A DNA stretch of 59,731 nucleotides, filler included, from Sphacelaria rigidula (lineage: Eukaryota): assembly GCA_964200075.2 (NCBI GenBank). It is 7 parts of 7 records of this genome, joined end to end, with 100 filler letters (N's around TTAATTAATTAA, not from the genome) between each part and the next. Parts side by side here need not be neighbours in the genome. Positions count along the whole stretch, not along the records: positions 8,550 to 16,997 come from CAXNAA020011100.1; 6 more parts are not named here. One strand, written 5' to 3'. The notes beneath the pieces were generated by a model. It saw only the letters and a program-made list of their open reading frames with translations. It searched no databases and was not told where the DNA came from. The position numbers and the translations under genes are program-made. This document shows, piece by piece, positions 1 to 59,731 of the stretch. Every line of letters starts with the position of its first letter. The stretch's first letter is position 1.

Positions 1-40
<40 letters not shown>

Positions 41-51
41 TAATAAATAAT
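1..51. repeat. (AAT)n microsatellite
   Basis: Direct reading; at the contig start. Confidence 0.95.
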
Positions 52-81
52 GCCTATTTCGCTTTCAACGGTTTGTGCCAG

Positions 82-365
82 GTAATGGGCTTCACGGTTA
101 ACCGACCGGCTGTGTCGGGACTGACATCAATGGGGACAAACGCGAGTACAATGTCTCCTCCTCCCGATAACGAGGGACTCAAGTACTACCCTCCAACGGG
201 GACCACGATATCGCTTCCGACTGTGGATTATGTCGATATTGCAAAGCCGGGGCTGTGGAGATCTTGCGACAACTGCCAGATTCTGTGCCAAGACATCGGG
301 ACTGGCGACCTCCTGGTGTGTGGGGGCTGCTTGGGTCCCAGCTACTGGGCTGCTCACTACTGCAG
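82..365 (+). CDS. MYND-type zinc-finger protein, penultimate exon (partial gene)
   Basis: Acceptor tgccag|G at 81/82. Open frame VMGFTVNR...CDNC-x14-CGGC-x9-YC, then donor AG|gtatat at 365/366 (phase 2). Joins the exon at 1643 to give YCSEHCQRADWGRHKLWC. Confidence 0.8.
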
Positions 366-1642
366 GTATATTGCCGGTTGGTGCGACCATGGATAGCTGC
401 TCGTGATTGCTTTCTGCCACAGGGTACGTAGTTGCTGACCTATGCGATCGAAAATGGTTGTACCGAAAAAGAGGGAAGGGAGCACCGGCGAGTGTTTTGC
501 TCAACCGAGCCCATTAACCCGGTGGCTCGGAGTTCGGCTTGAAACATTCAACAGGTGGCGGCCCCAGGCTTGGGAACGGGGGAATGGTGTCCCAGTTCAA
601 GCCGAGCGCTTTCCAGACCAGCCATGCGTGTTGCCAAGGACTTTCTTGGTCGGGCAACAGGATTGAAGACAGTAGAACCGTCAATGCTGGCTTTCAAGGG
701 TCGAGTGGTGCAGGATGTGTTTCGTACAATTGCGTATCTTGGCCCATCCGGAAGTCGACCTGCATATGACCAAACTGTAGCGATCACAAGGCATTTCAAA
801 CACATAAAAGAGGATACGTCTGCCGCTTTTTGCGCGATATAGGCCACCCGCCTGCCCCTTACTTTGCTATCAAAATAGCTTCACACTGTTGTAGGATACG
901 ACGTCGAGATGACGGCGCAACACTGACTGTATAACGAGGGTCGAGGCCACTCGTTTGTTTCGTACTGGTGTACTTTGCCATTGATGAAGACGTGCGCGAC
1001 ACAACATTTGTGTTGTGATGTACGTATGAGACTAGGTGGCATGTGATGCAACATTAAAAATGCTCGAGGTGAGCAAGCGCGGCCCCGAAAATTTCTGATT
1101 TACGAAAGCATGGGCAAAGAGAGGACTCTGCTTACTTACATCGCAAGAGTAATAGTTTCCAACTTCGATGACGCGCAAAGCGTGTACCCGGTTAATATGG
1201 TGAACAGTGAAAACTGTCCCCTCTTCCGCTCAAAACCGGTCAGGAGTCCTGTGTACAATTTTTTCACCACTGCTCAGCACCCACGTGTTCATGCGAATAG
1301 GTGTGCAGTCACTTGGAAAGTGGTGAATCCAAAGTCGAATTGGCGGCTGGTATTATCGAGCAATCTTGAGGGTCGCGGTCAAAGCGTGGACTCTCGCTAC
1401 GTGTAGTTCGTGGTCAAGCGCGTCCAGTGGCATCAATATCATTTTCGCAGATTCATTTGGCGAAACGCATGGATGTTAGGTTCACTCCTCACCACCGTGT
1501 TCCGACACCATCGACGCGACAGGCCTTCTTGAGATGAAGAACTCACATTTGATGACTTTTTGCATTTCTCCATTCGTAGCCTGACCTTTATTTTGCCCCC
1601 GTGTACATGCGCACTGTCTCATGGACTCAACCGTTTCAACAG

Positions 1643-1745
1643 CGAACACTGTCAGAGGGCGGACTGGGGGCGTCATAAGCTGTGGTGCAACAAAACCTAC
1701 GATGAAGTATGCCAGGCGAAGGCTGCATTCGAGAGACGGGGATAG
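1643..1745 (+). CDS. MYND-type zinc-finger protein, terminal exon
   Basis: Acceptor tttcaacag|C, phase-compatible with the 365 donor (AG+C = Ser). Encodes EHCQRADWGRHKLWC, the C-x3-CQ-x3-W-x2-H-x3-C half of MYND, and ends in TAG. Confidence 0.85.
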
Positions 1746-3237
1746 TGATGTGCCCCATCCTGCGGTATCTTATTGAACGCTGCACCCAACACCAATGTGT
1801 TGAATGTGTCGGACAGGAATGCAGGATGTGGCGGCAGGGAACTGAGCCGTCGAAATGGATGGAAAATATCGTGCATCACGTTGTACACATGGATCATTCA
1901 TGGCTGTACAAGATTGTATATAGCGCGTATTGTATGCATCTACTCACGAGATTGGCGAACTGTCCAAGCGACAGTCAGTAGCATTAGAAAATGTGTGCAT
2001 TATTAACTGTACCCTATATTTCAGTTGGGAGAAGGGAGCCCATGCACTGTCCGTGGAATAAAGTAGGTTTGTACTGTTGGTTGTTTTTTTGCATCAAATT
2101 CAGGTGATTGTCCCTTGTAGCCAACATATATTGCTGCAACATCGTGAGGGCCGGCTGGAGGTCACTGGTAAGCTCCACCACCCTGAGTTTCGATGAATCA
2201 TCCGTGGGGGCCAATGGTTCGTGATACCCCCCAGTGGCCAACTACCGTTTGTGCTTAATCACGGGGGGCAAGGACACTGGGAAATTATTCTGTCAGAGGG
2301 GGGCGATAGGCCCAGGGTACGACATAGATTGTACTATGCGTAGATGAGGGCCTGTTGTGTGTATTTTAGTTCTGATTCGATGCGACACGCAAGGTCGGTC
2401 GGAGTTTTGTGATTGCTCCCAGCGAGCTGAGCGTTTGTGCGTGGATGCGATTGGTTCGCGATATAGACTATAGGGGCCACGCACTTTACGTTGGCGTGAT
2501 GGAGCTAAATATCAATAGCACAGGGAGGAATCTGTGCTGTGGGCCTAGATGAAAGTCCTCGACACCCTCTGAGGGCCAAATTATGTTGAAGTCTGTGAAT
2601 TGGGTTTATGGGATCATAATACCACGCACACTGCACTTTCGTGGAGGTGTACCAGGGTAATTTTGATACGCTGAGACATGGAACGTCGATGAAGATTGAT
2701 GAATGCCCCCCAACACGCTTGAGCTTGAGGCATATCGTTGGTGCGTAGGTTTTGAATGGTTTGCGATACCTTCCGAGGCGCCATGTATATATATATATAT
2801 ATATATATATACGGAGTATTTCCCTGAGGGAGTACTCCATGAGTGGGTACCTCAACATGGTCTTCGTGAGTCAATATCCGTGGCAGTAGAGGGAGAAGGT
2901 TGTGCCTGACCATTTTGGAACCAAAGGCCTTGTGAGGTGCATACTGACACACAGGCTGCAACATGAGAGCGGTCGCGCCATAGGTTGAACACTCCCTTCC
3001 CATAATTACCTCGAAAGCTGTTATTGCGCCCTTTCTGTGAAGGTTGATTGATAATGTATGTTCATGCAAAGTTTTGTGTCACTCGCCCTGTGATCCCTTC
3101 CATGACCCATACGACAAAGCACAGGGGCGCAGAACCTGCCAGCAGCGCCCCCTCGCATCTTGAACACGGAGTGTGGGCTTTTGAGGGACACCGATCCATC
3201 TATCGCGACGGGCGAAACCCTGTAAACCTTGAAATAA

Positions 3238-4163
3238 CACCGGATCTCACAAACTGGGGATAGATCATTTACTGGGGATGAGAAACCCGGAGGATGAAAA
3301 TCTTCGTATCCACACGAAATCTTCGAAATATGGTTCCATTTCTTCACCTGCTGATCGCTATTGACAACTGCTACACGCTGTACAAATGTGGATTTCGATT
3401 ACCGAAATGTTGGGGTCCTAGGTGAGAAACCAATTTTGGGGAATTTCGGGTGTCCGAACGGACGCCAAGATTGGTTTCGAAATTGGTTTTTCACCCAGGA
3501 CCCCAACATTTCGGTGATCGAAATCAATTTTTCTATAGCGTGTAGCAGTTGTCAATAGCTATCAGGCCGCTTCTTATAGCCTGAAAAAAATTATCTCTGA
3601 GAAATGCCCTTTTGAACCTTTCATCACGGATTATTGGCGGAATACGGGCCTTGGCAAATTTGGCCTCCTCGGAAAGATTTGCCCTATTTTTCACGAGGAT
3701 TCCAGCACGCTTGTCCGATATTTCGTACTTCCAGTTTTACTCTTGGCCAGATTCTGAATTTTTTCAGTCACCTGAAAAAACTTCGAGTTGTCGGCAAGAA
3801 GTACGTATTTTTCCCGACAACTGGACGATTTTCGCGGCGACTGAAAGCATCCAGAAGACGACCAAGAGTAAAACTGGGAGTACGAAATATCGGACAAGCG
3901 CGCTAGAATCCTCGTGAAAAATAGAGCAATTTTTTCCGAGGGGGCCAAATCCGCCAAGGCCCGTATCCCGCCAATAATCCGTGGTGAAAGGTTCCAAAAG
4001 ACAGTTCTCAGACAGATTTTTTTCAGTCTATAAGAAGCGGCCTCAGTAGGTGAAGAAATGGCACCATATATATTTCGAAAATTTCGGGTGGATACGAAGA
4101 TTTTAATCCTTATGGTTTCTCATCCCCAATAAATGATCCATCCCCAATTTGTAAGATCCCGCG
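3238..4163. mobile_element. Foldback MITE (~450 bp without its insert), interrupted by a second MITE
   Basis: 3238-3354 is the reverse complement of 4043-4163, and 3355-3561 is a hairpin. Removing 3565-4045 yields one continuous hairpin. Confidence 0.8.
3565..4042. mobile_element. PIF/Harbinger (Tourist)-like foldback MITE, 478 bp
   Basis: Termini GGCCGCTTCTTATAG...CTATAAGAAGCGGCC, arms pair almost to the centre (~3805), 3-bp TSD TCA at 3562-3564 and 4043-4045. Confidence 0.85.
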
Positions 4164-5361
4164 TTAAATGCGTTTGTCCACTTTTCGCGACCACCGTGAT
4201 GAAACGCGTTCTGAGTTGGCATATGCCATCATACAGGTGTGTGAGTGTGCTGAACGGTACCTGAAATCAGAGGTCGTTCATGCACACCTTCGACGTACCC
4301 CCCGAAACATTACTGGCACATGAACCGAAATATCACCGGGTCTTGTCTTTCAGCCACCAGCAGGAAGAAGGAATATGCAGCACCGTCAGGAAAACGAAGC
4401 GAGGCGAAGGAATACTAGAGACGTGGCGTGGCGGGTTACAGAAGCCGCTCCCACCAAGGAAAACCCTTTTGTGCCCATTATCAAAACCACATTGATCGCC
4501 CTCGAGATTTATTCTAGCGGGCACTGTGCGTTAGGCATGCCACACATCGAGCAAAGTACGCCCGCTGTAGATTCGTCGCTACGAGCGACGCTGTCTTGGC
4601 CACCCCACAAGATCACTATCGCCTCCTCCACACAGCAGCGAAAAGAGGAAGGCACCAGCACTTGATAAAGAGGGACGGATCAGTGTGCATGTATTATCCC
4701 TGCCGTCACGCATGCACCCTTGTCACCGTCGTCACAGATGGATCTTGTCCCATGTCTGGGTACGTGTTCCCTGTACCCCGTTTTCAAAAACGCCTACTGC
4801 ATATGTGTGCAATTGGCTGTTTGGTCGAATCGTTTCTCCGTCAAAGGATCGAATAGCGTATACCTCGGCATGAGGCTACGCTTCCGGGGTTGGGATGGAG
4901 GAGAGTATCCCCCATGGCGCACGGAGCCACATGTTCCATGCGCCAGCGCTTTTTCTTCGGAGTTTCGAGCTTTGTCTCTCCTGCTTGTCCTGAAAATTGA
5001 CAACGCAGGTACAATGGTCACAGCACCTTCCGCCTTCCGACGTCCCAGGCCACTACCGAGCAGTACGTATGTCGAACGAGGAGAATCTATCACTCCTCTG
5101 ATAGCGATGGCAATGACATCAGTAATGGAGCAAGGAGACGCGATGGTGACGGAACATGAGGGGGATGTGAGCGACGCTTACTGGGTACCTTCGTGTCGCA
5201 TTTCCGTTAAACAGCGGTTCCGTCTTTATCGGTTGCTGTGGTGATGCCATTTCTGTTCCGAATTTGACCGGAGTAGCTCTGTGCACCATTCGATGTTGGC
5301 AGGAGTCAAACGGGGATCCTTTGAAAAGAGGGCTCCGACGAACTTCGCAGCGAAACATGAA

Positions 5362-5414
<53 letters not shown>

Positions 5415-6152
5415 TGTATCGCACATGCTAACGGGCGTCATGTACGCCCGCCTCATGATCCTCGCAACAACTGAGATAAATTCCTTGAGCGGCATGAAGG
5501 TTGTACAACAACAGGGGTCATATTCCGTAGCCTCGTGATTATTCTGCATCAGTTCCCGTGACTTGCTGTGACCAATATCCTGTTTCTGTACGCGTGCCTC
5601 CAAGAGCAAGTATGATCCCAAACATCTACAACGCCAATCTTCCTGATTTGTTTCAGAAGCTTTGTATTGGTGATCTTGGAAGCGCAACTACCATGGAACA
5701 GTAGTATTTGTCTGTCAGCCACAGTCTCACCTCATTTGACTCATGTCCGTTTTTTTCGGGCCATACAGCAGGGGGATGCACAAGAACGCGAACTGCGTGC
5801 ATCATGCTGTGGATTTCGCACCGGTGAGGTGGCGGAGTTCTGTGCAGTTACATCGTACCCTGCATTAGGTCTCATGGTATATCCATCTTACCCAAAAATT
5901 ATGCTGGCTAATCGCGAAGCCCGGGAGAAATTGCTTTCACTGGGGCAAGAAATAATCTTGACATCAAACTCGAAGGAGAGGTCACAAGGCTTGATCGCTG
6001 GAGGTGGTCCCCCTTGGACTCTCGTCGCTGTTGATAGTGCTCGGAAGGAATCACCCTTAGGAAGACTACTAGCTCCTAGGGAGCAGAGGAAATGTTCCTC
6101 CAATGGGGGTGTGCTTGCAGACTTCGCGGCCGCGAGCCAAGCGTCAGTGGCC

Positions 6153-6689
6153 ATGGCAGGCGGGGGGGAATACGAGCCCCCAGGGAACAGAACCACTACA
6201 GCGCACGAGGTGCGGTGCGCCTGTGTGCATGACTCCAACTACAACACGTAGCGAGCGGTCGGTGTTTGCGCTCACGAGGGTGTCAGCCTAAGCGCTACTG
6301 GTTGAGTAATGACCATACGATCATGTTGTGTTCGCCTTCTGACAGGGAACCTTCGTGGGAAGCATAGTCTAGTTCGCGCGAGAGTGCAGTTGGCAGTCGT
6401 TACGGCGAGAAACCGCACATACATGTAGTGGGTGTCCTGGCAGCTGAGCATGCACGTGATTCGAATCCTGTTATCGTTTCATTTATCACGACGCCAGCAG
6501 AACTTCGAGACAATTTCGTTGGATTTGGACAACGACCTTCCCGCTAGCCTGGGAAGGGAGCGCGATAGCGAGGACATTTGTGATTCGGATGCTGACGTGG
6601 ATGGGAGCAGCGCGGGCACGGTGATGACAAGCTCTCGCTCGAGGCGGCGGTCGGTATGGAATGCCCTGAACGTTGTTCATCTGCTCAGG
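6153..6689 (+). CDS. Possible 5' exons (6153-6209, 6498-6689) of an unidentified gene
   Basis: gccATGg start, donor GAG|gtgcgg, NAGNAG acceptor cagcag, open acidic frame, donor AGG|gtaagg; all phase 0. No recognisable domain. A further exon-like block lies at ~7972-8077. Confidence 0.35.
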
Positions 6690-7539
6690 GTAAGGAACAC
6701 GAGTACCAAATCCAAGCGTTTCGCTTGCTTCATGAGACACGTCACATACATGGAGGCACCTTAAGGCAACACGTTACTGCCGATACCACGTCTGGAGAGT
6801 AGTATTTATTTGGTGAACCGTGGATCTTGAGTAATAATACTTTATATCAGTGCGAAGCCCTGGCGAAGCATATATTTTATGCCGGCAAACTCTACCCACT
6901 ACGCCCGGCGTCGACGGTGATGTGGACGCCACACCCTGGATATCGTGCTACAAACGGCGCTTGCGATATCGACCATTTTACCAGTGCAATGAACTTTCCC
7001 CTCTCGTATCCTCTTGTAAACGGTTCCATCCGCAGCCTGTAGATACGCCCACTCCATCATCGCATGCCGCTTCTAGCACCAGCACCAACCTGATGCAGGA
7101 CGACCTACCGCGTATCGACAAGCACTCACCTATTCTTCCTTCTACTCTGAGGGAAACATCCTCCCTGTATGCGAGGTTAGGAAGGGACCAAGGCAGTAGC
7201 ATGCAAAGTGCTGCGTCGACACGACCTGGCCACAATACTGACGGGTTCACCAGGTTAGCGGAGAAGAAGGCGATACTTACTGTATTGACTGATTCGTGTG
7301 GGCGTGCTGCCGTGCTATCGTGAGCCTGTGCCGTTTTCTTTTCCAAAATAAAACGGGTATGAATCTTAGCATACATGCCTGCTCGCTCAGTCACGGGTGA
7401 TAGACGAGTTCGAAGCCAGACCTTGTCCAGGAAGCGAACAGTTTTCCTATTGAACCAGTGAGCACTCACTGCTTCAATGGATGAACGGTTCGCTTTTTGA
7501 ACAAAAGATACGTCGTATGGTCCATCCCGGCATAACACA

Positions 7540-7820
7540 TGGGTGAATTCCGGAACTCCCAGACCGTCGCAAGCCTCACTGTTCACATGTATGTCAAAAT
7601 TTCCTCTCCCACAATCGGTCATGCCGGGACTCGAACCTCATGTATTTTGTTCAGGAAGCAAATATTTTACCTGTTTCATTCACTGGTTCAATGGTCAAAT
7701 GCCCGCTCATGGAACAAGAGATCGGAAGTTCGAGTCTCCAGACGACCGATTATTAGTGAAATTTGAAATGTGAACAGTGAGGCTTGCGAGGGGCAAGAAG
7801 CTCCGGAGATCACTGAAGTA
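7540..7820. repeat. Imperfect foldback (probable MITE)
   Basis: tcgcaagcctcactgttcacat pairs with atgtgaacagtgaggcttgcga; inner atcggtc..gactcgaac pairs with gttcgagtc..gaccgat. Confidence 0.7.
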
Positions 7821-8327
7821 AAGCAGTGAGACGGTCACTAGCTCAATGGGTAAACTGTTCGCTTTCTGAACAGACCTTTCCCTAGCTCTATATGCTGAGA
7901 GCACATCGTGAGACGACGCAGTCACAGTGCGACATCAACATATTGATGCGCATTTTTTGCTTTCAACGCAGGATCGACGAGGACGACATAGGAGGCGGGG
8001 GCATCTTCGAAGTTCAATGTTCCGCCAAGAGTGTTGGGTTGCTCGATGCTCTTGGGAGCTTCACAAATGTACTACAGGTTTGTGCGCATCATGCCGCACG
8101 GCACATGTAGTTCATATAAGGTCCTCACCAGAATTTAACTCGCGCGCCCCGACGAATATTGTTTCATCACGCCTGTCTTGTACAGTAGGCTGAGACATTT
8201 GACCGTTTACCATGCCATTGTAATGCGTGAGCGGACCGCGTGCTTTTCGGACCGCATTGGAGTTCACAACACTCCGGGGACCGACGTTTGTATAGATCGC
8301 TCAAGCCAGTCCCTGCAGGGACCGCGC

Positions 8328-8381
8328 CCCTGACCCTGACCGTAACCCCAACCCTAACCCTTACCCTTACCCTTACCCTAA
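8328..8381. repeat. Degenerate interstitial telomere-like (CCCTAA/CCCTTA)n tract
   Basis: About 9 hexamers: ccctga, ccgtaa, ccccaa, ccctaa, ccctta. Confidence 0.75.
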
Positions 8382-8449
8382 TCATAGAACAACAAATTGT
8401 GCGAATTGAGGTTTACCTCCGAGATGAGGCTCAAGCCTAAAACAGTGCT

Positions 8450-8549
8450 NNNNNNNNNNNNNNNNNNNNNNNNNNNNNNNNNNNNNNNNNNNNTTAATTA
8501 ATTAANNNNNNNNNNNNNNNNNNNNNNNNNNNNNNNNNNNNNNNNNNNN
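8450..8549. other. Artificial contig linker (also 16998-17097, 25546-25645, 34093-34192, 42640-42739, 51186-51285)
   Basis: N44 + TTAATTAATTAA (stops in all frames) + N44. Contig lengths are 8449, 8448, 8448, 8447, 8447, 8446, 8446. Confidence 0.98.
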
Positions 8550-8743
8550 CACAATTTTCCAACTCAAAGGCAGCCCTAAATCCGATTTCCCCCCCCCCCC
8601 CCCCCCCCCCACGGGGTAATTGAGATTTCCTAAACAACCAGAGAATACTTCAGTTTGTTTTGCGAAGCACCCTTCAAGTAATGCTGCGCGGATTTTTTTG
8701 CCGTTCGGATAGTGATGGCGCAAATTCTTACGCCGGCTCTTAC

Positions 8744-8845
8744 GTTTACGGCGTTGGCATCCACCTCCTTCATGTTAAGCAGGACCTTGACCACCATTGC
8801 GTCGTTTCTGGCGGCTGCTATGTGCAGCGCCGTCAATCCCGATCC
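8744..8845 (-). CDS. Ankyrin-repeat protein exon
   Basis: Acceptor cctgcag|, 102 nt phase 0-0, GSGLTALHIAAARNDAMVVKVLLNMKEVDANAVN (canonical G-TALH-AA...LL...DAN), donor |gtaaga. Confidence 0.85.
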
Positions 8846-9497
8846 CTGCAGGACACGATTGGAACCAAACTGCGGGTTGTGGTAGTGGCCATGAAGCATG
8901 TAGGCATGGATACAAACCGTAGATGAGCGGGTTGATTGACTTTGCGGAGCTCGTTTATCATGTTGTCGACCGGTGCTTTGGGCACCGTCACGATGGCAAC
9001 CCTATTCGCAGCATTCGATCCGCTGTTTGAGCAGCACAGTGTCGATTTCAGGTGATCGTTGTTTGACGCCAGGTTGAGTGTGTCTATACCCTGATCAGTT
9101 GCGTACGAGTAGCTTCGTGGAAAAGAGGGGTACCGCTCTTGAAAACTATTGTGATCTGTTTTGACAGCAGATCCAGCAAAGGAGAGGTTATCAGATCCCT
9201 CGTCTTGGCGCCAGTTTGATATTCGTTGCGACCAAAGGCATTGATCTGTTCAGCATACTCACCGTCTGATTTGTCGGTGGACGGACGCCCTATACACATG
9301 CTCAGGGCTTCAGAAGACGTCTAGTAGACGATGGGATACAAACTTCCGTACAAAGGTTTTTTGAGGATATGAAATTGTGCACCAAGCTGCCCGCAACGAG
9401 TATCCTTCACTAGATATGGTGTCGCTTATCTACGGTGGTATGAAACGTTTTACGTGTATATTTTCCTCCACGTTCGCTGGATACATCTTGTACTCAC

Positions 9498-9635
9498 GCA
9501 TTTTTTATCGACGGGGCAGCCCTGCGCGAATAGTTCTTCGACGCACCAGGCGTGGCCAGTGGCGGCAGCAGCCAGCACGCGGCCTTCTGGTGGTAGTACA
9601 GCCAACCGACGCAACTCGCGCTCGTTGGCAAATGA
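9498..9635 (-). CDS. Ankyrin-repeat protein, upstream exon
   Basis: Acceptor gtccag|, 138 nt phase 0-0, ...VLAAAATGHAWCVEELFAQGCPVDKKC, donor |gtgagt. Joins in frame to the exon at 8845. Confidence 0.8.
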
Positions 9636-10559
9636 CTGGACGATTAAGAGCAGCACGGCGGGCAACATAAACACCCGCGTGCACGAAAAAGGCAGACCAT
9701 ATCAGAAGTTGTATATAGTACATGCGGTAGCTATCACATCCTATTTAGTATGCGTTGCAGGGGTGGGCGAATTCATTGTCCCAGTTCAGTGTCCTATTGA
9801 GCACCCGTTGACTGCTTTCTTTTGCGTTTCTTCTAGCGATAGCTAAACCCGATTGTGCGACAGAGGGGTACCAAATACAGGACACGCAACACGAGAACAC
9901 GCAACACGAGAACACGCAACACGAGAACGGAGCATTTAAGCATGTTTCAGAAGGGGCACCACAGAGTTCGAAGCAAGGCGCGTGCGCATCTGCTACGCTA
10001 CAGGCATATCCCCATACTGTACTCAAACGCACATGAAGCAAAACTGTTGAAGCCTCAGAAAAGTTGTGAAACTCTGTGCGTGGAACTTTGCTCGTCAAAA
10101 AGAATGTTCGGTCGATCTCGTCTCTCCACGTCTATCATGTACCCCAACTCTAAGGGCTAGGAACGTTCGATGCGGGTTAAGCGAAGTAAGCAGAGGAGGA
10201 CTCAACGGGGTATCGTGACGGGAGACAGTAGGGATTACATGGATCGAAACGTTTACACGTACATCAGAATAGGCTGCAATAAAACCTTCCGTTAAGCCAG
10301 GGTTATCGGTCGAGTACTCGAGCAGGTTTGTTGACCCCGCCCCCCATATGAAAACCGCACAGTCAGACACATTCTGAGCAGATGTAGTGGACGGCCCAAA
10401 TAAATTGTTGTAGCACAGCTGGGCGCGTAAATTTATTTCTGCTTCGTTGCTCTGTCGTATCGGCATGATGAGTCGAAACACGAACACAGGCGGCAACACT
10501 GGCGAGAATCGTGTGGTGACTGTGTGGCCATGACATTCCGGGTACAGCTGACATATGTG

Positions 10560-11080
10560 TATCCGCATCTCTGAAAACATTCAAGCCAACGTCAACGATC
10601 CTTCCTGAGTGTCTCAAAATGATCTGTTGTGAGAAACACGGTTCAGTCGACATCTTCATGACTTGCGTGCCCGTCACTAATCATCATCTTGACTTCCCCT
10701 CCGAGACTGCCCAACCGGTGCTGAAAAGCTAGCACGAGTGCACGAGAATTAATGCTTGGATACAGGTATAGATGATCCATATACTCTGCATTGGTCAGAT
10801 AGACATCTCTGGCAGATGATCCGCTAACTTCTATTGTTGTGTGTACTATCGGGCGGCAACGGCATGCTGGGGTATATGCAGTATATTGCCCAACCATATA
10901 CGGAGCGAGACAGACTCGCAGCGCCAGCCCGTGGGCAATACTTTCACTTCGCGTTCTGCCTATTTTGTCTTGGACGATGACCGGATGGTACTATTCATCA
11001 CCTCAACCCTTGAAGAGCCCATCTTTTTTGTTCCAACATTTTCCCGCTGACAGTCCTACAACTTTCTGAGGAATGATTTT
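10560..11080 (-). pseudogene. Probable pogo/Tc1-type DDE transposase relic
   Basis: KMMISDGHASH resembles the pogo LLILDGHxSH motif. After a stop and frameshift comes QQIIL...VDVGLNVF (cf. LQPLDVGxF). Heavily disrupted. Confidence 0.45.
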
Positions 11081-11845
11081 TGTAAGCGAAGAGATACGCT
11101 GGCAGGACACAGCCTCTTGGCAAGAGTACTGTAGTGAAACATATTCTTGTGACCTATGGGCGTGCGAAGAGTCTTCTGCCGTGCTTGAAGGAGGAGTGTG
11201 TAAGTTTGTTGTGGGTTCATACGTCGTTGTGCTACATGTGCTGAGCCGACATCGTCATACACATGTGGCCACATGTACAGATGGCGCGATTACCGCCATT
11301 GTTTTGCTGTACTGAGACAGCAATGTGCTGCTGGCTGAGGCCTATACACCAAAAACTATGACGCACGTCGCATGTATGGCAAAGGTCTACTTTATACGGG
11401 TGCCATCTCCTCATCAAAATCGATTGTTCTGAACGCCCCCCTCGAAACCATGTCTGCTAAAGTCGAAGCGGGGGGTCGGGTATTCCAAGGGCTAACGTAC
11501 AAACATGAACCTATTACAACCCTACAACCCATAAAGAGCGGGAATGGGTCTAGGAAAACAATCCATTTTCCTCCCAGAGCTTGGGGCGTCCTTTACTCGA
11601 AATTTGGGACGGAAACGAATATTCCAAGAGCAACGGCTTCAATATACTTCCTCCATCCGAACGATTCAGGCGTTCCTTTTCAAACCTTGGACGGCGACCT
11701 CCTGCTCAGCTCCCGTACTCTGCATGACTTCTCCCCCACTACCTGGCGTAGGCCCCTTCGTGCCAAGTAGGTGAGATAGTTGAGCAATAATGCGGGAGCC
11801 GGCGGTCGAGAAGGAGCCACGGTCTTGTTTTGTCGTGGAACCTCT

Positions 11846-12196
11846 GTCTGGGATATCACATATATGGGATATCAATATCTATCTGGGATACCTGTCTGGG
11901 ATACGGGCATCCATCTGAGATGTCCATCTGGGATATTAGATTCATGTGAGACGTTCATCTGGAATATGGACATACGTCGGGAATTTGAACGTCTATTCAG
12001 ATAATACATATCTCAGATATATCTCTCAAATGGACATCGCACATGGACATTCCAGATGGATATCCATACTATAGCTGGACGTCCATTCGAGATATGAATA
12101 TCCCAGATTGCCACTATATCCCAAATGGGTGTCCATATCCCAGATGGACATCCCCGATGGATGTGGTATCCCAGATGAATATACCGGATGGATAAG
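11846..12196. repeat. Foldback built from short CCATCTGGGATAT-like units
   Basis: Left half repeats (cca)tctgggata; right half repeats tatcccagatgg; orientation switches near 12010. Confidence 0.75.
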
Positions 12197-12247
12197 ATGA
12201 TCTGAAAGGAAGTTGAACGATAATGCAAGGGGTCGCTGTCTCAGGCT

Positions 12248-12503
12248 GAGGGATGCTACGGTAGGGGTGCACAAATATTTTCTGAGGTTAGAATTGTTTG
12301 GAGCCCTGTACCTCATGCCAAACACGACTTATGAATTATGTGAGAGTACGCCAGGATTGCTTTTCCATTGTGCTAGGGATGTCCCGAATAAATTTTCAAA
12401 CGGGGGTGCCCTGACCCATATTCTCGTGCATCTAGAATCTCTAGGAGCCCCTGAATCAGACAAGATTTCGGGCAAAATGTGCGCTCCTAGCGTAGCATCG
12501 CTC
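12248..12503. mobile_element. 256-bp MITE with GAG..CTC termini and 4-bp TSD (Sola2-like)
   Basis: 26-bp TIR gagggatgctacggtaggggtgcaca / tgtgcgctcctagcgtagcatcgctc, TSD GGCT on both sides. Sister copies at 44858-45114 and 13111-15186. Confidence 0.85.
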
Positions 12504-13410
12504 GGCTTCAAAAGGAAACCCGAAACATTCCGGCACAAAATGGGAGCAACAACCTTACCACCGTTTTCGTTGCAAGATGCGTTACCTTCACAAATGCCTA
12601 GTAAAAAATCCTCGGGATTCGCAGAAGAAAATGTAAGGTGTCACGAGACCCAATATCGTTCCACAATACAAGGTTTATATATGAGTACTTCTCACTTCAT
12701 AGCTTATAGGTAGCGGGTGCGGGAGGACCGGAGTCCACTTGATGTACAGATGAGGGTCCCGCACAAGCTTTTTGTCGTTCTCACGCTGGGTAAGGCACTC
12801 CCCTCTCGCCAAGATACGCTTCAGGCCCTGCCTTCAGATCGAGATGCACGTATGACGGGGGAGGGAACAGTGTAGTAGCAGAGAGTAATGTTATGCGGAG
12901 CAACACTTTGTTCATGACGTGGATAGACCCATGCCACGGATCCGGAGAGAGCATAGCACACCAAGTGAGCACAACCCTCTTTTCTGCAACACCTATGCTC
13001 TTCAGAGAATATGTCTGCTGTTGACCAGGTGAATTATCTATACTTGGCCTATTTCATTTACATATTACGATGCAAGAACAAATATACCCCGAAAACTTGA
13101 CGCTCGGCCGGAGTCATACCACGGTACAGGTTCACAAAAGATTTCTCAGGCTTAAATTGTGAGGAGCCCCTTATGTCATCCGAAAAACGACCTTTAAAAT
13201 ATGTGAGAGCACGCCACGATCAGCACTCTAATGGGTTAGGGACATCTCGAATGGAGCAATGCCATGGGGGGGTGCACATTTCCCCCCCCCGAGGCTCCCT
13301 GCTGTAGGAGCCTCTCGATGACAAATATGTGAACCTTAGTGTGCAGCCTTAGAAAACTTTTCACACGCCGGACAGCTCAACTCAGGTTAGCACGAATTAA
13401 CTCTTTTCCG

Positions 13411-13768
13411 CATAACTCACCTGTGAGTTATAGCAACATAACTCAGCGATGCACATTCTGGCCGGGTGAGTTATACAGCATAACTCAGCGATGCAAAATC
13501 TGGCTGGGTGAGTTATACTACATAAGTCAGCGGTGCACATTCTGACCGGATGTGTTATAGAAAAGTCAGCGGTGCACATTCTGGTCGGGCGAATCATAGA
13601 AGATACTCAGCGGTGCATATCTGGATCAAGTGAGTTATAGAAGATAACTCAGCGGTGCGTATTCTGATCGAGTGTGTCATAGAGGATAACTCAGCGGTGC
13701 ATATTCAGGTCAGGTGAGTTATGAAGGGGATAGGTCATGGCTGCAAAATCTGACCGGGTGATTTATAC
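13411..13768 (+). repeat. 42-bp tandem array, ~8 units
   Basis: Consensus GATAACTCAGCGGTGCACATTCTGGCCGGGTGAGTTATAGAA. Confidence 0.9.
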
Positions 13769-13883
13769 CATTATTCACGATAGCATACAGTAACTAATCA
13801 TTTGAAAAAAGAAAAGAACGTGAACCTCACTCCTGTGTTACGAGTTCTGGGCACAGAGACGAGATATTTGCCCCTCATTACGG

Positions 13884-14356
13884 CCTGTGACGATTTATAG
13901 ACAACCGATTAGACTACCGTACAGTCAGCGCTGACTGTACGGTAGTCTAATCGGTTGCCTATAAATCGCCACAAAACTTAGTTGTGGGGGTTCGACCCCC
14001 GTCACTTTCCCTCCGAGGAGGGCATCTCCCCTTGCCAGCGCTGTTCAACTGTTCGCGCTCACGGTATCGATCAAATGTTGCCACACGTATCCAGTCGGAG
14101 TTACTCATCTCCCCCATTGATTTCCAGAGTGTGCACTGAGGTCCCTAGCAGTCAACTCGGGGATTGAACTCTCTCCCATCACCCTCTTTTTTTACCGGAA
14201 GTAGGATTTCCCTCTTTTTCTTCAAAGAAAGTGCACCCGACGGGAATCGAACCAGCGGCTAACTTTTGTGACGATTGATAGGCACCCGATTAGACTACCG
14301 TACAGTCAGCGCTGACTGTACGGTAGTCTAATCGGGTGCCTATCAATCGTCACAGG
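13884..14356. other. Cassette bounded by two 88-bp palindromes with inward-facing tRNA-like Pol III boxes
   Basis: Palindromes at 13886-13973 (42/44 pairs) and 14267-14354 (44/44). A-box TAGTCTAATCGG plus B-box GGTTCGA on opposite strands. Confidence 0.8.
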
Positions 14357-14580
14357 TCCTGCATTATGTACTCGCGTAACAGTATAATATGTGTTCATGT
14401 TACACCCGCGGCAGTACTTAATTTTTATTATGCAGATCTACCCCGAGGTTTCTCATGCTACATGCACCGGTAGATGTGTCACGTGATCACGTATGTCTAC
14501 TTACACACGTGACTAGTGTCGACCCCTGTGTTCCACCTGTTGTTCCGGTCGGGTGAGTTGTACTGTGTAACCCATTTTCC

Positions 14581-15000
14581 GATAACTCAGCTGTGAGTTT
14601 GCAAAATAACTGGGTGGTGCATATTTTGGTGAAGGTGAGAGTTATAGAAGATAACTCAGCGATGTACATTCCGACCGGGTGAGTTATGTAGAAGATAACT
14701 CAGCGGTGCATTTTCTGGCCGAGTGAATTGTAGAAGATAACCCAGCGGTGCACATTCTGGCCGGGTGGGTTATAGAAGATAACTGGGCGGTGCATATTCT
14801 GGCCGGGTGAGTTATATTGAAGAATACTCAGCGGTGCACATTCTGGCCGGGTGAGATATAGAAGATAACTCAGCCGTGCACATTCTGGTTGGGTGAGTTA
14901 TAGAAGATAGCTCAGCGGTGCATATTCTGGCCGGGTAACTTATAGAAGATAAGTCAGCGGTGCATATTTTCGGCTGGAGAGTGATACAGCATAACTGAGT
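14581..15000 (+). repeat. 42-bp tandem array, ~9 units, same orientation as 13411-13768
   Basis: Same consensus unit. Confidence 0.9.
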
Positions 15001-16035
15001 TAACTCATGAGTTGTCCGACGTGTGAAAACGTTTGGACTGAAAAGTGCACCCCTACCGTGGCATCACTCAATGGCTCTCAACACGGGAATGTCCTTAGCC
15101 ATATTCTTATCTAGCTCCTAATTTTAGAAGCCCCTCAATGAGAAGTATCTAGGCTCAAATGCGCAATCCGTACGGTGGCATAGCTCGTCATATCGTGCGA
15201 GCAAGTAATAATATCAATAGCTTCCCAGTGTCAGTCGTAGCGGCCGGTCATTTTTCTTCGCCGGGTACAACATGTGGTCCTCCTGCAGGGAAGCGACCTG
15301 TGATGCAGAGTGTTATCTTGTTTGCAGTGGGTGTCATGCGAGGAGGATATTATCATTAGCATGGCGTAGACGGTTTTCATGTTTTGAGATAAAAATTAGG
15401 GCAATATACAAAAAAGGGTAGCGCATTTTTCGCTTTGGGGCGCGGTGCTGCACGCTGGCTCAGCACCTCGAAAACACGTTCCAGCGCTCCAGCCCCACGC
15501 CAAGGGTTCCTGGGCAGCATATCCGACCATGTTTTTCACTTTCGCAAGTGTTACTGGGCTGAACTGACGCGCCGAAGATGAGAGCCTGTGAGAGTACCCT
15601 TTTTTGTGAGCAAAACAGGAGGGTACACCCCGCTCTCTGCTAAAAAATTATATCTGCCCTTTTTTGTTCTATTGTTGTCCCTTTCCTGTCAAGTGTTTTG
15701 TGAAGTGGTGACCGTATCGCCGTCTCAGCACAAATTACGCCGAGCCACAACCATAAACATTTTCGGTAAAACTACACCCCGCCAAGAAAAGCCGAAACCC
15801 AACGACCAGAAGAGTGTAGCCCCCCCTGTTGGTTGGCCCGAAGACCCGGAAGATCCAATGATGCATACAGGTCTCTCTTGTGTGCCGGACCTCGCGAAGA
15901 TCCGACGAACACGGGTGAACATCTTGCCGACACACCAGCCCGTACGGCATCACGCGGGGGCGGCAACGTCAGACCGTTGCCGGATCTGCGATTTGCGGCT
16001 CGGAAACGGAGATGGACACCGACCGGATTTCGGAT

Positions 16036-16997
16036 TGGAGCAAGGACGCCTGAACCCAACGCCGTAGACTGTGCAATCAGCTATCTTCCTCTAATCGCAA
16101 AACACGCACCCTCCGACCACAACTCGGAATACCCGAAGCTGTGAGACCGACGCGCCACACCCCAAGCAACACGTACAGAAAACCTTCAGATTATCATTAG
16201 CAGCAAAGGTCAACACGCTACACCGCCGCCGAGCAGTGGCAATGCCCCCCACGAATGGTATTATGCTGCAAGGCGGCGCCGATCATTCATCTAACAGCAA
16301 ATTGTTCACCTCGGTCCTCCCCCACAGAAGAGGAGATGCACCTGCTCTGAATATCGATACATTATGGAAGGATCACAGACGTGGGCCAGATCTGTGCCGT
16401 AGCATGCACCGCCTCGTGTACACAGTCAAATGTCGACTATTCCGTTGTTCATGTATGTTGCCCTGTTTACCCTGTGCATATTCTGCATGCAGTCATACAG
16501 GACGAAGTCCAGTGAGCGTACCGTATGCACAAGTTTGACTCTTGTCAACACAGACACGCCTCGCATAGGGTCAGATGGACGATGCTGCATCAGGGTTTCA
16601 TAATAGCCATTTCATCACTGCACAGATGCCTTTTTTTCAAAAGCATGTGGGTATATATATATATATATCGGGCGTATGTGTACAAGGCATTTCCGACAAT
16701 TCCCGACCGGTGCTGACCCTCTAATCCTGCAGACTGTGACGCCAGCCACAAGACTCAGCGCGTGTGCGAAATGTCTCCGCTGCAAACGACGGCAAGCAAC
16801 AAAAAGCCTCTTCCCTCCGCCCTCCATCGAATACAATCCGTGTGGCACAACGTCGCTTGAGCCATGCGGTTACATTGGCGCGTCGGTCTCACAGCTTCGG
16901 GTATTCCGAGTTGTGGTCGGAGGGTGCGTGTTTTGCGATTAGAGGAAGATAGCTGATTGCACAGTCTACGGCGTTGGAGTCAGGCGTTCTTGCTCCA
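16036..16997. repeat. Long, young inverted repeat (arms 16036-16157 and 16876-16997, truncated by the contig end)
   Basis: 122-bp arms with 3 mismatches by eye and a 718-bp spacer. Confidence 0.9.
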
Positions 16998-19667
16998 NNN
17001 NNNNNNNNNNNNNNNNNNNNNNNNNNNNNNNNNNNNNNNNNTTAATTAATTAANNNNNNNNNNNNNNNNNNNNNNNNNNNNNNNNNNNNNNNNNNNNGTA
17101 TTCAGACCCCACCCCCCCCCAGCCGCTCCTCGTCCTCCCCACCCCGCCCTTTCCCGACCTATGTCCATGCCTCCCCCCCCCCCCCCCCCACGTCTGATCC
17201 TACTCACATACGACCGAACACAGCTCGCGGCGGTATTGGTGATGGCGTTGCTGGCCCGCATATTTGGACAGTGGCCCTTTCGACCAGCGACATATCCCCC
17301 CGCGCCTAAGGTCAGCACCAACGGGCACGCACAAGTGCCCGGCGACGCAGTGAGCATAACACAAGAAAAGGCCGTGCAACTCGTGGATGGATGACGCCAG
17401 GAGCAAGAGGGCTGGGCGGGCGAGACACCGGAGATTTGACCTACGCATGGCCTGTCCCGAACTCTGGTGAAGACCTTCAACGCTTTTGAGATGGGTGTGG
17501 CCCCCAGGGTAGTTTTAGTTCCCCGGCTGAAGGGATTTGAGCGGTTCGGCCCATTGTAAACAAGTTGTCGCGCATTTTCTCTCAACAGCGTCCCTCCGCT
17601 CTCCGTGGATGTGCAGGTGCGATGGCAGGCACGATCATGCCCTGCGCTTCAATCAGTCTCTGGTATTTTGGCGTGTCTGTTGCGCGTGTTAGTCTATATT
17701 TGTGATATGACTATTTTTACGGCCGTAGTAGAGGAGTAAGAGCGCTGTGTGGCGTGATACGGCTGAGGGTTTACCCCGTGTATGCGTAAGCCTGCTTATG
17801 GCTAGTTGGAGGAACGTGGATTGAGATTCTTCGAAATGGCGCACAGGTAATCGCCAAAAAAACGTGTGTGCTATTTTTTCTGCGTGTTGTTGACTGTGGT
17901 GGGGCAAGGGTTTTGCTGCATACCCTCGTGCGCACATATGTAGATACAAAAGAAGAATGGATAGTGTACCCTATGACTTGTATCACATCGCGTGGGAAAC
18001 TTCCGTGTGATGGATAGTTCGGTGTGCCCATGCGTTGTTCCTGAGGGGTCGACCCTTCCAGACATTGACCCGATGTTGACGAGTTATGGGTCGCTCAGTG
18101 TACCCCCTCAAAACATTAAAACCTGCCTCGTATTTGGGCTCAGGTAGCGCTCGGAGCGCGCACATCCCATCCCGCGAGGTGGGGACGGTTTGCAGCAGTC
18201 GACAGTTGTAGCATCGCTGACCGTTGTCTTCCATCCGCTGGTATTTCGCGCGAAATCTTCATCTTCACTCCAGAGGCTTGCAGGTTCTTTTGACCTCGCT
18301 CCCAAATGCCACGGGATTTAGTGGGTCGGGAACATAGCGTCGACGTCACTGTCCTGCCGTCATATTTTCAATGCACAGCACTTTATGGAGGAGGGCGTTG
18401 TGGGCGAGAGTCCCGTGCGAATGAAAATGTACTGTTTTCAGGGTGTAATGTACATACACGTAACTGCGTTAGTGGTTTCGCGGCAAGATTAATCGACCAT
18501 CCGATCTTTGTTACCCGAAGTTGTGTCATGGTGTGAGGAATGTCCACCGTCGAACGCTTTTCTACATCGAAGGGTCCTGTATGGTTTGGTCTGATTGTGT
18601 GAAATAAATTGGTGATGCCAAGGTCGATATTAGTGAGAGAGCGCATCGCACGCTAATGGCTGTTATTTCGTCAAGAGGGGATGACAGGATTGATGTGACA
18701 GGAGCGCGGGAGATGATTTTTTTTCTTGTTTCCTGGTGCGTTGGCAGTTGTCACGGTTGGTTATGCCAAGTGCTTTGTGGATAATGGGCTGTCAACACTA
18801 ACTGATCCGCTACGAGTCATTATCCAGAGGTGGTTACAAGATGGACGCGCACAAGTTAGTGAACGGCAACTTTCGCTGAAGGAATCTCGGAGGATGGGGA
18901 AATGTCGAAATGAATGAAAGGAGAGAAGAAACAGCCAGAACCTTAAGAGAAAACACGAAGAAGAGAAAGGAGAATAATAGGCGAGACATGAGCAAGAATA
19001 AGGGCGCTAGGCTGAGATGTTCCGTTTCGTAGCCCGGGCAGGCGTCCCTCTACTGTGTCGACTATTTGAAGCTTTGCCGTTCGGAGTATCTCCCGGTGCT
19101 TGTTTATTTCAAGCCAAACAGGACACCGCTTGCTTGGGCTCTCTTCGCCGTGTTGGGGTTTCTTGGCGGAATCGAGTAAGTAAGGCTAGAATATGACATG
19201 TGGGCGTACAAAAGCCAAGAAGGTTGTTTCTCACTGGAGGAAACAACGACTGGTCGAATGAATGTTCAAGCCCACACCATGCTGGCAAAAATGACTAAAA
19301 ACAGGTGGAAATATCAAGACATCACGTCGTGATTAAACTGCCGCTGTGGATGATACTCGGAAGTTGACTTCCGACTCATTCTACGATAGGTGGGGGGAGG
19401 GGGGTTGATTCCACGAAAGACGGGCTTATAAATGCTTCAGACGACCTAGCACACTCGCGGTACGCTTGTATTTGAGTAAAAGCAGTGTCAAGCGGTATGA
19501 ATGAGCATCATTTATGGGAAGCAAGCGCGTCTGAATAACCGTTGCTGCTATTAACGACGATTTCAAGTAGAATTTCGTGGAAGAAAACGGCGCACCCCCC
19601 CCCCCGTAGTAGCATGACTCTTCCAATACAACAGTAGTCCTCGTGATTCTGTGCGCGCCAGTAAGTC

Positions 19668-20972
19668 TTGCTACTATTCGGCAGGGGTGTATAAATATTT
19701 TGTGGGTCGGAGTGCTGGAGTTGGCAGGACACTCTTGCGCACTCGCACTAGTGCAGTCAAGACGAAGAAAGTTGCGTCTGAACGTGAGGCGTTCCTCTAG
19801 CATACAAACATCTCAAAATATGTGAAATATGTCATTATGTTGTTATTTCACGACGTGAGGACGTGTCTTCGCACAATATTTTGCGATCGGAAATGTGCGG
19901 TGGAAACGGAAAACTCCTATATGATAGGTCGTGATTTAATTATCATCATCGTGGTCCATTTCCAAGATAGTTGAAATCATGACCTCTAGTCAGATTGGAA
20001 CAATTGTTTCCCACCGCACTTTTTCATACCCTGGACAACATGATGAATACACTGGACACAAAAATACAGTCAAAACGTGTAATGCGTGCAGTATCGATTA
20101 CTGCGCCCATTGCAGCAAACGATAGATTCCATACTGTACGCAGTATATTTTTCAACAGTGTAATCTGTTGTCCAGAGTGTGCACTTTTTCGATCGGAAAA
20201 TGATGTGCTGAGACACGGCATGGCCTGACAAAACCTCGGACAAGTTTTGGCCGAAAAACTGCACCCCTACCGTGGCACAACCCCAGTCGTGACCTTTTTG
20301 CTGCACGCTGTTATGGTGTAACGGGTACTACTATCTTACTCAATTCAGTGTAAATCAATTTTTGCATTTCGCAGATGGACAGAGCGAGATGCTGAAGCAT
20401 ACTTGCAATGATGTTTTCGTGAGACCGAGAGTCTAGGATACGATTGAGAGTGAGGAGCGGTCATTTAGTGAACGAAATAGTTGGAGTTCCAAAATTGCTC
20501 CTCCGTGGTGGGCCGGCGATACGCTTTCTGTAGTAGCTTGCCTCTGAAGCCTTTGATATCCAAGAGTAGGATATTATCGACGTGTAGCTGTAAGCACACG
20601 ACAGTGTTACTGGTGAAGAAAAGTATGACACACAAAATGAAAAATTGATCAAGTTAGTTGAGCGAGCAATAAAACTCACTCTCAATCAACGCTAGACTCT
20701 CGGTCTCACGAAGACATTGTACTACTTGGACTAATGGTGGGAGTTTTGCTACCATAGGGGTGAACTCTTTGGTCAAAACTTATCCGTGAGGTATTTTCAC
20801 GATGTGAAACGAAACACAACGGCATTCTTTGTGATGTTCGCCTACGAGGGGATCGCCTGACGTTTAGACGCAACTTCGTCCTAACTGCACTAATGCGGGT
20901 GCGCGAGAGTCTCTTCCTAACTCCGGTACGCCGGCCCACGAAATCCTTGTGCTGCACCCGTACGGTATAGCA
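19668..20972. mobile_element. Decayed nest of TIR elements related to the Sola2-like family
   Basis: 19690-19860 is inverted relative to 20790-20960. Family-type ends ggcaggggtgtataaatatttt (19680), tgcacccctaccgtggca (20260) and tgcacccgtacggta (20954). Confidence 0.6.
20411..20717. mobile_element. ~305-bp MITE
   Basis: TIR atgttttcgtgagaccgagagtctag..attgagagtgag / ctcactctcaat..ctagactctcggtctcacgaagacat. Confidence 0.75.
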
Positions 20973-21562
20973 TGACGCGTGGTTGATGGTTGACTTTGAT
21001 TTAGCATCTACAGAGGGGGGGCGACATATTCAGTAGTTCCGGCACAGCACATGACCAAATTGGCCCAGGAGAAGGGGGGCGGGGGGGGGGGGTCACGAAA
21101 CTCAATATCCAAGCAATTAGGCTGCCAGAGATGACCAGACGGCGGTTCTTTTTTTTAGGTTCATGGAGATCGTGCTGCCACCGCACCCTGTATATAGGGG
21201 CGGTGTAGATGGAGGTCAGCTCACCTAACCAGTTATTCGTGTGCGTTGAAACACTCCTGTGCGGCTAATGGGCGGCTTGAGGGGCCATCATACTGCGTGA
21301 ACCTGCTCGAACCTGCTTGAAGAGTTTTTTTGGGCAGTGCTGAATCTTTTCCACAAGATGAAGAATGCGGTGGGGGAGGGGGGGGGGGCATCGGTGCCAG
21401 AACTGAGAGAGACATGCCACCCCCTGATCTACAAAACAACAACAACAACGACGACAACAACAGTGCGTACTAGTAGCAGCTGCTATGATACCCGATGACC
21501 ATACAACCGTATATAATATCCGTCCCACTGAACGATCTCAACATACGCACACGTGCACTTAA

Positions 21563-21662
21563 CCCTTGACCCGCGGTGCGGGTAGTCCATCTGTATAATA
21601 CATACTTTTTCAAGTGAAAATTGATGCCGATTCAGCAGGTGACCTATTATCGCGGTCAAAGG
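21563..21662. mobile_element. ~100-bp piggyBac-like MITE
   Basis: TTAA|CCCTTGACCCGCG start; body aligns with 34376-34473; right end degenerate. Confidence 0.7.
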
Positions 21663-22157
21663 CAGTGAAGGTTTAAATACAATCTGAATCCTACTGTCTG
21701 TACCTGAGAACACACACGTTCGGCCTCGAACGACTTCCTTCTCATACATACATCAACAGCATGCCTATCAGATGCTTGTAAAAATGAATAATCGAGAATT
21801 GTAGTACTCCTGTCGTGTGTCTGTTTCCGCCTCCCAATAAAAGCAAAAAACACAACGATGAAAATGATGGATTATGATATATGTTCTACGCAATACATCA
21901 TCGTCTGAGATACTACAACTGTATTCTGTAGCTCCGTCTGCGCTGAACGGTGTTGTGCTGTACTGCACTCCACTGTAGAATACCACTCTCGATCGCCCTT
22001 GCTTCCCCAAGGCGATGTTCTGTGCTGGAATGCAGTTATATATGTAGCAGTGTCTTGGGAAAGCATTCCATTTCGACGACAAAGAAGGCGCAGCCTTCCA
22101 AATACAAACGGTCTGTTGGCCTGTACACTTTCATTTCTCGAGCCGTCTGCTGCAACC

Positions 22158-22248
22158 ATGACTGCTGAAGCTGGCGCTGGGGGTGGTGCTGAGGGTGCAG
22201 AGACGATATCCCTGGCCTTCTCGCCTGGACCACTTGGCATTGAACTTG
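22158..22248 (+). CDS. PDZ-domain protein, first coding exon
   Basis: accATG start, MTAEAGAGGGAEGAETISLAFSPGPLGIEL (GPLG-phi loop of PDZ), donor G|gtgagg phase 1. Confidence 0.8.
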
Positions 22249-23172
22249 GTGAGGGTATATGTCGGGCTGGAATTTTCAAGTTTTTGACCGCCGAAAAATG
22301 TAAGCAATGTATCGAGAGGTGTCGCAAGTCATCAACCGTCGTTCAAATTTCAACTACAATAACAACAGACGGTACAGTATGCAGCAGTTTTCGGTCTGAT
22401 ACAGGTTATTTCCGTTGTAAATGAGATTAGTTCACCTTAACCGCACCCACCTGCTCGCAGTTTGTGATTGCTGGGGGGGGCTTCGTGAAGCGACCACTAT
22501 ATCACTACACACACAAACCCTCGCCGACAGACGAAATGTGTCATCCCACTTACAATATCCTCGCCGACATGAATGCAAGCGCTATCAACCCTCGTCCGAA
22601 CCGACCATTGCTGACGATGATTATGATCGTTTGTACGAGTACAGTAGTGACAAAACCCCAGCAAACACCCGGAAGATACAGTAACACGACAGTAAAAACA
22701 TCTGAGGTACAATACAGTCGGTACCATACTGTAGTGCTTGGCAATCTGGAGGTAGGCCTACTTCCATGAGTCCCAAGGGAGATGGTAATTGATGGCGGGC
22801 GTACACAACCTCGCCGACACACGGCAACAGCTGTCCTGCCTACCACACCAATAGCAACATCAGCAGCGATATCGTCGCTCCTGGCTTCGAGTCAAGAACA
22901 ACTGACTGCTCTCTACGGTATCCCAACGTAGAAATCAAGGCGATATCCACCCGTGGCGAGGTTTCCTGCCGTAGTTTGTATGCTAGTCTGACCCCTCTTG
23001 TGATGTCCAAGGTCATGGACTTATTATAGTAAGTAAGCACACGTTCACTGCAAGCTGACAACCTCGCCGACAGACGAAAACCACCTCCCTGCTTGCCATA
23101 CGATCGCCGACTTTGAGCTCCGACTCCCATCATCCTTATCTCTCGTCGCCTCGTGCAAATTGCAATCTGCAG

Positions 23173-23339
23173 AGCCTGTGTGGCAGGCAGCCGAAAACAG
23201 CGTGGGTTGCAGGGTTGCTGGGTTCAAAATGGCTCATGATGGAACTGCCGGGCAGGCAGAGCGGTTGGGTAAAGTTGGAGTGGGCGATATTTTGACGGAA
23301 GTCAACGGTCTTGCTGTGAGGGGGGTGTTGTTCGACAAG
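23173..23339 (+). CDS. PDZ-domain protein, second coding exon
   Basis: Acceptor ctgcag|AG completes Glu; ...GQAERLGKVGVGDILTEVNGLAVRGVLFDK (A-x3-G-x3-GD-IL-x-VNG PDZ signature); donor AAG|gtgggt. Confidence 0.85.
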
Positions 23340-23650
23340 GTGGGTGTGTAAAAAGAGGCGCAGCGGGTGCAGATATGCTGCTCCTTTCCCTTTCTGTTTT
23401 TGTGCTTGTGTTCCGCTGTGGGTGCGTTTTGTTGTGCAATATACGAGTGCATCAGAACCTCGTAACGGAAGTGAAAAACACGGGGAATGTTGCTGTTCCC
23501 TCGACGTCGGCGAGTTCACCAACCGGCTGGTTGCTGACGCTATCATCGCTGTATGATACAGGGCCATCGGGCAAGTGTTGTACTTAGCCGCCAAGTACGA
23601 AAGCTGGTATGCTTGTCTTGACCTGCTCGGTGGTCATTAGGCCCATTAGA

Positions 23651-24676
23651 CCCATTAGGCCCACTCTTATCAGTAGAGTTTGCCGGCGTTGGGCTACAAA
23701 TGTTCATGGTTGATATTACTTGATTTGAATGTGTACAACGAGAATCAAATGTCTAGTAGGGCTGACAGTCCCGTGTGCTCCTCGCGTGCGCAGAGCGCGT
23801 TTTCGTTGAAATCGACGCTACAGGCGCCGATTTGGGATCTACCAACGCCGCACTTTGCCTGCGTAGGAAATGTATGTACCACCCGTGCCTGAGGGTTCTC
23901 GGTATGCGTTGGGTTAGGGTTAGGGTTAGGGCTGGAGATGGTTGTAAAATTGTGTCAACCATGAACATTTATAGCCCAACGCGGGTAACAACTGGCCTTG
24001 TTATTCTCGACACTGTTTTTCGGAGATCTCCGAAGCTTCCGGGACTGGCAAGGTGTCTGATGGCTCTCGAACTCTTGAACCCTTGCGAGCGCCACGGCGT
24101 ATACACACGACAGCTCTCCGAAGTGCTGCATCACAGTCCTTTTTTTTTCAGTCTTTTTTTTTCGGGCTTCTCCAAAAATGAGACTTCGAAAGAAAAAACC
24201 AAACCGATTTGTTTTCGGAGAAGTCTAAAGGCAAAGAGTCCGAAAAATCTGAAAGCTTGTGAGTGCCACAGCATACACACGGGGCAACTATTCGAAGTGC
24301 TGGGTTGTACTGTTGTAGTCGTGAACTTTCAGATTTGCCCAAAAACGAAGGTTCGGAGAACAAAATCAAGCCTCGTCATCGTCGGAGAAGCCCGAACGCA
24401 GAGTCCGACATGTCTGAAAAAAGTTGGAGGTCTCCGAAAGAGTAGTGTCGATAAAGTTTCGGAAATTGTCTTTTTTGTCATTTCAGAGTGCAGATATCTC
24501 AAGATCAGGGTGTAGCGAAAAAAAAATTCCCCTCCGTCAAATGTGGTATCCCCTTCACTTTTTTTCGATGAGGTGTTTTCTTTTTATTCTGAGCTCTTAT
24601 CCCGACATGTTTGCACTCTGAAATGACAAAAGAAACCCTTTTCCGAAACTCTCTAGTGATAATGGACCTTAATGGG
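23651..24676. mobile_element. Probable ~1-kb decayed TIR element containing (TTAGGG)3 (23909-23931) and a foldback (24453-24650)
   Basis: cccattaggcccactcttatcagtagagttt resembles the reverse complement cccattaaggtccattatcactagagagttt. Inner ttttgtcatttcagagtgca / tgcactctgaaatgacaaaa. Confidence 0.5.
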
Positions 24677-25259
24677 TGTTCTGCGAATGACGGGACTATC
24701 GGCGCACGGAAACGAATTTTGAATTAAGCCTTCGAACGCCCATGCTCACTGTTACGAGATTTCGTTTTGCTGACTGTCCCGCGAGTGTGTAGAGGAAGGT
24801 TTTGTAGGCGTAGCCGCCGCGCACTAGTGATCCAAGTGGCAACATCAATAGCCAGTGTACCGCATGTCTTCACCCAAAGATTGCTCCACATCTAGCCACG
24901 CGAGATTTGGGGGCATAGCAACTAACAGCTGCCAAACCATGGTAGTCGGTCCAAGCGGTTCGAACGCTGACCATCAAACTTCGTGTTTCCCTCAATTTTT
25001 GAGGTGTCTATCGGTGGGATCTTTCAAAGGCGGCTGTGAAAATCGAAAGCAATCTTGATCTGCTCTTCAGACCAGCGGGCCAATCACACCACTCAAAATA
25101 AGTTTCGATTTCGATTTTTATGGGTTTGTTTTTGCTGTAGTAGAACATGCCCTCAGTCGAGGGAAGTTCAAGGTTACGGGTTCGAATCCCGAAAAATGTA
25201 TCATGAGCAGAATCTGGTTTCCGTCGGTAATGACGTAAGGACGGGGGGGGGGAAGAAAC

Positions 25260-25438
25260 CTAGGACCCGTCCTAAAGAGGCCTAAACGAGAGACGAAGAG
25301 CAAAGTGAACGTCTAACAGCAGGATGTTGACTGGTCATCCCGCCGCGTGTAGTCGCGGCGACCAATCAACATGCCGCTTTTTGGGCCTTCGCTCTGCTCT
25401 ATTTTTTTTTTCGGTCCCGTTTTAAGACGGACCCTTAG
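25260..25438. repeat. ~180-nt imperfect hairpin
   Basis: atgttgactggtc..cgccgcg-tgtagt-cgcggcgaccaatcaacat core, with outer pairing gagcaaagtgaa / ttcgctctgctc and ccgtcctaaa / tttaagacgg. Confidence 0.65.
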
Positions 25439-25761
25439 ACGAGTCGGCGCGATGTCAGAATGCTGATGCAGTCCTCAGCAGCACAATATCACGTACGACT
25501 GGGGGGGGGGGGGGCGTACGCATTTTTTTCTTGCCTTACTCACCTNNNNNNNNNNNNNNNNNNNNNNNNNNNNNNNNNNNNNNNNNNNNTTAATTAATTA
25601 ANNNNNNNNNNNNNNNNNNNNNNNNNNNNNNNNNNNNNNNNNNNNCCCCCACCCACCCCCATCCAAAAAGGAGATCGGGAACAAGCAAAAAATCAAAACG
25701 ACAAACAAAAAAGACACGCCCCCCCCCCCCCCCCCCTCCCACGCAAAACAAAACCCTACAG

Positions 25762-26565
25762 GAGGTAGCAGCGTCCCCAATATTCGTACATCCCACCCAA
25801 AACTTTAGCGTGGTTCGCTTCGATCCCTCCACGGTGAAGGGAGCCTTTGATGAGGTGGTTCTCTCTGCCCGAGAGACGGACACCCCCGAGACCCACGAGC
25901 CCCCGAGAGCGACACGCTCGCCCCTACCATCGCCGCCACCATCGCCAGAACAACCGTCGTCGTCGTCATCGCCATCGACATCGCCACCATCATCTTTGTC
26001 ATCGCCATCGTGGTTATCCATTTTGTCATCCTCGTCACCGGTGACATCGTCACTGTGTTCAGGACACGTGTCCAACGGACACGTCGGTGCTCCCGCTGGC
26101 TCATCTTCTTCTGCTGTTGATTCTGCCGCTGCTGATGCTCGGAGCGACGGCGTCAAGTACGACGAAAGGAAATCAGTTTCCCCGCAACATTGCGTCGAGA
26201 CGCTGCCCCGCAACACTGTCTTGACCACTCCGATTAGCGCTCCTGTTTCAACCTCGGTCGCCAATGAGGATGGAAATCCCTCGCCACCGCCGTCTGGGAG
26301 TGTGAACACCATAGCCTGCCCGGCGAACGCGACACCAACGGCTGCGGTGGTGGCAGAGGCACGGGAGTCGAGGGCGGCGGCTTCGGCCGCGAGTGGGGCG
26401 GGCGACGGGCTTGATCCGCCTCCTCTGCGTCCCGGTGATGCCGCGGAATTCCACGGTTTGACCTCGGCCAATGCCCCCGTGAGGCAGAGAACCGTGGCTG
26501 TGAAGCTGGAGAGGCTGTCGCTTGCTTCTTCTTCTCACCCGCAGTTCACCGCGCACAGCGTCGAG
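25762..26565 (+). CDS. NMA111: DEG7/Nma111-type HtrA serine protease, internal exon (second protease-like domain)
   Basis: Acceptor ctacag|, 804 nt phase 0-0. IFVHPTQNFSVVRFDP and LRPGD..FHGL....PQFTAHSVE match the FxHPxHN, L..GD.V..GL and PRYRAxNxE motifs of DEG7/Nma111. Confidence 0.8.
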
Positions 26566-26912
26566 GTGCGAGATTGAGGGGTAGTTGTTGGGTGATGGTC
26601 GGACAGAGAAACAAACAGGTGGATGGGTGTACGGATGTGATGGTTGGTCAACTGGTTGGTTGATTGAACAATTGATTCATCAGTAAATTGATTTGTTGAT
26701 TCATTCGTTGATTGACCTGTTGATGGGTTGGTTGATGAGTTGAGAGGTTGAATGGATTGATTGACCGACCGACACGGGCCCGTCAATAGGCGCACTGAAT
26801 GATACCACTGGACTTGGACGATAATTGGTAGGTGGATCGATATTTGCTCCGTCGAGTGCACGATGAATTTGCCTTGTGGTTTTCCCCTTGTCGTTTTTGA
26901 AACATCCTCCAG

Positions 26913-28292
26913 GTGTTGCAGTTCGAGCATATAGCGAGCTGCCTGGGTGGTGTTTTCGTGGCACTGCCCCGGGACGACGACAGCGACAACAGTAATATCG
27001 CCTGGCCGGTGGACGGAGCAAGACCAAAAGTCAAGACCGCTACAGCGCCGTCGTCTTCGTCATCACCGTCGTCATCATCTGCCTTCCTATACCGTCCGAT
27101 CGTGTCGGCATTCTGGCATTCCTTCAGCTACTCAGATTCGGACGGGCGGAAGCAGATCATGCGTGGCCTACCGGCGCCCGTGGTGCGGCGATCGATAGAC
27201 CGCATCCGCCGCGATCTTTACAGAAGAAGGTCCGAAAAATATGCAGCAGAGGCGGCGGCGGCAGCGACCGCCGCCGGTAGTGGCGGCAAGGAAGAAGCAA
27301 ATGGCGCAGGACCAGCGGAGCTGCGAGCGGAGACACAACGGGCGCAGGAGTCGGTAGAATCATCTAGTCGCGGTGGGACTGCTGCGTCATTGGAAGCGGT
27401 TGTAGCGGTATCGAGAGACCAAGAAGAGGTGGAGCCGGAGGGAGAGCGGAGACGGGGTAGTGACGAAGGTTGTGCTGTAGATGCGCCAGGATCTGTGGCG
27501 GTTCGCAGTGGTGTAGATGAACGGACCGAACTCAAAGCGCGTGTAGAGGGAGGAGGAGAAGGAGAGGGTAAGGACGTGAAGGTGAAGGAGCGGGGTGAAC
27601 TCAGTGGTGGTGTTGGAGACATTGGAGGCAACAGCGCGGGTTCGCAGCTGCGTGCGCCGCTTTCGACCGTTCCTTACTTGTCAAATGATGTTGGGGCGGA
27701 AGAAGCGGGCGGGGGCTGTCGTGATGATGCTAGTGGTGATAGTGACGTCCAGTCGAATGGCGCACCGTTGTCACCGACGCCTTCACCAGCGCTGGCTCCC
27801 ACGGGAGATGCGAGCCAGCTGTCTGAATCCCTTCCTCCGGAGAAAAATGAAGCCAGCCATACCGACCAGCTAGAAGCGGCTGCTCCTGACTCACTTGTGC
27901 CGCCGGATGGCAGCGCCGATGATGGCGACACCAACGATAGCAGCGGGACTGGCACTAACAGCAGGGACAAGGCCTGCTGCATCGGCAACAGCGAGAGCGA
28001 CGGTGCTGTTCTGGTTAGTAGAAGCGCCGGGGTAGAGATGGTCAACGATGAGAAAACAGTCGGTCAGGCTTTGCATACCAAGTCCACGACATTACCTACA
28101 ACCGCCGAGAGTAGCTTAACGAGGACAGGGCTAGAGGTATCGTTGGAGGGGGCCATCAACTACCTCGGAGCGGCGCCTGCCCTCCCGCTGCAGCTTGTGA
28201 CGGTTCAACTCAGCAAGGCGAGGGCCGGTCTCGGGCTGAGTGAGGCGTGGTCAAAGAGGGTGGAGAAAAAGTGCGGCGAGCGACAAAAGCAG
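26913..28292 (+). CDS. NMA111: DEG7/Nma111-type protease, internal exon
   Basis: Acceptor ctccag|, 1380 nt phase 0-0. GGVFV...VSAFWHSFS...MRGLP and LSKARAGLGLSEAW...RQKQ (cf. LSKARSFGLSDEW). Donor CAG|gtgtgc. Confidence 0.85.
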
Positions 28293-29013
28293 GTGTGCGT
28301 GCCTGGTGTGCTTCATGAGGGCGTGTCAACGTGCTTCGTGTTGGCTTCTGTTGATTTTCGTGTTTTTGTATGTATGTTTCATGATTTGGTTCAGTTGAGC
28401 TATTGTATTTCATGCGATGTGTGTATAGTTCATGCGATGTATGTGTGTAGTTCATGCGATGCGTGCGTGTTGAAGTGTTGAATTAGGGGGTCAAGTTTGG
28501 GTGTTCGAACAACTTGTGTGTGTGTGTTTATCTTTTCTTGAAAACAAATGACCGTGCGTGTGTGTGTTGGATATCTTGTGTTTTTAGTGCACAATACGCA
28601 TGGAGGCATTGTTCAAGTAGGATGGATGTTTTTGGTTGTTGTGACTGTTACTGGTGTAATATATGCATTCTCCACCTCCACCTCCCATGTCTCCCCGACC
28701 CCCTCAATGGAGGGCGCGCGATGTACGGTCAACGCAGAATTGCACTGTGCAATTTTCTGTTGCATTCGTGAGTATTGGTTCAGCTTTGCTTCGCTCGGCG
28801 TGACTGCTAAAATACGTTGCTTCGTTTTGCTTCGATTGGATTTCTAGCTTTTTTCGCGTTTCTTACTCCGTGGACCTGTTCTCGGAATTGTTCCGTTCCG
28901 TTCCTTTTTTCGACTTGTCAGCCCGTCCCCTTCCTCGCGTCGAGGTCGCGATCTCAAGATATCAGCCCCACTTCTCTCTCGCTTACTACTATCTTAACTT
29001 TTTCGGTTGAAAG

Positions 29014-29118
29014 GTACTCGAAGTTCGGCGGTGCATGGCGGGCACACCAGCGTTCGGAGTGATTGAGACAGGTGACATTATTCTTGCGGTGGAGGGTCAA
29101 GTGGTTACAAGATTTACG
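29014..29118 (+). CDS. NMA111: DEG7/Nma111-type protease, PDZ exon
   Basis: aag|VLEVRRCMAGTPAFGVIETGDIILAVEGQVVTRFT|gtgaga, 105 nt phase 0-0. Missed by the ORF track. Confidence 0.85.
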
Positions 29119-30005
29119 GTGAGATATCGGATTTGGATGATAGCCACGCGTTGACTGATAACCCAAGAAATCCGGCCGCTGTCACATGGTAGATGTATCT
29201 TGCCCAAGACGTACAAAACGGGAGCACTCGCTGAAGGAACGTGGAGAGCAAACAGGGTGAATTGAGAAACGAAAAACGAAGCAACACAAGAAACGAAGGG
29301 GAAACATGGAGGAAAGAAGTATGCCGCGATTGCGCCCCCCTCCCCCCCCCCCTTCCCCCACGGAATTGTAGCTCGTTTGAGGAAGCAAAATACACACTTA
29401 TTAAAAATGACGAAAGTCGAACACACGGAGTAGCTGAGAATTTCCACGTTCGCGATCGTTTTCGCCAATGTTGCCCATGTGGCGCGCTTCATGCGGTCTG
29501 AAACCAGCCGCCGTGCCCTGCGTGGTCATTTTCGCCGTGGTGGTTGTGGGGCTGGTTTGAGGGGAGGTTGTCGCGTCATCATTCATAAGGACGTTTGAAA
29601 CATAAAATAGAACCAATGCGAGAAGTCCGACAGATATCAACTCTCAAGGGCCCAAGGAACCAAACAACCAGAGTAACGGAGAAACAAAGTGATCTGTGTG
29701 CGTGATGCCCGTTTCGTAGTACCAAGGAGGGAAACTTCACTAAGAGCAGACGCAATGAGACGAACATAACGGAAAAAAGCTCAGTGAAAACAGAAGAAGA
29801 GGTGGTGAGTGGTCGGGTACTGTGTTTTGTCATGATGCGATTGTAAGACGCATTTTTACAGTGCAACAAAGTTATTTGAACGTCCCGGAAAATGTTGAGA
29901 TGAACGCAAAATGAGGATATAGATTTTGTCACGAGCGGTGCCGCTTTTTTTTCACAGTGATTTTTTTTTTTTTTTTTACGATGACGGCGGTGTTGATGTG
30001 AACAG

Positions 30006-30089
30006 GAAGTGGAGAGGGCCACTGAGGCGATGCATGGGGAGCCGGTGCGCCTCACGGTGTTGAGACAGAATCAGGAGAAAGAGGTTTCG
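30006..30089 (+). CDS. NMA111: DEG7/Nma111-type protease, PDZ exon
   Basis: aacag|EVERATEAMHGEPVRLTVLRQNQEKEVS|gtgagt, 84 nt phase 0-0. The gene continues beyond what is visible. Confidence 0.85.
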
Positions 30090-32275
30090 GTGAGTAGGTG
30101 CATCAGCTCGCTCGCTTTGTTTCCAACTAGACATTTGTACCTGATGACGAGTGACAACCGTACGATCAGGGATGGATGTTCCGAGCCACTTCTTCCACGA
30201 AGGAGCCACTTTGAAGCTTCGATAGAGGCAGCATGCTCATCCCACTGCTCAATAGTATATACATAGGATAGTTCGAACTCACGAGCGTGAACCATACTTT
30301 GTAACGAGGCGTCCACGATATTTATTGTTGATTTTAGTGTGCAAGTTCTTCCGCACCCGCCCCGAGAGATGACTGTTCGGGCCGATGCCAATACTAGGGG
30401 CCCGGTTAGCGGATTCGTGCTTTACCTTGTGCGGGGGTACACATGCGTTCACGATCGCTCGAACGGACGCGCGATCGCGGTGGTCCTGCAATGTTTGTGG
30501 CGGGCATGAACATTTCGAGAGAGAATCTATTCTCACGACGGCTTGGCAGGGCAAAGATACCGAGACCCTCGAAAACGACGGACGGGACCGGGGCGCAGCC
30601 CCGGGTCCCGTACGACTTGTAATATCAAAAGAATATTACACAATTACTCACACACACGCACTCCGACAAGAGCATAGGGCTCGTCAATGGTGTCACCGAT
30701 ATACAAGCATACGGCACTCCGGGACAAAATAATACATGGTCGAAAAGTGTACTGCGTACAGTATGGAAATATATTGTCTGTTGCAATAGACGCAATAGTC
30801 GATACGGTACGCAGTGCACATTCCGACAGTGTAATTAGTTGTCGAGGGTGTGAAGCACAAGGAGGTGTGTGGGATTGTGTAAGGTACCGATAAACTTGGT
30901 CGATTCGTGCAATCACTTCCCCCACCCTCGCCCACTTTCGTCATGATCACTGCTAACCCTGTTGGCCATATAGGCGCCGGATCCTAAACGGCCAACCCGG
31001 TCTCCCCCGGAAACTCTGGTTGTCGATACGTATCATGTTTCGCTCGTCGATTCATTGTGGAGCAAGAGGTTCCCCGTGGTGGCATGCCGACTAATCACTC
31101 GGGCCGGCGAATGTAGAGAGCTACAGAGGAGGGGGTGAAATGGTTGACATGCAATGACCAGCATGCTAACGAGTATCGATTGGTCATATATCTTTTCTTG
31201 ACTTCTTGAGCGCCAGGCGTCCTTTCGAAAGGGTCCCGCCGGCTGGCATCCAACGCTGGTAGACCCGACGCCGTAGCTGACATCATCCTCCCTGTATGCG
31301 AGCTCGTGCCTATTAGTATCACAGCGGGTATATTCCGCGGCCAAGCTCTGGTTCATGTGTAGGGTTGTATTCATCAAGTTTATTTGCAACCCAAGGGACC
31401 GAAGGCTCTTCCGCTGTGACTGGAAGACAGTTCGCGTGTAAAAGCACTAAACAGCACAGCTGTAGAGACGACCCCACATCGGGCTCGTGCTCTCTGGCGT
31501 TTACCCACGCGAGAACTTGTTAACATTCCTACCTTGCATCTTTTGTCCGCATAGCCCGATCTGCTAAGATTAGTTTGTTGCGCCACCCGATGCTCAAGTG
31601 GAAGCAATTTATAGCTAATACTACAGAGTGCGTGATATTCCTAGGGGCTTGACATGATTCAGGCCAGTTTGAGTGGATTCCGTGGTTTCATTTTGATTCG
31701 TCGGTGCTTGTCGCTCTTCAGCGTGAAGACGTGAGGAAACAAATCCATCACACGTCGGACGGCTCATGAGCTACCTATGCGCATGATCTAATCGAGAACT
31801 TTCCGATCCCTTGTCCAAGAACACAAGATCAGCGGGGTTCGAGAAGTCCAAGGGTGTAAACCCTCGAGGATTCGTCTGGAAATTACTTGATTTTAGTGTA
31901 ATTGATTCGTACCGTACGAATCAACCCGTAGGCTGTGCTTTCAGCGTTGCAACCCGGGCACGCGCATCACAGGCACGTGCAATGGCGCAAAAATTGCGTG
32001 GAGACCGCTTTGACCAGCGGTCAACGTTTTACGACCTGGTAGCTTTGTCTCTCCGCGGGGAACAATCATCAAATCTCGGAAATGGCGAACGAATGTTGTT
32101 TATGTTTTCCCCGTTGGTGTCGCACCCGAAGGTAGTAGTGTTTTCCCAAAAGAGAGCCTTTTGCGTGTATGGTTCTATATGTTTTGTGAACACAGTGCTT
32201 GTTCCTACAGCTCCTGGTGCGAAGAATACAGTCAACGTCACCCCCCCCCCCCCTACCCTTTGAACCTGAACTCAT

Positions 32276-32328
32276 CACGGCGCTTCGCGCTTGGCGGTTT
32301 GAGTGCGAGCCTGGTCCGGCGAAGACCC
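32276..32328 (+). repeat. Dispersed repeat; second direct copy at 34039-34092 (contig end)
   Basis: cacggcgcttcgcgcttgg...gcctggtccggcgaa in both copies. Confidence 0.8.
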
Positions 32329-32999
32329 GGCGTGCTCCGTCCCGGTTGTGTAGGGATGCGAGGTCCATGGTCTCATGACTACGGTACGGAGATCATGAGA
32401 ACACCTCTTGAGCCTCTTTGCTGTTTTAGCGAGAGGCTTTAAGGAATCTCGTTATTGTCGACTGGGGGTGAGGATTCCTTACTTGTTTTTCGTTCACCAT
32501 CGGTGGTGTTGGTATGTGTGGGCTTCCACGTCCATATTATGTTATCGAAAGAGATTTCGTTATAAGTTGTACCGCACTGAAAGTTGGGTCATTTTCCACA
32601 CTATTTCTGTGGCCCGCTCAATTTGGCGAGTACCTTTTATTTCTTGCGGTGGTGGATGGCTTCACGGGCGACGCGATTAGTCTTCCGCTTCCTCTTGTGC
32701 GAATTGTTTCATTTTACCGGCGTCCTCTGGACGTTTTTTTTTTTTTTTTTCTTTCTCCCGGCGTCCTCTGGACGTTTTTTTTTTTTTTCGCCTGCTTCGA
32801 ATTTATTGTGATGGTTGTCCCTCAACATCGGTTACCGCGAACTTACTTTTTACAAACCACAGGTTGTACCGTCATATCTACCAACACGCGAGACAGACCG
32901 ACTGTTCATGTGGGCTGGCTTGATGATACAGGCGCCTCATCTTGCCGTGCTCCAGCTAGGGTGAGAATACACGGTGAATTCCAGCCTTCTTATTTTCAC

Positions 33000-33075
<76 letters not shown>

Positions 33076-33076
33076 G
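33000..33076. repeat. (GTT)n microsatellite
   Basis: About 25 units; explains the poly-C/V/L ORFs. Confidence 0.95.
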
Positions 33077-34272
33077 ATAATGACGATAATTCTTTTCATC
33101 GCTTGTGCGTTTGCACGAGAAAACTCTTGCCGCACAGGGTCAAGAAAGCCATATCAGTCCGGTGATGTCTGCACCAACACAGCAGTGGATCCATGAGAAG
33201 GAGACAGAATTATACGCCAAAATCACCCCCGCCTCATTGCCGGTATTGTCGCCAATAGACAACTGCCCCTTGACGGCCACCTTCGTTTCTGAATATTATC
33301 TCCAGCTGACAGTTCAGAGGAACCGACGAGTAAAGGGCGTTCCCTTTCAGGCGAGGACGGGGGGCAGGGGCAGGGACAGGGGGCTCTCGTGATACATTTA
33401 ATTTGTGGGATGGTTCACTGTGTTCCACTGCTGATGGCCTGGTGTCGCACGTTGTGACGGTCAAGCTGTACTTGATCATTCCTGCAACGATCACTCAAAC
33501 TAAACGCACACGAGAAGGGCGGGATGTCTGCTCTCTGCCCGATTTTGCGACCTACCTGGCTCATCGTGCCTCGCGGAGATCGCCGCACACAGTTGTCGTT
33601 TAGCATAGAGCAGCTACAGAAGCAATTGTTCATGTGTCTTGAGCAATCGCCAAGTCGTTCCTCACGCACACGTTACAGAACAAAGTTTGATTGCACGTGG
33701 TGCTCATCATCTCGTACGCTATATTCCCAGTCATGAGTTACCTAGCGCGGGGGACGTGCGAGGAGGTTGGTGTGTCGGTATCATGTGTTGTTATTCGTGT
33801 CTGATATGTTTGTGCGAAACAGGGAATTGCAGCCGAATCCCCCCCCCCCGCCCCCCTACAGCGATGATGAGACACCCATGAGGCAGTGTATGAGCCGTGG
33901 CTGTCTCTGAAAGTGGCGATACCAGGAAATAAAGCAATGTATTGTAGGCTGCCATCCAAATGCAAGATAGTCAGTAGGCTTCGGCCCGAACAATCTTAGC
34001 AGGATGCAGCTCACCCTCCACGCGACTCGCCGAACAAACCACGGCGCTTCGCGCTTGGTGACTAAGTGCGTGTGCCTGGTCCGGCGAAAACCNNNNNNNN
34101 NNNNNNNNNNNNNNNNNNNNNNNNNNNNNNNNNNNNTTAATTAATTAANNNNNNNNNNNNNNNNNNNNNNNNNNNNNNNNNNNNNNNNNNNNGTTCACAG
34201 TGATATGCTTACATCGGATTCATTCAGGGAACTGGGGAAGCTGTGGTGTGAGCAACTTCTAGCAGCTTTCAA

Positions 34273-34581
34273 CCCTTGAGAGAGCAAGAGTAGTTCATAT
34301 GTTGAATCGACATCAATTTCACTCGAAAAAAGTATGTATGATCCAGATAGACTACCCTCGCGGTCTAAGGGTTAACCCTTGAACCGCGAGGGTAGTCCAC
34401 CCGAATCATATATACTTTTCTTCACTTGAAATTGATGCCGATTCAACAGAAGACTAACCTTGCGGTCTAGGGGTTAAGGGTTAACCCTAAGACCGCGAGA
34501 TTTTGTATTCCTGGATCATGCATTCTTTTTTTTCACTTGAAATTGATGCCGATTCAACAAAAGACTAACTTTGCGGTTCAA
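34273..34581. mobile_element. Three stacked ~100-bp piggyBac-like MITEs (34273-34371, 34376-34473, 34485-34581)
   Basis: CCCT..AGGG ends separated by TTAA. The first copy is inverted relative to the other two. The host repeat has an empty TTAA site at 39706-39709. Confidence 0.85.
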
Positions 34582-35398
34582 GCTGGCCCAGCTCGTACAT
34601 GTTTCTCACTTCCCTTGTTCTGCTGGCGCCAGGTGGTTGATACTCGGCTTACATGTCCGTCGGTGTTTATTTTCGCTGCCGTTCAACGATAGTGTTGCTG
34701 TTCAGTATATGCGTGATTCCCCGCACGTGATTGGGTCATAATTGCCACAACGCGCTGTAAATACTGTACTTTTGTTGTCTGTCAAGGTGTGCCAGTCGAG
34801 GAGGGGGGGGGGGTTGGTCTTACACAACCCATCTTTGTTTTTCGCGTTGATACACTTGATACTATGCTACACCCTCTTTATGGAGAAGTCGCGCGTCCAC
34901 TCGACGCCCTTTCTCTTCTGCCCCTAGGTCTACCTCCACACGTACCGGGGAAACGCGCAGGTGCTCTCGTACCGTGTCGACGATACAACACAGCAAGGCA
35001 TTCCAAATTTGTCGAAAATTCGCCCTTCTTTCATTCATGTTGGGAAAAACACGACGCAGAAGTTCCACAGATACAGTTGGCTATATTTTATTTTATTCTT
35101 GTTTCTCATGGTGAGTTGATATAGAAAATCCGCTGCCGGAGTGTGGTTGGGAAGGAACGTACAATGTCGGAGGGGAGGTCCGAGTCGGGAAAGCTCTCAA
35201 ACTTATGTTCCGGCGCGTGCGTGTGTCCCGATGAGACAAACTCCGAGAAGGTATGATTCGAGAAGCGCCTCCGCGTTTGTACCGAGCCACACAGGGAACC
35301 TAAGGAAGAGACAACGCCATGGTATATCTGTATGATGCAATTCGGTTTGTTTGTTGTTTGGGGTCTATCGGTACCGCCATGTCCGCCGTACCGTGCCT

Positions 35399-37106
35399 AC
35401 GGCCCACAGGCGCCGTAGGTAAGGTAGATACCCGGTACCGACATTTGGAACATCTCGTACCCTACCGATACCGGTCCAATCGGGTATTTTCTAATGTCAT
35501 ACCTACGATAACACGGTATTTTGATATAGCACTACCTGCCGTACCCGCTTGACCGGGTATTTCCAAATGCCATACCTACAATACCTGCGATAACACGGTA
35601 CTTCGATATTTCAATACCCACCATACCCGCCCAATCGGGTACTTTCAATTGTCGTTCGTACCTACGATACCCACGATACCACGCTATTTACATATTTACC
35701 GTACTCGATCAATCAGGTTTTTTCAAATGTTGAATGTTATACCTACGATACTCACACATACGACGGAATTGAATACCTTGGTGAATACCGCCGGGCGTAT
35801 ACCCGGTAAATACCGGACGCGATGCACTCCCCACGGTGCAGCAACTGGTCCCAACTGACGCAGAGGCCAGAAGTTGCAGGAGTAGGTACGTCTTGTTCTC
35901 ACAAGTGATACCTGCCCAGATCAATTCGAATGACATTATTATGTAGTCTGAAGCGCGATCGAAATTTTGTTTCCCGATCTGATAGGTTCGCCTCATTTCT
36001 GTTCTTAGAAGGCTTGAACTCAAGTTTGTAAATGGTGGCGCGCTTGGAAAAACTACAAAACAAACGAGCTAAGCTTCTTCGATCGAAATCATCCGGGCGA
36101 AAGGCACGAAGCTGCGAAGCGGCACTTAACTCCTATCTTACAGACCACCACGCCAGATAACACCCGTTCACGGAACCATGTTAACTCCATCCAACTTATT
36201 CTCAGCTACCACCGCAACCTGCAGCATCGAGTACGAGTTGAGCACAGGGAAAGAACCTCTGCAATAGTTGAGCATGCCTTGTTTATTTTTCGTTACCGAA
36301 AACTCGCCCGTCTTGTTTCATGGTAAGATCAACGACGGAACTGCGTGGTACGGTAGGCAACCCAGTTGCGTACACGCTCATGGATAGTGCAGGCAGTACG
36401 AGGCTGCACAGTGTTGTGAAGTCCTCTTCACGACGCAATGTGAGCAGAGAGAAGTGATGGTCCTGGGCTGTCTGCACTGTACGAAACACGCACAAACGCA
36501 CTCAAGATACTGCTTGCAAGCAGTGCAGGCAGCACAGACTGTCAACACTGCACACGAGTGACCACGTACCGTTTCACGAATTTCACTGTCTTTTTTTTAT
36601 CGAAAGCTTGACAATTCGCTTCGACTCAACTCGAGATGAATGAGACAATTTCGCTCAAATCAATTCTACCGCCCCCTTTGCCTTGATCGACGAAAGAAGT
36701 GCCAAGGCACACCCTGAAACGCTTCCCCGTACAGCCGGATGACAGTTTTGGGACCGGTATAGAGAGTGAGGCAGGTACCCGGTACCGGTATTTGAGACAT
36801 CTCATACCCTACCGATACCGGTCCAATCGGATATTATTAAATGCCATACCTACGATATCTGCGATACCACGGTATTTCAAGATACCATTACCTGTCGTAC
36901 TTGCCCAATCGGGTATTTTCAAATGCCATACCTACGATGCCTGAAAAACGCGGTGTTTCAAGATACCGGTCCCTACCGTGCCCGAGCAATCGGGTATTTT
37001 CAAACTTCATACCTACGATACCCACGCATACCACGGTACGGGATACCCTGGTAAATACCGGGGATACGCTCAGTACCGTACCTTACCTACGGTGCCTGTG
37101 TACCGT
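35399..37106. mobile_element. TIR element with two direct arrays of ~75-bp TACC-rich units (35427-35820, 36775-37078) split by ~0.9 kb
   Basis: 28-bp TIR acggcccacaggcgccgtaggtaaggta / taccttacctacggtgcctgtgtaccgt (25/28). Unit core caatcgggtattttcaaatgccatacctacgata. Confidence 0.7.
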
Positions 37107-37319
37107 TCGTAAAGCATCCGTCTGTCGTGACAAAGCGTCAGCTTTGTGTTCGGGAAAACGTCGGGCGAGTTTCACGGGTCGAACGACATGTCGCATTGGA
37201 TATACCAGTGTTAATCCTTTTCAGTGTTATGGAAGCTCTTGTCACGGCGACGTCTACAGTAGTAAGCAGTCTCAACTATTCAGGGGTGTTTCGGGGTTTT
37301 CCTCGCGTACTACTCTCTT

Positions 37320-37573
37320 GGAGAGCGACTCTCTCGTGGGTACACAAAAATCGACTCAACGGTCGACGAGGGAAAGGAAGTGCTGAACCCCTCTCGCGAT
37401 AAAGAAAAAAAAGACAAGCACCGCAGAAGGAAAGTGGGGTACTAAAAACAAATGAAGAAGAAAAAACCCCTGTGTTGACCTTCCTCCTGTGTAACCCCAG
37501 CTGGTGCGCCCAGGTATACCGAAAGGTGTAGACCGGCGCCCAGAATAGATGGGACGACAATACACACGCACAC
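37320..37573 (+). mobile_element. 5'-truncated SINE body with CA-rich tail
   Basis: Aligns with the reverse complement of 57670-57912 and with 54840-55035. Confidence 0.75.
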
Positions 37574-38038
37574 TACTCTTCGATAGAACTCGAAATCACT
37601 AGCGTCGATAGATTTTGGTACAATGAACAGATCATCCTCGAAACATGGTGCAACCAAGTCAGTGTTAATTGGTGTCATCGGGCGATACGTGTAAATACCC
37701 CGTTTATCAGGACGGTGTTATTGAGCGTGAAACACAGTTTTTCAGCTCTAGTATAATGAGTAGGTGGGAATTCAAGAAAATAATACTTGACATTTCTTCA
37801 CAAATATAATCGGGACAGGCTCGATCGACCGAGAACACCGAAGAGTGAGAATCTGGGCTGAAACGCGGCACGACCCCCGATGACCGATCAGCCCGTAAGT
37901 AACTGGAAATCTAGTACAGATTTTTTTTTCTTGGAATCTGGACGGGATACAAATATCTTCAGATTCGCAATGTTATGAGCAGTGGCAAGCGAAAAGAGCC
38001 CAAGGAAATCGCCAATTACGAAAAAATCACAAGAATGC
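37574..38038 (+). repeat. ~465-bp dispersed repeat; inverted copy at 53652-54121 on another contig
   Basis: Colinear over its full length, e.g. cttcgatagaactcgaaa, ataccccgtttatcagga, aaatcgccaattacgaaaaa. Confidence 0.85.
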
Positions 38039-40069
38039 CACAAGATGAATAGTTAGACCGCCCACTACTGTACCTTCTATTAGCTGAAGTCATGTTCCGC
38101 AGTTTCAATTATCTCGAGCTCAGACAGGAGGTCATCGTGAGAAGAGGGTTGTGCACTGTTAGCTTCAATAACTCGCTTCACGGACGATGCTCCACGTGGG
38201 AGAGAGCTGCATGACGCATGAGATTCGTTACAGCACATGTCACAAGCGACTTTCGCTGAAAAGGTGTCTGTATTCGCTAGAAAAGGGCGATTTCCCATCA
38301 CACTATTTTTCGATCAAAATTGTGCTGTGGACAAGGATAACTCCGCTCTAATGAGTCGTGATTTCAACTGTCGTAGTTTATTTTTTAGGGTTGTTGAAAA
38401 CACGACCAATCGGATTGGAATTTTTCAAGGGCAGGTCGAGCAGGGTATACTCAAGTGCGGGGTATGCTAGAAGTCGCACTTGAAGTACACCCGTTGGGGT
38501 AGGATGGTAGGGGTCGCTTTTGGGTACGACCCCAAATTTATACTCCGGAGTATACTTCAAGCACACGCGGCCATTCGGCTACTCCCTTAAAAATCCTTTA
38601 TCGCGATTTTCATCCTCTTGAGGGTAAAGTGACTCTCCGGAGGATAAAATGCCCTCCGGAGGGTATTTCATACTTATTCCGGTCATGAAACGAATCCTCT
38701 GGAGGGCGTCTGATGCTCCAGTGACTTCTGAGGTCTGAATCCTTCCAGAGGAGGTGCTCTGAAGCACGTGATTTTCGTGAACGTTCCTTATAGGGAAATA
38801 TGAGCATTGTCCTGCGCTGTCTGTACTGTACTTGGCCCGCTTCCCTTTCACGTCCTACTGACAGCAGTTGTGCGCATGCTGCAAGAACGGGCGTCGTGAT
38901 GTATACTCGGTAGCTGATGGTATGTAACACCCCCATGCACTCACAGGGCATCTACTTTGTTTAGCAATACGTGGCGCATATGCGGCGCTAACTCTGCAGT
39001 ATGTTGCACCGCACGTTAATAAGCACGATATGGTACTGTCCTGCACAGTATTGTACAGTTCAGTACAGCACCAAACCGTGCCTTTTGTTGTGCTGGTCAT
39101 ATCGTCATCAACGTGCAGAATGAACCGCGACGATCAAAAGTTTTCTCGTGTTCAATCGCCAAAGTGCTCTGGTATTGATGTGGTAGACTCGGGACTACGG
39201 GGTTTCAAAGCCTGTATGTATGATGCATGTGTGAGGTCCATGTAAGTTTGATGTTATCACCACCGGCTCAAGCTATATGGCACAGCCGTGAGGACACACA
39301 CTCGCATTCAGTCTATGGGATTTGCATACAGCCGAGGCTCTGAAATGTCCCATCCCCTTGCCCAATTGATATATGAATTGGGGGGCAAGGAGATGAATCT
39401 TCAACAACTCCGGCTGCCTCTCGAATATCATCTGCTGATACGGTGCAGTATGTGGGACTTGAACGGCAGAAGCTGCTCGCAAATCAGTCCTCTTTTTGCT
39501 CAATTTCAGGTATTGGCAGTCAAAATGAAAATTTATTTCGAACAGCAGAGGCTGTACAAATTCCATCTGCGAGTGTAAATGGGATTTGTAGAGCCTCTGC
39601 TGTCCGAAATAATCATATTTGCCCGATTCCAAATTTGGAATTAGCGTTTATTTCGAACCGCACAGGCTGTCGAAATTCCAGATTTCCGTACGAGCTGGGC
39701 CAGCTTTAAAGCTGCTAAAACTTGCTCACACCACAGCTTCCCCAGTTTCCCGAATGAACCCGATGCAAGCATATCACTGTGAACTGACGACCAACCTGGT
39801 GACACATGGCACCGCCGCTGAGTGAAGAAAAAAAAAAAAATGTACTGCATAATGTATGACCTTAACGACGGACGAATATATATATATATATATATGTCGG
39901 GATCTGAACTCATGACCTCCATAAGTGGAATCCAGATTGGTTCCCATGAAAAATTGTTTTAGACCGTGCCTTAGCAAATCATTTTTCGACTGAAAGAAGT
40001 GCGATGGAGAACAAAAATAAACAAGAGATACTGGGGAATGGGGTTGAACATGAAGGTGACGAAATTGAG

Positions 40070-40347
40070 TTTCAACTACAAAACTGTGCTTTCCCTGACG
40101 TGAAGTCATGACAAACGACTTTTATATGGACGGCGATCTCATCCCCCACGACCTCCCTGAAAAAAATTTGGGGGAGTTTCCAGCCTTCCGCGCCCTCAAA
40201 GGGCGCGCAAAATTTCATTTGTCGCCTCGATTCCGGGTTTAAAAAGGCACACTTTTTTTTAGCCCAAAAATGGTCCTCTCGCACATACCCTCTGGGGAAA
40301 CGGAAGACGGCAACCCCCCCCCCCCCCCCCCCCCCCCCAAAAAATTT

Positions 40348-40382
<35 letters not shown>

Positions 40383-40635
40383 TGTGTTCCAGAAAAAGAC
40401 CATTTGCAATTNNNNNNNNNNACACGCGAAACACACCCGTCCTCTCTGACAAACAACGAACCCACGCACGGCCCCACAACGACATATGGAAACCGAACAC
40501 CCCCCCCCCCCCCCCCCCCCCCGAAATAATTTTTGGGGGGTCGGGGAGGATGGGTCGGGGAGGATGATGTCGTCCATGAAAAAGTCATTTGGCATTACTT
40601 AAGGTCGGGAAGCACCGTTATTTTGGAGTTGAACA
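40070..40635. repeat. Foldback element with poly-C/AT/poly-G palindromic subunits
   Basis: 40070-40160 is inverted relative to 40545-40635. The Cn-A/T-Gn motif occurs at ~40155, 40315-40381 and 40500-40540. N10 gap at 40412-40421. Confidence 0.7.
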
Positions 40636-40709
40636 TTATTTTCATGTTCAACCTCATTTCTCAGAATCGTCTGTTAATTCCGGTGTGGTCGGTCGTGATT
40701 TCAACTCAA

Positions 40710-41556
40710 CCCTTGGACAGCGAGAGTAGATCATCTGTTGAATCGGTATTACTTCCACTTGGAAAAATATGCGTAGTACAGATTGGCTACGTTCGCGGTC
40801 TAAGGCCGCTCCTTATAACGGACAAGAATTGAAAATCTGGGAAAGTACCTTTTTTGAGCTTTCACGTCGTTTTACGCCCCAAAAGAGAGGCAGGCGGAGT
40901 TTGAAACCTTGGAATGACTTGATCTACTGCATGAGGCGGTTCCAGGACATTTTCCCGTTTTCCCGTGGCCACAGTTTTCACTTTGGCCGAACACGTGTTT
41001 TCGCCCAAGAACGGTAAAAAAATAGTCAAATGTAAAAGAAATTGGCACATTTCTCTGGACTTTGACTGTTTTTCACGGTTCTTGTGCAAAAATACTTGTT
41101 TGGCCGAAATAAAAACTGTGGCCACGGGAAAACGGGAAAATGTCCTGGAACCGCCTCATGTAGTAGAGCAAGTCATTCGAAGGTGTCAAACTTCGTCTGA
41201 CTCTCTTTTGGGGCGTAAAACGACGTAAATACTTCAAAAAGGTACTTCCCCAGATTTTCAATTCTTGTCTGTTATAAGTAGCGGCCTAACAAGAACTTCG
41301 TCCAAAAACGGTGAAGGAAAGTGAAGTCCAGAGAAAAGTAGCGTTCTTGGGAAAAAGTTATTGTTTGGCCAAAATGAAAACTGCAGCCACTGGAAAACGG
41401 CGCAATGTCCTGGAACCGCCTCATGTAGTAGAGCAAGTCATTCCAAGCTGTCAAACTCCGCCCAGCTCTCTTTTGGAACGTAAAACGTCGTAAAAGCTCC
41501 AAAAACACACTTTTCCAGATTTTTATTTTTGTCTGTTATGAGGAGCGGCCGAAGGG
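40710..41556. mobile_element. ~100-bp piggyBac-like MITE split 3 bp from its right end by Harbinger-like MITEs
   Basis: 40710-40803 aligns with 34273-34368; the missing GGG|TTAA reappears at 41554-41560. Confidence 0.75.
40804..41286. mobile_element. PIF/Harbinger-like foldback MITE, 483 bp, followed by a half copy (41290-41550)
   Basis: Termini GGCCGCTCCTTATAAC / GTTATAAGTAGCGGCC, TSD TAA at 40801-40803 and 41287-41289. Confidence 0.85.
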
Positions 41557-44500
41557 TTAAATAATTACGATACTTGAAATCACGACTTATCAGATCGGAA
41601 TTTTACTTTTCCATCGCACATTTTCGATCGAAGAATGATGTGCTTGTAGACCATCTCTCATGGCAGTCACCAATCTCGATTTTTTCGAGCATCGGGAGAA
41701 AAAAATGAGGCATTCACGATCTCGCCATGGTTCTCCTCGATTTTCTCGAAAAATCGGGGGAAATTACTCCGAGATTGTGACTCTCCCCGATTTTTTGAGG
41801 TGACGCACGTGCATCGACGTATGATGGTAGAGTACGAGGCGTTTGATATTTTTGCAACAGCAGCAGAAGACAGTCTCGTGACAGTGCGGGGCGTGCCTAC
41901 TGCCCGCGTCAGCTGTTGGCGCAGGCTCACACGGGGTTTGGCAAGTCGACGAAAAGTGCTGACGCCGTACCCTGAGGCGATGGTAACATCTTATGCTGCT
42001 CTGCGCTGCCATAAGTATCACTATTATAACGAACGCTACTGTACTCTCCTAGCCTGTTGTCGCTGTACTCGAGGGGTGATGTACGGCACTGCGCTGCTGA
42101 ACTCTGCTCGCGCACTGTTTGTTCACTATTCTGGCAATACCGAATGTGCCATCATGTACTACCGCACGACATTATCATGTCCTGTGTACTGATGGAGTGT
42201 CCTGCACTGTATCACCCTAGGGTACCAAGGTACGACACTGTACTCGAAGGATTAGTCATTGCCTGCCTGCCTGCTCTCCGGCTTCATGCACGAGTACGCA
42301 ATACCACACTCATGCAATAAATGACCGTCTGTGTACAGAACTGTTTCACAAATCTGTGATACTGTCTGTACCATAAAACGGCCCCCCCGATCTTGATTTC
42401 GCGAATTGGAATTGTCTCATAAAATCGAGATCCGTTGCTATAAAAGATTGCACGGTCAAGACAAATAATGATTCGTCAGGAAATTACTTGGTTTTAGTAT
42501 AATAAGTTGACTCGTGATGAATGCATCCCCATGACTCATTTCAGCGTTACACCCCAGGTACACGCAGCCCAGACACGTGGAATGCCGCAAAAGTTGCGTG
42601 GGACACCCCCTGGACCAGCGGTCAACTTTCCCCCCCCTTNNNNNNNNNNNNNNNNNNNNNNNNNNNNNNNNNNNNNNNNNNNNTTAATTAATTAANNNNN
42701 NNNNNNNNNNNNNNNNNNNNNNNNNNNNNNNNNNNNNNNGACCCCCTCCCCCCCCTCCCCCCCCCCCGCCACCCTGTCGGGCATGAGCGAGGGTTTGTTC
42801 CTCGTGCTGGCGCAGCCCGAGGGGGGGGTGCGTTATCGCAGGACACGGGATCGGCGCGCTCCCACTTTTTTTCCTGTGGCGTAGAGTAACAAGAGTGCTC
42901 ACCCGACTTACTTCTCTCCATTCCTCGACGTACTGAATATGACGCGTCACGGGTTCACCTCCACAGGTAACTTCTTCCGAATAAGAGCTTGTCCTCGGTA
43001 CTTCTACTACAAAAAGTTCACAAGTCGGGTTGCCCACTTGAACCTCATCTCGAAGTTAAACTTCAATTCGCACAATTTTCTGTTATGGTATATTAGTCAT
43101 CACATATTTGCATGCGCATGAAGTGACTCAACTGGATGCTTGCTCGAGACCACGAAACATATCGCCTGTCTGTAAGCCAGTTGAGACGCCTAATGCCGAG
43201 AACCCCAACACTATACCGGTATGTTTGTAATATGGTGCTTCCAACCGGGACTATTGTGTCGGCTGTTGTCATTCGTGACGTATTGATCACCCCTCTTGCA
43301 ATTTTCCGAAATGCGCTTTTTCAATGAAGCATCAGCCACGGTGATGTTTCGGTCCCCATATATGAAAGTTCGTTGTTCGCCTCAAACGAGATCCCCGCAT
43401 GTGATGAAGAATTTTGCTGTCTGAGAATGACGAATGAACGAACTGATCCTCGGTCAATCCCGTGTGCGCTTGAACGCGCTGTCAGCTGTGTGTATCCTAC
43501 GTCACCTGAAGATGCGTGTCCACAGCGTTAGCGCAGCGGTTATTGCCAAACGACTGAGTTTGATGTTTGGGGTACACCCGTAACAGCGGTTGCAGCTTTT
43601 GCGGTGTTCATACTGCTACCGTACAGTGAGCATGAAAAATCCGTATAATCTATACATTTTACAGTATAACTGCGGATGATTCGAAAGTTCAACTGACCGC
43701 GGTTCCTCCATCACTCACAGTTCATGTTTGAAGAACTGGGCGATGTGATTAGTCAACTTTGCCCTGCCATAACAAGCTGTAACCGATGGAGGAAAAGGAA
43801 ATGATGGCTGATGCTGATAACACCGGGCTTCCCGCTTGAAGTGATTTAACGGTTTACTGGATGACGTGAGGATGACGCTTGGCCCATGCTGCATGTGGGT
43901 TAGATTTAAATTCGTGAACCGTCACTCGCTACTGTGAAACGTGGGACTGATTGTGCAGCCCGAGATATACCGAACAGATGCGCTGATGCTGTCGCTTTGA
44001 GTTAAGTTACTGCATCCATACAGCGCTTATTCTTGATCACGTGAAGCCGCGTTTTTACGGCATCTCGTGTCTGCAATAAGCGCACACATGAATATCTATA
44101 TCCTGGGGTGCAGGGTTGCCGTTGCAATGCTGCCCGCTTGATTTGGAGCTTGCTGTGCCCTGTTAAAAATCGGAAATACCGTACACCATGCTGCCCGGAT
44201 CAAACTTTTCAAATACTGTACTGTCTGTCGCTGTTGAATTGGCATGAAAGCGGGCCATCTGCTCTGTGTGTGTCCCGTCACTAAACATGAGTTTTGCTCA
44301 ACGCTTGCACAGTGCACGACCCAGGCCGATACCCCATCTTCTTTTAACCTGATGCGGCGTACTGTTGTCATTTTAATGCTACCAGTTAACCCTCACCACT
44401 ATCCTACATCAATCGTGCCTTCCTCTTCGTTGACCCAAATCTAAGCACTCCCTGTACATTTTACCATACTTTTTTTCAGATGGAATAGGGGTGGTCTCCC

Positions 44501-44565
44501 TCACGCCTTGAAATAAAGTTTGCTTTCATGGAGTGGAGTATATCTGAACGATTTTTAATGTGAAG

Positions 44566-44602
<37 letters not shown>

Positions 44603-44755
44603 GTATACGGGATCGAAATGTGAAACTCGCACACAGCAATGGAAACGTTGAGGTGATGACCCTTGACACCCAGGGATGTGAATGAAACAAACAATGTTGC
44701 TCTATACACCCCGCAGAGGGGGGGCTGTAAGCCACCCTATCGGTGTGTGTATTAA

Positions 44756-44855
44756 CCCTTTGACCACGAGGGTAGGTCACCTGCTGAATAGGCATCAGTA
44801 TTCATTGGGGGAAAGTTGCATAACGCAGATGGACTACCCGCACCACCGTCTAGGG
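44756..44855. mobile_element. ~100-bp piggyBac-like MITE
   Basis: TTAA|CCCTTTGACC...TCTAGGG; reverse-oriented relative of 21563-21662. Confidence 0.75.
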
Positions 44856-44857
44856 TT

Positions 44858-45114
44858 GAGTGATGCTACGGTAGGGGTGCACAAATATTTTTTGAGGCGA
44901 GAACTGTTAGGAGGCCTTGATCTCGTTCAAAACACCACTTATAAAAATATGTGAAAGTACGCCAGGATTACTAATTCATTGTGCTGGGGATATTCCGAAT
45001 GAATTTGCAAACGTGGATGCCCTGACCCATATTCTTGTACATCTAGAATCGTTAGGAGCCCCTGAACTAGACAATATTTCGCGAAAAAAGTGTACCCCTA
45101 CCGTAGCATTGCTC
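44858..45114. mobile_element. 257-bp Sola2-like MITE
   Basis: TIR gagtgatgctacggtaggggtgcaca / tgtacccctaccgtagcattgctc, TSD GGTT on both sides; colinear with 12248-12503. Confidence 0.85.
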
Positions 45115-46948
45115 GGTTCAAGCTACTGTACTGTGTTGCTCTGTCTGTACTACTGCTTGCAACCGCCGTGCCCGTTGTGCACACAAAATTGTATTGCTGC
45201 ATTGACGTCTTGACTGAGCGGTGACCTGGGTATAAATGTGCAAACAAGCGCTCCTCCAACAACCGTCGTATTTTGCACCGACAACTCTCCTGCTTTATTA
45301 TTCGCTCTGCACACGTGTTCGGGTCAATTGTTTCGCACTTGAATAAGAAGAAGAAGAAGAAGAAGAAGAAGAGGAATGACCGCGTGGGTGACTGATGAGA
45401 AAGGGATAAGTCCCAGCGTGACTTGCGGGAACTGTTGTAGGTGACACTTCAGATCTCATGTTGCCATCGGCTGGATATTTTATAGATTTATTTAACGCAC
45501 AACAATATAATGAGCATATTGCGCCACAGTCTGCGCTGTTTTTGATAAAGCAACCCTGGACTTATACACAATGCATAATAATGCTGTAACCACACGCTCG
45601 GGGTGCACCGCTGGACGGACTAACGTTAGACTTGTTCACAACTGACGCTACTGTTTATAAGCTATACAATTTTGCAGTTTGATACAGCTGAAATGGAACC
45701 ACGCTATGCTGCTCTACGCATACTCAAACTCGACAAGACCCGCTGGATTAAAAATCGCTTGCGCCTCCGCACATCGAGCTGCGATGACACCCTTGGGTTT
45801 AACCACATGCTACCGTTTCATTTATGGTGATGCTGTTTCAGGATGGCTCTACAAATGACTGTACTCATTGTATATGGCCTACACTATCTCCTCCTTGAAA
45901 CCCCACCTGTACTCAGTCTAACACTTCATAGGTAACAGTGTATGAGTAATGTGCTTTCACTGTGGGAACAGCACTGTTCCGAATCACCATCGAATATCAA
46001 ATGTCAGACTATGCATGCGGAAGAACCTCTGCCGTGTACTGTTTACTCTACTCTATAAATATACTGTGGGGACACATAAGGTCGTGATAGACGTGTTACC
46101 TGAGTGAAACTACTGAACGCAATATTCAACCAGCAGATGTGAGTTAACGAACTGCCTGCGGAAGAGATACACAGGGGCTATCGAGATGTTGTCGGCTACA
46201 ACTATTACCGAATACAGCATATACTTTTGGGAACGCGAACCACTTGCTAGGGTATCCCATGCATGACCATGTAAGCAACGGTGAGAGAATGTCATTTTTA
46301 CTCTATACTTCGCAAATTCACGAAACTGCTCGTGTGACCGTAATGCCATACTGGTTGTGCATACATGCTACAAGGAACGATACCATGCGAGCCGATTTGT
46401 CGTGAACGGAAATTGCAAAGCTTGAATCAACATGAGGTATTTACCCTACCCCGGTCAGGAGGGGGGGCAAATCATTAATGCTCGAAATGCAATTTTGTCA
46501 TGGAAAATGGATGTAATCTCTACGTGTTTGCCCCTCTTTGATCGTTTGCGCCCTTGGTAGATATCTTCAAAGAGTATAAACGAGCCATGCATGCGTAAAA
46601 CAAATGGAGAGTTTTGTAAAGTTGTTCCGATTCTAAGATATCAAACCCCACCATGTACTTCTAGTTTATATTTCGACTGTGAATACGTGGGTGGTTGTTT
46701 ACAGGTCCACTGTTGAACATACCATTATTTGACTAATATTACCCGCAGCGGTGGGTCACAGGACTGCATAAAGCCTGCAACAGCTGCTGGTCAACAATAA
46801 TTGTTGGCGCCCGCCTGCCAATTTCTATGTAGCCACTCATGAGTGTGATAATCAACCCAGATCCACAACGATTGAGCGGCTATGAGTGAAGCTGCATGCT
46901 AATGTGTTTGCATGAGGCCACCAGACGAATGCTCCGTCAGTTCCTGTT

Positions 46949-47094
46949 GACCGTCTATACTCGTGCACGCTCCGACAATCAATTCGAAGATGACCGTCTA
47001 CTTGTGCACACTCCGACAATCCATTCGAAGATGACCGTCTACATATGCGTGCTCCGACAATCCATTCGAAGATCATCGTCTACCTTTGCGCGCT
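46949..47094 (+). repeat. ~41-43-bp tandem repeat, ~3.5 units
   Basis: gaccgtctac...ctccgacaatccattcgaagat. Confidence 0.85.
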
Positions 47095-47409
47095 ATGACC
47101 ATCCCGGGGGCAGGGTTACATTCTTCTGGTCCTGAGAGTCCATGGTTTCCACACATTCCTTTGCCGAATTACACTGAAAATAATCTGATGAAAGTCCTTG
47201 GCTTGTAATGAACCACTCGTGTGTTTATCGTGTAGACTATGCAAGTTGCTAACATACAAGCCGGACACCGAATGGGTGAAAGAGAGAAGTGTATGAACCA
47301 TATATACATATATATATATATATATATGCTTGCACCATACAGCGAACAAGCAGGATTTGATTGCATACGGGAAAATGGGCGAGGACGAAGACTCAAGATG
47401 TCAAGACCA

Positions 47410-47735
47410 TGCTTGTTCGAACAGGTTGACAGGGGAGCGAGAATTTCCCATGCGCTTCCGAACAGGTTGACAGGGGGCCAGGAGTTTCACACACGTCTTC
47501 AAACAGGTTGACGTGAATCCAGGACTTCCCATATGTTTTCGAACAGGTTGACAGGGTGCCAGGAGTTTCCCATGCGTGCTCGAGCAGGTTGCCATGGATC
47601 CAGGATTTCCCATGTGTTTTCGAACAGGTTGACAAGGGGGCCAGGATTTTCCCATGCGTGTTCAAACAGGTTGACTGGCATCCAGGAATTTCCATGTGGG
47701 TTCGAACAGGTTGACATGGAGCCAGAATTCCCTTG
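47410..47735 (+). repeat. ~41-43-bp tandem repeat, ~8 units
   Basis: ttcgaacaggttgacagggggccaggatttcccatgcgtg. Confidence 0.9.
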
Positions 47736-47979
47736 GAAACCCGTGAATTTTTACATGGCTGTCCCCAACACGTGATACCCTGGCCAAATGCACACGCTTG
47801 AACCTGTTTTGTCCGGTTATATTGATGTTCCCTTCGTTCTCCTTCCCCTTTATTTTTCTTTTGTTCGTTATCGTATACTGGTGAAGCGCTGCTATCCATG
47901 TTACTGGTTCCATCGTTTCTCACGCCGTTGATGACTGAGAATGTTTCTTCCAGACACCGCCCTCGTGAATCTCGAATCA

Positions 47980-50900
47980 TGGAGTTTGTAATACAATGCA
48001 ATGAATCATCCATAATAAGTTCAATCGGTGTTTTTACATCTATGTGGCACGTGAGTGCAGGTTTAACGTGTCGGTTATCACATAGTTAACCCCGAATCGG
48101 TGAAAAGTGAGAGGAAACCCCTTGAACCCTCGAGCCCAGCCCTTCTACCCGGTGGGATCCGTCCAACAGCCTCTCGTGCAAGCACCTTCTCATGCACCAG
48201 CAGGTTGACGCACCCTCTCACGCGGCAGAAGGTTGCCGCACCTCCTCAGCAGCATCAATCTTTTGTGCGTCCACCACTGCAGCAGTGTTTTTGCGCCACG
48301 ACGATGACAGCAGTGTTTTTGCACCTTTGCAATAAAACGCCGCTGAAGCGCCGCAAATGAATTTGCTTAATGCTCCTCACCAACGGTTTGCCCAACCGAT
48401 CTTTCCTCCATTTTTCTTCAGCAGATACTTCCAGTAACTGGGTCTCCGTTGACATTGTTCATCTTAAGCCAGGCGCAACCAGCAGTGTACATAGTCCATG
48501 CTCAGCTGCTGCCGCCGCTGCCGCCGCCTCTGTAGCATCGATCTAGCACCTAACCCGATGGGTACGCATACAAATATTTCGCCCGTCCGGGGCTACCCCT
48601 CCTTCGAACGCCATTTTAGCCGAAGCGAGTAGGAATGATGCACAGCAGCTGTGGGTACGGTGTTACTGGGCACCGGGGCAAGGGGGGGGGGGCTATGCAT
48701 CGAAACAGTGGTGGAGATTGTTGGCGACGTGGGGTAATATAGCAAATAAGTTGCAACGGCAGGGAGCAGGAGTTTTGAGGTCCGCTAATCCTAGTGACCG
48801 CAAGATACCTCAGATGAGAATTCCAGGGTCAGCGGTAATTCCTATTCTTTTTCGAACAAAGGATAAGTTAATAAAGGTATGGGTCCGGGTGGTCCATGGA
48901 TTACCATATGGATTGATTCCGGCAGCGAGTTCTGCAGGAAAAACAAGAACACGTTATCTTTCGAAGGGCGTTCGAGATTTCGGCTTTCGCCGGAGGCGCC
49001 GTGAGTACGGTTCGTTTCTAACAGTCCCCCAAAACTCGGAGCTGTTGACACCGACCACCTCACCAGCCAAGGAGATTCGGCAACTTTGGACCTCTTCCGT
49101 GCTGTCAAGCCAAGCGTGCTTGGTGACGACTCGACAGGAAGGTTGTCTGGTCGGAGCGTTATGGCAGCATCGAATGAGGTGTGGAAAAGCCTTGGAGTGA
49201 CGTGGGAGGGCGATACTATGCCGCAGTGGCTGCTGCATCCAACGGAGGGCGTGAGCTCAGGAGGTTCTGCTATGAGGCTAGTCCTGGAATACGTTATCGA
49301 CGCTAGCATGGGCAGCCGCCTGCGTGACGATTCGAAAGAAGGACGCACGATAGTTTACGACTATGTCAAGATTATCGTGGACTGAACCAACTTCTGGAGT
49401 CATACAGCGGCAGTTTGAGGGATATACCGACCATGTCTAGTGGGCTAGTAGAATCCAACTACTCTAGCAGTGTCGATTTAGCGACTCGGTTTTTCCAGTT
49501 GGAGGTGGAGGAAGTATTTTCGCAGCCAAAGAGTTCGTAGAGATAATACGCTCATGCGGACTGGAAGGCGTTGGATTGTGTTGGAGTAAATCAGATTGGA
49601 AAGGGAGTCAGGCTGGTACATACGAGTCCGGGGCGCGGTTCTTTCCACAACCTTGTGGAAGAAGTGCAACCACAAGAGTTGATAGGGGACACAAGTCGGG
49701 CTGCACCAACCGAATGGGCCAAGCCGAAGTCAGCATCAGCTAGCGTCGTCAAAAAGGTGGTCGAGTCATTCCTCTCATCAACCTCTGTGACAACGCTGAT
49801 CTCGGAGAGTACTGCTGTGATGGTGCGCTCTCCTGGTGAGAACGAACTCGTTGCTCCGTGTTGAGCGGAGCTGGGAGTCTCACTAAGCAGGCCTCAGTCT
49901 CAACCGTGCAGGTGGGCGCACCGTATCGGAAGAGACGGACCTATGTGGTCGCCTTAGAGTTGATCGTCGGAGGGAAGGACAACTGCGAGTGGGGAAGCGG
50001 CGAGTGGAAGCGTACACCGTTGCCTGCCCCACGTTGGGTGATCGATTAGGTCGGACAGGTATTTATTTTTCTGGAACCCACAGGACAGGACGAGGCGATT
50101 CACACTTCCGAGAATCCGATGCCCAGAATATTTCGTTCTCAGCTGACGAAAAGAAAACCAAGGCGCGAGGAATCCAGACTCCATGGGGCGGACGCAGGTG
50201 GATAGGAAGAAGCAGTCGAGCTGGAAAGAAACGCTTTCGTGAAAGTTGTGACTACTCTTGCCTGTTACGAGACACCACTCCGGTAAATAACGACGCCATG
50301 CCATAGATTGTGGTTAATTTCGTTCACCCGTGGAGGATGAAGGCGGTTATATCAAGTGGAAGCGGAAGGTTTGTTTAGCCTGACTCATATCCAGGGTGAG
50401 GATGAGGATTTGAGCGCGCTCGCTACGATGTGAGACGAAGTAGAGTTATCAGAGGCTTGGGGAGCCGCTGTAACTCGTTCGTCGATTCAAGAGGCTGAGC
50501 GAAAGTTAGACCAAGAACCTGGTGGGGGGGAGTCTCCACCTGAGGAGCCCCGGATACCAGGTAAAGGTAGCCCTCAGACCGTTCTCGAGCAGGCGAGAGC
50601 GATTCTGATGAAGAAGCCGCGACTAGTTTTGCTGCAAGAGCGGGACCCCCGGCTTGAGCTCATCAGGGAGAGGTTAATGTTGGAGAAAAGGACGAAGGTA
50701 CATGCAAGAGGTAAAAAGCGTACGTTCCGAAATGATGATCTTCTATGGTATACCTCACCTAGGGCGCCAGGTAAATTGGACACCAAGTAAGTTGGCTATT
50801 TCACGCAGTATAGTGCCTGCCTGGCCTGCTCGCGTTGGTGCGCACTACGCAAGGGGACGCCGGAGTGATGAAAACGACTGTTGTGGTCAACGCACGCTAT

Positions 50901-51075
50901 GAGTGACCCGGTCTTTCGGTCGATACTCGCAAACACGTGCTGTCTTGTGGATGTCGCCAACGCAACCGTACTAATAGTCACACCATAACGTTGCGACCCG
51001 CCCGCTTCTTGTAGTTCTGAGAGGTGATGTAGATGAACACATCGGACATAAAGCAGATTTCTACTTCTAACAACA
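47980..51075 (+). mobile_element. Decayed Ty3/gypsy LTR-retrotransposon gag-pol fragment (PR-RT-INT order; LTRs not seen)
   Basis: Protease relic VLLGTGA (48660; D>G) and VVHGLPYGLI. RT AWAAACVTIRKKD/SLRLCQDYRGLN...VDLATRFFQLE (49306-49520). Integrase Zn-binding region LLALVRTTQGDAGVMKTT...RYE*PGL..D..KHVLSCGCRQR...PARFL (50820-51010). Many stops and frameshifts. Confidence 0.85.
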
Positions 51076-51131
51076 AATTGTGCGAATTGAGGTTCAACTC
51101 CGAGATGAGGTTCAAGCCTAAAACAGTACTT
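51069..51131 (+). repeat. Dispersed repeat; copies at 8388-8449 (+) and 43037-43085 (-)
   Basis: aacaaattgtgcgaattgaggttcaactccgagatgaggttcaag occurs on two contigs (three copies). Confidence 0.85.
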
Positions 51132-51576
51132 TCACCACACTTTCAGCGATGGTGCTCAATGACGTTTTTGTCGGCCTTATGCCCCNNNNNNNNNNNNNNN
51201 NNNNNNNNNNNNNNNNNNNNNNNNNNNNNTTAATTAATTAANNNNNNNNNNNNNNNNNNNNNNNNNNNNNNNNNNNNNNNNNNNNCGCGGGGCGGTCGGG
51301 GTGGGGGGGGGGGGGTGGGGGGGGGGGCGGGGTGGGGGGGGGTACTCAGTTGCTTCTTGCCTTAACCGCTCGACCGACCACGCATCCCTTTCGAGACGGA
51401 GCAGTGATACGTATGAGTGAGGGCTGAGTCACACGTGTGAGTGAGGGCTTGGGGAAATATGGCAAAAAACGGTTGTGCCCTCTCGACGGGGGTGGGTGGG
51501 GTGCATTCACAAATACGAATACATAGAGAGGCTAGCTCAGGTGGAAAAAGCGCCGTGGTTATTGACGTTTAACCGC

Positions 51577-51630
51577 GCCCCGGTGGTCTAATCGCTACAA
51601 CCGAGAAACTGTGCGGTTCAAAATCCGGTA
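51577..51630 (+). mobile_element. Degenerate tRNA-derived (SINE-like) head
   Basis: GCCCCGG-TGGTCTAATCG (A-box) ... GGTTCAAAATCC (B-box-like), with shortened spacing. Confidence 0.45.
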
Positions 51631-52222
51631 GATGCATTTGGGTGTTTTTCTCGTTTAAGTATGCATTCAGTACCCGATTGCCATCAGCACATTAATATCG
51701 AAAAACTTTAGTCTGACGAGAGTCGACGCTGTGCGGGAGTGCTGGTCATGATCCAATCCAGGACACCAAAATGTAATGAGGCGTGTATCGGGGGAGAGAT
51801 GCCTAGATTCATTGACCACCACGGACTCGTTCCCGAGGATGCGGACGGAGTTGGAAGTATGACGGCCAAAAACAAAAGTGTGGCGACCGGTGATATTGTT
51901 CCGAGAGGCTGACCCTCGCGCCCCGAAAATTCAGTAGGTTTCGAGAGTAGAGTTGGGGCTATGATTTGGGTATACGTGTAGCATGTCCTCGTTGTTCTTC
52001 GTAGCTTATCTGTGTGTGGGCACAGTTGTTTGCTCTGGGGGGGGGGAACAGTACTGTGATAGAACGCTTGCTGCGAAATCACCGTATCCAAGGTTTAATG
52101 GATGTATTGTGACAGAGGAAACAAACAACAGCACCACCAGCAAGCAAGCAGCAAGCAGCAAGCGATAACAACCCCAACACCTGACCGCCGGTGAAAATCT
52201 GGTAGAGATCGTAGCTCCCCAC

Positions 52223-52344
52223 CTTTCTTGTCCAAACGTCCATGAGATTACTGACATCGGTGCCCGTGGCACTGCTTAGCGCCGCCCAAAGGTCGTCGGA
52301 GCGAGCATTGGCGTAGCTGTGTTTGACCAGATAGTCGTGGATAC
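52223..52344 (-). CDS. M1-family (puromycin-sensitive/alanyl) aminopeptidase, internal exon
   Basis: ctacag|GIHDYLVKHSYANARSDDLWAALSSATGTDVSNLMDVWTRK|gtgggg matches the G..YL....Y.NA...DLW..L....G..V...M..WT segment. Other exons were not found. Confidence 0.85.
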
Positions 52345-52654
52345 CTGTAGGGGGCCACAGAAAGCGTTTGCGGCACCACACATACAAACACACGGGGGTA
52401 TTCATCCACCGTAAATTATGCATTTTCGACTCAACAGACAGGGAGGATCGACGATTGAAGACTAAACATTGAGGATTCACGGCTGGATTCGGAGTGAATG
52501 GGTTGTTGTGCGGTTACCGATTTCAGTTAATTAGTTAGTCAATCAACACCCTTGAAATACAGTCTCGTGGTTTGTGTGTGGAGATGTTGCAAGCCGCGAG
52601 TTTTTTCCCCACCATTTGATTTTATTTAGTGGTTTTCGACAAACAGGAACAAGC

Positions 52655-52658
52655 AACG

Positions 52659-52702
<44 letters not shown>

Positions 52703-52768
52703 CGACAACGACAAAAACAACAACAACGACAACAACAACAACAACGACAACAACAACAACAACAACAC
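52655..52768. repeat. (AAC)n/(GAC) microsatellite
   Basis: Direct reading; explains the poly-Q/N/C ORFs. Confidence 0.95.
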
Positions 52769-54837
52769 CGATAATAGCAATCACAATAGACTGGAAATAC
52801 CGGACTCCTGCGGTAGGGATTCAGGTAGATGATAGTGACGATAGTTTTAACCATCACGCTTATTTTTTTGTCTGCTATTATAACTGTCCTTGTCGTTGTC
52901 GTTGTCGTTGTCGTTGCTGTTGTTGACGATGATGTTTTTGTAATGGTTCTCGTTACAGCATTTCGCGGGAGGGAGGGGGAGGGTAAGAGGCGGTGCATCC
53001 AGGTAGGGATTCATGTAATATATATACACACACATCCTGGGCCTGGTGCCACTCTCACGAACCGCCTTCTTTGTGCGAGTTTGTTTTCGCCCTGAGAGAC
53101 AGATATCGGGCGAAGGAGTGGAAATTGGCTGTACCAGAAGCCCCATTCTGGAGTTCAGATACTGTACACGAGTACATTACATGATAGATCCAACATGCTT
53201 ACTGCGGGAAGACCCTAGGGAACTACTGATTGACAAAAAAAAAATCAGAGGGAAAGACGAGGTATAGTATATATATATATATACCGTTTTCAGGTAACAA
53301 CAGCTGAGGGAGTAGCTGTAGAAAACCCGGTTACGGAAAGTTCGAAAAAAAAGTAGGAACGTTATGATGTTCTTTCTAGGTATGAGAATCACGTTACTAG
53401 CAAAAGGGTTGAACGAATGTTACGATGCATGACAAGAGAGATAGAAGCGACTCGAAGCCCTCCCACCTGGGAACAACTGCGTCAAGGTCGTGTGCAAATG
53501 TTTCGCTTATGGATCACACCGCTCCAGCTTTTGCTCGTAGAATTATCACCCAGGTACATGCCAGTATCACGGGATTTGTCACTGAGTTATCGGGGTTTCG
53601 TTTGTGCATGAGCATGATTATGATTGTAAACTAGTTAGCGTCTGAGCTATTCATTTTGTGCTTTTTCGTAATTGGCGATTTTCTTGGGCTCTTTCCGCTT
53701 GCCACCGCTTTTCACGTTGTGTATCTGGAGATATTTGTACCTGCTCCACATTCCAAGAAGAAAAAAAAACGTCAGTACTCAATATTGAGTGACTTACGGG
53801 CTGACCGGTCATCGAGGATCCTGCCACTTTTTAGCCCAGATTTCGACTCTTCAGTATTTTCGATCGATCGAGCCTATTCCGATCGTAATTGTGAAGACTC
53901 TAAAAGGATGGTTTCTTTTTTTCATTTTTTTCTGCTCATTGCACTACAGCCGAAAAACTGTGTTTCACGGTCAATAACGCCCTCCTGATAAACGGGGTAT
54001 CTACTAGTATCGCCTGATAACACCAAGTAACACTAACTTGGGCACAGTGTTTTGCGGACGATCTGTTCATTATACCAAAATCTACCGACGCTAGCACTTT
54101 CGAGTTCTATCGAAGTGTAGTACGCGAGAAATTCCTCAAACAAGCCGGAATAATTATGATGCTGACTACCATAGTAAGAATTATGTACAAGACTACACAG
54201 CATCAAGAACAAGAAACCTTTCAAACGTACAGTATTACTCAGGAACCATACACTCAAGCAGAAAGGGATGGGCGGGGTGAAAAAAGAAAAGCATACGGGC
54301 ACAGATTGATGAGGGACATCGACAAGGAACCCAAGAAATTCAATTACGGGCGTGAAGCTCTGGATGAGCTGTTGGGATCCCTGTAGGAAACGGCTGCTGG
54401 TGAAAGAATAAGTATTAGATGTATAAGGTAAATTATATCTATGGATGAGACTGCATTGTAAAGCTGAGGGACCCCCCCTTAATCGGTGTCGTAATTGTAC
54501 GTGCATGACCAGGTATTGGGACATGATGATAACACAGAATTGTGGGAATAATATATGAGGGTCACACGGGAATATTAACAATATTCACAGTGATTAAAAT
54601 CATGGTACAAGAAGTGAGAGGCCTACTTAAGAATTCAGATCAAGCTACAAGATTTGGAAGTACCAGACACGCGAAGAGCACGTAGGTGCGGACTTTAATA
54701 AAGGTAAAAGTGGCAGCAAGGGATGCTTGACAACTGGTGCGTCAAATACGGTATACTTGAAGTATGAGTATGTTCGAGATCTGACATCGCCTGCATTTGC
54801 ATGTATCTTGACGATCATGAGTTTATAGTGTAACGGA

Positions 54838-55035
54838 CCACTGAAGCCTTCGCGCGATAAAAGGGAAGGCAAGGATCGCAGACGGAAGGTGGAGGACTGA
54901 ATCAAAATAACTAGAATAAAATAACCAAAACCCATGTGTTGATCTTTTTCCTTTTGTGACCCCGGCTGATGCGCCCACATGTACCGAAAGGTGAAGACTG
55001 GTGTGCAGAATAGACGGGATGAGAACACAAACATA
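54838..55035 (+). mobile_element. 5'-truncated SINE body
   Basis: Aligns with 37382-37570. Confidence 0.7.
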
Positions 55036-57602
55036 TAGTGAGTGTACAGTGTATGTGTGTTTATATACGTAGGTGTACACAAACGTATGGGCTCGTGTCC
55101 AAGTGTGAAGAATATCTTTGATGAAAAAACGAAATTTATGCTTTCCTTGCTACATCCGATGAAGATCCATATGGACGACGACAAAAGGCGGCATAGTTGC
55201 CTTTCCAGCTCCCGCTAATGACCCAGGCCTGTGTCAACCCTGAGCCTGTCGCCGTCCTCTCCTCTACAAACGCGTAACATCGTGTGGCTCATTTTGAAAC
55301 ATAACAACCCCTCCCCCACCTCGTTTGTGGATTGTTATCCCCCTCTCTGACAAGACCTCTTATTTTTTATTAGCCTACGTTATAAAACGCACAAATCGCA
55401 CAGATGTACAATCATCGCCCGCACGACTACAGTTCTGGATAACCCGTCTTACAAGTGCTACATATTGGGCTCATATTTATCATAGAAATGCGTATTATGG
55501 ATAAATAGTAAAACCTAGCCTCATTAACATCTTTTAATCGAAAATATTTGAAGGCGATTTTGTCTAGGGGAGCACTTCGGTGCCCCAGACAAGAAAACAC
55601 ATTAAATCAAATGTGTTCATGATAAACGAGACGTCATACCACGCGTAAGACCGTTCCCTGCAACAGATGAGTAGCACATGATACGGGGAGCAAGTGCTCT
55701 TGATGAACTCGATTTGTGGCAAGGAGCTGAAAGTCATCAAGCAACGCGCGGCACTCTTCTCAACAACACCTGCAAAGTTGATGAACCACGTCATGTCAGA
55801 CAACTTCCGTAGCCGCAATCATCATCTAGGGGTGCAAACTACGATTGTGAGAGCTTGCTTTATGTCACAATGCCATGCGCGGAGTCGCGTATATCCCTAC
55901 GCAGTCGAGTCAATCACGCTCAACGACCTGCATTCTGCCACAACTCCAGGTGAGGGTACACGCGCATGGACTGGTGAAGCGTGATAACCAGTGGTAGTGC
56001 GACTCAAGCGCCATCAGTCACCACCAGGGAGGCTACCGTTTGCCCCAATCTGCAGATCACAGAGGCTCAGCGTACCCCAGGGAGGGACCAAGGGCCTTCC
56101 AAACAGACGAAGTACATATATATATATATATATGTATATATATATGTGTGTATACATTTCTGTTTTTTCTTTTACTTCGGCGAGTGTCCAGTTTTATTTG
56201 TCTTGGGTACATCTATCAGGTTACAACGGCTGGATCCCTGGGGGGTCAGTTGAAGTGCAACAATCAATCAATCAATCAATCATCCAATCGATCAATCGAA
56301 AGTACATATCAAATACACCTTTGATGTTGCTCCTGAGTAGGAGTGTACATGATATAGCCGCAGAGAAGTAGTCGTGACACTAACAGTTTACAACCACGTA
56401 TAATTGCGGTATGTATGCCCAGGTGTTCAGAGGGTCCAGACTCGCGGGTGACCCACTACAATGAATTTATTTCAATGAAAGGGGGCAAAATTGTTGCCTG
56501 AAGCAACAGGATCCATGGATGTGATGTATAACGACACACGTACGTACGTGCACATTCCCTTCGTACAGCGTGAAGATATGGACGTTGCCGCTGTATATCG
56601 ACATAAAAAAGTCGTTCTGAGTATCCTTCATGACCTCAAGCAATGTCACAAAATGACATATATTCATGGGCAACAGTTTGATTGACCCCCCCCTCCCTCC
56701 CTTCCCCCGCCCCTCCACCCCTCCGTGGAATAGCTCGATTATAACCGAAGCAGTTGGCAAATCGTCCACGTCCATGCTCTCGTGCTTCTTGCGTCTTCTC
56801 TTGTGTCGTAATTATATACCTTCCCCGTTCTATAGAGGAGCACCAAGTCTCAAGCAGTTCACCCATGAAGAGACCTTCCCGCGCACTGTGTCACGAGTCA
56901 CTCCTGCAGCAAGTCGATTTTCCATCATCGAGTTCCTTTCTCCTCTAATGTATTCAGGAGGTTACTAATGAGAAACTGATGGACCTGGAGAGAACGCACG
57001 CGTGGCGTGGCACCTGTTGCTGTACCTCCGGAGGGGGGGGGGGGCATGACGTTCACAGCGAAAATCATGAAGCCACACAACTACGACCATCCTTCACAAG
57101 CACGCGCAAAAATGCGAATCCTTAACACACCCAAGGCTAAGTTCACGGTGCACCATTACTGCATGCGACACTTGTGTGAGAAAAACACCGTATGTATGTT
57201 TATAGCCGTATCGTGATGTGGACGATATCTCCAGGTGACTTATCCACTCTTGTGTGTCATGAATTCGCAGCGAAGGAATAAGTATGTCAGTCGCGCTTCT
57301 CGTGAGCGACGAGGTATCAAGGGTCTCATCACAGCTCCGCCATACAGGGTGGAAACTCTAAAGCTCTACACGATATCGCTCCCAAAAGGAAGCCAACCCC
57401 TCCGGCCTTGTCATGGTTGAGACTTCGCCGATTTGGTTGCAGGCCTTCCGGCGACCGCCGTCGGCGGGTGAAAAACTGCGAGGGTCTCCCGGATCGAGCA
57501 GCGACGGGATGGGGTAGATAACAGACATGCAGTGGTCTCCTCGAGTTTTACTCATCGCCTGCTGATTTTTTTCCCAGAGAGCTCATATCGGTGCGCGAAA
57601 AT

Positions 57603-57605
<3 letters not shown>

Positions 57606-57669
<64 letters not shown>

Positions 57670-58014
57670 TCGTGTCCTCTCTTTTGTGTGCAGGGGTCCC
57701 CCTCTCGGGGTATGTGTGCGCGTCAGCGGGGGGCACACAGCGCGCGGGTTAACACAGGAGTAGGAGTTTTTCATTTTTTATTTGTTTTAGTACTCCACCT
57801 TCCTTCTGCGGTGCTTGCCTTTCTTTTTTCATCGCGAGAGGGATTCACCAGTCCCTTTCCCACGTCGACCGTCAAGTCGAGTATGGTGTACCCACGACAG
57901 AGTCGCTCTCCACTCTTGGGCATTGTCCGCAAAACAATCCGAGATCGCTTCGAGATTTGAACCCACGATCCAACCGTCAGAAGGTTTCGAGGTTACCAAC
58001 TGAGCCACCGGGGC
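57606..58014 (-). mobile_element. Full-length tRNA-derived SINE with (CA)n tail
   Basis: Minus strand GCCCCGG-TGGCTCAGTTGG (A-box, 57996-58007) and GGGTTCAAATCTC (B-box, ~57952-57964). Body shared with two other copies; (CA)~31 tail at 57606-57668. Confidence 0.85.
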
Positions 58015-58780
58015 GGCCGGTGAAGAAGTAAAGTGTCTAAATTGCACCGTATAGTGTTTACTTTGCTAAACTAATACCGGAATATATACTCGGACACTGA
58101 AAAATATCGTCTCGCTCGTGTTCCAGCACCTGCTTCAGCTACTGGGCTCGTTCCGAGAATTTGGGGGGGCTGCTGACAGGGTCACGCGATTCTTCGTTGT
58201 AGAAAAGGGGTGTCTTCGAATTCTTCAACAAGAGTACGATGGTCTACATAGCAGTGGCGTAGGAGACGGGCGCTAAATGAACAAAGGGGTTGTCACTCAT
58301 CATTTCTGCGTCACGGCCATCTGGGCCATATTGGGGGTCGCTCGCTCGAATCCGTCGCGGACTTTGTCAGCGTTATCATGGCCAATGATCATTTTCTCGT
58401 ACTCCTCGAGTGGATGGTCACCAGATGTGAGGCTACATATTTCGGCGCGCTCCTTCATGCGACGTCTCGGGGGGAAAATCGTACATGCAATGACACTACA
58501 GAACCCGTTTATGAGTAGGAAATAGATGAGTCCTGACGAATCATTGGCCCCAAACTATCCCTCATATACACGATGCTATTCCTCATGTACAGTAAAATGC
58601 TTATATTACAAGTGAGACAAGAGAATGAGCGTTGAAACTGGGCCCAGCCAAGCGGTAAGGTTCTGGATGTTCAGTGCTAGGCCGATCATCTCTCGCGGTG
58701 CGGTTTCCAGCGTCACGGCGAAGTGCTCTGATCTGTGGCTGGTCTGTGGTGCATGTACGCACGAGAAACAGTGGTATTAA

Positions 58781-58897
58781 CCCTTTGGGAACCCTTTCAC
58801 GATTTTTTTTTCGTGAATCGGCACCATTTTGACTTGAGAATGAGTGAAAATGATGCAGATCCACGAAAACAAAAATCGACAACGGGTTCCAAAAGGG
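58781..58897. mobile_element. 117-bp piggyBac-like MITE (second family)
   Basis: TTAA|CCCTTTGGGAACCC...GGGTTCCAAAAGGG|TTAA (13/14), with further subterminal pairing. Confidence 0.85.
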
Positions 58898-59731
58898 TTA
58901 ACAATCGGAAAATTCTTCGCAAACGCAGCGGCGACGATTGGTATTTCCAGTCCCCAGCCTGCTATGTCGCAAGAAATAACATGAACTAAAATCACAAATC
59001 ATTCTACATTCCGAGGCTACCACATGCACAAGCAGAGTATGTGTACAGTCATCACGTATACTTACAAATCTCCTTCGCGACTCTGTTTCCGCGGTCTCAG
59101 ATGGTCATCAAATCGCACTTGTGTTTTTTTCCTCAGCACCTTTGGCGCCAGACCCTTCTCAGATGGACCCGAGCTGGACCACTGAAAAAAATGGGGATAA
59201 AAATTACTTTCGTGGATACCCTAACATGAAATACAGAAGTTCATTGAGTGTGTGTCGAGGTCACATCACGTTTTCACATCGGTGACACCGTGAGATAGAT
59301 TACTTTGTACCCTTCATGAGCAGATAGTCCCGGGTTCGAACCATAGCCTCCCAAGGGCGTCGAGGTCACAAATCACCTCAAGTTGAGCGGGTGAAACAAA
59401 AAGTCGAGAAATTGGTGGGGGATAAGAAAGAGCTAAATGGTCGACGATCAGGAAGTGGAGCACCCAAACAAACCCATGGACAACTCTTCTGCGGAGACTG
59501 TTGATATCGTCACCGACACGCAAGAGACACGTGAAAAAAGGGAGCCCAAATATACTCCCATGGCTACTCGCAGTCGGCGAAAATCGTTACCTCTACAAAC
59601 ATGTTCTCGCCTAAGATTGCGCGAAAAGAATCGTATAAGAGGGAGGTGAGATGGATACCACCACATGAAGAGGGGGGGGGGGGGGGGGTCCCCATTTGTT
59701 TCTCGTCGCAGGCGTTTGACCGAGGACAAGG

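Follow-up and report, generated by a model that had tools for sequence, protein, structure and literature searches.

Described mobile elements close to the locus reported here include Ginger1 and Ginger2, which are reported to have terminal inverted repeats (TIRs) of 40-270 bp, TGTNR ends and 4-bp duplications, and Gypsy LTRs, whose ends are alike (PMC2836005). The targets reported are CCGG or CCGT for Ginger1 and the AT-rich RTATAY for Ginger2 (PMC2836005). MER6 provides a precedent for a SINE domain that is carried by a DNA transposon (PMC6887750), and "snap-back" 5' junctions with reverse-complemented cDNA form a low-frequency class in R2-protein-mediated insertion (PMC11331408). Template switching between the arms of inverted repeats is reported to homogenise the arms (PMC8794818, PMC8604942), to turn imperfect inverted repeats perfect and to yield compensatory changes in a single step (PMC8794818, PMC8604942, PMC3820800). 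Phaeoviruses are reported to encode a conserved telomere resolvase that acts at a palindromic site (PMC13236599).

Here we analyse a 469-bp cassette of Sphacelaria rigidula that carries a loop-less palindrome at each end. Near-palindromic MITEs are common; as far as the text of the surveyed literature was accessible, neither an element with palindromic TIRs nor, more specifically, one with two loop-less palindromic TIRs derived from a tRNA-like head was found in work on SINEs, tRNA-derived repeats, foldback elements and MITEs, and brown-algal transposable elements. The 18-nt arm and centre strings were not found in a full-text literature search, and the main text of a paper on Ectocarpus transposable elements (PMC12477816) contains none of the terms "palindrom-", "foldback", "hairpin", "MITE" and "tRNA".

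Results

Two loop-less palindromes bound a small non-coding cassette

The window, by which we mean the whole stretch of 59,731 nucleotides that was analysed, consists of seven pieces of ~8.45 kb joined by N44-TTAATTAATTAA-N44 linkers, and the usable context for the cassette is the piece at 8550-16997. The cassette sits in ~420 bp of other DNA that itself interrupts a 42-bp minisatellite (Table 1). Self-BLAST of 13723-14640 against the window returned no second copy of the cassette. Pfam searches with 74 of the 89 ORFs listed for the window detected no transposase, Rep or resolvase gene, and their only matches were ankyrin and peptidase M1 exons.

Table 1. Positions of the cassette, its parts and its surroundings, counted along the window
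Feature	Position	Strand	Description
Cassette	13886-14354		469 bp; termini TGTGA...TCACA
Left terminal palindrome	13886-13973		44+44 nt, spacer 0, 2 arm mismatches (positions 5 and 16); outer end TGTGA
Right terminal palindrome	14267-14354		44+44 nt, perfect; G11 and C19 in both arms; outer end TCACA
Internal region	13974-14266		293 bp; mosaic of blocks differing widely in family abundance (13998-14042, 14098-14158, 14215-14273)
Degenerate tRNA-like unit, left	13924-14011	+	inner arm and inner flank; reads inward; ARAGORN at 80% threshold
B-box-like motif, left unit	13989-13999		GGTTCGACCCC
Degenerate tRNA-like unit, right	14231-14312	-	inner arm and inner flank; reads inward; ARAGORN at 80% threshold
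B-box-like motif, right unit	14243-14253	-	GGTTCGATTCC
Second weak tRNA-like unit	14148-14237	-	directly behind the right-hand unit; ARAGORN at relaxed threshold only
Putative left TSD copy	13882-13885		GGCC
Putative right TSD copy	14355-14358		GGTC
Left flank	13723-13885		low-copy repeat, ~2-3x unique depth (depth 64-200); inside the 42-bp minisatellite
Right flank	14359-14640		continuation of the low-copy repeat of the left flank; the 42-bp minisatellite resumes after it
42-bp minisatellite	13423-13722 and 14639-14968		same orientation in both parts
Ordinary near-palindromic MITEs	3566-4043 and 40803-41287		GGCCGCT... termini; arms 84-89% alike
Peptidase M1 exon	52082-52513	-	Pfam match; similar only to eukaryotic proteins

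Our re-analysis of the sequence agrees with the initial annotation that both ends of the cassette are loop-less 44+44-nt palindromes, the left one with two mismatches and the right one perfect. The left palindrome is centred between AGC and GCT, with no loop. By comparison, when the surrounding 8.4-kb piece was shuffled 50 times, perfect loop-less arms reached at most 8 nt, and a 25-nt arm core that matched the window four times was absent from all 100 shuffles. Identity between the arms of each palindrome is 95-100%. When the four arms are read in the order left outer, left inner, right inner and right outer, only positions 5 (A/G/A/A), 11 (T/T/G/G), 16 (A/G/G/G) and 19 (A/A/C/C) vary. This four-arm comparison matches the earlier observation that positions 11 (T vs G) and 19 (A vs C) are changed in both arms, the right palindrome being altered relative to the left.

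The two ends of the cassette are inverted repeats of each other, with 93% identity over 98 nt. Beyond these 98 nt, aligning the left half globally to the reverse-complemented right half showed ~45 nt more of inverted similarity, gapped and at much lower identity, and no inverted similarity in the cassette centre. Measured from the palindromes inward, the left and right ends are 93% alike over the palindromes and ~65-70% alike over the next 45 nt. An earlier statement that the symmetry reaches ~40 bp further inward was therefore right in extent (~45 nt), although that part is weak and gapped. Outward-facing TGTGA or TGTGG ends lie on both sides of each palindrome, and the ends of the element carry TGTGACGATT. 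The longest ATG ORF in the cassette encodes 52 aa, and the predicted folding is very strong (z = -18.2). A scan for prokaryote-type promoters and terminators, which is not relevant to a eukaryote, only re-detected the hairpin.

Weak tRNA-like units overlap the palindromes

At 80% of its default threshold, ARAGORN called three weak cloverleaves in the 469 bp; a shuffled cassette gave 0.17 on average (200 shuffles), and the rate over the window was 0.54 per kb. At the default ARAGORN threshold no tRNA was called in the cassette, and Rfam gave no tRNA match to it at E values up to 10. The B-box-like motif GGTTCGANNCC occurs five times in the window, where 0.51 are expected; two of the five are exact copies in the cassette, one in each inner flank and both pointing inward. 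The B-box-like calls on GGTTCGANNCC follow the Pol III box consensus.

The left and right tRNA-like units begin 2-6 nt from the palindrome centres. Since they start at the centres and read inward, the inner arm of each palindrome corresponds to the 5' half of a unit and the outer arm to an inverted copy of it. Each palindrome thus consists of the initial 44 nt of a degenerate tRNA-like unit and their inverted duplicate.

The cassette is a member of a repeat family

Evidence from public runs came from Logan contigs of runs X1, X3, X4 and X13 aligned to the stretch. Runs with the label 'algae metagenome' contain the stretch. X1 and X3 share one study and may include the source sample, which leaves X4 and X13 as the independent runs. 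No RNA run was listed as containing the stretch; X13 is only presumed to be RNA, and its contigs were not counted as a sign of transcription. Regions that X3 and X13 leave uncovered were given no weight. The alignment tool itself cautions that summed contig depth serves poorly as a copy number, and the ratios given below are rough.

In X1, contigs that are identical to the window in the flanks have depths of 42.5-63.9 (records 1, 7 and 8). Summed depth in the same run is 5128 at 13977 (27 contigs) and 5190 at 14277 (22 contigs), which places the arm/inner-flank junctions at roughly 90x flank depth, and it reaches 24186 at 13969 (52 contigs). The near-equality of the left and right ends held in X1 (5128 vs 5190), whereas the end-junction depths in X4 are unequal (1879 vs 3481). 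Together, these rough depths suggest ~90 left-type and ~90 right-type ends, with arms about fourfold as numerous, which agrees with four arms per element. We conclude that a family of repeats exists of which the cassette is one copy. To the left of 13885, 15 X4 contigs carry unrelated sequence (agreement 0.38), which indicates that the outer end of the palindrome is a family boundary.

The most abundant part of the cassette is the block at 14219-14280, over which the summed X1 depth is 380,000-650,000. This tRNA-like block neighbours the junctions and is, by the same rough measure, ~100x more abundant than they are; its depth suggests a copy number on the order of ten thousand. Past 14273, 32 contigs in X1 and 36 in X4 switch to a different but visibly homologous 5' half. 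Since most family contigs diverge at this point, the form with palindromes derives from a very abundant tRNA-like repeat and makes up a minor part of it, ~1-2% by depth. The tRNA-like units of the cassette are related to this far more abundant repeat of the same genome. In sequence collections from elsewhere, the exact 22-nt arm core had no match in IMG/VR viral contigs or in metagenome contigs. Two metagenome loci (L001 and L002) that matched a 21-nt stretch of the abundant block were rejected as chance matches, being high-GC, bacterial-looking DNA without a tRNA.

Cassette-free paralogues point to insertion of the whole element

Three contigs represent two cassette-free, paralogous forms. 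In the first, 10 letters separate 13874 from 14356 (one X1 contig, depth 69.6), and in the second, 36 letters separate 13875 from 14390 (contigs of X1 at depth 77.8 and of X4 at depth 23.7). The whole 469 bp is absent at both paralogous sites. The filled site reads GGCC, cassette, GGTC and CTGCAT, and at the empty sites CTGCAT is preceded by just one AGTC or GATC. The two putative duplicates, GGCC and GGTC, are alike at three of four letters in a single copy that was compared with diverged paralogues, not with a true empty allele. Judging from these alignments, the 469 bp probably entered, as a whole, one of the three copies of a repeat and duplicated 4 bp there, and the two duplicates have since come to differ at one base. 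The initial annotation had seen no clean target-site duplication (TSD); the duplication is indeed imperfect (GGCC/GGTC), but a 4-bp TSD with one mismatch can be read against the two cassette-free paralogues. Its description of a small, non-coding mobile element holds up well, as the cassette is 469 bp long, has ORFs of at most 52 aa, belongs to a repeat family and is missing as a whole at two paralogues.

Symmetric substitutions support copying between arms

In X1, the family majority is T at 14277 (4858/5190) and A at 14285 (2417/2682), so that G11 and C19 of the right palindrome are derived and rare, yet present in both arms. At 13969, the family letter (24058/24186, X1) restores the symmetry of the left palindrome, which identifies that left mismatch as a private single-arm change. 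The tally in this copy is two symmetric and two single-arm events. Since two exact mirror changes by independent mutation are very improbable, the pattern supports some arm-to-arm copying in this copy or its immediate source, on the strength of two sites in one copy. To that extent, the suggestion that the palindrome arms are copied from each other is supported by G11 and C19, which stand in both arms against the family majority. Template switching between inverted-repeat arms would account for such changes, and hairpin-end replication is not needed to explain them.

Other copies of the family probably have arms that have decayed asymmetrically. X13 contigs run past a palindrome centre, and a k-mer assembler would be expected to cross a centre only where the arms differ. 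The octamer GCACCCGA was made by three private departures (at 14235-14236, at 14285 and at the mirror of 14285), so that it stands three times within 107 bp, and it occurs four times in the window against 1.73 expected. This clustering is the kind of templated change that template switching produces, and it could also be due to chance.

Discussion

The TGTGA...TCACA termini of the cassette, its putative 4-bp duplication and the cassette-free paralogues are together a signature of DDE-type insertion. The cassette also has the features of a MITE: it is small, non-coding and multi-copy, and its TIRs extend over 98 nt at 93% and more weakly to ~140 nt. With moderate confidence, we favour the explanation that it is a non-autonomous, non-coding, MITE-like DNA transposon that is moved in trans by an integrase-type DDE enzyme and whose arms have been re-matched by hairpin-templated switching. 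From the observed anatomy, repetition and insertion, we infer the enzyme, the origin and the template switching as follows. The first 44+44 palindrome would have arisen when the 5' end of a tRNA-like repeat was copied by fold-back (snap-back) synthesis. This palindrome would expose a TGTGA end that a trans-supplied integrase-type DDE enzyme could use, and the element would then spread as DNA by cut and paste. During replication or gap repair, a nascent strand may fold into a hairpin and copy the other arm, which would leave the arms identical again and the substitutions symmetric. What tells against this explanation is the fall in similarity of the two ends from 93% over the palindromes to ~65-70% over the next 45 nt, which calls for selection on the termini or for ends of separate origin.

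Since the units at the palindrome centres are tRNA-like, the cassette could instead reflect retroposition, with a tRNA-derived SINE copying by target-primed reverse transcription, the 3' end of its cDNA snapping back to give a 5' palindrome, and two such copies lying tail to tail. The coincidence of the palindrome centres with the starts of the units, the B-box-like motifs in both inner flanks, and the extreme abundance of the block at 14219-14280, from which the X1 and X4 contigs pass 14273 into a homologous 5' half, are all in line with this, as is the snap-back 5' junction class described for R2-protein-mediated insertion (PMC11331408). On the other hand, arm length is exactly 44 nt in all four cases and 15 X4 contigs share the outer boundary, whereas independent snap-backs should vary in length. 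Moreover, the whole cassette is missing at both paralogous sites and is flanked by a putative short 4-bp duplication, the region where the tails would meet (13974-14266) has no A-rich or simple-repeat tail, the centre shows no inverted similarity, and a Pol III transcript from the tRNA-like unit would presumably not carry the outer arm. We therefore regard retroposition as unlikely.

Another possibility is a composite element, in which each 88-bp palindrome is a minimal transposon made of two 44-nt termini back to back, and two of these flank and mobilise the 293 bp between them, as insertion sequences do in a composite transposon. Such an arrangement would fit the TGTGA/TGTGG ends that face outward on both sides of each palindrome and the far better conservation of the palindromes between the two ends (93%) than of the adjoining DNA. 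An arm depth (24186 at 13969) slightly above four times the end-junction depth also leaves room for solitary palindromes. However, neither palindrome has a duplication of its own, the flanks being GGCC vs AAAC on the left and CTTT vs GGTC on the right. At both ends, the inner arm and the inner flank form one tRNA-like unit, and the high-identity symmetry extends 10 nt beyond the palindromes, so that arms and inner flanks look contiguous by descent. The composite arrangement accordingly strikes us as quite unlikely.

A variation on the MITE-like transposon is that the outer arm is re-made from the inner arm at each move, either by way of a hairpin at the transposon end or because a single-stranded intermediate folds back and primes its own synthesis. 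Each new copy would start out perfect, and changes in the inner arm would become symmetric at once. This we hold to be unlikely. If the termini were self-templated in this manner, the cassette would represent a eukaryotic mobile element in which a 44-nt fold-back chanced to expose an integrase-type TGTGA end and so made a DNA transposon of a tRNA-like repeat.

The strong hairpins raise the question of a function as RNA, with transcripts whose arms pair as 44-bp duplexes and enter a small-RNA pathway, and selection that keeps the arms symmetric; this would be compatible with a MITE-like transposon. The very strong folding (z = -18.2) agrees with it, as do sub-threshold Rfam matches to several miRNA precursor models, which reflect the hairpin shape. 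The best of these matches (MIR6149) scores 44.6 bits against a gathering score of 100, however, and no Rfam match reached the gathering score. A selfish repeat better accounts for the ~100 dispersed copies, for paralogues that differ in carrying the insertion and for a left palindrome that has decayed, which makes a hairpin-RNA locus improbable.

In rolling-hairpin replication, self-templated ends would yield arm-symmetric changes. A replicon with terminal hairpins, whether of the rolling-hairpin, parvovirus-ITR-like kind or with hairpin telomeres opened by a resolvase, would re-synthesise the outer arm from the inner arm in each cycle. Its geometry resembles that of the cassette, with palindromic termini that are inverted relative to each other and a non-palindromic inverted stretch inside, and the symmetric derived changes of the right copy would fit; a telomere resolvase is also reported from phaeoviruses (PMC13236599). 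Several findings run counter to it. The cassette is inserted in the chromosome, with TG...CA ends and a putative target duplication, its left palindrome has two single-arm changes, and the arms of other copies appear asymmetric (X13 records 9 and 10 run through the centre). In addition, the arm core has no match in IMG/VR viral contigs, and neither Rep nor resolvase was found by Pfam in the window (74 of the 89 ORFs listed). The initial annotation had proposed hairpin termini, with a hairpin-resolving enzyme as a speculative partner; the putative duplication, the TG...CA ends and the cassette-free paralogues lend no support to these or to a replication unlike that of a transposon, and we consider a hairpin-ended replicon distinctly improbable.

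Perfect palindromes are a familiar product of chimeric reads and of assemblers, and the evidence here consists of contigs and not long reads. Nevertheless, contigs cross the palindrome centres in runs that belong to three studies (X3 record 22, 14296-14354, with 0 differences; X13 records 9, 13888-13968, and 10, 13908-13966; X4 record 25, 13918-14060), and the arms stand at hundreds of times unique depth, which makes the assembly fold-back that the initial annotation had warned of very unlikely indeed. Of these runs, X4 and X13 count as independent.

Two further classes of element were considered and rejected. The 88-mers, being palindromes, are also direct repeats, and the ends are TG...CA, as in a TRIM or small LTR retrotransposon, but by eye there is no primer-binding site or polypurine tract, and the inner flanks are tRNA-sense rather than antisense inward and not purine-rich. 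Helitrons and Helentrons are recognised by TC...CTRR ends, a short 3' hairpin and insertion without duplication, and were set aside on account of the TGTGA...TCACA ends with inverted symmetry and a putative duplication.

If the MITE-like transposon explanation is true, it describes a route by which a retroposon-type (tRNA-like) repeat can become an inverted-repeat element mobilised as DNA, with a single fold-back duplication giving rise to the hairpin and, at once, to an end that a transposase can use. The roughly one hundred short palindromes of a single genome, perfect or nearly so, would form a natural set in which to measure arm copying against independent decay, which bears on the origin and persistence of long perfect hairpins, including those of new small-RNA genes. 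If only ordinary decay is seen across the copies, this is just one more MITE family.

Altogether, we read the cassette as an unusual form of a familiar type of transposon rather than as a hairpin-ended replicon of a new class. With Ginger1, Ginger2 and the ends of Gypsy LTRs (PMC2836005), it shares TGTNR...YNACA ends, a TIR length within the same range and a putative 4-bp duplication. Its GGCC/GGTC target fits those of Ginger in length only and not CCGG/CCGT or RTATAY, no transposase was detected among the 74 window ORFs searched, and palindromic TIRs are not mentioned for Ginger in the surveyed passages of PMC2836005. Like MITEs and foldback elements, it is small and non-coding, with long TIRs, a putative short duplication, many copies and a strong hairpin potential. 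In contrast to them, each of its TIRs is a loop-less palindrome, so that the terminal 44 nt occur four times per element, and the arms within its palindromes are 95-100% alike, compared to 84-89% for the neighbouring MITEs of the window. With tRNA-derived SINEs, it appears to have in common B-box-like and A-box-like motifs, a weak cloverleaf at the 5' end and kinship to an abundant dispersed block. It differs from them in having neither a tail nor a duplication of variable length, in its inverted ends and in moving as a whole, and its cloverleaf fails the standard detectors. Parvovirus and AAV ITRs and hairpin telomeres likewise have terminal palindromes at both ends that are mutually inverted; here, on the other hand, no Rep or resolvase was detected among the 74 window ORFs searched, no extrachromosomal form was seen in the contigs, the insertion has a putative duplication and TG...CA ends, and the left palindrome decays asymmetrically. 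Finally, quasipalindrome mutation by template switching also makes imperfect arms perfect and gives compensatory changes; as a general mutational process and not an element family, it explains the symmetry of the cassette, but not its origin or mobility.

Module order in the cassette family and octamer copies in the cassette

In assembled contigs of public sequencing runs, the parts of the cassette, a non-coding repeat-family copy with a loop-less palindrome at each end, are linked in different orders and orientations. Some members of the family must therefore combine these modules in another way, through rearrangement or through a difference in assembly. The cassette itself carries three copies of the octamer GCACCCGA inside 107 bp, all of them created by letters that differ from the family majority, the commonest letter among the aligned contigs. 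Templated mutation could have left this triplet behind, or it could be a coincidence. Around the cassette, a 42-bp minisatellite is split in two by ~900 bp that include the cassette; its units match at 78-82%, and every unit contains the short dyad GAGTTAT...ATAACTC.

Sequence context in the window

The window is made up of seven pieces of 8446-8449 bp each, separated by 100-bp linkers (N44-TTAATTAATTAA-N44). No feature should be taken to extend through a linker joint.

Features in the window (joins are between cassette parts in family contigs)
Feature	Position	Strand	Remark
Linkers	8450-8549, 16998-17097, 25546-25645, 34093-34192, 42640-42739, 51186-51285
Cassette-part joins	13931/14276, 14186/13931, 14245/13903, 14274/13921, 13945/14130
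Octamer GCACCCGA	14233-14240, 14282-14289, 14332-14339	-
42-bp minisatellite	13423-13722, 14639-14968		~7 and ~8 units, respectively
MITE-like elements	3566-4043, 40803-41287; also 41339-41528		near-palindromic
Inverted repeat	3235-3331/4070-4166		97 nt, 88%
Inverted repeat	3351-3436/3480-3565		86 nt, 90%
Inverted repeat	16036-16157, 16876-16997		122 nt, 98% complementary; arms 718 bp apart
C and G homopolymer runs	40314-40373, 40500-40559		around AAAAAATTTTT; palindrome-like
B-box-like GGTTCGANNCC	7627-7637	-
B-box-like GGTTCGANNCC	25179-25189	+
B-box-like GGTTCGANNCC	59332-59342	-
Ankyrin-repeat exon	8633-9001	-	Pfam
Peptidase M1 exon	52082-52513	-	Pfam

Other hairpin-forming elements were also found. 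The MITE-like elements belong to a family other than that of the cassette, and the first two listed have GGCCGCT(T/C)CTTATA termini; their arms, ~216-219 nt long with 84-89% similarity, are separated by spacers of 7-47 nt. Two inverted repeats are nested around the first of these, which suggests that hairpin-forming elements inserted there in nested fashion. The element with the 122-nt inverted repeat may be cut, because its right arm stops exactly at a piece boundary. The long C and G runs adjoin a 10-N assembly gap (40412-40421), and this palindrome-like structure may reflect an assembly or sequencing problem.

When 74 of the 89 ORFs listed for the window were searched against Pfam, the only matches were the ankyrin-repeat and peptidase M1 exons, the latter having unnamed eukaryotic proteins as its nearest relatives. 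The B-box-like motif GGTTCGANNCC, present at both inner flanks of the cassette, occurs at three further sites, where no tRNA gene was called by ARAGORN at default settings. The surroundings of all three are tRNA-fragment-like, and tRNA-related repeats seem to be abundant in this genome.
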